Assembly (NCBI GenBank): GCA_013287605.1
Contig: JABDDM010000004.1
Location: 233 to 64,232 of the forward strand
Direction: 5' to 3'
DNA length: 64,000 nt
DNA from: Ignavibacteria bacterium
GTDB taxonomy: Bacteria > Bacteroidota > Ignavibacteria > Palsa-1295
The notes under the pieces are model-generated. The model had not been told where the DNA came from. It was given only the letters and a program-made list of their open reading frames with translations, and ran no database searches. This document shows, piece after piece, positions 1-64,000 of the stretch (position 1 is its first letter; every line of letters starts with the position of its first letter). The position numbers and the translations under genes are program-made.

Positions 1-400
1 TATTGTTTTCCATCTTCATTGCCTCAAGAACCAGGAGGGTGGTATCTTTCTCGATCATGTCCCCAATGGCAACTTTGATCGATCGAACCAACCCTGGCAT
101 CGGAGCTTTGACGATGACAGGGCCAGTCAGCCCAGCACTTTTGCCATTTCCAAGCGTGGATGAGAATCGCTCACGAATTAGGGCCTCACGCGAGGAGAGT
201 ACCGTGATCGAGACATTATCGAGTTTGTTGCCATCACTTAGTGTGCCCTGACCGCTTACATAGATCTCCTGGACATGATGGCCCGCTCGGACTAGATAAG
301 CGCCACCCCCAAGGGCGATGACTTCCGCAATCGCGACCTCGTCAGGCATGTCGATCTCCGTTGGTTCTTCGGAAAGAAGAACCTGTAGCTTTTGCGCCAT
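1..400 (-). CDS. biotin/lipoyl-attachment domain protein (biotin carboxyl carrier-like); 3' end runs off the window
   Basis: Absent from the ORF track because no stop lies in the window. Reverse translation from ATG (398-400) gives MAQKLQVLLSEEP...VKAPMPGLVRSIKVAIGDMIEKDTTLLVLEAMKMENN. EAMKME is the classical biotinyl-lysine motif. The start overlaps the upstream stop (TGATG). Confidence 0.75.
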   Translation of the reverse strand, partial: MAQKLQVLLSEEPTEIDMPDEVAIAEVIALGGGAYLVRAGHHVQEIYVSGQGTLSDGNKLDNVSITVLSSREALIRERFSSTLGNGKSAGLTGPVIVKAPMPGLVRSIKVAIGDMIEKDTTLLVLEAMKMENN

Positions 401-1692
401 CAGAAGAAAATGTGCGTTTGCAGCAGCATTGTCATTTGCGAGTGATCCTCTCTGAGCGTTACTACACCTGTTGGCACAGAAAGTTTTGCAAAGCGAATTT
501 CCGGTCTGAACTCGACGAACCGAATTGGAAACCACTGTAAGCCGCCCGTAATGCGATCCTTCACTTCTGTCCCAATATTTCCAGTGCCGTCTTCATCTTT
601 GTATGTTTCAAAACGCACCAGAGCTGTAAGCCCTTCCGTAATGTCGCCAGTAGCTTCAATCGCGAGCGCGCTTACCTTTGGCAGAGTCTGCAGAACCTGT
701 GTCGGAATATTCTTCCCAAAATCGGCCTCGGCAAGGATGGAGATTGGACCTACGCGCAACCCACCATGAACTGCGGCGACAGAGAGGTTCCGAGTTGAAT
801 CTGCTCCGGTTGAACTTACAAGAGAATGCGGATGCAAATAATAGGATCCTCCAACTTCAATTGACACCATATCAGGTACCAGCTCCGTGGCATATACACC
901 GCGAAATGCCATCGCCATACGGTTCGTCGTGTCTCCGTCAAACGTAGCACCCTGGCGATACTCAAGACCTTCGAAGTAGCCTGCGGTAATTTGGACATGG
1001 TCGAATAATGTAACCCCTAGCTCTGCACCGAGATCCTTGTAGCTCGGTTTCCAAAACAATCCATCCTGGCCAAACCGAGAGAGCGTCCCATCGCCACCTC
1101 GAGTGTACGCAGTGTGGTCATCAAAGCGCACACCGAAGTTTGGCATGAAGTCGCCGATCTTAAGGTAGGCATCAGTAAAGGCATCATTTGCGAGAAAGAT
1201 CTCTCCGCTATTATGGACAAAATGGACCTGGCCAAATGCCTCGTAGGCGCTAGGTGTGAAGAAATCGTATCTCGCGTAGAACGACGTACTCTGCGTTAAT
1301 TGGGCTGCAACGTAAACTGGAAGAGCCATAGCCTGCAGCGTCTTGAGCGTTCGTGTATTCGTTAGGAGGCCGCCGGTTGAATCAGGCGTCGACGTTTTGT
1401 CCTGGAAGAGGAGCGCCTGCGAACGATAGTCCAATCCGATTCGAATTCCTTCTGTTAACTGGCTCGTGAATTTACCAGCAGTCTTCCACATCGGCAGTTT
1501 GTTGATCTCAAAACTCTGCCCGCCAGCAGACCGGAGTCCCTGGCCAGTTGGATTGACATGGCACCCCATACAATTGACCTCGGCGTGCCTCAGGGCATAC
1601 CGAGGAAGCGCAGAGGATTCTTGCGAAAAGGCTACGAAAAACACAACTAAGATGAGAGAGAAAGAGACGTGATGGCGAATGGTGATTTTCAT
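400..1692 (-). CDS. outer-membrane beta-barrel with N-terminal single CXXCH heme c motif (Cyc2-like fused cytochrome-porin candidate)
   Basis: Signal peptide MKITIRHHVSFSLILVVFFVAFSQ. The only two Cys of the protein form CMGCH (aa 41-45, nt 1558-1572). The rest shows an alternating amphipathic strand pattern and ends in ...QTHIFF, an aromatic OMP terminus. Confidence 0.6.
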   Translation of the reverse strand: MKITIRHHVSFSLILVVFFVAFSQESSALPRYALRHAEVNCMGCHVNPTGQGLRSAGGQSFEINKLPMWKTAGKFTSQLTEGIRIGLDYRSQALLFQDKTSTPDSTGGLLTNTRTLKTLQAMALPVYVAAQLTQSTSFYARYDFFTPSAYEAFGQVHFVHNSGEIFLANDAFTDAYLKIGDFMPNFGVRFDDHTAYTRGGDGTLSRFGQDGLFWKPSYKDLGAELGVTLFDHVQITAGYFEGLEYRQGATFDGDTTNRMAMAFRGVYATELVPDMVSIEVGGSYYLHPHSLVSSTGADSTRNLSVAAVHGGLRVGPISILAEADFGKNIPTQVLQTLPKVSALAIEATGDITEGLTALVRFETYKDEDGTGNIGTEVKDRITGGLQWFPIRFVEFRPEIRFAKLSVPTGVVTLREDHSQMTMLLQTHIFF

Positions 1693-1765
1693 GCTTAAGA
1701 AAAAGTTTAAGCAAAAATAGTACGAACTTCAACCAATTGACACGAAAGCCTCGCCTCCTGATACC

Positions 1766-2716
1766 TTACAAGGAGGCTGGTTCAACTCTTAACAACCCAC
1801 GACAGACGGTAACATCGCGCTCGATCTGTTCGCGAAGCTCGATCAGCGAAGCAAAGGCTTGCTGGTTTCGAATAAGCTCAATGCATTCGACGGAGATCGT
1901 GGCGCCATATATATCCTCGGCAAAATCAAGCAAGAATACTTCTACTTGTCGCTCAAGATCTTTTCCAACAGTAGGACGATTACCGATACTCAGAGCGCCC
2001 GCGAACGATCTACCTCGAACGTTGACTCGACAACAATAGACACCATCACCAGGCAGAAGCTTCTCCTCGGCAACCTTCAAGTTGGCCGTTGGGTAACCGA
2101 GGGTTGTTCCAATGCGGTCGCCTAAGACGACAACACCGTTGAGCTCGTAGTGACGACCCAGGCAAGTGTTCGCTGTTACAAGGTCACCGTTGAAAAGCGC
2201 ATTACGAATTCGGGTCGAACTGATATTCATCCATTCCGAAAGGCAAGGGGCAACCTCATAGATAGGGACTTCGAATTTTTTGCCGAGCTCCTCCAGATGT
2301 GTTGTATCGCCCTCTCGGTTCTTACCGAAGGCATGGTTGAAGCCAACTACCATTGCCTTCGTATTGAGTTGTTTCAGCAGAATAGATTCGAAAAACTCGA
2401 CATAGGTCTTCTTCGAGAATTCAGGCGTGAACTTGATGACGACCACCTCATCGACGCCGGTTTTGGATAGAAGTTCAAGACGCTCATCGATCGTAGTCAA
2501 GAGCTGAACCGATGAATCATGTTTTCGAAGAACTTGCTGGGGATGCGGGTGAAAGGTTACAACCACCGAGCGTGCAATCCCAAGCTGCCTTTGATGCTCA
2601 AGCAACTCTTCGATGATCTTAATGTGGCCCAGATGCACCCCATCAAAGCTACCAAGCGTCGTGATCGAGCTCAAGCTCGAATCGATGTTGTCCAGTCCCC
2701 AAGTTACTTTCACCAC
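1766..2716 (-). CDS. ribF: bifunctional riboflavin kinase / FAD synthetase
   Basis: GSFDGVHLGH nucleotidyltransferase motif and a GYPTANL kinase-domain motif. 316 aa with a GTG start, located downstream of truB. Confidence 0.9.
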   Translation of the reverse strand: MVKVTWGLDNIDSSLSSITTLGSFDGVHLGHIKIIEELLEHQRQLGIARSVVVTFHPHPQQVLRKHDSSVQLLTTIDERLELLSKTGVDEVVVIKFTPEFSKKTYVEFFESILLKQLNTKAMVVGFNHAFGKNREGDTTHLEELGKKFEVPIYEVAPCLSEWMNISSTRIRNALFNGDLVTANTCLGRHYELNGVVVLGDRIGTTLGYPTANLKVAEEKLLPGDGVYCCRVNVRGRSFAGALSIGNRPTVGKDLERQVEVFLLDFAEDIYGATISVECIELIRNQQAFASLIELREQIERDVTVCRGLLRVEPASL

Positions 2717-3519
2717 GATGTCTCTGCAGCGTTTGTCTCCAACAGCGCAATGGCCTCGTCGTAGGTGAGCGCTTCATGATTATTGAATTCTCCGACAGAG
2801 GTGCGTTCGAGATCGGTCATAACAGCTCCGACGCCTAAGAGCTCGCCAATATCGTGTACCAGACTTCGAATATACGTGCCTTTGCCACAATGAACCGTCA
2901 GTGTCACGAAAGGAAGTTCTACGCTGACGATGGAGATAGAATGGAAAGTGACCGGACGCGATTCCATTGTCACCGCCTGCCCAGCGCGCGCTTTGTGATA
3001 GACTGCTTTGCCCTGCTGCTTTATCGCGCTGAAGATCGGAGGTACTTGTGATTCGCTTATCTCAAGCTTTTGAACTGTCTCTGCTATCGTTGTCCGATCA
3101 AGAGCAATCGGGTCGCCACTTATCTCGATCTTGGTCTCCAAATCGTGACTGGGAGATGTGACTCCCAACCGCATACGCACACAATAGACTTTGTCCATAT
3201 TGCTTAGCACTGAGATAGACTTCGTGCAGCGTCGAGTGGCGAGAATCAGAAGGCCTGTCGCGAGTGGATCGAGAGTCCCCGCATGGCCGACTTTGACCCG
3301 TTTGATTCCTGTAGCTCGAGTGATGCGTCTGCGAATTTGATTGACGACCGAAAATGAGGTGTAGCCATACGGCTTGTCGATAAGAAGAAACGCGCCTGCT
3401 GGGTCGATGAGAGCGGCCCTTGCACTGGAAGGATCGTCCAGCGCAACACTCCTCGAGACGATAACCGATGGAGCAGTTAGCAACGTTTCCTGTACTGGCA
3501 CCTCAAGAGGCATCAGCAT
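2710..3519 (-). CDS. truB: tRNA pseudouridine-55 synthase
   Basis: LIDKPYGYTS and KVGHAGTLDPLATGLL (catalytic Asp) motifs. The ORF opens at GTG 3534; the first ATG at 3519 is used here, so the start is uncertain. Confidence 0.9.
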   Translation of the reverse strand: MLMPLEVPVQETLLTAPSVIVSRSVALDDPSSARAALIDPAGAFLLIDKPYGYTSFSVVNQIRRRITRATGIKRVKVGHAGTLDPLATGLLILATRRCTKSISVLSNMDKVYCVRMRLGVTSPSHDLETKIEISGDPIALDRTTIAETVQKLEISESQVPPIFSAIKQQGKAVYHKARAGQAVTMESRPVTFHSISIVSVELPFVTLTVHCGKGTYIRSLVHDIGELLGVGAVMTDLERTSVGEFNNHEALTYDEAIALLETNAAETSW

Positions 3520-3868
3520 CGGGCCGTCGCTCACTCCTAATTTTCTTAAAGATCTCTTCGATCTTCTGCGCTTCCTCTTCGGTGTCGTCGATATACCAAA
3601 AAAGCTCAGGAGTGAACTTCAAACGAACTGCACGTCCGACAGCACCTCTCAGACGAGGTGCAACTTCCTGCAAATCGCTAAGCACATGCTGTGGGTTTGA
3701 CGTGCCGCCCATAATACTTACGTAAACCCTGCCACTTCGAAGATCAGGTGACATTCGCACCTGTGTGATCGTGATCAGCCCATCTGTCAGATCAGGATAA
3801 TCTAACAGAAGGGCTGCTGACAATGCCTTCTTGATCTCTCCGGCGACGCGCTCGGTACGAACAGACAT
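3503..3868 (-). CDS. rbfA: ribosome-binding factor A
   Basis: 121 aa with an RbfA-like sequence (RVAGEIKKALS...ITQVRMSPDLRSGRVYVS). It sits in the conserved position between infB and truB. Confidence 0.85.
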   Translation of the reverse strand: MSVRTERVAGEIKKALSAALLLDYPDLTDGLITITQVRMSPDLRSGRVYVSIMGGTSNPQHVLSDLQEVAPRLRGAVGRAVRLKFTPELFWYIDDTEEEAQKIEEIFKKIRSERRPDADAS

Positions 3869-3871
3869 AGG

Positions 3872-6667
3872 TTATACTCGCGCTGCTGCCACCTTCTCGA
3901 GTGTCCGCTTCACTTCGACGACCTTATAAGCCTCGATCATATCACCGACTTTAACGTCGTTGTAGTTTTCGAGGCCAATACCACATTCATAACCAGCGTC
4001 GACTTCACGAACATCGTCCTTAAAGCGACGGAGTGATGCAAGACCACCGGAGAATACTTCGATGCCATCGCGAAGTAATCTGACGCGATTGTTCCTGACG
4101 ATCTTGCCTTCAAGTACATAACAACCGGCAACTGTACCGATCTTCGGCACCTTGAAGACCTCGCGGACTTCCACTGTCGATGTGACTTCTTCCTTCTCTT
4201 CTGGCGAAAGCAAGCCTTCGAGCGCATCGCGCACATCGTTGATACAGTCGTAGATGACGCTGTACAAACGAATCTCGACATGCTCGATAGCAGAGAGCTT
4301 TCGCGCATCGAGATTTGGTCTTACATGGAATCCAAGAATGATTGCGTTTGATGCAGCCGCAAGACTGACATCATTCTCCGTGATCGCACCGACGGCGCGA
4401 TGCACGATTTCAACGACGACTTCCGGTGTCGAAAGTCTGAGCAGAGAATCCGCAAGTGCTTCGACCGAGCCATCCACATCACCCTTGAGGATGAGACGAA
4501 GATGCTCGACTCCACCCTGCTTAATCTGAGCGCTGATATCGTCCAGCGTAATAAACTTGACTTGTTTGAAGTCCTGCTCACGTTTGAGTTGCTGACGAAG
4601 CCCAGCGATCTCTTTCGCTTCGCTATCGCTTTCGACAGCAATGAATTGATCGCCCGCCTGTGGAATACCGTCAAAGCCGAGCAACTGCACCGGTGTTGAT
4701 GGCGGGGCGACTTCGACTCGATTGCCTCGCTCATCGAACATTGCACGAACCCTGCCGGCATAGATACCTGCAATGAAGGGATCACCCATCTTGAGGGTAC
4801 CCTTTTGAACAAGGACCGTAACTTGAATGCCCCGGCCTTTATCAACTTCAGCTTCAATGACGATCCCTCGAGCTTCACGATCAGGATTAGCCTTGAGATC
4901 GAGCAACTCTGCCTCGAGAAGAATTCGATCGAGCAACAGATCTACGTTCTTACCCGTCCTGGCCGAGAGTTCGACGGTGCCGTACTTGCCGCCCCATTCT
5001 TCTACAAGCACATTCTTATCCGCCAACTGCTGACGAATGCGATCGGGATTTGCCTCGGGCCTATCGGTCTTGTTGAAAGCAATGATGATCGGTACTGAAG
5101 CTGCTTGTGCATGCGAGATTGCTTCCCATGTCTGGGGCATGACGCTATCATCTGCTGCGATAACAAGCACCACAATATCTGTTGCTTGCGCACCACGGGC
5201 ACGCATTGCAGTAAAGGCTTCATGACCGGGCGTGTCAAGGAAGGTCACCTGACGACCGTCAGGAAGCGTCACTTCATATGCACCGATGTGCTGCGTAATT
5301 CCACCGGACTCTCCAGCAACCACGTTTGCTTTTCGGATATAATCGAGCAACGAAGTCTTTCCGTGATCTACGTGACCCATGATGGTAACAACAGGCGGAC
5401 GCGGCTTTAGCGTCTCAGGTTCATCCGGTTCATCGTCAAGAGCATCAGTGGTGAATTCATCCTGGAATTCTACTCGGTACCCGAATTCATCCGCGACCAA
5501 CTGGATCGTATCACGATCAAGTCGCTGATTGATCGACACCATTAGACCAAGAGCGATACACTTGGAAATAATCTCGCCGACTTCAACCTTCATCAGGTTG
5601 GCAAGTTCGTTCGCGGTAAGGAATTCAGTAGCACGGATGAGCATCTCCTCACGCGCTGTCTCCTCCTGGTGACGCAGTTCTTCTGTTTCCGCACGTTCGC
5701 GGCGCCGAGTTTTCCTGGCGCGTGCTCGCGTTGAAATTTGAGAGGTCTCGTCGATACCGGCAAGTGTTCGCTTGACTGCATCGGCAACGTCGCGGGCATC
5801 AACCGAAGAGCGATCTCTCCCGCGCTTCTTCTTCGCTCCACGCTCTTCTTCCTCGGCTCCTTCTTTTGCAGGACCCTCAGTCTTGTGCTTGGAGATCAGT
5901 CCCTGAACCTTGTTACCGAGCCTCTCGGATTTCGTCCGGAGCAACGGCATGTCTTCGCGCTGCCGCTGCGGCGCGCCTTCGGCAAGTTCGATTTTACCCT
6001 TGATCTTTAGACCAGGCAGCGTTACGCGAAGGTCCGTAGGATCACCTGTGGCAATCACGGTAGTCTTGCGTTTGCGACGGCGGCGTTTGACGCCATCCGG
6101 ACCAGTTGTGTCTTCATGCGTCTCGTTCGAAGACATATCTTCGATGGCATGGTCAACAACTTCAACAGGATGAACGAAGTCGATCGGGGCGAGGACCTCT
6201 TCGGCAATTTCAACTTCAGGCTCGGCTTCCGCAACTGGGACTACTTCTTCTTCATGTTGAACATGGGCACTGACTGGTTCGGCGACCTCTACGTGTTCTT
6301 CAGCATGGTGTGCTACCACGGGCTCAGCAACCGGTTCAGGCTGATGCGCGACAGGGGCAACTTCAGGTTGTTCTTCCTCGGGCTGAGGCGTTTCCTGTTT
6401 TGGTTCAGCGTCTTCTCGAGATTTGGACCGCTTCTCTTTGAATGCTGCAACCTTCTTTTGACGCTTCTCGGTAACGTCTTTCTCTTTGCTAAACTGCTTG
6501 TGAACAGTTTCGAGAGCTTCGTCCTCGACCTTCGACATGATTGTCTTGATCGACGTATAGCCCTTCTTATGGAGGAATTCGATCAGCGTATCGTGACTGA
6601 TGTTGAGTTCAGTCGCGAGTGTTCGAACGGTAATCTTCTTCGTTTTATCTATCGTCTCTTGTACCAT
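3872..6667 (-). CDS. infB: translation initiation factor IF-2
   Basis: GTPase motifs [20 protein letters not shown] and NKTD, with a long acidic/His-rich N-terminal region. The ORF opens at TTG 6673; the ATG at 6667 is the likely start. Confidence 0.95.
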
Positions 6668-6856
6668 GCTCAATGATTGTGACTCTTCACGACGAACTAC
6701 CTATGAACAATCAGGTAATCCACCTAAAGCAGTCTCGTGTAGCAGGCGAGGCGCGTATATGGTCGTTACATACGTGCCTCCTCCTTTCGCATTTCCGGCG
6801 TAAGCCGGCATATACCAGCGCGCGCGCGCTGGTCAACGGAAGTCCGCATCATCTGC

Positions 6857-8239
6857 TTATGATGCGACACCGTCTTGTGTACCCGCTTCGACGACTTCTT
6901 TGTCGTCAGTGCGTCCTTCGACAGTTCTGTTGACAGAACCATCGCTTTTCAACGTCGTAAGGTTGATTCCGGCTTGCTCGGCAACATTCTCGATCGCGGC
7001 ATCCGCTTGTGCGAATTCGCGTTCGAGGACTCCACGGATAACAGCAAGCTGTTCCGGCGTCATCCCCGGGATCCTCATGATGTCAACTTCTGACGTATTC
7101 AAAAACTCTTTTGCTGTATCAATACGGGCGCGAATAAGCTCGGTGTAAAGATCAAGACCGATCTCATCGCGGAATTCGATCAATTCAATATCCTCTTCGT
7201 CACGCGCCTCTTTTACAAGATTGATCTGGTAACCAGTCAAACGCGAAGCAAGGCGAACGTTCTGTCCCTGCTTGCCGATCGCGAGCGATACCTGATCATC
7301 CGAAACGAGGACGGTGGCTGTATGCGACTCCTCGTTAAGCTCGACCTGAAGCAGTTTAGCAGGAGAAAGTGCGCGCATCAGAAATTGAGCCGTATCCTCC
7401 GACCACGGGATTACATCAATATTCTCGTTAGCGAGTTCGCGGACGATACTATGAATGCGTACACCCTTCATGCCCACGCATGCGCCAACTGGATCGACAC
7501 GATCGTCCGTTGATTCGACGGCGACCTTGGCACGCTCGCCTGGTTCACGTGCAACACCCTTGATCAGGATAATACCATCGTAGATCTCGGGGATCTCGAT
7601 CTCCATCAGGCGCTCGAGGAAGCGAGGATCAGAACGCGAGAGCACCACGACAGGCGTGGAATTCGGCCCGCCGCGGCGGACTTCCTTCACGATCGCGCGG
7701 ATCGTATCGCCCTTGCGCCAGCGCTCACGGCCTATCTGCTCACTTTTTGGAAGCAACAGCTCGCGACGATTATGAAGAACGAAGAGATCGCCATGGCGGA
7801 TCTGATAAACTTCACCTACGAGAATATCGCCTACGAGAGCGTTATACTCATTGAAGAGATTATCCTTCTCGATCTCACGAATGCGCTGATTGAGATTCTG
7901 TTTCGCAGTTACAATCAGACGTCGTCCAAAATCTTTTCCAAGATTGACGATCTCAACATATTCATCGCCCGCTTCGAGATCTTCACCTGACTTCGCAGCG
8001 GCATCCTGCACGGAGATCTGCGTAGTCGGATCTTCGACCGTTTCTACGACCGACTTTTCGAGATAGACTTCGATGTCGCCTTTGTCCATATTCATGACGA
8101 GGTCAAACTTCGCCTCTTGTCCGTATTTCTTGCGGATCATCATGGCAAACGTCTCCTCGATCACTGACATGAGAATGTCGCGGTCGATACCCTTCTCGCG
8201 GACCATGTCCGCGAATGATTCTACAATAAGAGGATTCAT
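6857..8239 (-). CDS. nusA: transcription termination/antitermination factor NusA
   Basis: 460 aa with an N-terminal domain, S1 domain (GDILVGEVYQI) and KH domains (VGACVGMKGVRI, AIGKQGQNVRLAS). It lies between rimP and infB. Confidence 0.95.
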   Translation of the reverse strand: MNPLIVESFADMVREKGIDRDILMSVIEETFAMMIRKKYGQEAKFDLVMNMDKGDIEVYLEKSVVETVEDPTTQISVQDAAAKSGEDLEAGDEYVEIVNLGKDFGRRLIVTAKQNLNQRIREIEKDNLFNEYNALVGDILVGEVYQIRHGDLFVLHNRRELLLPKSEQIGRERWRKGDTIRAIVKEVRRGGPNSTPVVVLSRSDPRFLERLMEIEIPEIYDGIILIKGVAREPGERAKVAVESTDDRVDPVGACVGMKGVRIHSIVRELANENIDVIPWSEDTAQFLMRALSPAKLLQVELNEESHTATVLVSDDQVSLAIGKQGQNVRLASRLTGYQINLVKEARDEEDIELIEFRDEIGLDLYTELIRARIDTAKEFLNTSEVDIMRIPGMTPEQLAVIRGVLEREFAQADAAIENVAEQAGINLTTLKSDGSVNRTVEGRTDDKEVVEAGTQDGVAS

Positions 8240-8455
8240 GTACCTGTTGTCATTCCCGAATCAACTGCGTCCGATGCGCCCTGGCTGGTTCGGGTAATGA
8301 GTTGTGTCCCAGATTGGGAAAAATTAGCATAGCGGAAAGCTCTGATGCCTTTAGCCGGATGTTGGTCTGACTAGGTGTAGCTCCCACTTGGAAACGTTAC
8401 TCAACAGGCGTCGAATGCCTAAAATTTCTTTAGAATTGGCTAAATTAGGAGAAAA

Positions 8456-9043
8456 TCAAGAGGGATTCCCGGAAAAATCTGGCAATGCGACAAGTTTTTC
8501 GATCTCAGAGCGTGCGATCAAGACCAGTTCGACGCTATCGTCGTAGAGCTGCTCGTCAGGCTTTATGGGTATTGGAGCCACCAATTCGGTCTCCAAGGCC
8601 TTCATTAGGCCTTTTCGGGCCACTTTCCCAGTTTTTAAGGTTGGTTCTATGGCAATGTTTTCCTCGGTAAATTCGCGAAGGCGACCATGTACAGTATGGG
8701 TCTCGCCTGTGTCCCGATAGTGCACCTCGACAAGTCGATCGAGATTCTTCTCGAACTGCCAGGGCTCAACGATCGGCTCCTCCAGCCCAGGCGACATTAC
8801 ATCAAGACGGAAATTCTCGGAGATCTTTCCTTTGGATTCGATCGCGTCATTCAGCTCACGGCTGACAATCTCGCAGTCCTCGATTGATACAAGTCGTGCT
8901 CCATCGATGATAACTTCGATCACTGGGTTGTGCTGTGTGCCGCGCACACTGATGCGAAGCATGTGCAGACCCCGCTTCCTCGAGGCCTCTACGGCAAATG
9001 GTTCGAGGTGGCTGGAAATCTCGTGCCTGAAATCTTTTTCCAT
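8456..9043 (-). CDS. rimP: ribosome maturation factor RimP
   Basis: About 195 aa, upstream of nusA, with a RimP-like sequence (LEPFAVEASRKRGLHMLRISVRG...IEVIIDG...IEDCEIVSRELNDAIE). ATG at 9043; the alternative TTG is at 9049. Confidence 0.75.
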   Translation of the reverse strand: MEKDFRHEISSHLEPFAVEASRKRGLHMLRISVRGTQHNPVIEVIIDGARLVSIEDCEIVSRELNDAIESKGKISENFRLDVMSPGLEEPIVEPWQFEKNLDRLVEVHYRDTGETHTVHGRLREFTEENIAIEPTLKTGKVARKGLMKALETELVAPIPIKPDEQLYDDSVELVLIARSEIEKLVALPDFSGNPS

Positions 9044-9077
9044 GGTCAAGGTAAAGAAGAGTGGTCCAAATTTCGTT

Positions 9078-10658
9078 TTACGGCTTCGAAGAGACTACTC
9101 GGAAGACTACTCTCCTGTTGAGCTGTCTGCCTTCCTCTGTTGTATTCGCATCGATCGGGTCTCGATCCCCCAATCCAGCCGCCGTTAACCTATCATTATT
9201 GATGCCAGCGCGCACAAGGTAGCTCACCACCGCTTCAGCTCGCGCCTGAGAAAGCTGAATATTATGCGCTGCCGTACCTATACTGTCAGTGTAACCTTCG
9301 ATCTTAGCGGTCAGGGTACGGTTGTGTTTCAGCAATGAGACAAGCTTGTTCAGCTCGTACTTTGAATCCTTACGAAGCACTGCCTGGTCAAAATCAAAAA
9401 AGATGTTCTTTAAAACAAAGCTGCTTCCTGCTTGTAAAGAATCGAGCTCAATGGTCAAGGTCACCTCTCGATAGAGAGCGGCATTCGTCAGATCCAGGTT
9501 ATCGCTGAATGGCAAGTAGTTTGGGGATTCGACTCTGAGTTCATAATTGTGACCCGACGGAAGCACAACCGCGAAATGGCCATTGAGAATATTCGTGATT
9601 GTCGATACGGTCGACGTGTCGCTCCCGATCGGAGTATAACTGACGCTCGCCTCGAGCGGCACATGTGCCTTATTAGTGACTTTGCCCGTCACGAGGATCA
9701 CAGGATTCGGACGAACGTCCTGGTTGAGGGACACAATGTACAAGTCCATGTGATTCGCACCGTTGGCGGAGGAATAATAGGCCACGTCTCCACTCGCCGG
9801 TATGCTATAATAAGCATCCATCCCAGGAGTATTCAACTCCGGTCCGAGATTCTTTGGGGTCGTCCAATTGACCCAGGAATCATCCAACCGCTTCGATACG
9901 AAGACATCCGCGTCCCCATATCCGCCGTGTCCTCTCGAAGAGAAATAGAGTGACTGACCATCGGCTGCAAGGAACGGAGCAAATTCATCTTGCGGCGTAT
10001 TGATCACGGGACCAAGGTTTTCAGGAGTGCCGTAATGATTGGTCGAGGCATCGATCAATCGCGAAACATAGAGATCGAGAGCGCCGTAGCCATCCTGTCG
10101 TTCAACGCTGAAGAGGATGTACTGAAAATCGGCACTGATGCACTGCGATGAGAACTGATTAGTATTGCTGTAGCCATCGATCGTTATCGAATCGATTTTC
10201 CAGCCTACGCGCGTATGTCGCGCAAAACAAAGACCGCTCACACGATTGTAGGCAAAATTCTTGATAAACAGTGTACTACCATCTGGCGAGACACCCGAGA
10301 TTGCGTCGTTACCTGTTGAATTTATGGGAGCACCAAGATTCACGGGCGCAGACCAGCCCCCGTTTGGAAGGCGTCTCGATACATAGCAATCCTGCAAGTG
10401 TTCGCTGCCAAGATTTTTTGGATTGCCGATCCCCATTGTGAAAAAGAGAAGCTTTCCATCCGGAGAGATGATCGGTGATAGTTCTGAATATTCGGAATTG
10501 ACTTCGTGTCCGAGATTCGTCTTCTTCAGGATTGGGCTGCGATCAATTTGCACCTTGTCCTTGGACTGCGCGAACGCGACAGACGCCGTCACCGACAGGA
10601 AAAGAACTACTAGGTAGAATGAACGAACGAGATACAAATCAAAAACGACGAATAACAA
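9078..10658 (-). CDS. OmpA-family protein with TolB/PD40-like beta-propeller repeats
   Basis: Signal peptide, SPDGKLLFF / SPDGSTLF / AADGQSLYFSS repeats, and a C-terminal OmpA domain (IEGYTDSIGTAAHNIQLSQARAEAV...NRRVVFRVV). The start is non-ATG (TTG). Confidence 0.8.
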   Translation of the reverse strand: MLFVVFDLYLVRSFYLVVLFLSVTASVAFAQSKDKVQIDRSPILKKTNLGHEVNSEYSELSPIISPDGKLLFFTMGIGNPKNLGSEHLQDCYVSRRLPNGGWSAPVNLGAPINSTGNDAISGVSPDGSTLFIKNFAYNRVSGLCFARHTRVGWKIDSITIDGYSNTNQFSSQCISADFQYILFSVERQDGYGALDLYVSRLIDASTNHYGTPENLGPVINTPQDEFAPFLAADGQSLYFSSRGHGGYGDADVFVSKRLDDSWVNWTTPKNLGPELNTPGMDAYYSIPASGDVAYYSSANGANHMDLYIVSLNQDVRPNPVILVTGKVTNKAHVPLEASVSYTPIGSDTSTVSTITNILNGHFAVVLPSGHNYELRVESPNYLPFSDNLDLTNAALYREVTLTIELDSLQAGSSFVLKNIFFDFDQAVLRKDSKYELNKLVSLLKHNRTLTAKIEGYTDSIGTAAHNIQLSQARAEAVVSYLVRAGINNDRLTAAGLGDRDPIDANTTEEGRQLNRRVVFRVVSSKP

Positions 10659-10760
10659 ATTTCACGCACACTCCGACTCAAGTACAGCCCCGAGCGGGTC
10701 CTAGGTACGATTCGGGCAACACACGATGCTATTGTGAGAGAGGATGAAAGAAGTTGTCTC

Positions 10761-10835
10761 TGGAGGCGCCGCGCAGATTCGAACTGCGGAATAAAGCTTT
10801 TGCAGAGCTCTGCCTTACCACTTGGCTACGGCGCC
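10761..10835 (-). tRNA. tRNA-Cys (GCA), CCA encoded
   Basis: Minus-strand read: GGCGCCG-TA-GCCAAGTGGTAAGGCA-GAGCT-CTGCAAA-AGCTT-TATTC-CGCAG-TTCGAAT-CTGCG-CGGCGCC-T-CCA. It forms a cloverleaf with a 7-bp acceptor stem, GCA anticodon, GTTCGAATC T-loop and U73 discriminator, which is typical of tRNA-Cys. Confidence 0.88.
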
Positions 10836-10981
10836 ATGACGAGAATGGTTACCCTTCTCGCGATGCACCGAAACTACGAAGCACCGTTTGATAGAGTTCC
10901 CTTTTCCCATTGGAAGGACCAGTTGTGAATATATTCGCAGCGAGAATAAGCTTACTCATGTTTCAATGAATCATCCGATTG

Positions 10982-11908
10982 ATGGAGATCCTGTCTGTTA
11001 CTGAGCTCACCAAGACGTTTGGTTCTCGGACCAAATCTGTACACGCATTACAGGGGGTCACCCTCTCTGTCAACCAGGGCGAGATATTCTCACTCCTGGG
11101 ACCCAATGGCGCTGGCAAGACGACCCTGATCAAGTGTGTGCTGGGCATCGTCTTCAATACCTCTGGCACTGGCACTGTGCTGGGCCAACCGCTTGGCTCG
11201 GTGCGCGCAAAAGATCGCATCGGTTATTTGCCAGAGAATCACAGATATCCGCTTCATTTAACCGGTGAGCAGGTCCTGGGTTATTTCGGTAAACTCTCCG
11301 GAGTAAGAGGATTGACACTCGAACGCAGGATCACCGAGACTCTCGGATTGGTAGGGATGTCTGAATGGAGAACGACAAAGGTTCGAAAGTACTCCAAAGG
11401 CATGATGCAGCGGCTTGGGCTTGCGCAGGCACTTATCAACGATCCCGACCTAATTATGCTCGATGAACCGACGGATGGCGTCGATCCCGTCGGCAGAAAG
11501 GAGATCCGAGATATTTTGGGTCACCTCAAAAGCGTTCGAAAGACAATTTTTCTCAACTCGCATCTGCTCTCAGAGGTAGAACAGGTTTCTGATCGAGTTG
11601 CGATCATGAACCACGGCAAGCTCATACGGGAAGGTACAATCGATTCTCTTCTTGCCTCGCCGAACAGATATGAAATCTCTGTCGCCTCAACTGGAATCCA
11701 GCAAGCTCGAGAGATTCTTGGCGCCCACGTAATTTCTCAGACCGATAATCTGCTGGAGACAGCATATGACTCGGTCGAGGCATTGAATCTTGGCATCGAT
11801 CAACTCCGCGGAGCAAATCTCATGATTGAAAGCATACATTCAAAACGAGCCAGCCTCGAAGATTTCTTCATCAAACTTGTCGGATCGTCGGAGGTAACCA
11901 AGCAATGA
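10982..11908 (+). CDS. ABC transporter ATP-binding protein (ABC-2 type)
   Basis: Walker A GPNGAGKTT, signature YSKGMMQRLGLA and Walker B LIMLDEPTDGVD. Confidence 0.9.
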   Translation: MEILSVTELTKTFGSRTKSVHALQGVTLSVNQGEIFSLLGPNGAGKTTLIKCVLGIVFNTSGTGTVLGQPLGSVRAKDRIGYLPENHRYPLHLTGEQVLGYFGKLSGVRGLTLERRITETLGLVGMSEWRTTKVRKYSKGMMQRLGLAQALINDPDLIMLDEPTDGVDPVGRKEIRDILGHLKSVRKTIFLNSHLLSEVEQVSDRVAIMNHGKLIREGTIDSLLASPNRYEISVASTGIQQAREILGAHVISQTDNLLETAYDSVEALNLGIDQLRGANLMIESIHSKRASLEDFFIKLVGSSEVTKQ

Positions 11909-12765
11909 TCAAGAAATTACTGTCGATTATTGGAGAGACTGTTCGTGAAGCACGGGCAAGGAAAACGCTGATCGGGTTCTTCATCTTTTCGACAATCATG
12001 ATCGTCGTTGCGCTGCTTATTTTCCAGAAGGATTCGATCCAGCAGAACGCGCACAAACTCGCCTCTGACGCGATCTCGAACAAGGGAAAAAACGGCAAGG
12101 TAACGATGGACCTCATGGCTGCGACGGTAATCGAATACGTCTGGTCGATCATTTCAGAGATGATTTTTTTCATGACCATCTGCATCGGCATATTCTCTAC
12201 AGCGGGGCTTATCACTTCGATCATGGAGAAAGGGACGATCGATCTCCTGTTGAGCAAGCCAGTACCTCGTTGGCTCTATGTTGTTGGTCGATACCTGGGA
12301 GCGCTCACGATCATTGTCTTTGAAGTGACCTATTTCGTACTCGGGTTGTGGATCGTAACCGGCATCAGCTTCGGTACATGGAGTCCAGCGTTCTTGCTAA
12401 CCATCATCTACATCTCGATTGGCTTTGCAGGAATTTTTGCCGTAACGGTCTTGATCGGCACGATGAGCCGATCAAGCTGGCTTGCGATCATCCTTGGTAT
12501 CACGATCTATTTTGTTACCGGAATCATTCTACCATTCGGCAAGTGGTTGGATAAGTTGATCAATGGTAGCGACTCAACCGGTGTCTTCACCGTGATTGCA
12601 GATATCGTCCATTGGACCATCCCCCAGATGAATGACATTGCGAGCAACATGGGCGAGGTGATTCTCGGCAAGCCCATGCTATTCACACCTTTGCTCGTGA
12701 CCCTTGGTCTCAGTGCTGCATATCTCGCTCTTTCTTCCTGGAGTTTTTCCAGGAAGGAGTTCTAA
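11905..12765 (+). CDS. ABC-2 family transporter permease
   Basis: ATGA start/stop overlap with the ATPase gene. About 6 hydrophobic helices, 286 aa. Confidence 0.7.
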   Translation: MIKKLLSIIGETVREARARKTLIGFFIFSTIMIVVALLIFQKDSIQQNAHKLASDAISNKGKNGKVTMDLMAATVIEYVWSIISEMIFFMTICIGIFSTAGLITSIMEKGTIDLLLSKPVPRWLYVVGRYLGALTIIVFEVTYFVLGLWIVTGISFGTWSPAFLLTIIYISIGFAGIFAVTVLIGTMSRSSWLAIILGITIYFVTGIILPFGKWLDKLINGSDSTGVFTVIADIVHWTIPQMNDIASNMGEVILGKPMLFTPLLVTLGLSAAYLALSSWSFSRKEF

Positions 12766-13316
12766 GGCTGCCACTCTACATCTGGAACTCCGGCAGCAAC
12801 ATTTGCAGCTCGGGCAAGAACGTAGAGGAGATCCGAAACACGATTTAGAAATATAATATCGTGCACTCCGATATTCTCCTTAGCGCTTAGCGTAACGAGA
12901 ATACGCTCCGCCCGCCGAGCCACCGTTCGAGCAAGATGAAGCCTTGCACTCGCTTCGCTCCCGCCAGGTAAAATGAATCGCTTTAGCTCTGGAAGAACAA
13001 TGTTGAATTGATCTATGAATTTCTCAAGTCGCTCAATTTGCTCCTGAGTAATCCGAGGGATTGCGAACTTGATCTTTTGATCTTTTGGAGTAGCGAGATC
13101 AGCGCCCAAAACAAAGAGATCATTCTGCAGCGACAGGATGACATTGTCGATATCCGTGCCTGCGATCAGTGCGGTTCGGACCAACCCAAGGATCGAGTTT
13201 AATTCATCGACGGTTCCATACGCTTCGATTCGGAAATCATCCTTTGAGACACGCTCGCCTCCGAAGAGTCCGGTAGTGCCATCATCGCCGGTCCGCGTGT
13301 ATATCTTAGCACTCAT
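12762..13316 (-). CDS. ATP:cob(I)alamin adenosyltransferase, PduO type
   Basis: N-terminus MSAKIYTRTGDDGTTGLFGGERVSKDD...IEAYGTVDELNS is the hallmark of the PduO/MMAB family. 184 aa. Confidence 0.85.
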   Translation of the reverse strand: MSAKIYTRTGDDGTTGLFGGERVSKDDFRIEAYGTVDELNSILGLVRTALIAGTDIDNVILSLQNDLFVLGADLATPKDQKIKFAIPRITQEQIERLEKFIDQFNIVLPELKRFILPGGSEASARLHLARTVARRAERILVTLSAKENIGVHDIIFLNRVSDLLYVLARAANVAAGVPDVEWQP

Positions 13317-13319
13317 GAA

Positions 13320-13694
13320 TTATTCCTCGATCTCGACTGAAGCATGGAGCAATTGCTTCACCATCTCGAGCTTCTTGCGTAAGGCTTCGATCTCAGGAGG
13401 ATTGATTGATTTCGCAACAGGTTTTTGATAGTAGATCTCGAGGGCGTTAAGCTCGATGAGCATATCCGTAAGCACTGTAAGCGCAGTCCTAAGCCGGCCC
13501 TTTGATTCTCCGGCCTTGAATATCTCTTCTTCGAGCAGCGAGCGGTATTCTTTCACGGATTGATCAGAATACGAATCGAAGCGGAACGTCTGAACCGAAG
13601 CGCCTGACGAGCGCACGGTTTCTCCGCCCACTGCGATCCATTGTAAAGACGATAGCCTGGCGCGAGCGACCCTCGAGCGCTTCCATCGCGCCAA
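13320..13694 (-). CDS. hypothetical small protein (coiled-coil-like C-terminal half); start uncertain
   Basis: ORF only. From about VQTFRFDSYSDQSVKEYRSLLEEEIF... the sequence looks protein-like, but the Arg-rich N-terminal 35 aa do not. TTG start in the track. Confidence 0.35.
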   Translation of the reverse strand: MARWKRSRVARARLSSLQWIAVGGETVRSSGASVQTFRFDSYSDQSVKEYRSLLEEEIFKAGESKGRLRTALTVLTDMLIELNALEIYYQKPVAKSINPPEIEALRKKLEMVKQLLHASVEIEE

Positions 13695-13702
13695 CGGCTG
13701 GA

Positions 13703-14422
13703 CTAACGGTGATCAGGAATAGAAACATCGCTCCTTTCGCCAGGTAATTGCGCATATGCTGTCGTTACTCCTAATTCCTTTTCGATCGTCTCGCGCTTCA
13801 GAACACCCTCGCGATAAATAATGATTCGATTTTCCTCGATGACACGCAAGATAGTGGACGGAAAATGTTCGGGAAGATTACCACCATCGATCGCGTAGTC
13901 CACCTGATCAATCAAGCCCTGTGGTACATCCGAAAGTTTTCTCGGAATAACGTCACCCATGGCTGCATCAGGGATGAGCCGATTGGAGAGGTTAGCCATC
14001 GTTGTTGTCAGTGGTTCGGCAAGCCGTTCGGTGAAGAGCCGGCAAAGCTCAGTTGATGCCAGTCGGACACCAAGTGTATTCGCGCCGCCGCGAACTCTTG
14101 TAGAGACGAAAGCCCTCGCATCAAGCACAACGGTTAACCCTTCGGCTCCAAAACATTCGAACAGTCGATATTCGAGTCCAAATCTGAACTGCGCAAACGA
14201 CTCTGCCTGGCGGAGATCGTAGGTGATACTAAGCAATGCGCGCGAGCGCTCTCTATCTTTAAGTGCGAAAATCTTTTCCGTTGCATTCGCAGAACTCAAC
14301 GCACCGCCAATGCCATAGACCGTCTCGGTTGGATAGATGATCACCCCGCCTTTGCGAAGACACTCAAATATTTCCTCAAGGCGGGTCTCGTCTCGCAGTA
14401 TAAGACTCTCGCTGATGATCAT
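13703..14422 (-). CDS. tsaC: L-threonylcarbamoyladenylate synthase (YrdC/Sua5/TsaC family)
   Basis: GGVIIYPTETVYGIGG motif and YrdC-domain length. ATGA overlap with the upstream heptosyltransferase gene. Confidence 0.8.
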   Translation of the reverse strand: MIISESLILRDETRLEEIFECLRKGGVIIYPTETVYGIGGALSSANATEKIFALKDRERSRALLSITYDLRQAESFAQFRFGLEYRLFECFGAEGLTVVLDARAFVSTRVRGGANTLGVRLASTELCRLFTERLAEPLTTTMANLSNRLIPDAAMGDVIPRKLSDVPQGLIDQVDYAIDGGNLPEHFPSTILRVIEENRIIIYREGVLKRETIEKELGVTTAYAQLPGERSDVSIPDHR

Positions 14423-15387
14423 TGAACGCGGGTAATTAAGAAAGTGGCTTCAAGTACCTGATCTACCGAGATGCGTTTCATGCAGTCATGCGTGTGAATG
14501 GGACAAACTTCTGGTCCATGAGAGGTGCACGGTCTGCACCATACCTCAGATTCTACAACTGCTCCCCATTCACTAGGCGGTGCGAAACCGAATTCAGACA
14601 CTGTGGGACCGAAGATCGCAACGACAGGTGTGCGAACTGCAGTTGCAATATGAACTGGAGCGCTATCGTTAGCAATCACAACTTGAGCGCAAGCGATGAT
14701 CGAAGCTGCTTCGACGAAAGAAGTCTGCCCTGTAAGATCAACACAGAGCGCATTACCTGACGCGACGATTGCCCCTCGTTGGTGATCATTTATAGCTCCG
14801 ATGATCACGCTGGGAATGGATTGCTCCTCAAATGTCGCAACCACAGACTGAAACCGCTCCGCTCCCCAGCACTTTGTTGCCCATACACTGCCAGGGGCGA
14901 CAACAATATATTCCGATGGAAGATTGAATTTCCCGTTTATCATTGGCGGCGCAAGCCGTGGTAAAGTCTTGCCAGAAAATCCCTGATAGTCTTGAGAAAG
15001 AATACTGATAAACACTTCGCTTCGTGGTCTTCCAGCGAGGTGTTGGTCATCGAGAAAGCGTATGTTCGGGATATGCGATCGCTCGATCAGCGCGCTATTC
15101 CGAGTCGAAGGATTTAACACGAACGCTACATCATAAGCCCCTTCCGTCAACTCACCGGCCATTCTCTTGATCCCTTCGACTCCAGTATCACTGCCATATT
15201 TGTCGAATGACTTCACTTCATCGATGGCAGGCGCACATCTGATAAGGTCAGCAACTTCTGGCCTGACCAGATAGGTGATAGTTGTCTCGGGTTGGAGACG
15301 TTTAATCTCTTCTGCGACGGCAGTAGCGATCACAGCATCGCCCGGGAATGCAGTCTCGACAACGAGGACTCGATTAAATTTTGGCAT
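14419..15387 (-). CDS. glycosyltransferase family 9 (LPS heptosyltransferase-like)
   Basis: RVLVVETAFPGDAVIATAVAEEIKR N-terminus and a ...VIANDSAPVHIATAVRTPVVAIFGPT C-terminal motif. The ATG at 15387 is preferred over the track start at 15441. Confidence 0.8.
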   Translation of the reverse strand: MPKFNRVLVVETAFPGDAVIATAVAEEIKRLQPETTITYLVRPEVADLIRCAPAIDEVKSFDKYGSDTGVEGIKRMAGELTEGAYDVAFVLNPSTRNSALIERSHIPNIRFLDDQHLAGRPRSEVFISILSQDYQGFSGKTLPRLAPPMINGKFNLPSEYIVVAPGSVWATKCWGAERFQSVVATFEEQSIPSVIIGAINDHQRGAIVASGNALCVDLTGQTSFVEAASIIACAQVVIANDSAPVHIATAVRTPVVAIFGPTVSEFGFAPPSEWGAVVESEVWCRPCTSHGPEVCPIHTHDCMKRISVDQVLEATFLITRVQ

Positions 15388-16186
15388 GTTTCCATCGCTT
15401 ATGCTGCCAGAGCCACTCACTGGGATGCTCGATGATCGCATGCTCGAGGAGTGCAGTGTGGCGACGGGTTAGTTCTCGAACATTTTCTTCAGAATCGCCT
15501 TTGAGGTCAGCATACTCTATCGTTTCAAATCTGACAGCGTAACGACCGTCCGAGAGCCTGGTTGGAGCGTAAAAGATCATTTCTGCCCGTGTCCTTAGTG
15601 CGAGTCTTGCAGCGCCCTCGAATGTCGGTACCTCTCTGCCAAAGAATGGCACGCGAACACTATCAGCCGGTGCAGCCTGATCGGTAAGCATTGACACAGC
15701 TTCCCCTCGTTGAAGAGCACGAAAGAGCGTCAATACGTCGCCGGCATTAACTAACTGTCCGCCGAACCGCTGCCTCATCCTTGAAACGAAGCGTTCTGCA
15801 AATCCCTTAGTCTGGTTCTTTACAACAAGATAGAACGACTTCTTGAGAAAAAGATTAAAGCCTATTCCACCCCACTCCCAGTTAGAAAGATGACCACTAA
15901 GAATGAGAACGCCTTTACCAGATTCAAGAGCGGATTGAAGAATCTCGGGATTGACAAGTTGAAGACCGTAACGGAATGTATCGCGACTTGCGAACCGCAG
16001 ATAAAGCATCTCGGCGAAAACCCTTCCGAGATTGACGTAAGATGCTGAAGCGATTCGACGAATGTGGGCCTCGGACTCAAGAGGAAATGCATGCCTAAGA
16101 TTTTGCAGGGTTACATCTCGTCTGATCCCCAACCAATAGGCGACAAGGGCTAACGTACTGCCGATCAGATCAAGTAGTTGGCGCAA
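15374..16186 (-). CDS. lipid A biosynthesis (lauroyl/myristoyl) acyltransferase, LpxL/HtrB family
   Basis: Sequence is NLRHAFP...GKGVLILSGHLSNWEW, containing the H(X4)E/D acyltransferase motif. 270 aa with a TTG start. Confidence 0.75.
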   Translation of the reverse strand: MRQLLDLIGSTLALVAYWLGIRRDVTLQNLRHAFPLESEAHIRRIASASYVNLGRVFAEMLYLRFASRDTFRYGLQLVNPEILQSALESGKGVLILSGHLSNWEWGGIGFNLFLKKSFYLVVKNQTKGFAERFVSRMRQRFGGQLVNAGDVLTLFRALQRGEAVSMLTDQAAPADSVRVPFFGREVPTFEGAARLALRTRAEMIFYAPTRLSDGRYAVRFETIEYADLKGDSEENVRELTRRHTALLEHAIIEHPSEWLWQHKRWKHAKI

Positions 16187-16201
16187 AAGAGGCGCTCTCG
16201 A

Positions 16202-17698
16202 TCAAAAAGTTTTTTTTGCGTCGCGAGTGTACCAATCGGGTTCGGAGGTCTCACCTTTCACGTTGCTGTGGATCAACACATACTTTCCGGCGCCCTGACG
16301 ATCAATGAAAATGAAGTGCGGAAGTGAGGGTGTGTATTTCAGTTCACCAGTCTCTTCTCCCAGATTTGAGTTCACAATCATGTTCATATTGGTGTATTCC
16401 CAGACGACTGAGGGAAGTGCATCTGTTGTAAATGGTTTGCTAAATTCACGATCGCATGGTCCGTAAGTCATATAGATCCTGCCCATATCGCTCTTCCATC
16501 CGACTGTTTTCTGATGGGTAAATCTCTTATTCGCCTCTTCTGTACGCTGAGCGTAAATGCGGTAGAAGTCGAGCGGCTTATCGGTAGGCTTGTCAAACTT
16601 TCTCCAGAAATTGAAGAAGAACTTTCGCTTGGCTTCTGAATCAGTGATTGTCTTCCAGGCTTTCTTGTCATCGGCGCTTGCTATGTATCGTGCCTGTTCA
16701 AATCGCTCGTTCAGCTCGTTGTCTGACATCTTGCTTATGTCAGCGTTCAGATAGATCCCCTGGTCATCTGTTGGAGTAGTTGGTGCTGCTGCCGCAGCGC
16801 TTTCTTCAGAAAGTTTGATACTGCTCTCATAATAAAATGTCTTTGCAGCGCGAGCCTCTTCATTCCCATTACGACTCGCAGAGATGATCAGTTTGTAGCT
16901 ATCACCGGGCAGGCCGTCAACATCAAGACTGCCGAGAACAGGAATCGATTGGGCGATGAGCTCCTGATTGCGTGTTGTATTGACAAGCGTGTGGCCGGCA
17001 CCATCCTGGATCACAGCGGTAATTTGGGCAGTCGTCCCAGCTTTTACAAGTGATGCCGGAAGATAGAGTTCTGCATAATAAAAGAGCTTGTTGTACATCT
17101 CTCCGAAAACTGACGATGGATTAGGAGTAACGATATAGCCGACCTTCTCCAGCGGATTTCCATCGGTGGTTGCCTTTTCCAAATTCGAGGCAAGCTCGAT
17201 GGAGCTAAGTGACAATCGATCAGTAAAGAGTTCTGGAACGGGGACATCCCGCACTAAGGTGGAATCGGTACCAATTGATCCATCCTTCCGCTTGTATCTC
17301 CATAGAAGCACTACGTGTACAGGGACCCCATACCCAATGGGAAGATTTGCCACACCCACTACTTTGGTCGCTCCCGCCGACTCGAATTCGTGCTTTGTCC
17401 CAGTGAAATGTACTTGCTGCTGAACCTCTTGGCTCGCAACGAGTTTGCCCGACTGCCACGCTTCAGCCCTGGCGTTGATGGGTGCCGTCCAGCCGCCCTT
17501 ATCAGGCGAAAAACTCAATGTTTGGTAGAGGATCCCATAGTCGATCTCGACCATTGCCTTGGCTGAATCGAGTCTGAATGCCGTAGCATCCATCTCCGCT
17601 CCTCCAGCGGGTGTCTCCTGCGCCTCTGCAATCGGAACATGATTGCTGACGAGCAATGCAGTTAGGAATAGTCCAAGAACGAAATGTTTCATGATCAT
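16202..17698 (-). CDS. GWxTD domain-containing secreted protein
   Basis: Signal peptide MIMKHFVLGLFLTALLVSNHVPIAEAQ (ATG 17698 or 17692). C-terminal region ...FWRKFD...YAQRTEEANKRF...GWKSDMGRIYMTYGPCD matches the GWxTD signature. Confidence 0.7.
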   Translation of the reverse strand: MIMKHFVLGLFLTALLVSNHVPIAEAQETPAGGAEMDATAFRLDSAKAMVEIDYGILYQTLSFSPDKGGWTAPINARAEAWQSGKLVASQEVQQQVHFTGTKHEFESAGATKVVGVANLPIGYGVPVHVVLLWRYKRKDGSIGTDSTLVRDVPVPELFTDRLSLSSIELASNLEKATTDGNPLEKVGYIVTPNPSSVFGEMYNKLFYYAELYLPASLVKAGTTAQITAVIQDGAGHTLVNTTRNQELIAQSIPVLGSLDVDGLPGDSYKLIISASRNGNEEARAAKTFYYESSIKLSEESAAAAAPTTPTDDQGIYLNADISKMSDNELNERFEQARYIASADDKKAWKTITDSEAKRKFFFNFWRKFDKPTDKPLDFYRIYAQRTEEANKRFTHQKTVGWKSDMGRIYMTYGPCDREFSKPFTTDALPSVVWEYTNMNMIVNSNLGEETGELKYTPSLPHFIFIDRQGAGKYVLIHSNVKGETSEPDWYTRDAKKTF

Positions 17699-17816
17699 CC
17701 AATTGCTACGACATGACACGTGAATGGGTTTCGGGAACGACGGATACTCCCCCAAAATAGTTCGAGCGCCCTCGAGGATGAAAGCGCTCAAGACTAACTG
17801 TAAATCCTTCGACCTA

Positions 17817-18860
17817 TTACTGGAAGGCAGCGCTGATCGAGATCCTGTGGATCAGTCCAAATGTTCGCGTCGGCGAGATCGCGTAATCAATGTTTCCGTT
17901 AAAATCTTCCGACTTATACCGGACGCCTAGACCGCCGGCAATTCCCAACTGATCCTGGTTAAAGGCGTATCCTGCTCTCAGGGCAAGGAGGTCATTCCAA
18001 AGATATTCTCCACCAAGATTTATCGTCTCTGCATTGTCCGAATGAGTGGCGAAGTCAACGGCGACGTTCAATTTCTGGCCCTCAATTTTCCCCTGAAAAA
18101 TATCGGTTGCTACACCAATGCGGAAAGTAAGAGGAATTGGAAAATCGCTGGTAACCAAGCGCGTATCAAGTTGGCGACCCACCACGTTGAGCGAAGGATT
18201 ATTTGCCAGCAAGGCTAATGAATTCCCGGTGAAGCCACGATCAGGTCCGAGATTAGAGAGATCAAGAGAGATCTTCATATTATAGAAGTCGGTCTGATAC
18301 AGCGAACCAGCATCGAAGGAAATACCATCGGCAGAAAGGTCGAGGATGGCGTTATGGATATACCTGGCCGTCACACCGAACGAGAATCGATCCGTTAGTG
18401 CACCAGCAAGGGTGAGTCCGATTGCAAGGTCATTCGCATTGAATGTCCCTGCATTGTAGTCTTTATCGATCGTAGCCTTACGCATGGAGCCGTAATCGAC
18501 GAACGTCATACTAATACCCGCGCGATACTTCTCACTAATAGGGAGAACCGCACCTACAAAGTTATGCGAAATATCCCCAAACCACCGAGTATATGTTGCG
18601 CCGACATTTATGCCATTTCCGATCTTTGCGATACCAGCCGGATTCCAATAGAGCGCCGTAATGTCGTCAGCGAGAGCGCTGAACGCGCCTCCCATTGCTG
18701 CTGCACGAGCACCTACCCAGATATTCTGGAATGTTGCGCCCGTCGAACCGACATTAGTGAAATTGGAATTCGTCGTTGTAGTTGCCGTTCCCTGAGCATG
18801 AACCAGGCTGCTCGATGCAAACCCAGCCACAATCAATAGCGACAACCCAAAACGACGCAT
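17817..18860 (-). CDS. PorV/PorQ- or FadL-like outer-membrane beta-barrel
   Basis: Signal peptide MRRFGLSLLIVAGFASSSLVHAQG, then GARAAAMGGAFSALADDITALYWNPAGIA, the N-terminal hatch-like motif shared by FadL/PorV-type barrels. It ends in ...ISISAAFQ. Confidence 0.55.
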   Translation of the reverse strand: MRRFGLSLLIVAGFASSSLVHAQGTATTTTNSNFTNVGSTGATFQNIWVGARAAAMGGAFSALADDITALYWNPAGIAKIGNGINVGATYTRWFGDISHNFVGAVLPISEKYRAGISMTFVDYGSMRKATIDKDYNAGTFNANDLAIGLTLAGALTDRFSFGVTARYIHNAILDLSADGISFDAGSLYQTDFYNMKISLDLSNLGPDRGFTGNSLALLANNPSLNVVGRQLDTRLVTSDFPIPLTFRIGVATDIFQGKIEGQKLNVAVDFATHSDNAETINLGGEYLWNDLLALRAGYAFNQDQLGIAGGLGVRYKSEDFNGNIDYAISPTRTFGLIHRISISAAFQ

Positions 18861-18965
18861 GCTTGGCAGTGACACTTTAGACGTATAAACCATACTGTTC
18901 ATCAACTCTTTGAAACTTCGAATTACCTGATCCTGAAGACACCCGGGTATCACAGGGGTCCACAG

Positions 18966-21900
18966 TTAGTTTGATGCGGGCTTGATGATATGAAAACCAC
19001 CGAGCACAACGGCGAACTTCGTCGTTGTTTCGCCGATCGCGGCAAGATGTTCGTCACGAGCTATGATCCTCGCGATCAAGACCTGACTACCAACACGCTG
19101 CCTGCCTTCAGTAAGGAGATTCCATTCTTCCTGCGAATAACGATCACCGAGTCGTGTATAATCGTAGGTGGTGATATTTCCACCAATGTTATTCGGATCC
19201 GGAATCGATGTCGAGGAATATCCATTATGTTCGATCGTCTTGATCAGATCACCAGATATGGAATAGATCTCAATCGTACACCGCGGAGGAAGTCTCGTAA
19301 AATAGAGCTTCGCATTGTCAGTGCTTGATTGGCCATCATGCGTAACGATGTAAGGATTCGGAACAACCTGCACTTGATCGAGCACCGCTTTCACATCATA
19401 CAATCTGGCATCAGCAAAGTTCGTGTTGTTATTGCCAGATGTATAGATCGCGAATGACGAGTCAGGGAATGGCAGCCCACTTACGCCTCCTGAGAACGTA
19501 ATAGTGAGTTTGTCCCCTGCTTTGAAGTCAGCTACCGGCGTTGCGGCAATTGTAGTATCACCGACCTCTGTCGCAAGAATTCTCTGCGGGTTCAGTATGA
19601 TCTCCGCTCCACCTAAGCGAAGGCGATGAACCGTGATCAAATGCTTGGAGCCCGAAGAATTATCGGCAAGATTGTTATTCGAGAAATAGAGAGCATCGAC
19701 TGTGTGACGATCCAGCCCGGTGAACGGCGCCAGATTAGAATTCGCCGACTTATCATCAACGGTATAGTGATATGCGTCCAGCGCAAAATGACCGGGGATC
19801 GGAACAAGCATTGAATCCGGATCTGACCAGGTTGGCACCGGTGTGGCTCCACAACCGCTCGAAGAATAGTATCGGCAATCGAATTCGGTTGTTACGTCAT
19901 TTACCTTGCCCGGACGGATCGGCTTCAACTGGCCGCACGGCTGAGCGATGCTTTTGATCGTAACCGGAAGCACCATCGGTTTGAAGGTTGTCTTCGTGGT
20001 CTTATCGGTAATCTGATCCTCGTGGATCACCTTCTTTTGAATCGTGTCAAATTCATCACCAACAAATGGGATCGCGTCGCCAAAATCAACTTCATAGGTC
20101 GCATTGCCCAACGATCCGAGGAAGGATGGATTGGTCACGCTATCAAGTTGCGACAGGCTGACGGGCGGGTCAGTGACCGGCGGTGCATGCATCGTACGAT
20201 TCGATAGGCGCACTCCAAGTGGATCAGCGCCAGTAACATCGATTGAATGCAAACGATAGGGTGCTTTCAATTGCGTAAACTGGTAATCGACGAGCAGACG
20301 GAACGCCTGGTCGATCAATTGATTTGGCGCAAATGCATTGTTCTCGGTAATGAAACGCCCAACAAACGTCGAATCTCCCTGCTGTCCAATCACATGGTTT
20401 ACTAATCCTGTAGGGAAATTATATGGCGTGATCGGCGGGCTCGCGAGTGGGTTGAAAAGCTGATCGTATGTCAGATTCACCCCCTGTCGTTGCTCAGTCA
20501 CATCGACATAGAGATTGAGAGGGCTTTGATTGATCACAGGCGCTGGATTGCCAAATGCCTGTGCGAACTCCGCCCAACGTGGCTGAAGCTTTACATACAC
20601 CGTGTCGTTCGTGAATAGCTGCTCGAACTTCCCGGTATCGGCGATATCGATTGTGATCGCCTTAATCCCGTTGCCTACACACCCAAGAATACCTGGCGAA
20701 AGCTTTGTTGAATCTGGGATACCAACGAACGGTGGCTTTGTCGGAATTTCTGAAACGAAATTCTTCGGTGGAACAATAGCCGTATAGAGAGGGCCAACAT
20801 TGTTGATCGAATCGTACTCATCGTACGCAATAAGATAGTAGTAATACTTCACACCATTCTTCAAGCCTTCGCTACTTTCCAGCGTGCCATTATGGTTATC
20901 ATCACCAACATCAAAATACGAATGCGGAATCGGATTCGGCGTATTATTGAGTCGGTGAAAACGGAAGCCAGCTACCTTGCCTTTTGAATTGAAGACAGTA
21001 TCCTGTCTGAAATTGTATAGTGCCCACTCGCCGAGTTTTATGACCGGGTTTTGACCGTCAGGTCGAATGGTCGAATCATGGTCACTTCGAGTCGTGCGGT
21101 AAAGCTGATATCCAATGAACGGAAGAGCGACAGCACTATCGGTAAGCGGGTCGAACGAGCGTTCAGAGGCGGAATCCCACGTTACCATCACCGCACGGTC
21201 CAATGCCTGCGTGTAAAGGTTTGGCACCTCCGGTGGGACAGGTGAAAGGAAATGATGTAGCTGCGGCGCCGTATCCGAACCAACCCGATTGTTGAAAACA
21301 CTCTGAGCGAATGCCATCAAGCGTATGCACGAATCGATATTCTTTTGCAGCGTCTTCGTATCTGCGAGTGCGATACCGATGCCGATTGTTGTCTCAACCG
21401 ATTTGCCTGGGGGCAGTATGAACGGACCAGTTGCGAAGAGCAAGCGCATATCACCTTTGGCGTTCTTATCCGTGTTCAGGATATTGGCCGCCATAAAGTC
21501 ATATCGAAGGTCCTGCGTGCTTGGGTCATTCTGAAGCGTCCATTTCTGGAACGTCTTAAGGCCAAGCTGCTGCAAGCCGCTCGGGCCGTAACCACCCAGA
21601 GCCGCACTATCGCTGTTGTCGACGATCTCACCATTGCTCGGGTTGATCGTTGGAGATTCAAGGAAGGAGAAGCCTATGACGCCATATTCTTTTCCTTGCT
21701 CCTGCTCGCTCCATTGGTAGCCCATATTCAACTTTGAAGGATGGCTGCGATAGGGTTCAGCGAGACCGGGATTCTGCAAAGTTGTTACAGCGTCCGCATC
21801 AGCGAGGTACGTATTGTGATCATTCTGGGGATCACCAAGATCAGGATCGAATGCCGGAGCGAGATAACACTCGTGCAGAGTATCTTTGGTCGTTGTGTTC

Positions 21901-22739
21901 GTCACCTTGTATCGGACGAACAAGAGATCGCGATATTTACCGAAGCTCCAGCTGTAGATCACTTCCTGGATGTTCAGCCCAAAGGGATATCCGGTGTTGG
22001 GTCTGTATTCCGGGTTCTGAGTATTGTCGGCATCGTCATAAAAATCGATAATGTCTTCCTGCGACAACATTGCGGGCGTTGCGATCTTCTTGTTGGTCGC
22101 TCCCATCTTTGTCTGCAGCGCTTGCTGATCACGATCCGCTATCTTCGAGACATAGTCTCCAAAATAGAAATTCTGCTTAATAGTTCTTGTTGCGGACGTG
22201 TCCCAGAGCGGCCAATGCACATTGATATCAGGCACAAATGCTGACGGCGCACCTGAATAAGTACCCTTGTACTTATCGTAACGCGAACTCATGTAGGTGA
22301 TGAACTTCGTGTCTGCTTTTGTCGCCTCGTCGGGATCCCCCCACTCGCCTGGGCCATACCAGCCCGCGCCAGAGTTAGGATTATATCCGATCTCACATAG
22401 CTTCTGTCGGCGCCCGGCAATAACTTTCTTCGTAGCGAACCAGAGGCCTCCACCAAAAATATAGGAGTTGGAAGATCCACGCGGCCAAAACAAGCCTTCA
22501 GCCTGGTTGTTGCCCGAGTTGAAAATAACACCTTTGTTTGTCGTATAGAAAAAGATGTTGCTGTAATTATTGGTCTGACGCATGAACCGTTCGGGCTCAA
22601 TTTTGTCCTTCTTCCCTTTCGGAATCGGCCTAGAAGAGGCTTGACCAACTAACATCGCGGGCACGATGAGAACACCCAGGAGGAGCATCACCTTCCGCTG
22701 TAAGCGAGAACGAACGAATGATCGTGAAACCATCATCAC
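18966..22739 (-). CDS. large secreted protein of unknown function (1257 aa) with FN3-like segment and C-terminal PNPY beta-sandwich
   Basis: Signal peptide, VMVTWDS...GYQLYRTT (FN3-like), and a C-terminal VVPNPYIV...KLYFTRLPPRCTIEIYSISGDLIKTIEH (CTD/FlgD-Ig-like) followed by an extra ~80-aa tail. No catalytic motif recognised. Confidence 0.6.
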   Translation of the reverse strand: MMMVSRSFVRSRLQRKVMLLLGVLIVPAMLVGQASSRPIPKGKKDKIEPERFMRQTNNYSNIFFYTTNKGVIFNSGNNQAEGLFWPRGSSNSYIFGGGLWFATKKVIAGRRQKLCEIGYNPNSGAGWYGPGEWGDPDEATKADTKFITYMSSRYDKYKGTYSGAPSAFVPDINVHWPLWDTSATRTIKQNFYFGDYVSKIADRDQQALQTKMGATNKKIATPAMLSQEDIIDFYDDADNTQNPEYRPNTGYPFGLNIQEVIYSWSFGKYRDLLFVRYKVTNTTTKDTLHECYLAPAFDPDLGDPQNDHNTYLADADAVTTLQNPGLAEPYRSHPSKLNMGYQWSEQEQGKEYGVIGFSFLESPTINPSNGEIVDNSDSAALGGYGPSGLQQLGLKTFQKWTLQNDPSTQDLRYDFMAANILNTDKNAKGDMRLLFATGPFILPPGKSVETTIGIGIALADTKTLQKNIDSCIRLMAFAQSVFNNRVGSDTAPQLHHFLSPVPPEVPNLYTQALDRAVMVTWDSASERSFDPLTDSAVALPFIGYQLYRTTRSDHDSTIRPDGQNPVIKLGEWALYNFRQDTVFNSKGKVAGFRFHRLNNTPNPIPHSYFDVGDDNHNGTLESSEGLKNGVKYYYYLIAYDEYDSINNVGPLYTAIVPPKNFVSEIPTKPPFVGIPDSTKLSPGILGCVGNGIKAITIDIADTGKFEQLFTNDTVYVKLQPRWAEFAQAFGNPAPVINQSPLNLYVDVTEQRQGVNLTYDQLFNPLASPPITPYNFPTGLVNHVIGQQGDSTFVGRFITENNAFAPNQLIDQAFRLLVDYQFTQLKAPYRLHSIDVTGADPLGVRLSNRTMHAPPVTDPPVSLSQLDSVTNPSFLGSLGNATYEVDFGDAIPFVGDEFDTIQKKVIHEDQITDKTTKTTFKPMVLPVTIKSIAQPCGQLKPIRPGKVNDVTTEFDCRYYSSSGCGATPVPTWSDPDSMLVPIPGHFALDAYHYTVDDKSANSNLAPFTGLDRHTVDALYFSNNNLADNSSGSKHLITVHRLRLGGAEIILNPQRILATEVGDTTIAATPVADFKAGDKLTITFSGGVSGLPFPDSSFAIYTSGNNNTNFADARLYDVKAVLDQVQVVPNPYIVTHDGQSSTDNAKLYFTRLPPRCTIEIYSISGDLIKTIEHNGYSSTSIPDPNNIGGNITTYDYTRLGDRYSQEEWNLLTEGRQRVGSQVLIARIIARDEHLAAIGETTTKFAVVLGGFHIIKPASN

Positions 22740-22810
22740 TTTGTTGAATTCAAAACTTGGCTATAAACACTCTTCAAAAATCTTCATCGGAATGGAAGTA
22801 TCCATTTCAC

Positions 22811-25800
22811 TTAGAATCGAAGTGCGACGTTCAAGAAGAAACGGCGCGGTGCCTGGTAATTGGTGCGGCGAGCGAATCGATCGTGGCGAAGTAGATCGTA
22901 CATCGTCTGCTGCTCGGCAAGCGAGACCTTCCCATCGTGGTTGAGATCAGCACGGGGATTGTAAAGCAATTTCCCGAGCGGATCGTACTGCGGTCCAAAC
23001 ATCTGGATGATCGCGTTCGTCGGGTTATTATAGAATTCCTGTGTCGCCAACAACTTGTTGTTAGAACCGTCATCATCGCCCTGACCCGTCTGCGCATACA
23101 CGCGGATAGGCTCTGTGCGATTGAAGAGGTTCGTCACTTCGAGCGTTAAGTCGAGGAAGAAATTCTTCATACCCTCACCGAAGATATCACCAAATGGTAT
23201 CGTGCGTGTAAGCTGAGCGTCGGTCTGAAAGTAGTCGGGCTGACGTTCCGCGTTGAACTCGCCAATTTGCACGCCCTTTTGATCAAGACGCGTGTAAGGC
23301 GTACCAGTCTGGTACTCGGTCGTCGAGGATAGCGAAATGTTCTGAAGAAGTTTTGTACCGAATATTGTCGGTCCCTCACCCTTTTGGAAATTCAGGTTGA
23401 AGATGAACTGTGCTACATGTGTACGATCATAGTCCAGTGCGAATGGCTGCAGCGGCAGGACTGCATTCTCAGAATTCGGATTCGCGTTGAGGAGCAATTG
23501 GTAATTTGAAACGGCCGATGAGGATGTTCCTTTCGCGACAGAGTATGTGTAATTTAGTCGCGCAGAGAAGTTATTCGACATCCGCTTATCCATCGTCAAC
23601 TGCAAACTCCGAACATTGCCGTACTGATCATCAGAGTAGATCGTGTAAGCAATCGGGAGCAACGGTCCGCTGATTTGCTGCAATCCCGTATGATTACGGA
23701 GATCCTTGTAGATCCCTTCAATGCTCACCGCAAATACGTCGCTAAGCTGGGTATTGAAGCCAACGGTAATTTCTTTCGTCCGCTCTGCTTTCAGCGCCCC
23801 GTTACCAATAATCTGGTTACCTCGAGCGAATACCTGTTGAAGATTGCCACTTGTATTCGACAACACGTCTGTTAACAGTGGCTCCTTGAAATACCAGCCG
23901 TAGTTAAAGTTAAACGTGGTCTGTTCGGTAACGGCGTATGTGATACCTAAGCGCGGGCTCAATTGCGTCTGGATCGGTGCGGTGCCCACGTTATACGTCG
24001 TCACAGTGTCAATCTTATGCGTGATGCTGTTCAAGACATAATTCGTGTGGAACGGATCGAACAGATTCGTGATATTGCGATCTGAGCCCGGACTATAATA
24101 ATCGAAGCGGACGCCAGGAGCAAAGGTGATATCTGCAAACTCCATCTTATCTTCAACGAAGACATCACCATAGCTTGGTCTCACATCGAACGAGTCCTTA
24201 AACGGGTTCGCATCCCAGGGTAACTGGTTCGAAGTACTCGCTACGTGCCAGAAGTGACCCTCTACCCCTCCATTTAATAAGTGCGCTCCAACCTGCTGAG
24301 TGTAGTTACCGTCGAACTGAATCTGCTGGCGCTGATCGAACGTGTAACCGCCCGCATTGCCGGCAGTGGCAAATTGATTGTATAACCCATACGAATTTGC
24401 CGTTGTTTGAGTGATGAGTGGACCCTCAATATGCCCGGTGAGCGGATTAATGCCGGCGCTTGTAAGCGTCTTTACCTGCGCAGGATTCGTTGGATCAGGG
24501 ATCTGTCGCGAGACTGGAGCGTAGATGTCAATGATCCCATCAGGTCCAGGGGTCAGAATATGATTGTTATCGTCGTAGGTGTACTTATCAGTTGGAGTGT
24601 ATATATTGTACAACGAGAACAAACCGCCAGTGTGCGAATGATCATACTTACCCTCGTCGAATGTCTTTGTAAGATAACTTAGGTCGAACTGAAGAACACC
24701 CTCCCCGATCTGCTTATTGCCACCCAACGTATAAAGATTATTGAGCTCATTGCTAGCGGTTAGATTCGCCGGGTCCGCATAATAATAGAAAACGTCGTTG
24801 TATTGCCGGCTGTCAGAACCAATGGCAACATCCGCATTAAGATTGAATCCAAGCAGTCCAAAAGTCAATTTGCCGGTGACCGTTCGGTAGATGTGGCTCC
24901 GATTTGGAAGTTGACCAGCAGTATTGCCAACCGGGTCGCGCACATCTAATCCCTCGTTGACATATATGGGGGTCGTAAAATAATTGTCGAATTCACGGGT
25001 GTTCCCTTTGGCGGTGATATAGTATTTCAACTCATCGGTAAGCGGACCACCCAAAGCAACTTCGTAGATCTTGTCGTTCTGTCCCAACTGCCTGTAGCCA
25101 TTGCTCGAATAGCCAAACAACGCGGGAAGATCCTGGCGATAGTTGAACAGAAATTCGAAGGCTTCTCCGCCTGCTTTAGTTGTGGAGTTTGCCATCCCAC
25201 CGGTGAAATTTCCATACTTCGCACCTGCGCCTGCAGAGACGACATTAATTTCGGATATTGCAAATTTCGAAAGACCGTTTTGAAGCGCACTCGTATGGCC
25301 GTCAACTGGATCGACCGTTTCCTGACCGTTGATGCGAATCGAGTTAGATGTGCCGCGGCTACCGTTAAAGCTTAGTCCGCCATTCGTAGCATCAGTATAG
25401 ACACCAGGGGTTAGACGGATGATTTCATCAAGACGTTGACGACCAGGCGTATTCACAACATTTGAGGCCGTGAATTTTCGGCCCACATCGGTCGTAGTCT
25501 TCGAAACCATGATCTTCTCGGTCGATACGATGATCGTGTCGACATCGGAATTCGTTAGTTTGAAGGTCAGGGTAGTCGTTTCGTCGGAAAGGACCTTCAC
25601 ATTGGAGATGGTCTGAGGCTTGTACCCAGCGTACTTTGCCATCACATGATAGCCCTCACTCGGTGCAACGTTTATAATCGTCGCGAAGCCGTCATCTTTG
25701 GTATAGGCACCCTGCTTGGTCTCAATGACCTGGACGGTAGCGCGTACCAGCGCTTCTCCCGTTTTCGCATCGACGACCTTAGCACGGATCTTACCCGTTT

Positions 25801-25894
25801 GTGCCGAGGCGGCAGTGAACGAAACAACGAGGGCTACGGCAACGTAGCACATCGAGATGAGGGAGCGAGTAGAAAGAACTCTTCTCAGATTCAT
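22811..25894 (-). CDS. TonB-dependent-receptor-like outer-membrane protein with N-terminal carboxypeptidase-regulatory-like domain
   Basis: Signal peptide (ATG 25894), GKIRAKVVDAKTGEALVRATVQV...GYHVMAKYAGYKPQ (CarboxypepD_reg-like), a plug-like region, a long barrel, and the terminal ...FLNVALRF. Confidence 0.8.
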   Translation of the reverse strand: MNLRRVLSTRSLISMCYVAVALVVSFTAASAQTGKIRAKVVDAKTGEALVRATVQVIETKQGAYTKDDGFATIINVAPSEGYHVMAKYAGYKPQTISNVKVLSDETTTLTFKLTNSDVDTIIVSTEKIMVSKTTTDVGRKFTASNVVNTPGRQRLDEIIRLTPGVYTDATNGGLSFNGSRGTSNSIRINGQETVDPVDGHTSALQNGLSKFAISEINVVSAGAGAKYGNFTGGMANSTTKAGGEAFEFLFNYRQDLPALFGYSSNGYRQLGQNDKIYEVALGGPLTDELKYYITAKGNTREFDNYFTTPIYVNEGLDVRDPVGNTAGQLPNRSHIYRTVTGKLTFGLLGFNLNADVAIGSDSRQYNDVFYYYADPANLTASNELNNLYTLGGNKQIGEGVLQFDLSYLTKTFDEGKYDHSHTGGLFSLYNIYTPTDKYTYDDNNHILTPGPDGIIDIYAPVSRQIPDPTNPAQVKTLTSAGINPLTGHIEGPLITQTTANSYGLYNQFATAGNAGGYTFDQRQQIQFDGNYTQQVGAHLLNGGVEGHFWHVASTSNQLPWDANPFKDSFDVRPSYGDVFVEDKMEFADITFAPGVRFDYYSPGSDRNITNLFDPFHTNYVLNSITHKIDTVTTYNVGTAPIQTQLSPRLGITYAVTEQTTFNFNYGWYFKEPLLTDVLSNTSGNLQQVFARGNQIIGNGALKAERTKEITVGFNTQLSDVFAVSIEGIYKDLRNHTGLQQISGPLLPIAYTIYSDDQYGNVRSLQLTMDKRMSNNFSARLNYTYSVAKGTSSSAVSNYQLLLNANPNSENAVLPLQPFALDYDRTHVAQFIFNLNFQKGEGPTIFGTKLLQNISLSSTTEYQTGTPYTRLDQKGVQIGEFNAERQPDYFQTDAQLTRTIPFGDIFGEGMKNFFLDLTLEVTNLFNRTEPIRVYAQTGQGDDDGSNNKLLATQEFYNNPTNAIIQMFGPQYDPLGKLLYNPRADLNHDGKVSLAEQQTMYDLLRHDRFARRTNYQAPRRFFLNVALRF

Positions 25895-26192
25895 CGTAAA
25901 AGCTAACGAGTACAAAGGTTAACACACCGAACACACACCACCGGCGCAGAGCGCTCCAAGGGTCTACAGCAACATATCGTCAGGAAGCTTCCCCGCTACT
26001 GAAGAGCCATATGGGCTTTCGGGGAAATTCGTCTATTTCCTGAACACACAACTCTCGCGTAAGTCGCAGGAAAGGCCTACCTTAATTTGATCGGCCGATC
26101 AGAGCATGCTACAAAAGGAGATTCTCCACTGCAGGGCGAGACTTGGAGCATCCCGGCCGAAAACCAAAGTTCTCAGCCGGGCGACGCAACAC

Positions 26193-28163
26193 CTATTTCG
26201 ACAATACCATTCTCTGTGTGAACGACTGGCCGTTCGCCTTCATGGTATATGAATAAACTCCGCTTGTGAGCATGCTTGCATCAAACTTCACATAGTGCGA
26301 CCCAGCAGAAATCTGACCGTTCAAAAGCGTTGCAACGACTCGACCGAGCACATCCGAAACCGTCAACTCAACATTTGATGTCTTCGCAAGTGTAAACTTG
26401 ATTGTCGTCGATGGGTTGAAGGGGTTTGGATAGTTCTGAGCCATAGTAAAAGTTGTGGGCAAGATCTGATCAACTTTCAAATTGCCCAATGACCTATAAT
26501 ACCACCCAACTTCGTCCCAGCCTGGGTAGCCTGCATTTTCCCATAGTCCCGCTGCGGTGTCTGCAGCAAAGAGAATGTTATATCCGAAGTTTGAGCCTGT
26601 CGGCGGATTGTAGCTGGAAACTTCGGGGAAACGGTAATCATAGTGAACAACCGTCGATGCATCATTTGTCAGTACTCCAGCTGATGGAGTCCAACTCGTC
26701 CCGTTATCCCCAGTATGCATTTCGTAGATACCTGAATAGGGATAAATAAGCGTATCGTTCACCTGCTCGAGATCATTTTGCCAGGCTTGGAAAAACACTC
26801 CCCATTTACCCGGCGTGGAGCTTCTAGCAATCGTTGGAAACTGGATGCTTACTACGCCCTGCGGCTCGAATGTGCCGGTACTTGGCGCCTGCCATATCGG
26901 TGATCTGCCTGTGTCGACTGTACCAGGCCAAGTCTTGGAGAGCAACACGTTGACGTGCATCGTAGCAGTATTTGTGTCACCATCCCAATATCCGATTCCC
27001 CCTGAATTAGGCATGTAAAGGTCACCCGAAGTTTTTTCCTGATCTTCCCAAAGCCCAGTGATTAGTTTTACCTTTTCGCCATCGTAAAACATGTCCAGAC
27101 CAAAACCGGGACGAAGGAAGAATCCAGCAGTGTTAGAAGTGCTGAGCGTGCTCCAAATGGGCTGATAATTAGAAACCCAGGTTGCCCCAGCGTCTTTTGA
27201 CTCAGCAAAATAGAGACCGAGGTCCGGAGTGTTGAAATCGTAGTTGTCCCAAGCTAGGCCAAGCTTCCCTGTGGGGGATACGCGTAGAACATATTCACCA
27301 CCAGAAGTCCGTCCTTCGGTTCCACCTGGACCGTTCGGGCCAGTCTTCCATCCGTTCCATGTCGCGCTGCCTGTTGCATCCAATGTGAAGGATCCGATCT
27401 CCGAGGGATAGAAGGTGAACTTGCCATCATGCTGTTCAGCGTTCGTCTCATTCAACGAGGCTGCCATGTAGACAGTCTGATTGTCCGGCGAAACCGCGAT
27501 GCTTGGCCAGAGAATGTCTCGTAGTCCAGTGGTAACTGTTGCCTTGCGGTCTGTTAAGGTCTCCTTGAAATTACCAGCTCCGGGATCACCCATTTCAACA
27601 TAGAGTGCGCATATGAAATCAGTTGCAGAGGCAGCCGCGTAACGGTGTGCACCGATGATAGGCACATAGTTCGCTCCCCTTTTGTACAGAATCATGTCCG
27701 GAAAACCAGCGCGAACCGACGAAATGGCTTTTGGCGCTGACCACGTAACACCACCATCATTACTGAATACGTAAAATATGTTTCGAGTCGGGTACGCACC
27801 GCCCACAGTATCCGCAACACCGATATTTGGAGCTGCCATCACCACAGCATGGATTCGCTGTGGATTTAATGGATCCACCTGGATATTGTGAAGCCCTCCA
27901 TGATTGGTCTGAACGTGATACTTTGTAGAAACTCCGATAAAGACAGCTCCCGGAATCGCGATTGACTCGGGTAAGCGGTTGTCCTTCGTGTTCAACACCT
28001 GCTCCAAGTGCCGTCCGATTGCCGAGATCGTCTCAGCATTGGCTGCACGCCCAATTCCAGTCGCTGGGGCGGAGGCGCGTAGGCCCTGTTGAGCCATTAC
28101 ATCAGAACCAATAAAGAGAAGGAAGAAGGAAAAAATCGAAAGTAACCGAGTTCTCATGTTCAT
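26193..28163 (-). CDS. BNR/Asp-box (sialidase-like fold) secreted protein with T9SS C-terminal sorting domain
   Basis: Asp-boxes SNDGGVTW, SKDAGATW and TGDNGTSW. CTD is QNYPNPFNPSTTIKFTL...LTVSDVLGRVVATLLNG...LTSGVYSYTMKANGQSFTQRMVLSK. Confidence 0.7.
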   Translation of the reverse strand: MNMRTRLLSIFSFFLLFIGSDVMAQQGLRASAPATGIGRAANAETISAIGRHLEQVLNTKDNRLPESIAIPGAVFIGVSTKYHVQTNHGGLHNIQVDPLNPQRIHAVVMAAPNIGVADTVGGAYPTRNIFYVFSNDGGVTWSAPKAISSVRAGFPDMILYKRGANYVPIIGAHRYAAASATDFICALYVEMGDPGAGNFKETLTDRKATVTTGLRDILWPSIAVSPDNQTVYMAASLNETNAEQHDGKFTFYPSEIGSFTLDATGSATWNGWKTGPNGPGGTEGRTSGGEYVLRVSPTGKLGLAWDNYDFNTPDLGLYFAESKDAGATWVSNYQPIWSTLSTSNTAGFFLRPGFGLDMFYDGEKVKLITGLWEDQEKTSGDLYMPNSGGIGYWDGDTNTATMHVNVLLSKTWPGTVDTGRSPIWQAPSTGTFEPQGVVSIQFPTIARSSTPGKWGVFFQAWQNDLEQVNDTLIYPYSGIYEMHTGDNGTSWTPSAGVLTNDASTVVHYDYRFPEVSSYNPPTGSNFGYNILFAADTAAGLWENAGYPGWDEVGWYYRSLGNLKVDQILPTTFTMAQNYPNPFNPSTTIKFTLAKTSNVELTVSDVLGRVVATLLNGQISAGSHYVKFDASMLTSGVYSYTMKANGQSFTQRMVLSK

Positions 28164-28274
28164 TACTGGGTGGTTCACAAACGGAAGAAAAAGGATATCA
28201 GCCTCAGTACGCCTCGTGACATATCCAAGACCTGCAAAATAACTCATTTTTTCAAACTTGTAACAAAATCCGAG

Positions 28275-28883
28275 CTAAATCGTATGCGTCGGGTTTGTCT
28301 GAAAGCTTACCCACTCCTGCGAGCCGACAAAACTTCGCAATTGCTTAACTCCCCTACCCGTCTCGCTTGAAGTGCGGAATATCCCGGCTAGTTCAGGGTG
28401 GTGTTGACGCAGGTGCTTCTCGTGAGCAGCGGCTTCCTGCTGTTTGATCTTGTCAATTTTCGTCAGCGCCACATACGTCGGTATCCCAGCCTCCGAAAGC
28501 CACTCGATCGCCGCGTCGTCGGAAGCAATACCGGGGTGTCTGCTATCGATGAGAAGAAGCACCAGCCGGAGATTTTCACTTTTCTTCAGGTAATCCTGAG
28601 ACAACTTTGCCCATTCGATGCGTGATGTCTTAGCAGCTTTCGCATAACCGTAGCCTGGCATGTCAACAAGATAGAACGCGTCGTCGATTCGAAAGTAATT
28701 GAGCAGTTGCGTTTTTCCTGGTGTTGAACTAGTCTTCGCAAGATTTCGCCGCTCAGTTAACGCATTGATGAGCGACGACTTCCCTACATTCGAACGACCC
28801 AAAAGCGCGATTTCCGGACGGCCTTCCGCCCGAAGATCTCCCCAGCGACTGACACTCGTGACAAACTCTGCATTAAGCTTCAC
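28275..28883 (-). CDS. engB: ribosome biogenesis GTP-binding protein YihA/YsxC/EngB
   Basis: GRSNVGKSSLINAL (G1), DMPGYGY (G3) and TKIDK (G4). 202 aa with a GTG start. Confidence 0.9.
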   Translation of the reverse strand: MKLNAEFVTSVSRWGDLRAEGRPEIALLGRSNVGKSSLINALTERRNLAKTSSTPGKTQLLNYFRIDDAFYLVDMPGYGYAKAAKTSRIEWAKLSQDYLKKSENLRLVLLLIDSRHPGIASDDAAIEWLSEAGIPTYVALTKIDKIKQQEAAAHEKHLRQHHPELAGIFRTSSETGRGVKQLRSFVGSQEWVSFQTNPTHTI

Positions 28884-28910
28884 TTACAATACGCGTCTGA
28901 CAGGTGTCGG

Positions 28911-30014
28911 TTACTGAACAAATGTGACGGAATGTGGGGTGAGATTGATATTTTCGCTGCCGTGGCTGCGACAGATTGCAATGTCCTCGATGCGAACACC
29001 GAATCTACCGGGCAGATAAACTCCGGGCTCGATAGAGAAGGCCATCCCCTCGTCGAGCGCTTCCTGATTGCCTTGACGGATGTAGGGATGCTCGTGGACG
29101 TCAATTCCGATACCATGACCCGTGCGGTGCGTAAAGTAGTCGCCATAGCCTGCGTCAGCGATAACCTTGCGAGCTGCACGGTCAATATCTTCACATGCAG
29201 CACCAACTTTCACTGCTGCATGTGCAGCAGCGTTCGCCTCATTCACAATTTCATGTACTCGCTCGTATTCCGAATCAAGCGATCCACCTTTTACGACGAC
29301 CATTCGGGTCATGTCGCTTTGATAACCTTTGTACGTGCCGCCAAAATCAAGCACGATGCTGTCGCCAGGCTGGATGACTCGATCGCCGGCTTCATGATGA
29401 GGCTTTGCTCCATTTGGCCCAGAGCCTACAATGCCAAATTGCATTTGCTCCTGCCCATGCACGAGCAACAACCGTTGGATCTCTGCTGCGATCTCGCTCT
29501 CTTTTCTTCCAGCGAATTTCTGCTGCGTCAGTTCGGAAAATGTTTTGTCGGCGATCGCGGCGGCTTCCTTCATAAGGTTGATCTCAGCCTCAGACTTGCG
29601 CGATCGAAGTTGCTGCATGATCACGCTTGCTTTGGACCAGGTCGCCTTGAGAGCTAATGCTTGGAGATCAAGCAGGAAGGCACTCCAGAGCTGATCGTCA
29701 ACAGCGACGGTACCCGAAGATGTATCCGCAACAAAAGCTTTGGTGGCAGCAGCAGGACCAGTTGCGTCAGACCACTCGATGATTTCTGCTTCAATACCCG
29801 AATCCTCCGCTCCGAGGCGCTCAAACGTAGGAAGAAGCAGCGAGGCTTTTCCTGTTGCGGGAAGTTGGAACAGATAGATGCGCTCACTGATGATCGCGCG
29901 AATGCCGGTTAGGTAAAAGAGATTCGAGCCAGGACCGATGAACAAACGCGAGACTCCGCGATGCTGCATCTCGCTTTGTGCTTTGAGAATTCTATTTCGA
30001 TGTTCTGATTGCAT
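28911..30014 (-). CDS. M24 family metallopeptidase (Xaa-Pro aminopeptidase/dipeptidase)
   Basis: Metal-ligand motifs VLDFGG, HRTGHGIGIDVHE, EPGVY and GVRIEDI. Confidence 0.85.
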   Translation of the reverse strand: MQSEHRNRILKAQSEMQHRGVSRLFIGPGSNLFYLTGIRAIISERIYLFQLPATGKASLLLPTFERLGAEDSGIEAEIIEWSDATGPAAATKAFVADTSSGTVAVDDQLWSAFLLDLQALALKATWSKASVIMQQLRSRKSEAEINLMKEAAAIADKTFSELTQQKFAGRKESEIAAEIQRLLLVHGQEQMQFGIVGSGPNGAKPHHEAGDRVIQPGDSIVLDFGGTYKGYQSDMTRMVVVKGGSLDSEYERVHEIVNEANAAAHAAVKVGAACEDIDRAARKVIADAGYGDYFTHRTGHGIGIDVHEHPYIRQGNQEALDEGMAFSIEPGVYLPGRFGVRIEDIAICRSHGSENINLTPHSVTFVQ

Positions 30015-30060
30015 CGCTCGAACGGTTAGGATCCGCAGTTTACCAGAATTGTCTTGTCCC

Positions 30061-30093
30061 TAAAATAAAAGAGGCGGGATTGATGCCCGCCTC
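30061..30093 (-). terminator. rho-independent terminator after rplI
   Basis: Minus-strand GAGGCGGG-CATCAAT-CCCGCCTC (stem 30071-30078 / 30086-30093) followed by TTTTATTTTA. It lies 18 nt after the rplI stop. Confidence 0.65.
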
Positions 30094-30110
30094 TCTTCAA
30101 AGCTCCGCTT

Positions 30111-30554
30111 TTATTGGGCGATGACGTTCACGCGCACTTTGCCCTGTACGCCGTGCTTGAGCTTGACGGCGACATCATGGGATCCAAGTGTGCGGATCGG
30201 CTCATCGAGCACGATCGAGCGACGGTCGATCGCATAACCTTGATTGCCAAGATTATCCGAGACCATCTGCGAAGTGACAGAGCCATAGAGGCGGTCCTCT
30301 TCACCGACTTTCATCGGGATCGTGACCGACACATCGCCGAGACGCTTCGCAAAATCTTCGGCATCAACCTTCTCACGAGCAACTACTCGCGAACGCTGCT
30401 TCATTTCTTCTTCGATACGACGCAGCGCACCTTCGGTAGCCACGTAGGCAAGCCCACGAGGCACAAGGAAGTTGCGGGCAAAACCGTCGCGGACCACTAC
30501 GGCCTCGCCAGCTCTGCCAAGCTTCTCAACTTCCTTGCGTAGAATTACTTTCAT
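30111..30554 (-). CDS. rplI: 50S ribosomal protein L9
   Basis: MKVILRKEVEKLGRAGEAVVVRDGFARNFLVPRGLA is a canonical L9 N-terminus. Confidence 0.9.
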   Translation of the reverse strand: MKVILRKEVEKLGRAGEAVVVRDGFARNFLVPRGLAYVATEGALRRIEEEMKQRSRVVAREKVDAEDFAKRLGDVSVTIPMKVGEEDRLYGSVTSQMVSDNLGNQGYAIDRRSIVLDEPIRTLGSHDVAVKLKHGVQGKVRVNVIAQ

Positions 30555-30648
30555 AGTTCTGGTGCGTTAATAAATAGGAATCACAATCTGTCCGAGTGCG
30601 CGAAGAGTATGCTGGAGTTCATCCAGCGTATCTTCACCAGAAAAAGTC

Positions 30649-31104
30649 TTAAATGACTTCTTCGGCGATCTCTTCCTTCGGAACGCGGATGCGGCCTGCG
30701 GCAGCAGCTTCTTCGGCCTGGAGCGCGTTTGCGGCATCGAGTGCGCGACGGGCGGTAACATCCTGAACGCGTTTTTTCATCGCGGCGCGCATCTTGAAGT
30801 TCTCGTCTGGCATGACAAGGGTAAGCCAACGAACGACACTTTCATCAAGCTGATAGACACGCTCGAGCTTTGCGATGACGGGACCGGCAGCACGGAAATG
30901 GAGCGACACGTAGATCGCGTGGTCTTCTTTCTCGATCGGGTAAGCAAGCTTGCGGCGACCCCAGCGTTCGGTCTCGATCAGCGTACCACCGTTTTTCGTG
31001 ACGGAGTCCTCAACTTTTGAGATGATTGCGTTCTGCGCATCTTCCTCAAGGCTGCCTTTGATAATGAATGTTGATTCGTAGCGTGTCTCTTCTGCCTGTG
31101 CCAT
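30649..31104 (-). CDS. rpsF: 30S ribosomal protein S6
   Basis: From ATG 31104: MAQAEETRYESTFIIKGSLEED...ERWGRRKLAYPIEK. The 29-aa upstream extension in the track ORF looks non-coding. Confidence 0.85.
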   Translation of the reverse strand: MAQAEETRYESTFIIKGSLEEDAQNAIISKVEDSVTKNGGTLIETERWGRRKLAYPIEKEDHAIYVSLHFRAAGPVIAKLERVYQLDESVVRWLTLVMPDENFKMRAAMKKRVQDVTARRALDAANALQAEEAAAAGRIRVPKEEIAEEVI

Positions 31105-31346
31105 TGTATAGTTTGTTCCTCTGGATACTGCGGCCGGAGTTTCCGGGCTTTCACACCCGCGACTCGTTCCTCCGCCCTGCGTAGCCCACAATGTGCCTTT
31201 TATTGGCCTTTGCGAGCAGGAAATCTGGATTAGAAGGGGCTAAACGGCAAGCGCGAGGTGGCAGTTCCGGCAGGCACAGATCCGGAGCTTAGCGATGGGT
31301 CTTATAGGACTTATGTTACCTATAGGATCAATGAATTCAAAAGAGC

Positions 31347-31871
31347 TTAATGCTTAGGTGCTCCGGTCGGCGGAAAGAGTTTGCTATTCGAAAATTCCGG
31401 GAGGAGAGCCATTAGGTCCTCGGGCCGCATATTGGTCGCATCAAGGAAGCCCCAAGTCTGGCCTGCGTTCAGCGAGACACCGATGAGGAATCCGTTGTTC
31501 AGCGATAGTGCGGTCTTTTTGTGCTCGTGAAGTGACAAAACAAACGGCAGTGTGACCGCAATATGATTGCCGATTGCCACCAATTCGACCGCATCGTTGA
31601 CAGCGAAGCTCGCGGGATAATCGCCCGCATCTGCCGCACGGCGCATACTCTCGCCTACCTTCTCCACAAACCGAGTCCTACCACCCATCGAATCAACGAA
31701 GGGCTTAAAGAGCAAATCAACAAACGCTGGATAGTCCTTTCTCAGGAGCGCCGACGTGAAGCGGTTGGCTTCTTTCTTCGCCGTGATGGCGCGTGGATCG
31801 CTGGCCTGAGCGTAACCTATTGAATGACTGAAAAGAGTGAAACAAAGGGTAAGAGCAAGGAGGAGCTTCAT
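31347..31871 (-). CDS. hypothetical secreted protein
   Basis: Signal peptide MKLLLALTLCFTLFSHSIGYAQA. No recognised motif. Confidence 0.5.
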   Translation of the reverse strand: MKLLLALTLCFTLFSHSIGYAQASDPRAITAKKEANRFTSALLRKDYPAFVDLLFKPFVDSMGGRTRFVEKVGESMRRAADAGDYPASFAVNDAVELVAIGNHIAVTLPFVLSLHEHKKTALSLNNGFLIGVSLNAGQTWGFLDATNMRPEDLMALLPEFSNSKLFPPTGAPKH

Positions 31872-31884
31872 GAATGGCACTAAT

Positions 31885-31927
31885 CAAAATGAAAAGGTGG
31901 ATGAATCGCAATAGCGATTCATCCACC
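31885..31927 (-). terminator. rho-independent terminator after the pyrophosphatase gene
   Basis: 14-bp perfect stem GGTGGATGAATCGC / GCGATTCATCCACC (31896-31909 / 31914-31927) with a 4-nt loop. On the minus strand it is followed by TTTTCATTTTG. Confidence 0.7.
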
Positions 31928-31943
31928 CTCTTGAACTTCGAAC

Positions 31944-34175
31944 TTAGATGAATAGTGGCGCGAGAACCAGCGTGATCGTACTTAAGAGTTTGATCAACAC
32001 ATGCAGCGACGGTCCAGCAGTATCCTTAAACGGATCGCCAACGGTGTCACCAACGACAGCGGCTTTGTGAGCTTCAGAACCCTTGCCACCGTAATTACCC
32101 ATCTCGATAAACTTCTTTGCGTTATCCCACGCACCACCGCCGTTGTTGAGCATGAGTGCAACGAGAATGCCGACGATCGTAGCGACCATAAGGAAGCCCG
32201 CGACAACTTCACCGCCGGATGCAAGTCGATGACTTGAATCTAGAACTACAGCCTGAATCGCGCCTACTCCGACTTCCCCACCGCGTGCGTGGAAGAGCCA
32301 CTTGAATACGAGCCCTACACCAATCGGTGTAGCGATCACGAGGATACCAGGCAACACCATCTCCTTAAGAGCTGCACGCGTAACAATATCAACTGTGCGG
32401 CCATAGTTTGGCTGATCGGTACCAAGCAGGATACCCGGCTTCTCTCTGAACTGATCGCGGACGTCCTTAATAACCGCGAATGCAGCACGACCCACGGCTT
32501 TGATTGCCATTGCAGTGAAGAGGAATACAAGTCCACCACCTATCAAAGCACCGACGAACACTTCCGGCTTCGTCAGATCAACGGCATCAAGCTTCAGACC
32601 GTAATTCTTCAGCTCATCGAGATACGCACTAAAGAGCAGGAATGCTGCGAGAGCAGCTGAGCCGACTGCATAACCCTTGGTGAGAGCCTTCGTCGTATTA
32701 CCAACCGCATCGAGGCGATCGGTCTTCTCGCGGATCTCATCCGGCTGCTGCGACATCTCGACGATTCCGCCAGCATTATCAGTGATCGGTCCGAACGTGT
32801 CCATTGCCAGAATATAGGCAGCGGTTCCGAGCATGCCCATTGTCGCCACGGCTGTTCCAAAGAGTCCAGCCTCCTTAAGACCGCTGGCAGCGCCGACATA
32901 ATACGAGCCAATAATCGCAGCGCCAATGACAAGGACCGGAACAGCGACGTTCTCAAATCCGACTGCCATACCAGCGATAATGTTCGTGGCTGGACCAGTC
33001 TGCGAAGCTTCGGCGATACTCTGAACAGGACGGAACCGGTATTCTGTGTAGTACTGCGTGATGAATACGAACGCGAGCGCAGTTGTGAGTCCGATCAGTC
33101 CGCAAATGAAGAAATTGATCCAGGCATTTGCGAGTGCGCCGTTCGGATCGGCAGGTGCAAGCAGCCAGTACGATGCAATTCCAAACCCTATTGCGGCAAG
33201 GACCGATGTGATGTAATAACCGCGATTGAGCGCCTTCATCGGATCTTCCGTCTCCTTCGTACGTACAGACATGATGCCGATGATGGAGGCGATAAGTCCG
33301 AATGCGCGAGCAACAAGTGGGAATAAGAGAATGCCAATAATGTCTGCCTTGAACGCGCCAGGGTTTGCAACGAAAAGCGCGGATGCGAGGATCATCGCTC
33401 CGATGTTCTCGGCGGCAGTCGACTCAAACAAGTCAGCACCACGGCCTGCGCAATCGCCAACATTATCACCAACGAGATCGGCGATCACGGCGGGATTGCG
33501 AGGATCGTCTTCAGGAATTCCGGCTTCAACCTTGCCAACGAGATCCGCACCGACGTCGGCGGCCTTTGTATAAATACCTCCGCCCAACTGCGCGAAGAGT
33601 GCGACGAATGAAGCACCGAATCCGTATCCGCCGATAAGCAGCGGGATCTTTGCGATGTCCGAAACAACACCTGTAGCTTTCACTAATGCAAAAAGCCCGG
33701 CCACGCCGAGCAATGATAGCGATACGACGAAGAGCCCTGAAACCGCGCCTCCACGAAGCGCCGTCTGAAGTGCTCCGTTAAGACTCTTTGTTGCTGCTGC
33801 TGCGGTACGAATGTTTGTGCGGATTGAGACCCACATTCCGATATAACCAGATGCGACCGAACAGAGCGCTCCAAGAATAAAGCTTAGTGTCGTCCAGAAT
33901 GCAAGCGTCTGGGTACTATCGACTGGATCATTCGCATTATGACTCCGAACGAAGCCATAGATCAGGAAGATAAGAGCTGCGACAAGGATCGCGAGCAATA
34001 CGATCGTCTTGTTCTGACGACGAAGGAATGCCTCTGCACCCTCCTTGATCGCATCGGAGATACGCCGCATTGCCGGCGTACCCGTGTCGCGCTTGAGTAC
34101 ATTCGGAATCAGATAGAACGCCGCGAAGGCCAGCGCAAAAATACTTATACCCAGAATCAACCAGAGTTCTTGCAT
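31944..34175 (-). CDS. hppA: membrane-bound proton-translocating pyrophosphatase (K+-independent-type signature)
   Basis: About 16 TM helices with motifs DLVGKVE, DNVGDCAGRGADLFES, GNTTKALTKGYAVGSAAL and GGGAWDNAKK. ATG at 34175 is preferred over the track start at 34253. Confidence 0.9.
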   Translation of the reverse strand: MQELWLILGISIFALAFAAFYLIPNVLKRDTGTPAMRRISDAIKEGAEAFLRRQNKTIVLLAILVAALIFLIYGFVRSHNANDPVDSTQTLAFWTTLSFILGALCSVASGYIGMWVSIRTNIRTAAAATKSLNGALQTALRGGAVSGLFVVSLSLLGVAGLFALVKATGVVSDIAKIPLLIGGYGFGASFVALFAQLGGGIYTKAADVGADLVGKVEAGIPEDDPRNPAVIADLVGDNVGDCAGRGADLFESTAAENIGAMILASALFVANPGAFKADIIGILLFPLVARAFGLIASIIGIMSVRTKETEDPMKALNRGYYITSVLAAIGFGIASYWLLAPADPNGALANAWINFFICGLIGLTTALAFVFITQYYTEYRFRPVQSIAEASQTGPATNIIAGMAVGFENVAVPVLVIGAAIIGSYYVGAASGLKEAGLFGTAVATMGMLGTAAYILAMDTFGPITDNAGGIVEMSQQPDEIREKTDRLDAVGNTTKALTKGYAVGSAALAAFLLFSAYLDELKNYGLKLDAVDLTKPEVFVGALIGGGLVFLFTAMAIKAVGRAAFAVIKDVRDQFREKPGILLGTDQPNYGRTVDIVTRAALKEMVLPGILVIATPIGVGLVFKWLFHARGGEVGVGAIQAVVLDSSHRLASGGEVVAGFLMVATIVGILVALMLNNGGGAWDNAKKFIEMGNYGGKGSEAHKAAVVGDTVGDPFKDTAGPSLHVLIKLLSTITLVLAPLFI

Positions 34176-34365
34176 TCGTCTAGTGTTGCGGTGAAAACGT
34201 GAGTTTTGATGCCGTTCGGCAAAAGGCAGCTCTTGGGGAGCGCCGTAATTCAATATCTCTAAAAATACGGAGAAAAATGGGAGGCAAGCTAAAAACTCAC
34301 CAGTTTATTGATTTCTCGCGTATCCAACCGCCAGGAAGGTGCCTTTCAACCCCCGAAGGCCTTAG

Positions 34366-37300
34366 TTACTTTGATACAACGAAACGCTGGACTGCAACAC
34401 CACGCCTGCTAGTTATGACCATCTGATAAGTCCCGCTCGCCAACCCCGTAGTGCTGAACTGAATCTGAAGATGTTGAGCAAAGATCCCATTCCCAGGGGA
34501 CTCAATGAATCGGCCTGCTGCGTCATGAATCTCCATCGTGAAATGCTCACCGTCGAGTTCACTTCCCGCACCTATGCTGATAGTTGCATTCGTCCGAACA
34601 GGATCCGGCGAAATCGAACAGTTGATCCCGGAAAGCGTCCCTGCCCCAGCAACTGCTTGTGAAGCGTTCGCAAGCAGAGGGATCGTGTCGTGCCCAGGAT
34701 TGCCATCTGTTACGAAGACCAGTCGAGCTGAAAGCGCGCCAAGGTTCTGAGGTAAACATCTGATCCTGAGATTATAGGGTTGCGACGAAGTGATGAAGGC
34801 GGCGATGCTATCACTTTGGATTAAAAATGTATTTTTTGCCGATCCTTCGATCGCGAGCTTCGCGAGATGAAGAGTGTCTAGCGTAGAGATAAAACCTTGT
34901 GCCGTTAGCGAGATCGTGGTATCTCTGAATCCAGAAATCGGCACAATTCCGAACTCGATCTTTGAAACGGCCTGCAGAGTAGGCATCGAGCCTAGCCCGA
35001 CCAAGCGTGTAATTGTCTCGCTGGTACCATCTGTGAAATCAGCCTGAATCGTAGCAGCGTAACTCTTCGAAAGCAGAGGCGAGAATCGCAGTGACATCGA
35101 ATAACTCACATGCGGAGAAATCGTAATCGGTCCAGCGTTGCTGATGATCTCGAAACTCGGATCGGTTAACGTCAACGACTTGATCGTAATACTTGACTCG
35201 CCAGTATTTGTGATAACTGATTGAATCATGAAGTCCTGGTGCTGTCCGACTCGAACTTTTCCAACATCCAGAAAATCTACCTTGCTGATCGAATGCTGCA
35301 CATGTCCCCGAATAATCCCCCGCCCATACGAACCGACAAGCAGGCAATGCTCCCCCCCTAGATTCTGCCAAGCAAGATCAACGACCTGAACCGATGGCAG
35401 GCCACTCAACATCGACCACGATGTTCCGTTATCATTGGAGGTGAAGACTCCCGTAGTTGTCCCGACATAGAGCCTTTGCGATGCGTTTGGATCTACAAGA
35501 ATCTTACTCGTGCTTGTATTTGTCAATCCTTGTGTGATCTTCAGCCAGGTGTGCCCACCATCAAGTGTCCGATAGAGCGGAGTTCCACCTGATCCGACTT
35601 GCATCGAAAGATATGCTTTCCTCGCGTCCTGCGGATCGCAGGCTATTGAATAGATCCTGCCCGTTTGTTGATTGAACTGTGCGAGTGATGCGGTGTCCCA
35701 TGTCACCCCTCCATCATGCGTGTTCGAGAGAAGCCCGTCATTGGAACCGACATAGATCGTGCTTGGATCGCTTGGTGCGACCGAGATGCTTGAGATGTAA
35801 CTACCTCGAGAAAAACGACGATTAGCAAGAAGTGTCCATAGATCTCCGCTGTTGTTCGTCTTGAAGAGCGAATCCGTACCGCAGTATAAGGTATGAGGAG
35901 TGCTCGGATCAACCGCAACAGCCTGACCATACCAGTCAACAGGCTCGTTGACGATACCAGTATAGAAATCGGTTGTTGTTGAAAGCCCATTCATGATCTT
36001 CGTACTCCACCAATTAAATCCATCGTCGGCGCGATGAAGATTCATGTTGGTGTATTCATGATAGAATTGGAGAGGATCACCTGGATCATAGAGAGTCACA
36101 AAACCATCGCCGCCAATGATCCTCCAGTTTGTCGGATCAGAGGTGTACTTCGCATAGCCGTTGTCCTGATTGCCGGCGACGAGCGTGTCTTCACCAGTTG
36201 GAGTAGCAGCGACGTTGTACGCTTCTAGTGTGATGAGTCCAGTGCTTTGATATCTCCATACCGGATCGGCCAGAGTGTAATTGTCCGTCACATAAACTCC
36301 ACCATCGCAACCAAGCACGGCGCGTTTCCCGCCTGGAAATGCAAGCGTGTGAAAGTCGGCATGGACATTCTTATCCACTCGAAGCCATGTTGCTCCTCCG
36401 TCCTGCGTTCGGAATAAGCCTGGGCCGCCGGCAAAAGCTGTGAGAGGATCGGATGGATCAGCGGCGCAGCACCAGAACCCTGCATAATAACTGTCTGCGA
36501 CTGGAGCGGTCGCGCATTGCTGCCAATTCAAACCGGCATCGGAAGAGCGATAATAAACGCGCGCAGAATCTGTACCGAGCCACAATACTTCAGGATGGGC
36601 TTTGCACATCATAAGCAGCACATCTGACCAATAACCTTGTGGTTGGGAGAACACTACTTTGAAGGTCTTCCCCGCATCGACTGATTTCATCACGCTCTCA
36701 CGTGAATAGGGCCACGTCCAATCCATCTGGCCGTAATAAATAACATTCGGATTACCGGGATCGATAAGAACCGATCGGGCGCGGCCCGGGGCAAGATTTT
36801 TCCAGTTGTTACCCTGGTCAGTAGAAATCTTCAGACCATCGTCAGTAGCCGCGTACACTGTCGTTGGAGTTTGCGGATGAAATGCAAGTGCGAGGACGTT
36901 CGCACCAGGAGCATGTTGTGTAACGTGCCAGGTATTGCCGCTATCGGTCGAAACATAAACAAAGCCTTCGCGCGTCCCCATTGCGATCATCGCTGGTTTG
37001 CTTGGCGCCACCGCGGAGGAACTCATTTTAAGCGACGGAAACGAATCGGTCTTCACCTTCCAGATAGAATCCCTTCCGAGACGCCAAACGCCTCCGCCCG
37101 AGGCTCCGGCAATGATCTCTGCGCTTCCTGGAATCATCTGGATGGTTTGTACATGGCCCGATTGATTCTTGGGTCCGAGATACTCCCAGCGAAATTGGAT
37201 GGAGGAGCTTTGAATCTCAAGCCCTTTTGATGGCTGATGCTGGCTACGCCATTGACTTAGCATGTCATCCGGGCTCAGATGGCTTTCCTGCTGCAGTGTG

Positions 37301-37440
37301 ATCGCCCGCCGCCGCATTTCCTCACCAGCTCGCCATTCGCGCTCTCCGTCTTGCGGTGAGAGCTGAGCATAGAGTTTAGGCGCAACGAACTGATTTAGAA
37401 CAACGAGAAAGGCGATCCAGAAAACTCGTTTCATCGTCAT
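34366..37440 (-). CDS. BNR/sortilin-Vps10-like multi-propeller protein with Ig-like domains and T9SS C-terminal sorting domain
   Basis: Signal peptide from MTMKRVFWIAFLVVLNQFVAPKLYAQ (ATG 37440 or 37434). At least 8 Asp-boxes (DSGNTW, DQGNNW, SDAGLNW, QDGGATW, HDGGVTW, LDGGHTW, NDNGTSW). CTD ends ...GTYQMVITSRRGVAVQRFVVSK. Confidence 0.75.
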   Translation of the reverse strand: MTMKRVFWIAFLVVLNQFVAPKLYAQLSPQDGEREWRAGEEMRRRAITLQQESHLSPDDMLSQWRSQHQPSKGLEIQSSSIQFRWEYLGPKNQSGHVQTIQMIPGSAEIIAGASGGGVWRLGRDSIWKVKTDSFPSLKMSSSAVAPSKPAMIAMGTREGFVYVSTDSGNTWHVTQHAPGANVLALAFHPQTPTTVYAATDDGLKISTDQGNNWKNLAPGRARSVLIDPGNPNVIYYGQMDWTWPYSRESVMKSVDAGKTFKVVFSQPQGYWSDVLLMMCKAHPEVLWLGTDSARVYYRSSDAGLNWQQCATAPVADSYYAGFWCCAADPSDPLTAFAGGPGLFRTQDGGATWLRVDKNVHADFHTLAFPGGKRAVLGCDGGVYVTDNYTLADPVWRYQSTGLITLEAYNVAATPTGEDTLVAGNQDNGYAKYTSDPTNWRIIGGDGFVTLYDPGDPLQFYHEYTNMNLHRADDGFNWWSTKIMNGLSTTTDFYTGIVNEPVDWYGQAVAVDPSTPHTLYCGTDSLFKTNNSGDLWTLLANRRFSRGSYISSISVAPSDPSTIYVGSNDGLLSNTHDGGVTWDTASLAQFNQQTGRIYSIACDPQDARKAYLSMQVGSGGTPLYRTLDGGHTWLKITQGLTNTSTSKILVDPNASQRLYVGTTTGVFTSNDNGTSWSMLSGLPSVQVVDLAWQNLGGEHCLLVGSYGRGIIRGHVQHSISKVDFLDVGKVRVGQHQDFMIQSVITNTGESSITIKSLTLTDPSFEIISNAGPITISPHVSYSMSLRFSPLLSKSYAATIQADFTDGTSETITRLVGLGSMPTLQAVSKIEFGIVPISGFRDTTISLTAQGFISTLDTLHLAKLAIEGSAKNTFLIQSDSIAAFITSSQPYNLRIRCLPQNLGALSARLVFVTDGNPGHDTIPLLANASQAVAGAGTLSGINCSISPDPVRTNATISIGAGSELDGEHFTMEIHDAAGRFIESPGNGIFAQHLQIQFSTTGLASGTYQMVITSRRGVAVQRFVVSK

Positions 37441-37624
37441 TGGTCTGAAGGGTGAATCTTGGCAAGTACAAAAGGAGTCTGTGCAAACTTCCGTTCGGCA
37501 ACTAGCCGGAGTGTTCCTCCTCGGAATCGTGGCACAATTGTGGTCTTCGTTAAAACAACTATTTCGCTGAAGCAACGTTTTATCATGCTGAAAAAACCCA
37601 ACATTGACGACACAAATGCAAATC

Positions 37625-38056
37625 ATGACCTCCCGGACCACACGCCTTACTGACGCAGCCGTCCTCATTCTGCGACTCATGCTCGGGATCTGGCTTTTTG
37701 CCCACGGCGCTCAAAAGTTATTCGGCATCTTCGGTGGCAAGGGCATTGATAGCGCACTGGCCGGCCAGGCGACCTCCGGAATACCGGGCTGGTTGACTTA
37801 TCTTTCGGTCTATACTGAGTGCTTCGGCGGCTTGATGATCGCGTTTGGATTCCTGACGAGAATTGCGTCAGTCTTTATGCTGATCAATATGCTGGTAGCA
37901 GCGTCAATGCATTTGAGCAAAGGCTTTTTCGCAGTCGAAGATCCGCTCTCCTTTGCCATCATGTCACTCGCCATATTGCTGATTGGCCCCGGAATGTGGA
38001 GCATCGATTACTTGATCTTTCAGAAACGAGCCTCGGGAACTACGGTTTTGTTGTAA
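37625..38056 (+). CDS. DoxX family membrane protein
   Basis: LILRLMLGIWLFAHGAQKLFGIFGG... with 4 TM helices. The start is ambiguous (TTG 37604, ATG 37616 or ATG 37625). Confidence 0.75.
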   Translation: MTSRTTRLTDAAVLILRLMLGIWLFAHGAQKLFGIFGGKGIDSALAGQATSGIPGWLTYLSVYTECFGGLMIAFGFLTRIASVFMLINMLVAASMHLSKGFFAVEDPLSFAIMSLAILLIGPGMWSIDYLIFQKRASGTTVLL

Positions 38057-38077
38057 GTACAACGGAGGGCAAATTTT

Positions 38078-38779
38078 ATGATGCAGGTATTAAAATCGAA
38101 CGAGCGCGGACATGCCAATCACGGCTGGCTCGACACTAATTACTCATTCTCATTCAGCGATTATTATGATCCCCGGCGAATGGGCTTTCGCCATTTACGC
38201 GTGATCAATGAAGACACGATCGCACCCGGTGGCGAATTCGGTATGCACCCGCATCAGGATATGGAAATCATCACCTATATCCTGGAAGGCGCTATCGAAC
38301 ATAAAGATAGCATGGGTAATGGAGGGATTATCTATCCAGGTGAGATACAACGCATGTCCGCAGGGACAGGGGTCTATCACAGTGAATCGAATCCTTCGAA
38401 AACGAATCCTACACACCTGTTACAGATTTGGCTTTTTCCGGACAAGAAAGGCGTGAAGCCGAGCTATGAGCAAAAATCGCTTCCCCGAGAAGACAGGCTC
38501 AACGCCCTACAATTACTCGCTGGGCCTGAAGGTGCTGGCGGATTAGTAACGATCCATCAGAATGCCCAACTCTATTCGAGCCTGTTGTCGAAAGATAAAC
38601 AGGTGAAGCACTCATTCAAAGATGGCCGTCACGGCTGGTTGCAAATGGCGCGGGGAGAGGCGAAGATCAATGGCACGAAGGTCGCCGCCGGCGATGGCGT
38701 TGCGTTGGAAGCCGAACCCGAAATCACGATCGAAGGAGTTGCTCCCGAGAGTGAATTTCTGCTCTTTGACCTCGTCTGA
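38078..38779 (+). CDS. pirin family protein (YhhW-like bicupin)
   Basis: RGHANHGWLDTNYSFSFSDYYDP...GMHPHQDMEIITYILEGAIEHKDSMGN is the canonical pirin N-terminal cupin. Confidence 0.85.
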   Translation: MMQVLKSNERGHANHGWLDTNYSFSFSDYYDPRRMGFRHLRVINEDTIAPGGEFGMHPHQDMEIITYILEGAIEHKDSMGNGGIIYPGEIQRMSAGTGVYHSESNPSKTNPTHLLQIWLFPDKKGVKPSYEQKSLPREDRLNALQLLAGPEGAGGLVTIHQNAQLYSSLLSKDKQVKHSFKDGRHGWLQMARGEAKINGTKVAAGDGVALEAEPEITIEGVAPESEFLLFDLV

Positions 38780-38804
38780 TTTGCAATTCAAGCGATTACC
38801 AACC

Positions 38805-38827
38805 AAAAGGGCGGGCAATGCCCGCCC
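38805..38827. terminator. GC-rich hairpin between convergent genes (terminator for the minus-strand OMP gene, possibly bidirectional)
   Basis: GGGCGGG-CAATG-CCCGCCC (38809-38827). It is preceded by AAAA on plus, which reads as a T-tract on minus. Confidence 0.5.
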
Positions 38828-38853
38828 TTCCCCATCCAAATTTCCGCATTCAC

Positions 38854-39540
38854 TTAGAACCCAACCATTACTCCACCGGTCCACTTGACGTCTCGAGCTT
38901 TAGGGTTGCCAGCGTTCGAAGTAGTGACGCTATTGTACACATCAACTAGTCCGAATGTATACCGGACATCGGCGAATAGCCACATGATAGGTAAGATCTT
39001 TGCCTGAAGGCCACCGCCCACGTCAAGTCCGAGATCGATGAAATTAAAGAGCGAATTCTGATCGTACGTTGTGGGTACCCCGGAAGTATCAGTAACCGTA
39101 GTAGCAGAGAGCTTAAAACCGATATTCGGTCCAATAAAGACGAATGGTGCCACCACCCAATCAGCTGGCGTTATCTTTAGTAATATCGGGGTCTGCAAAT
39201 ACGTCAGCTTTTGAATCCAGGACTCAGCGTTGCCTTGATTCGGCGAACCACTCGGAAATGTCGTGGCATCCTTAAAAGTACGCTGGACTACAAACATCTC
39301 TGACAAGATTGAAAGCGGCCCAAAGAGCGATTGTTCGTAGGCAAGGCCAAAGACATAACCAGTCGCACCCTGCGCGGTGGAATTTGGAAACGGAGAAGGC
39401 ATTGTCTGGCTTCCGGCGAAATCTTCACCACCCAGCAAGCCAATCTTAAAGCCTACTTGTGCCCTGGCGGGGATTGCAGTCACAATAAATGCGACGAGTG
39501 TGAATGCGAGTAAGAGAAATGGCTGTTTGAAGCTACGCAT
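38854..39540 (-). CDS. small outer-membrane beta-barrel protein
   Basis: Signal peptide MRSFKQPFLLLAFTLVAFIVTAIPARAQ (ATG 39540), alternating strands, terminal ...WTGGVMVGF. Confidence 0.65.
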   Translation of the reverse strand: MRSFKQPFLLLAFTLVAFIVTAIPARAQVGFKIGLLGGEDFAGSQTMPSPFPNSTAQGATGYVFGLAYEQSLFGPLSILSEMFVVQRTFKDATTFPSGSPNQGNAESWIQKLTYLQTPILLKITPADWVVAPFVFIGPNIGFKLSATTVTDTSGVPTTYDQNSLFNFIDLGLDVGGGLQAKILPIMWLFADVRYTFGLVDVYNSVTTSNAGNPKARDVKWTGGVMVGF

Positions 39541-39663
39541 GAGATTCAAGATCGTGATAATGTCTACTTCATTGTCCGAGACTGGCACGTCGCAAAGATC
39601 GGGCCTTTGAAAGGCTGTTGGCAAGGGAAGTTTCATGTATTTTCGTTCACAATAGCAATTGGA

Positions 39664-40059
39664 ATGGATCGTAAGAATATCTCCTCGAATACACCCTGGG
39701 AGCCAATCGTCGGATATTCCCGAGCAGTTCGCCTGGGAGACCACGTTTATGTTTCTGGAACAACCGCGACGGATGAGAACGGTTCAATCGTTGGAATTGG
39801 AGACCCCTTCGCACAAACAGTGCAGATCCTCAAGAATATCGAGACAGCGCTAAGGCAATGCGGCGCTCAAATGCGAGACGTGGTGCGAACCCGAATCTTC
39901 GTAACGGACATCTCACAGTGGCGGGAGATTGGCCGTGCGCATGCAGAGGTATTCTCTAACATCCTCCCTGCTACGACGATGGTCGAAGTTCAGCGACTGA
40001 TCGCGGATAACATCCTGCTCGAAATCGAAGCCGACGCCATCGTCACAAGCGTTCAGTAA
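39664..40059 (+). CDS. RidA/YjgF family protein
   Basis: WEPIVGYSRAVRLGDHVYVSGTTA...RTRIFVTDI...ATTMVEVQRL...LLEIEADA. ATG at 39664 is preferred over the track start. Confidence 0.8.
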   Translation: MDRKNISSNTPWEPIVGYSRAVRLGDHVYVSGTTATDENGSIVGIGDPFAQTVQILKNIETALRQCGAQMRDVVRTRIFVTDISQWREIGRAHAEVFSNILPATTMVEVQRLIADNILLEIEADAIVTSVQ

Positions 40060-40125
40060 CCGAACTTTGCATTTGCCGAGCATGTATATCCTTGGCATTC
40101 TGAACGCACCATCAATCTATTTGAT

Positions 40126-41823
40126 ATGAATCGAATTGTTTCTCTCGGGCTACTCGCTTTACTGCTACTGACTTCGTGTGGAAAAAAGAGCGCGACACAC
40201 ACGCTTCGCGAAGGCAAAGGCGGCAAAAAACTTGGTGGGACCTTCTACACCAACGAAACCGGAGATCTTCGCTCGGTCGATCCTCCGCAGAATAACGACG
40301 AAACAAGCTCGCATATCTCTGAAAGTCTTTACAATGGCTTGCTGGAATTCGATCAGAACTTGAATGTGATCCCCTGTCTTTCGCAGATCCCCGAAGTATC
40401 GGCAGACGGATTGACATACACCTATCACTTACGCTCGGACGTCTATTACCATGATGATCCCTGCTTCGCAAATAGCAAGGGCAGGAAGTTCGTGGCGCAG
40501 GACGTTGTCTACTGCTGGTCGCGTGCACTCGATCCCAGCACGAATACGCTTGCACTCCCCTATTTTCAGGTGATCGCCGGAGCCAACGAATACTTTAAGA
40601 GCGGGGCGACGCTTGCTGGTGGCGTTGTAGGTCTGAAAGCACCGAATGATACGACGTTTGTCGTGACGCTCGTCAGGCCGTTCTCGCCATTCTATTATTA
40701 CCCGATGCTTGGCTGCGCTTATATCTACCCACACGAAGCGATCGAAAAATACGGGAAGGACTATGCACATCACGGTGTCGGTACCGGACCATTCCAGTTT
40801 GTCGAGTACAAAGAAGGTCAGTACTGCATGGTTAAGCGAAACCCACACTATTGGGAGCATGACGCAGAGGGCAATCAACTTCCCTATCTCGACTCGATCA
40901 AGTACAGCTTCATGAAAGAAACGAAGGCGGAGTTGCTAAGCCTCGAGCAGAATTCACTTGACCATGTTTACCGCATTCCAAGTGAATTCTATAAAGATGT
41001 CGTCGATGAGAATAAGCACGCCAAGGGCAAGTACGCCAAGTATCAGGTGTTGCATATTCCCGCGATCGCCAGCCAATTTTACGGCTTCAATACGCGCGAT
41101 GGAGTTTCAAACGTTCACTTACGCCGCGCGTTTGCGTTTGCCATCGATCGCAACAAGATCATCAAGTACGTGTTGCAAGGGCAGGCTGCAGAGCCTGGAG
41201 AGCATGGTATCGTACCGCCATCGATGCCAGGCTATCCGTTTAAGACGGTGACAGGTTTCACATTCAATCTTGATTCCGCGAAGGCCGAACTCGAATTGGC
41301 AAAGAAAGAACTGAAGGGTCAGCTTCCCGATCTTACGCTGCAATACAACACGGGCGGCGGGCGAAATGAAGACGTCGCACAGGCGATCCAGTCGCAGTTG
41401 CAATCAAATCTTGGGATAAAGATCGGTCTGCATCAGGTCGAATGGGCACAGCACACAGCGATGATCGACGAAGGAAAGGCAAAGTTCTTTCGATTGGGAT
41501 GGATCGCAGATTATCCGGATCCGCAGAATTTCCTGAATCTGCTTTATGGAAAAAATATTCCGGCAACCGGGCCGAGTTCGATCAACTCAACTCGCTACAG
41601 CAACCCCGAATTTGATAAACGCTATGAAGCCGCAATTGCGGCGACGGACCGTGCTGAGGTCAACAGAATCTGGGCGGAGGCCGAGAGTATCGCAATGCAC
41701 GATGCTCCAATGCTCGTCATCTACTACGATGAAGATTATCACATCCTTCAACCCGATGTGAAAGACTTCCCGCTAAACGCGATGAACCGCCTGGTGTTCA
41801 CCCATACGTGGTTCAATGATTGA
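40126..41823 (+). CDS. ABC transporter substrate-binding lipoprotein, family 5 (peptide/nickel type)
   Basis: Lipobox LLLLTSC. Family-5 SBP-like sequence (ESLYNGLLEFD..., RLGWIADYPDPQNFL). No cognate permease or ATPase gene is adjacent. Confidence 0.85.
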   Translation: MNRIVSLGLLALLLLTSCGKKSATHTLREGKGGKKLGGTFYTNETGDLRSVDPPQNNDETSSHISESLYNGLLEFDQNLNVIPCLSQIPEVSADGLTYTYHLRSDVYYHDDPCFANSKGRKFVAQDVVYCWSRALDPSTNTLALPYFQVIAGANEYFKSGATLAGGVVGLKAPNDTTFVVTLVRPFSPFYYYPMLGCAYIYPHEAIEKYGKDYAHHGVGTGPFQFVEYKEGQYCMVKRNPHYWEHDAEGNQLPYLDSIKYSFMKETKAELLSLEQNSLDHVYRIPSEFYKDVVDENKHAKGKYAKYQVLHIPAIASQFYGFNTRDGVSNVHLRRAFAFAIDRNKIIKYVLQGQAAEPGEHGIVPPSMPGYPFKTVTGFTFNLDSAKAELELAKKELKGQLPDLTLQYNTGGGRNEDVAQAIQSQLQSNLGIKIGLHQVEWAQHTAMIDEGKAKFFRLGWIADYPDPQNFLNLLYGKNIPATGPSSINSTRYSNPEFDKRYEAAIAATDRAEVNRIWAEAESIAMHDAPMLVIYYDEDYHILQPDVKDFPLNAMNRLVFTHTWFND

Positions 41824-41844
41824 GGAGAGGATTAAAGAGATCAA

Positions 41845-41875
41845 GAATGTCCGGTCAGAGTTCGACCGGACATTC
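41845..41875. terminator. bidirectional hairpin terminator between convergent genes
   Basis: 12-bp perfect stem GAATGTCCGGTC / GACCGGACATTC with a 7-nt loop, followed by CTTTCT on plus. Confidence 0.6.
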
Positions 41876-41879
41876 CTTT

Positions 41880-42716
41880 CTAATGCTGAACAATCAATTT
41901 AGACGACGCAATGAGCGAAGAGCCGGAACGGACCTTTACGAAGTAGATGCCGTTCGGCAGAGCGTTAGTAGCAACGCTTACATCATTGCTCCCGCGATCA
42001 AGTGTCACTGAAGCAGATGAACGACGGCGTCCAGCTACATCATAAACTTCTATCGTGGATTCCTGATGACGATCGACGGAGATGGAAAGATTCGCTTGCC
42101 GATTGCTTGGGTTTGGCGAGATGCTGAGTGCCTGTGCAACATCAATGCTTGGTTCGACACCACGAGCCGGCGCAAGTTTGAGGATGTACTTTGGTGCCCA
42201 ATTCCAGAGATCAGAGCAATCACTACCAGAGCTTCCATCGCCATTTACTGCGTTGCCCGTTGCGTAGAGTGTGTCAGTGGTTGCGCCGATCGGAGCTTTA
42301 TAGTTAAACAACCAAGTTGCTGATCCCGAGTTAAGCACCTTCGGACCATTCTGATAAAGCTGTCCCGAATTTGAGCCGAGTCCGTCATTTTTGATGGTGG
42401 TCAATGTTCCCTTCCACACAGAGACGTTCACACCTGCAAGCAATTCTGACGCGTTGGAGACCTTAACCTGAAACTGATAAGTGCCGCCCTGAACGAAGGT
42501 CGTATCGAGAACGACAGGACTGAAGGATACTTGAGTTGCATTATCCGACTGCGGACAATGACAGGTACATCCCTGAATGTTATCTCCGGGACGATTCGTC
42601 GTTTGAATTATCCCGCCAGGATAGCTCGAGGCCTTGAATGTCACATAAAACACACTCAAAACAAAACAAGCTGCGATCCAGAAAGAGCGAGATCTATAAA
42701 TAGTAAACAATTTCAT
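41880..42716 (-). CDS. secreted protein: GCTCHC-motif N-terminal module + T9SS C-terminal sorting domain
   Basis: Signal/anchor MKLFTIYRSRSFWIAACFVLSVFYVTF. GCTCHC at nt 42555-42572. The module is paralogous to the N-terminus of the next gene. CTD is ...SISPNPSNRQANLSI...IEVYDVAGRR...LPNGIYFVKV...KLIVQH. Confidence 0.65.
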   Translation of the reverse strand: MKLFTIYRSRSFWIAACFVLSVFYVTFKASSYPGGIIQTTNRPGDNIQGCTCHCPQSDNATQVSFSPVVLDTTFVQGGTYQFQVKVSNASELLAGVNVSVWKGTLTTIKNDGLGSNSGQLYQNGPKVLNSGSATWLFNYKAPIGATTDTLYATGNAVNGDGSSGSDCSDLWNWAPKYILKLAPARGVEPSIDVAQALSISPNPSNRQANLSISVDRHQESTIEVYDVAGRRRSSASVTLDRGSNDVSVATNALPNGIYFVKVRSGSSLIASSKLIVQH

Positions 42717-42851
42717 GAATGATACAGAAAAGCACAAACTACTTGTTAAGACACAGATTCCTGCGCTTAGGATACACCAATATTTACACCAGCCTTTGAG
42801 TGCCCGAGCAAATCAAGAACGCCATCCTGGGTTGAAATTACACCCAAGCTT

Positions 42852-42883
42852 AAAACAAAAGGCCGCCAAACTGGCGGCCTTTT
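42852..42883 (-). terminator. rho-independent terminator after the 1031-aa adhesin-like gene
   Basis: GGCCGCC-AAACT-GGCGGCC (42861-42879) flanked by A4/T4. The minus strand reads AAAAGGCCGCCAGTTTGGCGGCCTTTTGTTTT. Confidence 0.65.
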
Positions 42884-42895
42884 GAAGCAAATGAC

Positions 42896-45800
42896 TCAAT
42901 GCTGCACAATAATGCGCGCGGATGCGGTAATCGATTCTCCAGCAAACGATTTCCCACTTGTACGAACGATGTAAATTCCGTTCGGTGCGGCCTCGCCTGA
43001 AGCGTTGCGTCCATTCCAAATCCACTGCCCCGTGACGCTGTGTGCCTCGGCGACAACCCGTCCCATGAGATCGAGCACTTGCGCATCGGCTAAACGAATG
43101 CCTTCAAAGTTGAATGCAATCTGACCGTGCGTTGGATTCGGGTTCGCTGTGATCGAGAAGCTCTTTGGCTGAAGCGATGCGACGCCTGAAGTAGTAAGTG
43201 TTCCTGTGATCGGATAAAGCGTACTTGTAATCCCCTGCTCACTCATGACGACAAGTGTGTCGAGATACGTACCAGCCTGAGACTCGAGCAATGAAATGCG
43301 AACATAGATCGAAGCCTGATCAGCCAGTAAGAATGGAATCGTTGAATCCGGAGACGTGAGAGTCTCAGAATAATGAGTGCCGCTCATAAGCCCGACACCA
43401 TCGATCTTCACTCGATGCCCCGAATTATTCGTAATCTTCGAGATCCACGATTTTGCACCATCTGATTTCAGCGTGATCACTATGTTCTCTGTCGAAGCCG
43501 AAACGAGCTGAAGGTTTGTCGTATCCGGTAGGATTGGTCCGACTGATCTGCCGACTCCGTGAAGTGTGACATCCGTCGTCTTACCGTCACTCTTTGAGAT
43601 CGTAAGTTTCGCTGAAAATTGGCCTGCTCCAGGTGGATCGAATGAGACCACAACATTCAGTTTCCCTGCGGTTTGCAAGGTCGCCGGCAGTGCAGGCAAT
43701 GTTGACTTCACGCCAAACATACTCGCATTTGCGCCTGTAATCGCCACAGACTGAATCGTCACCCCTGCTGTCCCGGTATTTGTAATGTCTACCGGCGAGG
43801 TTACAGTCTTCCCCGAATCAACAGTGCCAAAATCGAGGCTGGCGGGCGAGATGCTCAGTGCTCCCTCCAAACCATGTCCTGCGAGTCCGATCGTCAATGT
43901 ATGTGCGTTCGGATCATCCGTCGTCAGCGTGAGCGTACCAGAGTAGTTTTGGGCTGCAGTCGGCTTGAACGAAAGCGTGACATGAATGCTCGAGTTACCT
44001 GCGATGGTATGACTGACCGAGTCCTTCACACTAAAGACACCGCTCGCATCCGTCAGTGTATACTTAAGAATATTGACACCAGCCGCGCCGGTATTTTGGA
44101 GCGTGATGATCGTGTCGTGCGAAGTTTGCGTAGCAACACCCAGGAAATCAACGTTCGATGGAATGTTGAGAGCGCTATTGATACCCGCGCCCTTCAGATA
44201 TACCACCGTCGAGGGTTTGTTGAGATCGTCGCTCGCAATCGCGACCGAACCGGTGAACGAGCCAACAGTCGTTGGTGCGAAGTTAATTGAAACGATCGCG
44301 CTTGTTCCCACATCCACACTCGACGGTTTTGACTTGAGTGAGAATGGCGGCGAAGGCAATGGGACTGCGCTCGCAAGATTGAGCACATCGGTCCCTGTGT
44401 TTTGAACCGTAATACCCCGCGAAGCAGGAGCTGCGTTGATTCGTACGCTGCCAAAGTCGAGCGTATCTGCCGGCTGCACAGCAATGTGCGGAGCAAGCCC
44501 TTGTGCGATGACCGTAACGTTCGAAGTCGGATTCGCGGCATCATCAGTTGCGATCGCGATGCTTGCAGTGTCGAATTTTTCAGCAAGTGGAGAATAGTTT
44601 ATCAGTACTACTCCCTGTCCGCTTGGAGCGATCACTGGCGAAAAGTTTGAGATACTAAATCGTGCTGCGTTGCTGCCCGAGAGCGTAACTCCCGAAACGT
44701 GTAAGGAATCTGTGCCCGTGTTGCGAATAATGACACTCCCTTGCGTCTGTGCGTTGACGCGGACTCCACCGATGTTCGTCGGAGAAGTCACAGCAATCGT
44801 TGGAGCAATGCCAGTACCGGACAACGCTACCGTCGGAATCGTAAAGCCAGGCGCGCTAAGTGTGAGCGTGCCATTGTAAGTCGTTTTTGCAACTGGACTG
44901 AATCGCACTACCACCGAATCAGTCACGCCCGGAGGAAGCGCCAACCTCGTCGGCTGCGTTGCGATGGCAAATCCGCTACCGGAAATACTAGGAGACTGCA
45001 TGAACAGCGTATCGTCACCCGTATTCGAATAGACGAAGCCCTTCAATTTTGTCTGATTCGTTCGCAAGTTTGCAAACGCCAGCGTGTTGCCGCCGGAATA
45101 GATGGCCTGGATACCTGTGCCATTGAGGTAAACGGCCTTGCGCTGATCGGCAGGCGCGTCAACATCAGATGTAATGATGAGCGAATCGGTGTAACTTCCG
45201 CGCCCTGTGGGCGCAAAATAAATTGTGTCGATCTCCTGCGTACCATTGGCGATCGAGCGACTGCTCGTTGTTGGATAGCGGCTGAACGCAGTACCGGTCT
45301 TAAGCGACGTGTTAACCGTGATTGATGCCGTGCTCGTTGAACGGAGCTGCATCGTATCTTTCTTTGTCCTGCCAACGCGCAAATTCCCCATTGAAATCGA
45401 ATTGCGGCTAAGAGTGATCGCCTTCGTCACTGGTAAATCGACAACTGTGATCACATACTTCGGCGAGAAATTCCAAACATCGGTGCAGTTGCCTCCGCCG
45501 TTACTTCCGTCGAGATTCACAGCGTTACCAGTACCAAAGAGTGTGTCGGTGCCGCTTGTTGATGGAGCGGTATAGGTAAATGACCAACTTGCTGGCAGCG
45601 ATGTCGCTGCAGCACTGTGCGTCAATTCATTATTGATGACCTGCGACCCTGTTCCTGCAGTGAGCGTGCCTCGCTGAACCGCTACCTCGACGCCCGCTCC
45701 AGATTCTGACGAATTCGAAACCGTAACAGTGTACGTATACGAATGACCAGTATAGATCGTCGTTGCGGCCGTAGAAAATGATACCGTGGTGGAAGAATTC

Positions 45801-45991
45801 GCCGACGCACAATGACATGTACATCCTGAAGTGTTGCCACCTTTTTGAGTAAGCCCAGCGATATTCTGCCCATTCGAATGGGCATTTGCTTGATAGATGA
45901 CATAAACCCCTGCCAGGAGCATTGTCATGCCGATCCAGAGGCTTCGTAAAAACGCCTTTCGCATGAACGACCGAGTATCAACGATTTTCAT
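42896..45991 (-). CDS. large surface protein: GCTCHC-motif module + at least 6 tandem Ig-like (ASH/choice-of-anchor-D-like) domains + T9SS C-terminal sorting domain
   Basis: GCTCHC at nt 45809-45826. Repeats of the type LDFG.V......I.I.NTG...L.I......G.....F. CTD is ...FSITANPNPTHGQIAFNF...LDLMGRVV...APNGIYIVRTSGKSF...ARIIVQH. Confidence 0.75.
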   Translation of the reverse strand: MKIVDTRSFMRKAFLRSLWIGMTMLLAGVYVIYQANAHSNGQNIAGLTQKGGNTSGCTCHCASANSSTTVSFSTAATTIYTGHSYTYTVTVSNSSESGAGVEVAVQRGTLTAGTGSQVINNELTHSAAATSLPASWSFTYTAPSTSGTDTLFGTGNAVNLDGSNGGGNCTDVWNFSPKYVITVVDLPVTKAITLSRNSISMGNLRVGRTKKDTMQLRSTSTASITVNTSLKTGTAFSRYPTTSSRSIANGTQEIDTIYFAPTGRGSYTDSLIITSDVDAPADQRKAVYLNGTGIQAIYSGGNTLAFANLRTNQTKLKGFVYSNTGDDTLFMQSPSISGSGFAIATQPTRLALPPGVTDSVVVRFSPVAKTTYNGTLTLSAPGFTIPTVALSGTGIAPTIAVTSPTNIGGVRVNAQTQGSVIIRNTGTDSLHVSGVTLSGSNAARFSISNFSPVIAPSGQGVVLINYSPLAEKFDTASIAIATDDAANPTSNVTVIAQGLAPHIAVQPADTLDFGSVRINAAPASRGITVQNTGTDVLNLASAVPLPSPPFSLKSKPSSVDVGTSAIVSINFAPTTVGSFTGSVAIASDDLNKPSTVVYLKGAGINSALNIPSNVDFLGVATQTSHDTIITLQNTGAAGVNILKYTLTDASGVFSVKDSVSHTIAGNSSIHVTLSFKPTAAQNYSGTLTLTTDDPNAHTLTIGLAGHGLEGALSISPASLDFGTVDSGKTVTSPVDITNTGTAGVTIQSVAITGANASMFGVKSTLPALPATLQTAGKLNVVVSFDPPGAGQFSAKLTISKSDGKTTDVTLHGVGRSVGPILPDTTNLQLVSASTENIVITLKSDGAKSWISKITNNSGHRVKIDGVGLMSGTHYSETLTSPDSTIPFLLADQASIYVRISLLESQAGTYLDTLVVMSEQGITSTLYPITGTLTTSGVASLQPKSFSITANPNPTHGQIAFNFEGIRLADAQVLDLMGRVVAEAHSVTGQWIWNGRNASGEAAPNGIYIVRTSGKSFAGESITASARIIVQH

Positions 45992-46231
45992 AGAATGGAA
46001 TGTGAAAGATTACAACACCTCAAACCCGCGGTGAGCAGCAGCAGAAGCCAACACAAAAAAGGCGGAGTGGAGCGCATAGGAGTGACACGGGGAAGACAAC
46101 GCTTGTTACAACGAACTCAAACTACCGAGGACTTAGCTCCTTTCCGAGCTGATTTCTCGAATAAAGATAGACTAACGCATATAATAAAATTGTTTATATT
46201 GTACGAGGACGTTCCCACTTGACTCCTGCGC

Positions 46232-46253
46232 AAAGAGAAAGCAGCGGCGCTGC
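46232..46253 (-). terminator. possible terminator after the patatin-like gene
   Basis: Minus strand GCAGC-GCC-GCTGC followed by TTTCTCTTT. The stem is short, so this is weak. Confidence 0.35.
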
Positions 46254-46265
46254 CCAGAAGATCGG

Positions 46266-49200
46266 TTAGAGTTGACTCGGTCGAGCGTAGAGCTTCGAGA
46301 GTAACCCAAAGAGGTTTTTAATATGATCAGCATCATACCCTTCTAGCGCATTCGATCCAGTTGCCTCAACAGTGTACTTCTGTGCAATTTCGAGTGCTTG
46401 CATCACGCTTCGATCTCCGAGCTTGCGATAGCTCTCGAATTCGGCTTCATCGAACCACTGATTTGGCAGCGAGTTATCAGGGAAGGCATCGTTCTCGCGT
46501 TTGTACTGCAGAACATCTACCTTTTCGCTTGCCGTCATCGATGGTTTGATCACGATGATCGTACCTTGCCTGCTATCGCGGTCTGTGTTACGCCAACCCA
46601 ATTCTGTTACATGCGCTTCGGAGTACGTGATCTTGCCGACGATAAAATGTTGGGCGTTGTTTCCATCGGCACCCGGAATGAGCGGCGTTAGATCGAGGTC
46701 GAACTCGGCACCGAAGTCAATGCGAGCACGACGAATGGCGTTTCCAAGATCGTCAAACGAAGGTGGGTCCCTATCCGCACCATTATCGCAAACCACGATG
46801 AACTTGCAAGCCCGCTGGATCAACGGATAGAGTCCTGTATTATCAAAGTGCCCTCCATCCGTGAGATAACAATAGGTAGTCTGCTCATTTGTCTGACTCA
46901 GCAGTTCGCGGATCATATAATACGGCCACAGTCTCGGCTGCGGCGATTTCCAGTGAGCTTTGTTGGGAGTGGGCGCCCAATAGCCGAGACGAATATTGAG
47001 CAAGGACATGAGCATCACAAGCGAACTTCCCGGCGTCTTGAAGCCCATATTCGGACTAGCTGCAGCGCCAGAAGTCGAGACCGCCGTACCAAGCGTCAGC
47101 TTCCCCGCCATGTATTCATCGGTCTTGCGATACCCTGTTCGCATTGAGCCGCAGTAGCGCTTACTCATGAGAAAGGAATCGGAACGGCGTTGCGCGGTTG
47201 CAAGATCGTTGCCCGCAACCAGATTCAATGTCGTCTGGATCAGGTGGAGCGGCCCTCCCTGGCTGCAGTTCTCAAGGTCTTTGAGATTAATGTCGTCATT
47301 TTGCACAGCATCATATATCTCCTCCTGGGAATCACCTCGCTCACGATTGGAGGCACCGAGATAGGCACGTACCAGCCTTGCTTTGTAGAATGTATGAATC
47401 GAGATCGCATTCGGGTCGATCATCCACCCCACGACTGCAACAAACGAGATCGCGAGCGATATTAATGTGACGGTCGAAGCCATTAATGAAAGCCGTGTAC
47501 TCGGCGTGGTGACGAAAAAGCTAAGCATCTGCATGAGCGTAAGGAGCGAATAGAGCAAAGCGAGCGTCGCAAATGTTCGAACGTTACGCTTCGAGCGCGC
47601 ATAGCGAATCTCGAACAGTATGAACGTGAGGACGATGATAAGGCCTGCGCAGCTCAGGAGCGCGATCTCCGGGGTATCAGCTCTATATCGCTGTGACACA
47701 TCGATCAAATGATCTACCAATTCGTTGACACCTGCGGCCAACAAAAGCAAACCAACCAGAAACATCGGTTTATGACCCTTTAACCAAAGGGACATTCTTG
47801 CAAGCGGCCGATTTACACGCGTTGGACTGAGACCGGTCGGATAGTACAGAACTACCCGATATACCAGCCCCGCACCGATCATGATAACCACGACAAACCA
47901 GTAAGCGGCAAGGTCATCGTCGATTCTCTTTGTCGGATTCTGCAAAGCCAAATAGATCGCGGCCGCTGCAATTACAAGAGCAACCGAAATCAGCGACCAT
48001 CGCCAACGACGAGCATCCGTACCCTCTTCCCATTCGATCTCCGTCGCTGCATAAAAGAACAGCACAGAAATCCCAACGAATGCAAGTCGCGTTAATAGGT
48101 GGTAAGCGGTGGCGTCCATCTTGTCCATGCTTCCGAGCAGATTGGTAGTGAGCCATGACGACTCCGCCAGCATTACCAGGAGTACCAGCGTGGGAGCGAC
48201 GAGAAGTATTAGATTGCGAAATCCAGAAGGCGCCTGTTGTTTTGTATGGTCGGATCCTCCCTTGGGTGAAACGACAACCGAAGTATAGATCGCGGCTGCG
48301 AGCGAGGCAAGGATCGCTAGCGGACCTCCATTCTGAAGAATGGCTTTCCCAAACAATCCCTCGGGATTGCTTTGGTCGATGATAACGCGCATCATATAGC
48401 CGCCGAATCCGGCAAAGAGCAGCACGACGAAGGTTATCGCAAATGTCACAAGCAACGTCGCATGCTTATTTACGATGCGATTGCGAAGGATCTCCTTAAA
48501 CGAATGTCCCTGAATCTTCGCATCAAGCAAGTCAGGTTTTTTCTTGAACACATTGATCAATAGTCCATACGCTATGATGAACCAAAGTGTTGCGCCGAAG
48601 CCGATATGATACGGGTGCTGTTGGACGTATTTCCACATTGCGGAGAAGCCAACGCCCTGCAGACGGAACAGCCACAGAATCAACAAAGCTACAACGAAGC
48701 CCGTGGCTGGCGCGACTCCGAGGATCCGACGACGCGTACGAGGGGCATTATCTCGTACACATTGCATCCATGCGGTCGTCAGCATGACGATCCAACCGAA
48801 GATCGCCAGGAGAGGCCAAAGGGCAAACTCGGCTCGGTTAATCAAATAATAATTTCCAGCACGCTTTACATAATTGAGAGAGTCCTCAGTGTTAAGTGAT
48901 ACGATCCTGGCGTGGTATAATCGCGATTTCTCGCTGTCTGCCTTCGCCGAATCACGGCGAGCAAGTTTTATCTGCGATGCGATGGAGTCTTTGAAACTCG
49001 CGAGCGCCACTGCGTCGCGATTGAGGAACTCGGTAGAATATGGCGTCCTTCCTTTCGGAAATGTGAACTCGATATTCGATTCAGGTTGCAGCGTGAAGTA
49101 GAACTGACCAACAAGAAGTGCTGCAATGAGGATCGGAACAAAAACAAGCCAAGTCAATACGAGATTGCGGGAGATCACAGCAGTCGCCCGCCATGTATCC

Positions 49201-49700
49201 GCACTGAGCAGCCCTTTGCGAGGCGTCAGATAATTCGAAAAAAGGCGAAGGTGGTGAATGGGATCCTTGCCCGCAGAAGCTGCGCTGTCAGGCAGATCAC
49301 GTAATCCGGGTTCGGATTTCTTACCAAAATAAGCAGAACGTTCATAGGCAATCTTTTCTTCATCCGGGAAGAGTCCTTTCCACTTGTTCTCTTTTCGAGA
49401 GAGCCATGCGCTCCACCAACCGCCCGTATATCCTCCACCGGAAACAGTTGAGAGATAATCGAAGATACCGAGGAGGTTGAGACGATGCAAGGCTTGCAGG
49501 ACCCCAAGCGAGAAAGTCGCGCTGCGAATGCCACCACCGGAAAGCGCAAGTCCTACGAGGTTCGACGGATCCGCCTGTTCCTTCGTTTCGGACCGATCTC
49601 GCCGAACGGCAATATCGGAAAGCTCCGCTTTGAATACATCTTCAAAGGTACTGGGGGCTTGAGGTGGCGGAGGCGGTATAGTCACACGCGCTGCAGTCAA
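46266..49700 (-). CDS. patatin/cPLA2-like phospholipase with ~14-TM insertion between the catalytic Ser and Asp motifs
   Basis: GLALSGGGIRS (oxyanion hole, aa 50-60), STVSGGG (Ser87), hydrophobic helices across aa ~176-761, then FYKARLVRAYLG, TAVSTSGAAASPNMG, LTDGGHFDNTGLYPLIQR (Asp948, nt 46857-46859). Non-ATG start (TTG 49700 or GTG 49685). Confidence 0.8.
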   Translation of the reverse strand: MTAARVTIPPPPPQAPSTFEDVFKAELSDIAVRRDRSETKEQADPSNLVGLALSGGGIRSATFSLGVLQALHRLNLLGIFDYLSTVSGGGYTGGWWSAWLSRKENKWKGLFPDEEKIAYERSAYFGKKSEPGLRDLPDSAASAGKDPIHHLRLFSNYLTPRKGLLSADTWRATAVISRNLVLTWLVFVPILIAALLVGQFYFTLQPESNIEFTFPKGRTPYSTEFLNRDAVALASFKDSIASQIKLARRDSAKADSEKSRLYHARIVSLNTEDSLNYVKRAGNYYLINRAEFALWPLLAIFGWIVMLTTAWMQCVRDNAPRTRRRILGVAPATGFVVALLILWLFRLQGVGFSAMWKYVQQHPYHIGFGATLWFIIAYGLLINVFKKKPDLLDAKIQGHSFKEILRNRIVNKHATLLVTFAITFVVLLFAGFGGYMMRVIIDQSNPEGLFGKAILQNGGPLAILASLAAAIYTSVVVSPKGGSDHTKQQAPSGFRNLILLVAPTLVLLVMLAESSWLTTNLLGSMDKMDATAYHLLTRLAFVGISVLFFYAATEIEWEEGTDARRWRWSLISVALVIAAAAIYLALQNPTKRIDDDLAAYWFVVVIMIGAGLVYRVVLYYPTGLSPTRVNRPLARMSLWLKGHKPMFLVGLLLLAAGVNELVDHLIDVSQRYRADTPEIALLSCAGLIIVLTFILFEIRYARSKRNVRTFATLALLYSLLTLMQMLSFFVTTPSTRLSLMASTVTLISLAISFVAVVGWMIDPNAISIHTFYKARLVRAYLGASNRERGDSQEEIYDAVQNDDINLKDLENCSQGGPLHLIQTTLNLVAGNDLATAQRRSDSFLMSKRYCGSMRTGYRKTDEYMAGKLTLGTAVSTSGAAASPNMGFKTPGSSLVMLMSLLNIRLGYWAPTPNKAHWKSPQPRLWPYYMIRELLSQTNEQTTYCYLTDGGHFDNTGLYPLIQRACKFIVVCDNGADRDPPSFDDLGNAIRRARIDFGAEFDLDLTPLIPGADGNNAQHFIVGKITYSEAHVTELGWRNTDRDSRQGTIIVIKPSMTASEKVDVLQYKRENDAFPDNSLPNQWFDEAEFESYRKLGDRSVMQALEIAQKYTVEATGSNALEGYDADHIKNLFGLLSKLYARPSQL

Positions 49701-49876
49701 TTAAAGGCGTTCGAACTTGGACAGCGCAATATAATGCAACAGAAGGCAAAATCAAAACCCGAAGAGTGCAATATTCCGTATTTCGTCCGAGGCACCGTGT
49801 AACTTGGACGGCCTCTTTTTTGTCACTCTATTGGAATCTCTGCTCAACTCATTAACCAACTGGAGTTTGAAATCTT

Positions 49877-50341
49877 GTGGATACATCGACCGCATATGGC
49901 ATCGAAGCCGGGCGTGCGCTTGATCTTTGGACGAAGCTGGCACGCGCGTTCACGACGTTTAACAAATTGACCATCAAGGATATTTCTGCGTATGGATTAA
50001 CACAGCCGCAGTTCGCTGTGCTTGAAACCATCGGACATCTTGGCCCGATGACCATCGGACTGCTCTGCAAGAAGATGCTGGTCTCCGGTGGGAATATGAC
50101 CGTGGTGTTGGATAATCTCCAGCGTGAAGGTCTGGTTGAGCGGGTAACAAATAAAGATGACCGTCGCTCTATCGAGATACGCTTGAGTGCGGAAGGCACA
50201 AGGCTGTTTAGCGAGATCTTCCCCAAGCATGCGAGTTATGTCGCGAATATCGCGAAGGTTCTCACGCCTGAAGAACAACGTGATCTTGCCGCAATGCTAA
50301 AGAAGCTTGGTACCTCATTGTCAGAAAGATTTGACGGCTGA
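49877..50341 (+). CDS. MarR family transcriptional regulator
   Basis: Winged-helix region LTQPQFAVLETIGHLGPMTIGLLCKKMLVSGGNMTVVLDNLQREGLVERVTNKDDRRS. GTG start. Divergent from the patatin-like gene. Confidence 0.85.
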   Translation: MDTSTAYGIEAGRALDLWTKLARAFTTFNKLTIKDISAYGLTQPQFAVLETIGHLGPMTIGLLCKKMLVSGGNMTVVLDNLQREGLVERVTNKDDRRSIEIRLSAEGTRLFSEIFPKHASYVANIAKVLTPEEQRDLAAMLKKLGTSLSERFDG

Positions 50342-51776
50342 TTTCAAACCTTTCCTTCTTCGATTCATCCGATCTATCAGCAGCGGCACGATCGAGAATA
50401 CAAGCCCGGCATACATCGGCTCCATTCCCCACAAGTACTGAGGCGAGACCGCATCGCCACGAGTTACCCCAAGGAGGTAAGCTGTGAGCGATCCCGAGAG
50501 TCCCAGCACCGTACTCCAGAATGCAGCCTTGGGACTGGGACGCCATTTGGGGAAATAGCTTAATGTTAGCGGGAAGAGAATCGCTGGCACCATGATCGAT
50601 CCGAGCGCATACCAGATCAAATAGATCTTCGGCGTGATCTGAATTATGACAAACGTAACAATCGCGGTGATAAGCAATCCGTAGCGAGTGAACCGCGTGA
50701 TCTTCGTAACATCTCCATACCCAAACAATCGCCAAAGGATATCATGACCTACAATCGTAGCGCTTGTAAACGTGAAGGCATCGACCGCACTCAATTCGGA
50801 TGCGAGTAAGCCAGTGTAGAATACACCTTTGAGTCCCATCGGCAGCACACGTTCTGCGAGCGCTGGATAGGCGAATCGACTTTCAGGAAGCGAGGCGAAT
50901 GCCGCTCTGGCATAAAGCCCCGCAAGATTCGTCATCAGATCAAAAACCAGCCAGCAGCCAACCGAGATAATCAATCCCCACTTCGCGACCTGGGGCTTCT
51001 TTGCAGCAAACACTCGCGTGTTCACATTCGGATCGACGAGCGTGCTAAGCGCAATGATGTACCACACAGCGATGTACCACGGACTAAGCCCGCCTGTCGG
51101 CTTCAAATGACCCGGCGGAACGTGTGATACAATAAAACTCCAACCACCAAATGTTTGGTAAGCGTATGGCAGAACCACTGCAAAGCCGAAGAACATTGTC
51201 AGGAAGCGCAGCGAATCTGCCCGCACAGGTGCTCGCAAACCGCCCATCAGCAGATACGGTAATGGAGTAACGACCGCAATGATCATCCCTAATGTCGTAT
51301 TGATTCCAAAAAAACCACTGATACAGCGTGCCCAGCGTCATGATATATCCAGCAGGACTCGTCAGGAAGAAGACGATTCCTGCACCAAGATAGCCCGTAC
51401 GCTCCCCGTAGGTTGATCGCAGGCGATCAGGAATGGTCGCATTCGCACGATCGCTGTTAACTCTGTGCGCCAGAAAGAACGCGAAAAGAAGTGCTGCGGC
51501 ATAATAAGGTATGCCGAAGACAACCCACATCACGATTCCTTTATCATACGAGAACTCGCCAACGCCAAGCACTCCGCCATACCACATCGTGACGAGAGTC
51601 GCGACGAATGCAGGTATTGTCAGCGTTCGACCGGCGAGGATAAAGTCTTCTGCATCGCTCTTGGGCTTATGCCGGCGAACGGTGATGAAACCGATGAGTG
51701 AATTGGCAGCGATATAGAAAATGATGATCGCAAGATCGAGTCCGCCTAAATGTGGCGTGAGCGAAGTTGACATCAT
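50321..51776 (-). pseudogene. sodium:solute symporter (SSS) family transporter interrupted by a 1-nt frameshift
   Basis: Track ORFs 51084-51776 and 50321-51286 are the N- and C-terminal parts of one SSS protein. Removing one base from the A7 run at 51308-51314 gives the continuous sequence ...LYQWFFGINTTLGMIIAVVTPLPYLLMGG... (about 484 aa). Confidence 0.75.
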
Positions 51777-51780
51777 CTTT

Positions 51781-52431
51781 TTATTTGCTCTTCACTCGCT
51801 CGAGGAACACGATCAGTGCGCCTGAAGTCATGCTCACCGATGCTTCGTCCGAGAGCATGCGATTGCTCAAGCCTTCTCGCACGCCGAGCATCATATCTTC
51901 GTCGTTGAGCGGGTACTCAAATCCGCGCAGCTTCACTTTGAGCGAGATTGGGTATGGTATGAGAGAGACTCGACGTCCAGCCCACCCGCTTACGCGGATT
52001 TCGCCTGGGCTATGCATGAACTGTATTTTATGGTTTAAGTCATATGCCATGAAGACGGGAAACCTCGATGCGTATCGCATCATCACGCTGTAATTTGTCA
52101 AGGTATGATCCTGTCTCCCACCGCCACCGTGCCCTAGCACGATTACCCCATCGATCGCATGGGCGAGCATCCACTTAAGCGCCTTTTCGCAATCGCCTGT
52201 TTCCTGATCCGGAATGTTGACGATCTGCACATCCTCACTGGCGGCCATCTTTAAATCCTTTGGCGTGATAGAGTCAATGTCACCTATGATTACGTCTGGT
52301 ATGATATTGTGCTTGAAAGTATAATGGGCAGCGCCATCTGCGCAGATGATACGATCGCTCCCTTCAATCATCGCGCTGACTTCCGCAATCGGAAGATCAA
52401 TATCGCCCGCAAGCAAGAGTACTGCTCTCAT
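51781..52431 (-). CDS. thiN: thiamine pyrophosphokinase
   Basis: RIICADGAAHYTFKHNIIPDVIIGDIDSITPKDL is a TPK catalytic motif of the GDxDS type. 216 aa. ATGA overlap with the upstream receptor gene. Confidence 0.85.
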   Translation of the reverse strand: MRAVLLLAGDIDLPIAEVSAMIEGSDRIICADGAAHYTFKHNIIPDVIIGDIDSITPKDLKMAASEDVQIVNIPDQETGDCEKALKWMLAHAIDGVIVLGHGGGGRQDHTLTNYSVMMRYASRFPVFMAYDLNHKIQFMHSPGEIRVSGWAGRRVSLIPYPISLKVKLRGFEYPLNDEDMMLGVREGLSNRMLSDEASVSMTSGALIVFLERVKSK

Positions 52432-54731
52432 AGTCCGATCTCGATTTGTCCAAAAAGATTGAACGGCGCACCGACAAAGAAGCCGAGGTCCTTTTCGACA
52501 TAGCTTGTATAGAGCACGTTCGTAAGGTTATTCGCCGTGATCTTGAACTGCAGATAGCTAAGTCCGAGTACCTTCGCCAGTTTGTAACTGGCTGAGCCGT
52601 TAAACAGAACGTATGCCGCATTCTTATAAAGATCTGAATTAAATATATCTCCGTAGAACGCTCCAACGTATCGGCCTGTGATTGCGATGTTAAATCCTGC
52701 CGCCGGGGCGAGCATGAGCATCAGGCCTCCGGTCGTTGAGGGAAATCCGATTGGGACCTTGCCATTTACACTAATCGTATCGGAGTATTTCGAAAACTGA
52801 GTGATCTCGTTGTGGCTGGCAGTGAACGTTAGCGCAAGTGATATCCAATCCGCAAAACGCGCATCGATGGATGTCTCCAGACCATAGTGAAGCGATTTGT
52901 CCGCGTTGGCAACGATTGAAGAGCCATAGTGATCCGTTCGTCCTGTTTTTATTATTTCGTCCCTGAAGCCCATGTAATAGCCGTTTACGGATAGACTAAG
53001 ATCGTTGATCGCTGCGTTCTGCAAAATCGATGACCTGGCTCCCAGTTCCAGATCGAGGAGGTGTTCGGGTTTGATGTTTGGATTACTGAAATCATACCCT
53101 CCGTCCGCAGTTCGCGCAAAATTCGGTTCGTGAAGGAAGTCAGGATTGTAGTAATCAGTAAGCACCGGCTCGCGAGACGTGTATGCAACAGAAGCGAAAA
53201 TACTGGCCTTCTCAAAGGCATAGTTTACGCCTAGTCGAGGATTAACGAACAGGAGTGGCACTGTAAAATCATAACTCTTCCAGCCTACGCTGGTACCGGT
53301 CGCTGTTGACATTCCGCTATCGACATAAAATGGCTTCTGATTGTAAAACAGATAACGATCACTTACCACTTGCAAACTGGCAAGCGCGCTAAGTGGAGTC
53401 GAGAGCGATAGCGCATCCGAAAGATATCCGGCGATCACATCTTTTCCACCATTGTACTCGTAAAAGTGATAATCACCAGGAAGATCGACAGGCATCTGGG
53501 CAGCAGAAAGCAATTTACCCCAATGCGTTGATCGATAGCGGCGAAGTTCTGCTCCGGCAGTGAACGTGCCATTTTCATGCTCGACTTCAACACGAGGCAG
53601 CCAGCCTATCTGATCACCGGCGACGTAAGCTCGCACAAGCTCATTGCCTAATGTCGAATCAGAGATCGGCAAACCGGTGAACCCATAGCGCGCACCATAT
53701 TGAGGAGTAAGGCAATAGTATTCAGTATGAGAATATCCGGTGAATGGCTTGACCCACGTTCCATCAAAATCGAATTGGCCGCTGCCATGGATATAAAAGA
53801 TTGCGTTCGAGACCTTGATCGAAGAACTTGGATTCCAGGTCGCGAGCAACTCGTAATGCGGCTGGAAGAAATCTTCGCGCTCCTCTGGCCTTCGTTGATA
53901 CGTTAACTGTTCCGATAAGTTGACCTTACGCAGGACGGGGTCTGTTAGTTCGGGACCATTCGGAACGGTTGGAAAGACTCCATAATAGTTCAGACCATCC
54001 GAGATCGGTCCGCCATAAAAATTGGCCTGAAGGCTGAACAATGAGTCGAATCGTGAAGCAGAGATATAGTACGAATTGAGATTGACGAATGAAAAATTGC
54101 GATAGCCATCCGTACTTAACTGACTTAACCGCGCGGTGATCAGATACTTATCATCGATGATACCCGAATTCAGCGTTGCCGAATACTTCTGTGTGTTGTA
54201 ACTTCCGTATCCGCCCGAAAAAGAGATTTGCCTGATCGCGTTCGGAGTTGTCTCGACATTGATCGAACCCCCAATTGCTGGAGGACCGTAAAATGCTGCG
54301 CCCGCGCCTCTCTCCACCGTCAACGTGCCAGTGCTCGCACTGAGGTCCGGCATATCGATCCAATAGACATTATGATCTTCCGGATCATTTTGCGGAATGC
54401 CATTAACGAGAATGGATAACCGTCGCTGATCAAATCCACGAATACTGACGAACGAATATCCAGTCTCCGTGCCGTTGTAAGAATAGACTGTGGCCGAAGG
54501 ATTTGTCGCAATAAGCTGCGGAACATCCTGAATTGTGGTCCGTGGATCAAGCGTGCTTCGATCGTATCTGTCGATCGGCGCGGGGGTCTTCCCTTCTGTC
54601 GCTGGAAAACCGGTAACGATGACTGGTTTGCCGATGACCTTTCGATGAACCGAATCGACAGAGGTCTGAGCGATTGATGTTGTACTAAATCCAAGAATGA
54701 GAAAAAGAGACAGGAAGAAAAGTCGGCGCAT
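52428..54731 (-). CDS. TonB-dependent outer-membrane receptor (TPP-riboswitch controlled, probable thiamine/precursor uptake)
   Basis: Signal peptide MRRLFFLSLFLILGFSTTSIAQ, plug region (ISIRGFDQRRLSILVNGIPQNDPE), 22-strand-size barrel, terminal ...FGQIEIGL. The riboswitch lies 80 nt upstream. Confidence 0.85.
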   Translation of the reverse strand: MRRLFFLSLFLILGFSTTSIAQTSVDSVHRKVIGKPVIVTGFPATEGKTPAPIDRYDRSTLDPRTTIQDVPQLIATNPSATVYSYNGTETGYSFVSIRGFDQRRLSILVNGIPQNDPEDHNVYWIDMPDLSASTGTLTVERGAGAAFYGPPAIGGSINVETTPNAIRQISFSGGYGSYNTQKYSATLNSGIIDDKYLITARLSQLSTDGYRNFSFVNLNSYYISASRFDSLFSLQANFYGGPISDGLNYYGVFPTVPNGPELTDPVLRKVNLSEQLTYQRRPEEREDFFQPHYELLATWNPSSSIKVSNAIFYIHGSGQFDFDGTWVKPFTGYSHTEYYCLTPQYGARYGFTGLPISDSTLGNELVRAYVAGDQIGWLPRVEVEHENGTFTAGAELRRYRSTHWGKLLSAAQMPVDLPGDYHFYEYNGGKDVIAGYLSDALSLSTPLSALASLQVVSDRYLFYNQKPFYVDSGMSTATGTSVGWKSYDFTVPLLFVNPRLGVNYAFEKASIFASVAYTSREPVLTDYYNPDFLHEPNFARTADGGYDFSNPNIKPEHLLDLELGARSSILQNAAINDLSLSVNGYYMGFRDEIIKTGRTDHYGSSIVANADKSLHYGLETSIDARFADWISLALTFTASHNEITQFSKYSDTISVNGKVPIGFPSTTGGLMLMLAPAAGFNIAITGRYVGAFYGDIFNSDLYKNAAYVLFNGSASYKLAKVLGLSYLQFKITANNLTNVLYTSYVEKDLGFFVGAPFNLFGQIEIGL

Positions 54732-54811
54732 TGTATGGTCGCGATAAGAATTCGGCGGGGGAAGGACGACCGGAGCGCAATTGGTGAGCTAAGTGTGCTC
54801 AAAGGCTTCGC

Positions 54812-54897
54812 ATCGTTTCCCTTCGCTGGCATGATCCAGATCAGGTTCCAAGGGTGAATCTCAGCCTGATCCCCATGGATCAGACACCCCTAACGAT
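54812..54897 (-). promoter_or_regulatory. TPP (THI-box) riboswitch aptamer
   Basis: Minus strand: AUCGUU-AGGGGUGUCUGAUCCAUGGGGAUCAGGCUGAGAUUCACCCUUGGAACCUGAUCUGGAUCAUGCCAGCGAAGGGA-AACGAU. It contains the conserved GGGGUG, CUGAGA, ACCUGAUCUGGAU.AUGCCAGCG.AGGGA elements and a 6-bp P1 stem. Confidence 0.92.
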
Positions 54898-55013
54898 CGC
54901 GCTGCGCAGCAAAGCCGCACAGAGTGACGGTGATGAAATTGTTTGGAGAGGCGAAAAATTCCGAGGAAGTTGGAGAAGCACCACCGACTTGCCTTCTTAG
55001 CCTTGGTAAAGCA

Positions 55014-55955
55014 TCAATGAGAAAGCTTATTCTGTGAGTCGATCATTTCCGAAAGAGGGCGTCCCCAGACGCCGTAATGAGTGCCTGCAAAAAGATTCTG
55101 TCCGCTCGCGGCAAGGGCCCGGACTTCAGTGCTTGTCAGACCGCTATTGACCGCAATCCAGCTTGCGCCAAGGTTCGACGAAAGAAAAACGCCATTAGAA
55201 GACCCGACGAAGAGGTTTGAATCACACACCATAAGGGCATTGATATAACCTTTTGGCAAGCCGGTATTTACTTCCGTCCAGTTTGTGCCATTGTTCGTTG
55301 AGAGAAAAACGCCTTCGCAGTCAGTCCCGGCAAACACATTCGCGCCAATCGCCGCAAAGGCTCGGACAAATGGATGTGTCAAACCGGTGTTGACTGCAGT
55401 CCAGCCCGTTCCGTTGTTGGTTGAAAGGAATACGCCGCGCCAGAAAGCCCCTGCAAATAGATTCGCCCCGCTTACTACGAGAGCTATCACATTCTTGTTC
55501 AGCCCAGTATTGACCGCAGACCAAGTTGCACCATTATTCGTTGACAGAAAGACGCCGCCGGCGTAAGTCCCTGCAAAGAGTTTAGTACCACTAACCGCGA
55601 GCGCAGAGACAGAATCGTTCGTCAAACCGGAATTTACCGCAACCCAGCTTGCCCCATCGTTCGTAGAACGGAAGACGCCGCGGCCGCAAGTCCCTGCAAA
55701 GAGATTCTTGCCGCTCACCACAAGCGCCGCAACAGGAGTCTTCTTTAAACCGATGCCAATCGACGTCCAACTTGAGCCTCTATCAATTGAGCGGAAAACA
55801 CCTCCGCTTGGAGTTCCAACAATGAGGTTCGAGTCGATCACTGCAAAGGAACTGACAGGTTCCGTCATGCTGGTTTTAACCCACTGGGCTTCAGCGAACT
55901 CCGGTGTAAAACAAAGTAGAGTGATCGAGAAGGCAAAGAGGCTATTGAGCTTCAT
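55014..55955 (-). CDS. secreted 7-bladed Asp-box beta-propeller-like repeat protein
   Basis: Signal peptide MKLNSLFAFSITLLCFTPEFAEAQ. Seven ~45-aa repeats G(G)VF(R/L)STNxGxxWxxVNxGLxxxxVxALxxSGxNLFAGT. Confidence 0.7.
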   Translation of the reverse strand: MKLNSLFAFSITLLCFTPEFAEAQWVKTSMTEPVSSFAVIDSNLIVGTPSGGVFRSIDRGSSWTSIGIGLKKTPVAALVVSGKNLFAGTCGRGVFRSTNDGASWVAVNSGLTNDSVSALAVSGTKLFAGTYAGGVFLSTNNGATWSAVNTGLNKNVIALVVSGANLFAGAFWRGVFLSTNNGTGWTAVNTGLTHPFVRAFAAIGANVFAGTDCEGVFLSTNNGTNWTEVNTGLPKGYINALMVCDSNLFVGSSNGVFLSSNLGASWIAVNSGLTSTEVRALAASGQNLFAGTHYGVWGRPLSEMIDSQNKLSH

Positions 55956-56177
55956 GGCTTTATATTGGAACACGTCATGTGCTGTTTCGCTTCGAAGACC
56001 AACGTTTAACTTTCATCCTTCACGACGCTGACCTCTGGAGCCAACGTTAACCTGGCAACAGTTGTTTTGCACGGTCACAGAAGCACTCAATTTCCCTTAA
56101 TATTCAATGGAAAGCAGCCCAAACGTCAAGCTACCAACTCTCGTCCTCCCTTTCGGTTCGCTGGTAGTAGTTGTCAA

Positions 56178-58298
56178 ATGAGTATCTGCAGACGCAAGTC
56201 TTGGAAACTGTTAATGGAAATGACACTGGTCGTTTGCACTGTAGTGATGTCATTCCTCAATCATGTGTACAGCCAGACTGGGGCCACTCCGCTTGAGGGA
56301 GGTCCCATCTGGTTTCGGTACCTTGTTTGCAATCCTAGTAGCTCTGGAGGCGATACTGCCTCAAGGTTCTTTGACATTCAACTGGCATCGGACCAGGACA
56401 CTGTTATTACGGTATTCATTTCCTCGCTATGCGACAGCAAACTAAACGATACTTTTAGGGTGCCTGCCCATAGTGGATTGGGATTCAGGGTTTCCTCGGA
56501 TCTTAAATTCATGATCCGTGGCTCCGGCCATGTATCAAATCAGGTTGTGCTCGTTCGAGCCTCTGCCCCTATATATGTTGCAACCGTATATGGGTCGCAA
56601 GGAGGCACCGAAGGGACAGTCGTGCCCGAGGAGCGTGAACTGGGAACAGTTTACCGCGCAATTTCTTACTCTGACCCACATTTGAATAAGAATTTGGACG
56701 AAAATATACTCTCCGAATTCGTCGTCGCCGCTTTCGAGGATTCCACTCGAGTAACTATTACACCTTCCGTCCCTACTTTCGATGGGTCGCCAGCTGATAT
56801 CCCGTTTGAAATAGTATTGAGTGCAGGAGAATGTTACCAGCTTCAAACGGAATACACCCTAAAGCCCGACGATGTGACAGGGTCAACCATCACATCTTCA
56901 AAACCCGTAGCCGTTTACGGTGCTCACGGAGCTTCGATCTACCTCCCAAATAGCTACGATCAGGGTGGAGAGGCGTACGGTGGACTATTGTGCGAATCGG
57001 TTACGCCCATGCAAAGCTGGGGACATACCTTTGCGTGCCAACAAATTGCGCTTCGACCTACCAAGGATAAATATCCTGGTGAGATACTTGGAGATGTGGT
57101 AAGGGTCCTCGCACTGGAGCCACGAACAACCGTTAGGGTTAACGGGATAACATGGGGGTCAGCTCTGAATGCCAACGAATTCCGAGATACGTTGATCTCG
57201 AGCCCGTTGCTTATCGAGACGTCGAGTCCTTCACTCGTCGTAGAATATTCGCATTGTGCTTATTGGCAGGAGGATTCCACCGGGAACACATTTATGGTAA
57301 TGGTGCCGCCCGTAGAACAAATGCTAAACCGATCGGTTTTTTTTCTAACCCAGGATACGAACTATGATCGGCATTACCTGAACATCGTCACCGAATCGAG
57401 CAGCAAGAATAAACTCATGCTCGACGGCAAACCGGTGATCGATACGATGTTTACCGACCTTCCAACCACCACCGCGGGCGGCCATTATTCGGTGGGGTCG
57501 CTCAAAGTCTCATCCGGGTACCATGTGCTCACGAGTCCAACCGATTCTGCACACGGATTTAATGCATTCGCATATGGCACTCCAGGGATAGTTGTGTGGG
57601 ACGGCATCAGTTACTACCCGAATCTTTGGAGTTATGGAATAACCACTTCCTCCGCTCATCGAACTTTGCAGGGAATTTTCGCTGAGCAAGCAAAGCCCGT
57701 TGGTACCAGCGGCTCAGCGGTCATGAAACTGACGAACCTTGCGCAGGTGGTATCCGTACTCGATAGCGCATCGATCAAGCTTGACAGCGCTTCCAAGGCT
57801 CAAGGATACACTGTGTCAATTTCACGAACAATTGGCAATCAGTTCAATTTTATCTCACCAGTCCTTAGTGACACGGTTCGCCTTTCCATCGTACCACGCC
57901 CGAAGGATACCGTTACAGGCACGATGACGATCTACCATCATATCAATGGTGAGAAAACCCTTGTACCTGCATTTACTACGTTTGTAGTTCTTCCGTATGT
58001 GCAGGGCGTTGTGACATCGGATGCGATTGCCGGAATGCAGGTGCTCCCGATTTCTCCCAATCCCGTTTCTGGTAAGCTCGACTTTCTTTCGATCACATTA
58101 CGCAATCCTCGCTCCCGAGAAGTAATCCTGATAGTTACGGATATTCTTGGCCGTCAGTTCGGTGACGCTATTCGAATCAAGACTGTCGGCGATTGGCAGC
58201 GCGTAAAGCTCCGAGCACCAATAACGCCTGGCATATACTCGGTCGTAATCTCCGACGGCACCGAGCGTAATGTGGAAAATTTCGTTGTGACGCGCTGA
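56178..58298 (+). CDS. secreted protein with IgGFc-binding-protein-N-terminal-like domain and T9SS C-terminal sorting domain
   Basis: GPIWFRYLVCN...VITVFI...VYRAISY...EFVVAAFEDSTRVTITPS...GECYQLQT...GSTITSSKPVAVYGAH pattern. CTD is VLPISPNPVSGKLDFLSITL...ILIVTDILGRQ...ITPGIYSVVISDG...NFVVTR. Start ATG 56178 is inferred. Confidence 0.6.
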   Translation: MSICRRKSWKLLMEMTLVVCTVVMSFLNHVYSQTGATPLEGGPIWFRYLVCNPSSSGGDTASRFFDIQLASDQDTVITVFISSLCDSKLNDTFRVPAHSGLGFRVSSDLKFMIRGSGHVSNQVVLVRASAPIYVATVYGSQGGTEGTVVPEERELGTVYRAISYSDPHLNKNLDENILSEFVVAAFEDSTRVTITPSVPTFDGSPADIPFEIVLSAGECYQLQTEYTLKPDDVTGSTITSSKPVAVYGAHGASIYLPNSYDQGGEAYGGLLCESVTPMQSWGHTFACQQIALRPTKDKYPGEILGDVVRVLALEPRTTVRVNGITWGSALNANEFRDTLISSPLLIETSSPSLVVEYSHCAYWQEDSTGNTFMVMVPPVEQMLNRSVFFLTQDTNYDRHYLNIVTESSSKNKLMLDGKPVIDTMFTDLPTTTAGGHYSVGSLKVSSGYHVLTSPTDSAHGFNAFAYGTPGIVVWDGISYYPNLWSYGITTSSAHRTLQGIFAEQAKPVGTSGSAVMKLTNLAQVVSVLDSASIKLDSASKAQGYTVSISRTIGNQFNFISPVLSDTVRLSIVPRPKDTVTGTMTIYHHINGEKTLVPAFTTFVVLPYVQGVVTSDAIAGMQVLPISPNPVSGKLDFLSITLRNPRSREVILIVTDILGRQFGDAIRIKTVGDWQRVKLRAPITPGIYSVVISDGTERNVENFVVTR

Positions 58299-58555
58299 AG
58301 AAATTGGGCTGTTTCGGCCTTGCACGGGAACCATCATGCAGTTATTCCATGTTTCTTATGTTGTGAGCTTATTCCCGTGACCAACCCCTTCAATCTCTAG
58401 CTTCAGACTTGTACAAAGACTCCCGACCGACCGAAGGACTTACATGCATCCGTTCGGACGGGACAACCCAGTCCCTCCTCAAACTGGCGAAAGAATCAGA
58501 CAAATCCGTTCAATCCACGTAATCCAGGTTCTGATAGTTTTCTGTAAGAAGGAGA

Positions 58556-58576
58556 ATTATGAATAAAGTTTTCACA
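58556..58576 (+). repeat. copy 1 of 21-nt direct repeat ATTATGAATAA(A/G)GTTTTCACA spanning a mini-ORF start
   Basis: attatgaataaagttttcaca, preceded by AAGGAG (58549-58554), 4 nt before ATG 58559. The ORF at 58559-58612 encodes MNKVFTHTSLEIANWRF. Confidence 0.5.
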
Positions 58577-58638
58577 CACACAAGCTTGGAAATTGCGAAT
58601 TGGCGTTTTTAGCCCAGAATCGAATGGTTGGAGTTTGG

Positions 58639-58659
58639 ATTATGAATAAGGTTTTCACA
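58639..58659 (+). repeat. copy 2 of the 21-nt direct repeat
   Basis: attatgaataaggttttcaca (20/21 identical). GGAG lies 8 nt before ATG 58642. The ORF at 58642-58728 (28 aa) runs antisense into the 3' end of the kinase gene. Confidence 0.5.
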
Positions 58660-58681
58660 TCAGCACACCGAGCAACGTGGA

Positions 58682-61600
58682 CTAGCCCTTCTTCGACAAG
58701 GCGTAATTCTTCTCGATTACTTCGATGACTTCTCGTTTGGTGGCTGGTTTGGAGAGGTAGTCGTTGCAGCCGGCTTCGATGCAGCGCTGGCGATCGCCGG
58801 TCATTGCGAAAGCGGTGACTGCGATGATGGGGACATCAGGTCTAACGGTGCCAGCTCGGATTTCACGCGTGACAGTCAGACCATCGGTACCACCTGGAAG
58901 ATTAACATCCATTAGGATCACGTCCGGCAGATTCGCATGAAAGACCTCGATCGCCTCCTGTGCATTTAGCGCCTGAAAGATCTCGTATCTATCTCGAAGA
59001 TATACCGCCATCAGTCGCTGTGTCTCGACATTGTCCTCGACGACCAGCACCTTGAGCCGATCACCTGCTGGCTGCTCCGTCCGAGCCGTAGGTTGGGTAG
59101 GCACGGATGGCTTGAAGATTCTTCCGATCGGATACTCTTGTTCGAGTAGATCATGGGCCCGAGGAAAGACGAGTCTGAATGTTGTACCAACCCCCTGCTG
59201 CGACTTGACTTCGATCGAACCGGACATCATTGCAACCAGCCTTCGTGTGATCGCAAGGCCGAGACCCGTGCCTCCAAACTCACGAGTCACGCCGGTGTGC
59301 TCTTGTCTGAATTCTTCAAAGAGATGCGGTATGAAATCTTCATCGATTCCAATTCCGGTGTCAGTAACCGAGATAGCAATCTCCTCCATCGAAGGACTCT
59401 CAATGTTGATCGTGATCGAGCCCTGACGTGTGAACTTGATCGCGTTGCTGAGAATATTCGTAAACACTTGTCCGATCCGCTGACGATCGCCGCGAATTGC
59501 AAATGTTTCGGTTTGATGTTCGATGAGCAGACTAAGTCCTTTTTGCTTGGCGATATAGCTAAGGCTTGATACGACAGCTTCGATCTCCCGCATGACGTCG
59601 AGCGTCTCGGATTGAAGTTCGAGTCTGCCGGATTCGATCTTGGATAGATCGAGGATATCGTTGATCAGATGGAGCAGCCGCTTGCCGGAGACGTTGATCG
59701 ACCGTAGAAATGCGTAGTGTTGTTCGCTGACAGCACCAGAGAGTTCGCTCGAGAGAATATCCGAAAAGCCAAGAATGGCTGTCATCGGAGTTCGGATCTC
59801 ATGCGACATATTGGCAAGAAAGCTCGACTTGAGTCGATTGGCTTCGTTTGCGCGATCGCGTTCGATGGCGAGTTTATCGTTCAACTCCTTCAGTGCCTGC
59901 CGATGCTTGACTGTGGAAGTGACTTCAGGGAATGTGACGATGGCGCCCGTGACATCACCCTGATCATCAAAAAGCGGAGCAGCGCTTTCGAGGATCCACG
60001 TGAGCGATCCATCTGGACGGAGCACACCCAACTCCAGATTTGTCACGGCCCGCTTTTCTCGAAGTGCGCGAACGGCAGGCATCTCCTCAGTTGGTACCGG
60101 TGTCCCGTCTTCGAGATAGGCCTTCCAGATATCAGAATCGTGTCGAAGCTTTGTAAGCTCCTCGATCGACATTCCGAGAATGCGCGCGGCTGCCTCGTTG
60201 GCACGGACAAGTTTTCCATCTTTGTCCGAGATGAGCACCGCTTCTCCAAGCTCATTGAATAGTTGTGTAAAGAGTCTCGAATCTTCGATCTGCTTTTGGA
60301 CAGCGCGGAGTTCGGTGACATCAACCACGGTCCAGCGCCAATACCAATGCTTCTCGATGGGATCGAAGATAGGTAGTGCGTTGACAAGCCCGCGCAGCAC
60401 GTCACCGTTCTTCTTCACGAATTCAAGCTCGACGTTCGTCAGCGGCGATTCGAGTCCGCTGGTGCTCAACTCATGTTCGAAATAGGCGAGACTTGTCGGC
60501 GATAGCATCAGTGAAAGCCCTTCCTTCGTGAAGTGCTCCTGCGAGTCATGACCGAGCCATTGCGCCATTCGCAGATTGATCTCAACGACCGTTCCGTTGG
60601 GATGCACGGAAAGATAGCCGCATGGAGCGTTGTTGTAGAGATCGAGAAGATTGTGGTTCGAACGATCGAGTTCCGCAGCTTGCAGTACCTGTTGCGTGAC
60701 ATCTTCGAGCAGTACAGCAACTTCGTCACCGACTGGGAAAGCTCTGATGTCATATGTGCCACGAACTCCCTCTCGACCAGGCCTGACGCGAATCCGAATA
60801 TCGCGCTCGCCACCGCGTGCGCGAGCGAGAAGACTGTCGAGCGTGGCTTCCCTCATCGGCAGCATGTCGGCGGCGTCTCTGTAGAGTGCAATTGGGGCAA
60901 GAATGCCATCGGATGCCAATTCGCATGCGCGATTCCAATAGGTGATCCTCCGTTTTGAATCGACCAGCACAAGTGCGAGAGAAATATTTTCTGCCAGTGT
61001 GCGAAAGCGCTCTTCGCTTGTTGCAAGGTTGCGCTCCGACTCGGCCTGGTTTGTCCTGTCGTCAATAAGGATTGCGAGCTCATCGGCTACGGGGAATGCC
61101 CGAATGCTGAAGCTATATGTGCCTCGCGTGCCGGAGTAAGCGTATCGGTTGATTGAAAAGGCGCTTCGTTCGCGCAACGCTTCTTCGCACTGCTCGAGAA
61201 GCGCTGGAGAAAGTGCAGGAAAGAGATCGGTGCCTTTGAGGCCGACCGCTTTCTGCGCACGGATCCCGGTCATCGCTTCGGCACGAGGATTCCAATACGT
61301 CACTCTGAGCGAGCGGTCAATAATGACGAGTGCCATATTGACGGATTCGGAAAGCAGGCGAAAGCGCTCTTCGTTTTGTCTCGCAGATTTTTCCTTGCGC
61401 TCAATCGCTTCCAGATCGTCATAGAAAACGATGAGTTGCTCGCCCAGGCGCATCCCATGGATGTTCATCTTTGGGAATCGAGGGTCCGCGGGTTGATAAT
61501 TGCGAAGAACGAATTCGTTGCCGGTCTCTAGTACTGCATGAAAGGCCTGAGCAACCTTCTCGGTCATCGCAACTTTCTTCGTCAGGCTGTCGCCAACTTT

Positions 61601-61837
61601 TATGTCCAACGCAAACGGACGCACGGCCTTACTGATGTGACGAAAGACAAGGTCGCGATCGAAAATGGTGAACTTGAGCTCGAGCGACTCCATCATTTCT
61701 ATGAAGAGATCGAACGAATCTCCTTGGGCGGCATCGACCAAATGTTCGATCAAGTGGTTGCCTTCACGGTCGGATTTTGGAACAGTCCGGACAGATCCCG
61801 CACGGGTTTTTGACTTCGCAGATAGTTTCTGATCCAT
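58682..61837 (-). CDS. hybrid sensor histidine kinase (multiple PAS domains, HisKA, HATPase_c, C-terminal receiver)
   Basis: At least 4 PAS-like segments, H-box SFLANMSHEIRTPMTAILGF, G-boxes DTGIGI / GGTGLGLAI, receiver KVLVVEDN...VILMDVNLPGG...SKP. Confidence 0.9.
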   Translation of the reverse strand: MDQKLSAKSKTRAGSVRTVPKSDREGNHLIEHLVDAAQGDSFDLFIEMMESLELKFTIFDRDLVFRHISKAVRPFALDIKVGDSLTKKVAMTEKVAQAFHAVLETGNEFVLRNYQPADPRFPKMNIHGMRLGEQLIVFYDDLEAIERKEKSARQNEERFRLLSESVNMALVIIDRSLRVTYWNPRAEAMTGIRAQKAVGLKGTDLFPALSPALLEQCEEALRERSAFSINRYAYSGTRGTYSFSIRAFPVADELAILIDDRTNQAESERNLATSEERFRTLAENISLALVLVDSKRRITYWNRACELASDGILAPIALYRDAADMLPMREATLDSLLARARGGERDIRIRVRPGREGVRGTYDIRAFPVGDEVAVLLEDVTQQVLQAAELDRSNHNLLDLYNNAPCGYLSVHPNGTVVEINLRMAQWLGHDSQEHFTKEGLSLMLSPTSLAYFEHELSTSGLESPLTNVELEFVKKNGDVLRGLVNALPIFDPIEKHWYWRWTVVDVTELRAVQKQIEDSRLFTQLFNELGEAVLISDKDGKLVRANEAAARILGMSIEELTKLRHDSDIWKAYLEDGTPVPTEEMPAVRALREKRAVTNLELGVLRPDGSLTWILESAAPLFDDQGDVTGAIVTFPEVTSTVKHRQALKELNDKLAIERDRANEANRLKSSFLANMSHEIRTPMTAILGFSDILSSELSGAVSEQHYAFLRSINVSGKRLLHLINDILDLSKIESGRLELQSETLDVMREIEAVVSSLSYIAKQKGLSLLIEHQTETFAIRGDRQRIGQVFTNILSNAIKFTRQGSITINIESPSMEEIAISVTDTGIGIDEDFIPHLFEEFRQEHTGVTREFGGTGLGLAITRRLVAMMSGSIEVKSQQGVGTTFRLVFPRAHDLLEQEYPIGRIFKPSVPTQPTARTEQPAGDRLKVLVVEDNVETQRLMAVYLRDRYEIFQALNAQEAIEVFHANLPDVILMDVNLPGGTDGLTVTREIRAGTVRPDVPIIAVTAFAMTGDRQRCIEAGCNDYLSKPATKREVIEVIEKNYALSKKG

Positions 61838-61955
61838 GAAAAGATCAACAGAGACGTTTAACGAGCTAACAAATGAGCCAGATTTACACAGAAAACAGGA
61901 CTACTCCCTGCAACAGAGGTAAATGCGATTGATTCCGAGACTCAGGAAACGAGGC

Positions 61956-64000
61956 TCAAGCGATAGGAAGGGCATCGAAGCTAACTGCTTCTCGATACCG
62001 GCAGGCATCCTTAACAACGCAGTTTCGGCACACCTGGGGAGCAATATCGGCCAAAGCCAGGCGAAAGGTGCCACCGACGATCCCATCCACATAGCTTTCA
62101 GCGCGCTCGATGGTCTTATCAAGAAGCTCCATGATTTCCGCCTCAGTCAGAACCCCGGGTCCATGAGGCAGGCTTTCGCCCTTTTTGACCCGCATCGATT
62201 GCAGTTGTCCCAAACGAAATTCGGCTTCTTCCTTCACAGCAATGCCGAGCTTTCGCTTGCCTTCTTTGAGGGATTCATAGATCGAGCCAACTCCGCGTAG
62301 TGGGCTTTCTCCGCGAGCACGCCTGTCGCGATTGATAAGCTCTTCGGCCACTCGCATGTAGATGAGAAGCTGGAGGCTCGTGCCGCGCTCGATCTCGCTG
62401 AATGATTTAGTGCCGCCACTTTTGTAATCGACGACGCTAAACGTTGCATCATCAATATCGATTCTGTCGATCTTGCCGCGAAGTTTCAGTTTCCCGAACT
62501 GCATCGGATCCTTCGTCGAAAGCCTGGTTTCCTGTTCCTGCGACGAACCCGTCAGGCTTCCAAAACTCACTTCAAAATATGCTGGCTTCTGACTTCCCTT
62601 CCGCAGCATCTCTTCTGCGGCAAGGACACGATCCCATACGCTAACTTTACCATGCAGATTGAGCATTCGATCTGCATCAAGCTGGTAGAACGGATGTGTA
62701 TCGTCCTTTATTCGGAGATGATGCATCGCAAGCTCAGTTGCTCGATCTTTGAATTCCTTGAGTTCTACCGGATCCTCGATTTCAGAGACTGGTCCTCTTT
62801 CAGCTTCTCTTCGCTCGGTAAAAATTTCATAGAGTACTTTGTGCAGCAGATTGCCTTTCTCTCGTTCGTCAAGACCCTCTTCTGCCTCTTCCGGTGAATC
62901 AAAATGGAAAAGATTCTGGGTCACGAATCGGAAAGGGCAATTGGCGTAAGCTTCGAGCTGGCTAACCGACCACGTGCGATCGGTATACGTTTGCAATGCA
63001 ATCTTCTCGTCTACTGTGAGAGCACCCACATCAACCTGACCGGCAAACTGATGTACGCCACGTTCCTTACGTTGCATCTGCATATTGACTGCAATTGGCA
63101 AATGCTCGAATAGCTCTTTACGGATGGAATCGTCTTCAATGCTGACATCACTTAATCGACGTAGATCTCCGAAGCGCGCGAGTTCTTGTCCTGCAAATTC
63201 GTAGAGTTGGTTGTAAGAGAAGATACCGGACGATGTTTCTTCATCTTCGTCATCTCGTCCGAGTGATTGCATCAACTGAGTCAAAAACGCAGAACGCGTT
63301 TGCTCGGCACTTCCAGAGCCATGACTAGGCCAGGAAAGTGAGAGTTGCTTTCTGAATTTTGTTACCACGGTGAAGAAAAGGAGCCGCTCCTCTTCACGCT
63401 TGATCTTCTCCCCTTCTTTTTGAAGTTCCGAGAGAAGAAATACCTGCGGCTCGAATGTGGATGGGAAGACTCCATCAACGAGGCCGGGAATAAAGAGATA
63501 CTCAAATTCGAGTCCGAGTATTTGTTCGAGCGATGTCACATAGACGCTGCCTGGATCGAAGCGTGGCGTGAAGCGCCGAAGCTGAGCAGCTGTCTTTAGA
63601 CGTTCTATATAGAACTGCAATGGTTCTTCTTCCTCATCGACCTTGAGCAGTGAGAAGATGCTCGTGAGATCTTCTACCAACTTCATGAGTGTTCCGTAAC
63701 CGCGGGCGTCACGTTCAAGCGCGTGTTCCTTCAGAATGACATCACTATTCGTGAGGATCGCTTCTGAAACGTTAAGCCCCTGAAAGAGCCGAAGCAATGC
63801 TGCTCGGAAATGCTTGGAGCGCAATGGATTCGCAAAAGGCTCAACGATATTGGTTACAATCTGGTAATCCTTCAGAGCCACTATCGCAGAACGGCGCTCG
63901 CTTTCCAAACGTCGAAGCTGTACGTCATCGCCCGTGTCTTTGCACGTCTGGATCTCATCTTCGAGTTGACCAATCCTTGAAGAGAGCCTTGACTGCCATT
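61956..64000 (-). CDS. PD-(D/E)XK nuclease family protein, AddB/RexB-like helicase-nuclease subunit; 5' end outside window
   Basis: The frame stays open to position 64000. The C-terminal nuclease region has SQLEAYANCPFRF, ...RGKIDRID...VVDYKSG (D..D/EYK), and terminal CRNCVVKDAC. Together these give the C...CX2CX5C Fe-S pattern of AddB/Cas4-type nucleases. Confidence 0.75.
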   Translation of the reverse strand, partial: WQSRLSSRIGQLEDEIQTCKDTGDDVQLRRLESERRSAIVALKDYQIVTNIVEPFANPLRSKHFRAALLRLFQGLNVSEAILTNSDVILKEHALERDARGYGTLMKLVEDLTSIFSLLKVDEEEEPLQFYIERLKTAAQLRRFTPRFDPGSVYVTSLEQILGLEFEYLFIPGLVDGVFPSTFEPQVFLLSELQKEGEKIKREEERLLFFTVVTKFRKQLSLSWPSHGSGSAEQTRSAFLTQLMQSLGRDDEDEETSSGIFSYNQLYEFAGQELARFGDLRRLSDVSIEDDSIRKELFEHLPIAVNMQMQRKERGVHQFAGQVDVGALTVDEKIALQTYTDRTWSVSQLEAYANCPFRFVTQNLFHFDSPEEAEEGLDEREKGNLLHKVLYEIFTERREAERGPVSEIEDPVELKEFKDRATELAMHHLRIKDDTHPFYQLDADRMLNLHGKVSVWDRVLAAEEMLRKGSQKPAYFEVSFGSLTGSSQEQETRLSTKDPMQFGKLKLRGKIDRIDIDDATFSVVDYKSGGTKSFSEIERGTSLQLLIYMRVAEELINRDRRARGESPLRGVGSIYESLKEGKRKLGIAVKEEAEFRLGQLQSMRVKKGESLPHGPGVLTEAEIMELLDKTIERAESYVDGIVGGTFRLALADIAPQVCRNCVVKDACRYREAVSFDALPIA

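What the first reader, a model, noticed from the sequence alone, without database searches (positions are those of the whole stretch)
50321..54897. TPP-riboswitch-controlled thiamine salvage operon: TonB-dependent receptor, thiamine pyrophosphokinase, SSS-family transporter
- **Riboswitch:** a textbook THI-box aptamer (54812-54897, minus strand) lies 80 nt upstream of a 767-aa TonB-dependent receptor.
- **Operon linkage:** the receptor stop overlaps (ATGA) the thiamine pyrophosphokinase start. Four nt after the kinase stop, a sodium:solute symporter family gene begins.
- **Logic:** outer-membrane uptake, inner-membrane uptake and pyrophosphorylation to TPP. This matches the riboswitch-regulated OM receptor/PnuT/TPK operons described in Bacteroides.
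- **Difference:** an SSS-family permease occupies the PnuT position. Comparative genomics has predicted an SSS-type thiamine-related transporter (ThiV), but I cannot verify orthology from sequence alone.
- **Platform:** no obvious terminator hairpin lies between aptamer and start codon. Since this genome rarely uses SD sequences, how the expression platform works is unclear.
Basis: partly seen in the sequence, partly recalled or inferred. Interest (0 to 1): 0.58.

Follow-up and report, generated by a model that had tools for sequence, protein, structure and literature searches.

The report
Riboswitch-controlled thiamine uptake operon
A vitamin-B1-sensing RNA switch controls three genes (outer-membrane receptor, thiamine-activating kinase, sodium-symporter-type inner-membrane carrier) that let a B1-dependent bacterium scavenge thiamine; the layout is already in print, the carrier family has never been tested, and in this assembly the carrier gene is split by one extra base.

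Summary
Rfam finds a full-length TPP aptamer at 54801-54901(-) (69.9 bits, cut-off 54.3), the only one in this 68%-complete MAG. Behind it lie a TonB-dependent receptor, a thiamine pyrophosphokinase (ATGA overlap) and an SSS-family permease (4-nt spacer).

The permease is split by one extra T in a T7 run (51308-51314). All 18 relatives with the gene have it intact.

The permease belongs to a distinct SSS clade, separate from PanF and PutP. Of 63 related loci with enough upstream DNA, 44 have a TPP riboswitch upstream and 39 an adjacent kinase gene. Among 26 related genomes, 19 carry the permease and 6 carry ThiC, never both. Operon carriers lack ThiC, ThiE, ThiD, ThiG, ThiM and PnuT, so intact thiamine is the likely cargo.

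Most related loci (43 of 52 aptamers) have an intrinsic terminator after the aptamer. The window's clade does not, and its output mechanism is unresolved.

The same layout was noted in Caldithrix abyssi (PMC5317091), and this scan has found it on other DNA several times. It is a new member of a known kind with an untested carrier.

The parts
54902..54922 (-). 5' leader hairpin just before P1 (9-bp stem, UUU loop)
   Evidence: Predicted in every fold of the leader. It is conserved in G001 and L003, with base changes on both arms in L003 (alignment A3). Function unknown.
54801..54901 (-). TPP riboswitch aptamer (THI element)
   Evidence: RF00059, 69.9 bits against a cut-off of 54.3, model positions 1-105. 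It is the only match in the whole MAG.
54732..54800 (-). Expression-platform leader. It holds a small hairpin (54786-54800), a pyrimidine tract (54754-54771) and the start region. There is no intrinsic terminator.
   Evidence: No terminator-like site. The best partner of the P1 3' strand is the pyrimidine tract, 40 nt after P1 (dG -15.0, not significant against shuffles). The 80 nt after P1 hold 30 C and 15 G.
52428..54731 (-). TonB-dependent outer-membrane receptor, 767 aa
   Evidence: Plug domain PF07715, 50 bits. Signal-peptide-like N-terminus and a TonB-box-like PVIVTG read from the translation. Homologous receptors lie behind the riboswitch in 38 of 63 related loci.
51781..52431 (-). Thiamine pyrophosphokinase, 216 aa
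   Evidence: TIGR01378 equivalog, 126.6 bits against a cut-off of 76.4. Pfam TPK_catalytic and TPK_B1_binding. ATGA overlap with the receptor stop.
51315..51776 (-). SSS-family permease, N-terminal part (about 154 codons before the frameshift)
   Evidence: Matches profile positions 3-154 of the family alignment A1, 240 bits. 96.8% identical to the L002 ortholog, dN/dS 0.019.
51308..51314 (-). T7 run (A7 on the plus strand) carrying one extra base: a +1 frameshift in the permease
   Evidence: Three-frame translation. Orthologs encode the same W-F-F-G with TTT TTC, TTC TTC or TTC TTT. Removing one T gives a 484-aa frame with no other lesion.
50321..51307 (-). SSS-family permease, C-terminal part
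   Evidence: PF00474, 62 bits. Matches A1 positions 149-469, 457 bits. 89% identical to P0001. dN/dS 0.077 against L002.

Best explanation
This is a thiamine scavenging and activation operon that is switched off by its end product.

- With little TPP in the cell, the leader lets the operon be expressed.
- The TonB-dependent receptor brings thiamine across the outer membrane.
- The SSS-family permease carries it across the inner membrane, probably with sodium.
- The pyrophosphokinase converts it in one step to TPP.
- TPP then binds the aptamer and shuts the operon down.

Shown here: the aptamer, the three gene identities, their tight coupling, and the comparative link of the permease clade to TPP riboswitches, kinase genes and thiamine auxotrophy.

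Inferred: thiamine as the permease's cargo, sodium coupling, and OFF logic.

The output step in this lineage is unresolved. Most related loci use an intrinsic terminator, and this clade has none. A C-rich leader with Rho present, or masking of the start region, are the two candidates.

In this assembly the permease gene carries a +1 frameshift in a T7 run. It is either very recent or an assembly error.
For: Identity of the parts
- Aptamer above the Rfam cut-off and unique in the genome.
- Kinase passes its equivalog model.
- ATGA overlap and 4-nt spacer.

Conserved context of the permease
- The order receptor-kinase-permease is kept, with different flanking genes, at 89% to 35% permease identity.
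- TPP aptamers lie upstream in L003, L004, L005 and L007, and directly before a lone permease in L009.
- Of 63 loci from named MAGs of many phyla with at least 3.6 kb upstream, 44 have a same-strand TPP aptamer upstream and 39 an adjacent kinase gene. Only 11 have neither. Rfam agreed on 21 of the loci that I re-checked.

Phyletic pattern in 26 related genomes
- 19 have a strong permease match and 6 have ThiC, with no overlap. One genus holds one genome of each kind.
- Nearly every genome has a single TPP riboswitch. It sits either before the thiC cluster or before this operon.
- Five operon carriers that are at least 95% complete show only weak partial hits (29 bits or less) to ThiD, ThiG and ThiM. 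They have no ThiC, no PnuC-type carrier and no significant ThiE match beyond one weak partial hit.
- The kinase is found in all 15 same-family genomes.

Placement of the permease
- All 88 family rows form one clade (SH-aLRT 99) apart from E. coli PanF, PutP and four paralogs. Riboswitch-linked rows occur throughout, including the deepest branch.
Against: - No transport, binding or expression data exist for any member of this permease clade.
- 19 of 63 loci show no riboswitch within 6 kb, and 11 show neither riboswitch nor kinase.
- The window's genome is only 68% complete, so absences in it alone are weak.
- Holo against apo folding gives no clear change in start-site accessibility.
- The anti-P1 duplex is no better than shuffled sequence.
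- The permease gene is broken as assembled.
Confidence: 0.85

Rival explanations
1. The permease imports a thiamine precursor or breakdown product (HMP or similar), as proposed for ThiV of SAR11, and not intact thiamine.
For: - ThiV, the known riboswitch-linked SSS transporter, is assigned to HMP in Pelagibacter (PMC11452348).
- 13 of 63 loci have riboswitch, receptor and permease without an adjacent kinase gene.
Against: - Operon-carrying genomes that are at least 95% complete lack ThiC and any true ThiD, ThiG or ThiM match. ThiE shows at most one weak partial hit. HMP could therefore not be built into thiamine.
- The permease is translationally coupled to a kinase that needs free thiamine.
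- By eye, the SAR11 protein shares only generic SSS motifs with this clade.
Confidence: 0.08
2. The frameshift is real. In this population the permease is a fresh pseudogene, or it is rescued only by rare slippage on the U7 run, so the operon's inner-membrane step is crippled.
For: - The split is in the sequence.
- Of 50 T or C runs of 7 or more lying in coding or candidate coding frames, only this one is a convincing gene break. The assembly is therefore not generally error-prone at homopolymers.
Against: - All 18 other genomes with the gene have it intact, including the same-genus genome.
- There is no second lesion, and dN/dS downstream of the break is 0.077.
- No other known thiamine carrier (PnuC type, ThiT) was found in the genome, though it is only 68% complete.
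- Loss of the only carrier in an auxotroph should be strongly selected against.
Confidence: 0.4
3. The permease is an unrelated solute carrier that merely sits next to thiamine genes.
For: - 11 of 63 loci have no thiamine-related neighbour.
- No curated model names the family.
Against: - The linkage persists across many phyla with changing flanks.
- A riboswitch lies directly before a lone permease in L009.
- Exclusion with ThiC is perfect in 26 genomes.
- Unlinked members are scattered in the tree and do not form a separate subfamily.
Confidence: 0.03

Closest known systems
Caldithrix abyssi locus Cabys_3975-3977 (Kublanov et al. 2017, PMC5317091)
   Same: [quoted passage not shown] The authors read it as a thiamine uptake system in a thiamine auxotroph. 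Calditrichia loci L080 and L086 fall inside the same permease clade.
   Different: The phylum differs. The gene order given there is receptor, symporter, kinase. Here the permease is last and frameshifted, and the leader has no terminator. I did not align the Caldithrix proteins themselves.
Bacteroides OMthi - PnuT - Tnr3 thiamine transport genes under TPP riboswitches (bioRxiv 10.1101/867226)
   Same: The logic is the same: a riboswitch, an outer-membrane TonB-dependent receptor, an inner-membrane carrier and a pyrophosphokinase. In B. uniformis they form one operon.
   Different: The inner-membrane carrier there is PnuT (PnuC family). No PnuC-family gene was found here or in five near-complete relatives. 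An SSS-family protein takes its place.
ThiV (Rodionov et al. 2002 as cited in PMC2211319; SAR11_0811 in PMC11452348)
   Same: An SSS-superfamily transporter, homologous to PanF and placed under a THI element. This clade is also a remote PanF homolog (hhalign probability 99.4%, 22% identity) and is riboswitch-linked.
   Different: SAR11 ThiV is assigned to HMP in an organism that keeps ThiD and ThiE. Here the carriers lack those genes and pair the permease with a pyrophosphokinase. By eye the SAR11 sequence lacks this clade's signature motifs. Orthology was not computed.

Membership tests
TPP riboswitch (Rfam RF00059) | Covariance-model score at or above the gathering score over the full model | tested here: met
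   69.9 bits against 54.3, model positions 1-105
TPP riboswitch (Rfam RF00059) | Lies 5' of a thiamine synthesis or transport gene, on the same strand | tested here: met
   About 80 nt before the receptor-kinase-permease genes. The same position is seen in relatives.
TPP riboswitch (Rfam RF00059) | Binds TPP and changes expression | not testable with these tools
   Needs in-line probing or a reporter assay
Thiamine pyrophosphokinase (NCBIfam TIGR01378, equivalog) | Score above the curated cut-off, with both Pfam domains | tested here: met
   126.6 bits against 76.4. PF04263 at 91 bits and PF04265 at 34.5 bits.
TonB-dependent receptor | N-terminal plug domain | tested here: met
   PF07715, 50 bits against a cut-off of 23.9, residues 48-155
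TonB-dependent receptor | C-terminal 22-strand barrel recognised by a barrel model | tested here: inconclusive
   Only PF14905 at 25.5 bits, below its cut-off of 27. Homologous receptors in L005 and L007 carry PF00593.
Thiamine receptor OMthi / BT2390 | Sequence orthology to B. thetaiotaomicron BT2390 | not tested
   No reference sequence could be reached with these tools. Only the context (directly behind a TPP riboswitch) is shared.
Sodium:solute symporter superfamily (Pfam PF00474) | Pfam score above the gathering score | tested here: met
   The C piece scores 62.2 bits against 22.8. Full-length homologs all carry PF00474.
PanF (TIGR02119) and PutP (TIGR02121) equivalogs | Score above the curated equivalog cut-off | tested here: not met
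   PanF 72-87 bits against 328. PutP 41-73 bits against 515.5. A separate clade in the tree.
ThiV (THI-element-regulated PanF homolog) | SSS-type PanF homolog placed under a TPP riboswitch | tested here: met
   hhalign against E. coli PanF gives probability 99.4%. A riboswitch lies upstream in 44 of 63 loci, and directly upstream in L009.
ThiV (THI-element-regulated PanF homolog) | Orthology to a named ThiV such as SAR11_0811 | not tested
   The sequence is available only as text in a supplement and has no reference for the tools. By eye it shares no clade-specific motif.
Bacteroides OMthi-PnuT-Tnr3 operon | PnuT (PnuC family) as the inner-membrane carrier | tested here: not met
   PF04973 was not found in the own genome or in five relatives that are at least 95% complete

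The most novel reading that the evidence does not exclude
This SSS clade is a dedicated sodium:thiamine symporter family. It is separate from PnuT and from the HMP-type ThiV of SAR11. It is the only inner-membrane thiamine route in many thiamine-auxotrophic Kapabacteria, Ignavibacteria, Bacteroidota, Calditrichia, Zixibacteria, Armatimonadota and others. In the window's own clade the riboswitch has lost the ancestral terminator and acts by another route, such as Rho-dependent termination on the C-rich leader.
Probability: 0.55. Interest if true: 0.45.

Novelty: new member of a known kind. Interest (0 to 1): 0.3.

Why it matters
- Thiamine auxotrophy is common in uncultured bacteria, and models of vitamin exchange depend on knowing the carriers.
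- This permease clade occurs in at least 587 species' genomes, yet it has no curated model and no experiment.
- Naming it correctly would change B1 phenotype predictions for many MAGs.
- The clean either-or pattern with ThiC gives a simple genomic marker for thiamine dependence in this lineage.
- For this particular window the result is ordinary: a well-formed example of a locus type already noted in print.

Tried and rejected
Tools that did not help
- A search of the protein atlas gave only generic SSS clusters.
- A PDB sequence search of the receptor gave one weak hit.
- Complex prediction and structure prediction were not used. They would not have changed the verdict.

Expression-platform tests
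- Translational masking: constrained holo and apo folds of the window, G001 and L003 leaders gave nearly equal pairing around the start codon (0.42 and 0.37; 0.61 and 0.68; 0.45 and 0.54). The unconstrained fold is no more stable than shuffles (z -0.17).
- Anti-P1 duplex: energies are not better than shuffled sequence, even in L004, which has a clear terminator. The test has little power.

Other checks
- Systematic homopolymer error: five candidate breaks at runs of 7 or more. Two are plainly neighbouring genes, one run is read through in frame, and one is unclear. Only the permease is a convincing split.
- Comparison with SAR11 ThiV: not computed, because the sequence has no tool reference. 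I only read the published alignment.
- My covariance model's two weak hits in L041 were not confirmed by Rfam.
Full report
**1. What is there**

- Rfam's TPP model matches 54801-54901 on the minus strand over its whole length (69.9 bits, gathering score 54.3, E 1.1e-11).
- It is the only TPP match in the genome that holds the window. That genome is a MAG of 2.2 Mb in 101 contigs, 68% complete.
- Three co-directional genes follow:
  - A 767-aa TonB-dependent receptor (52428-54731). It has a Plug domain, a signal-peptide-like N-terminus and a TonB-box-like PVIVTG.
  - A 216-aa thiamine pyrophosphokinase (51781-52431). It passes the equivalog model TIGR01378 at 126.6 bits against 76.4.
  - An SSS-family permease (50321-51776).
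- The receptor stop and kinase start overlap as ATGA.
- The permease ATG follows the kinase stop after four bases.
- A convergent MarR gene (49877-50341) overlaps the permease's 3' end by 21 nt.

**2. The permease is split**

- The coding strand reads TGG followed by seven T, then GGA. One extra T throws the frame.
- Orthologs encode the same W-F-F-G with TTT TTC, TTC TTC or TTC TTT. The window's lineage first acquired TTT TTT and then, in the assembly at least, a seventh T.
- Removing one T gives a 484-aa frame with no other lesion.
- Against the closest ortholog (L002), dN/dS is 0.019 before the break and 0.077 after it, at dS of about 0.9 to 1.0. The break is therefore very recent or not real.
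- I took a census of T or C runs of 7 or more on coding strands of the whole MAG. 45 lie inside long open frames and five are candidate breaks. Only the permease is a convincing split gene. The assembly is not generally error-prone at homopolymers.

**3. Is the permease tied to thiamine?**

*Close and distant homologs*
- Homologs are about 475 aa and mostly from Kapabacteria and their neighbours.
- The order receptor-kinase-permease is kept, with unrelated flanking genes, at 89%, 75%, 71%, 60%, 56% and 35% permease identity.
- A 40% homolog has receptor and permease only.
- A 35% homolog in a deltaproteobacterial MAG stands alone.
- Rfam finds TPP aptamers before the receptor in L003, L004, L005 and L007, and directly before the lone permease in L009.

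*Survey of one genome per species*
- A scan with the family alignment A1 found relatives in at least 587 species. The best 80 loci come from Kapabacteria, Ignavibacteria, Kryptonia, Bacteroidota, Armatimonadota, Zixibacteria, Eisenbacteria, KSB1, Calditrichia and others.
- I built a covariance model from seven aptamers. It found 52 matches in those loci.
- 63 loci have at least 3.6 kb upstream:

| Architecture | Loci |
|---|---|
| riboswitch-receptor-kinase-permease | 25 |
| riboswitch-receptor-permease | 13 |
| riboswitch, another gene, kinase-permease | 6 |
| kinase-permease, no riboswitch | 8 |
| none of these | 11 |

- Rfam run on 21 of the riboswitch-negative loci agreed with these calls. 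It did not confirm the weak hits in L041.

**4. Phyletic pattern**

- In 26 related genomes, ThiC is found in six and a strong permease match in 19. None has both.
- One genus contains one genome of each kind.
- ThiE follows ThiC, apart from one genome that has ThiE only.
- The kinase is present in all 15 same-family genomes.
- Almost every genome has exactly one TPP riboswitch. It lies before the thiC cluster in the ThiC genomes. In 15 of the 19 permease genomes it lies about 3 kb upstream of kinase and permease on the same contig.
- Five operon carriers that are at least 95% complete give only weak, partial hits (29 bits or less) to ThiD, ThiG and ThiM, and no PnuC-family hit.
- The window's own genome shows no ThiC, ThiE, ThiD, PnuC-type or ThiT gene. 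At 68% completeness that counts only together with the relatives.
- Without ThiD and ThiE, HMP or thiazole cannot be used, and the kinase needs free thiamine. Intact thiamine is therefore the most likely cargo. This step is inference.

**5. Placement of the permease**

- Full-length members score far below every curated equivalog:
  - PanF: 72-87 bits against a cut-off of 328.
  - PutP: 41-73 bits against 515.
  - General SSS model: 80-120 bits against 184.
- The family profile aligns to E. coli PanF with probability 99.4% at 22% identity.
- P0001 aligns to E. coli PutP at 22% identity.
- I built a quick maximum-likelihood tree of 94 rows: 88 family members, E. coli PanF and PutP, and four paralogs from relatives.
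  - The family is one clade (SH-aLRT 99).
  - Riboswitch-linked members occur throughout, including the deepest branch.
  - Unlinked members are scattered.
  - Two rows (L075, L076) have very long branches and should not be trusted.
- The nearest solved structures by sequence are SLC5A7-type choline transporters (E 1.6e-27).
- The serine that aligns with PutP S340 is invariant in the family. That residue is a sodium ligand, from my own knowledge of PutP. This fits sodium coupling but does not show it.

**6. Expression platform**

- No terminator-like site lies between the aptamer and the start codon.
- In related loci, 43 of 52 aptamers are followed by a hairpin and T tract. Often the arms are of the type GCCGTTTTCC ... 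GGAAAACGGC, and the 5' arm is complementary to the P1 3' strand. That is the classic attenuator.
- The window's clade (window, the same-genus genome, L003, L112) lacks this.
- Features conserved in three of these four leaders (window, G001, L003; the more distant L112 aligns poorly outside the aptamer):
  - a hairpin just before P1, with changes on both arms in L003;
  - a small GAGC...GCUC hairpin after the aptamer;
  - a pyrimidine tract about 40 nt after P1. This is where the anti-terminator arm sits in L004.
- Forced holo and apo folds do not change start-site pairing in any of the three leaders tested.
- The leader after P1 has about twice as many C as G in all three. Rho is present in the genome (694 bits).
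- Shine-Dalgarno motifs are rare genome-wide.
- I therefore leave the output step open between Rho-dependent termination and masking of the start region. In Bacteroides, both transcriptional and translational TPP switches have been shown for transport genes (bioRxiv 10.1101/867226).

**7. Comparison with what is known**

- Kublanov et al. (PMC5317091) reported a TPP riboswitch upstream of a TonB-dependent receptor in Caldithrix abyssi. [quoted passage not shown]
- ThiV has been used since Rodionov et al. 2002 for THI-element-regulated PanF homologs (PMC2211319). It is listed as a B1 or HMP transporter in later work.
- This scan's earlier notes describe the same operon on other DNA in several genomes.
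- The window is thus a new member of a known kind. What remains open is experimental proof for the permease clade, its relation to named ThiV proteins, and the output mechanism in this lineage.

Noticed in passing
L055:3189-3441 and L081:3172-3429: Two TPP aptamers in tandem (about 60 nt apart) lie before the receptor-permease genes in two MAGs, an Ignavibacteriales and a Zixibacteria. Each scores 68-90 bits with my model.
   Followed up: no
L051:4432-5127: In an Armatimonadia locus, the gene between the TPP riboswitch and kinase-permease is a prepilin-like protein (N_methyl plus DUF1559) and not a TonB-dependent receptor. Five other loci have the same riboswitch-x-kinase-permease spacing.
   Followed up: partly
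window 54902-54922: A conserved 5' hairpin lies immediately before P1. Both arms are changed in L003 and a large insertion sits in its loop. Its role (stability, or part of the switch) is unknown.
   Followed up: partly
window 49877-50341: A MarR-family gene converges on the permease and overlaps its last 21 nt. The closest relative, L002, has the same neighbour, but more distant loci do not.
   Followed up: no
L029:1235-3661: A SufB gene interrupted by an intein with a LAGLIDADG homing endonuclease lies beside an Rrf2-SufC cluster, upstream of a kinase-permease pair that has no riboswitch.
   Followed up: no
L011:9443-9617: A cobalamin riboswitch (91.7 bits) lies before a periplasmic-binding and FecCD transporter pair. 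It is two genes downstream of a distant permease homolog whose neighbouring, divergent receptor has its own TPP riboswitch.
   Followed up: no
L071:8429-8820, L077:8474-8862, L085:6499-6887: RNase P RNA lies about 1.1 kb downstream of the kinase-permease pair in three riboswitch-less loci that cluster together in the tree.
   Followed up: no
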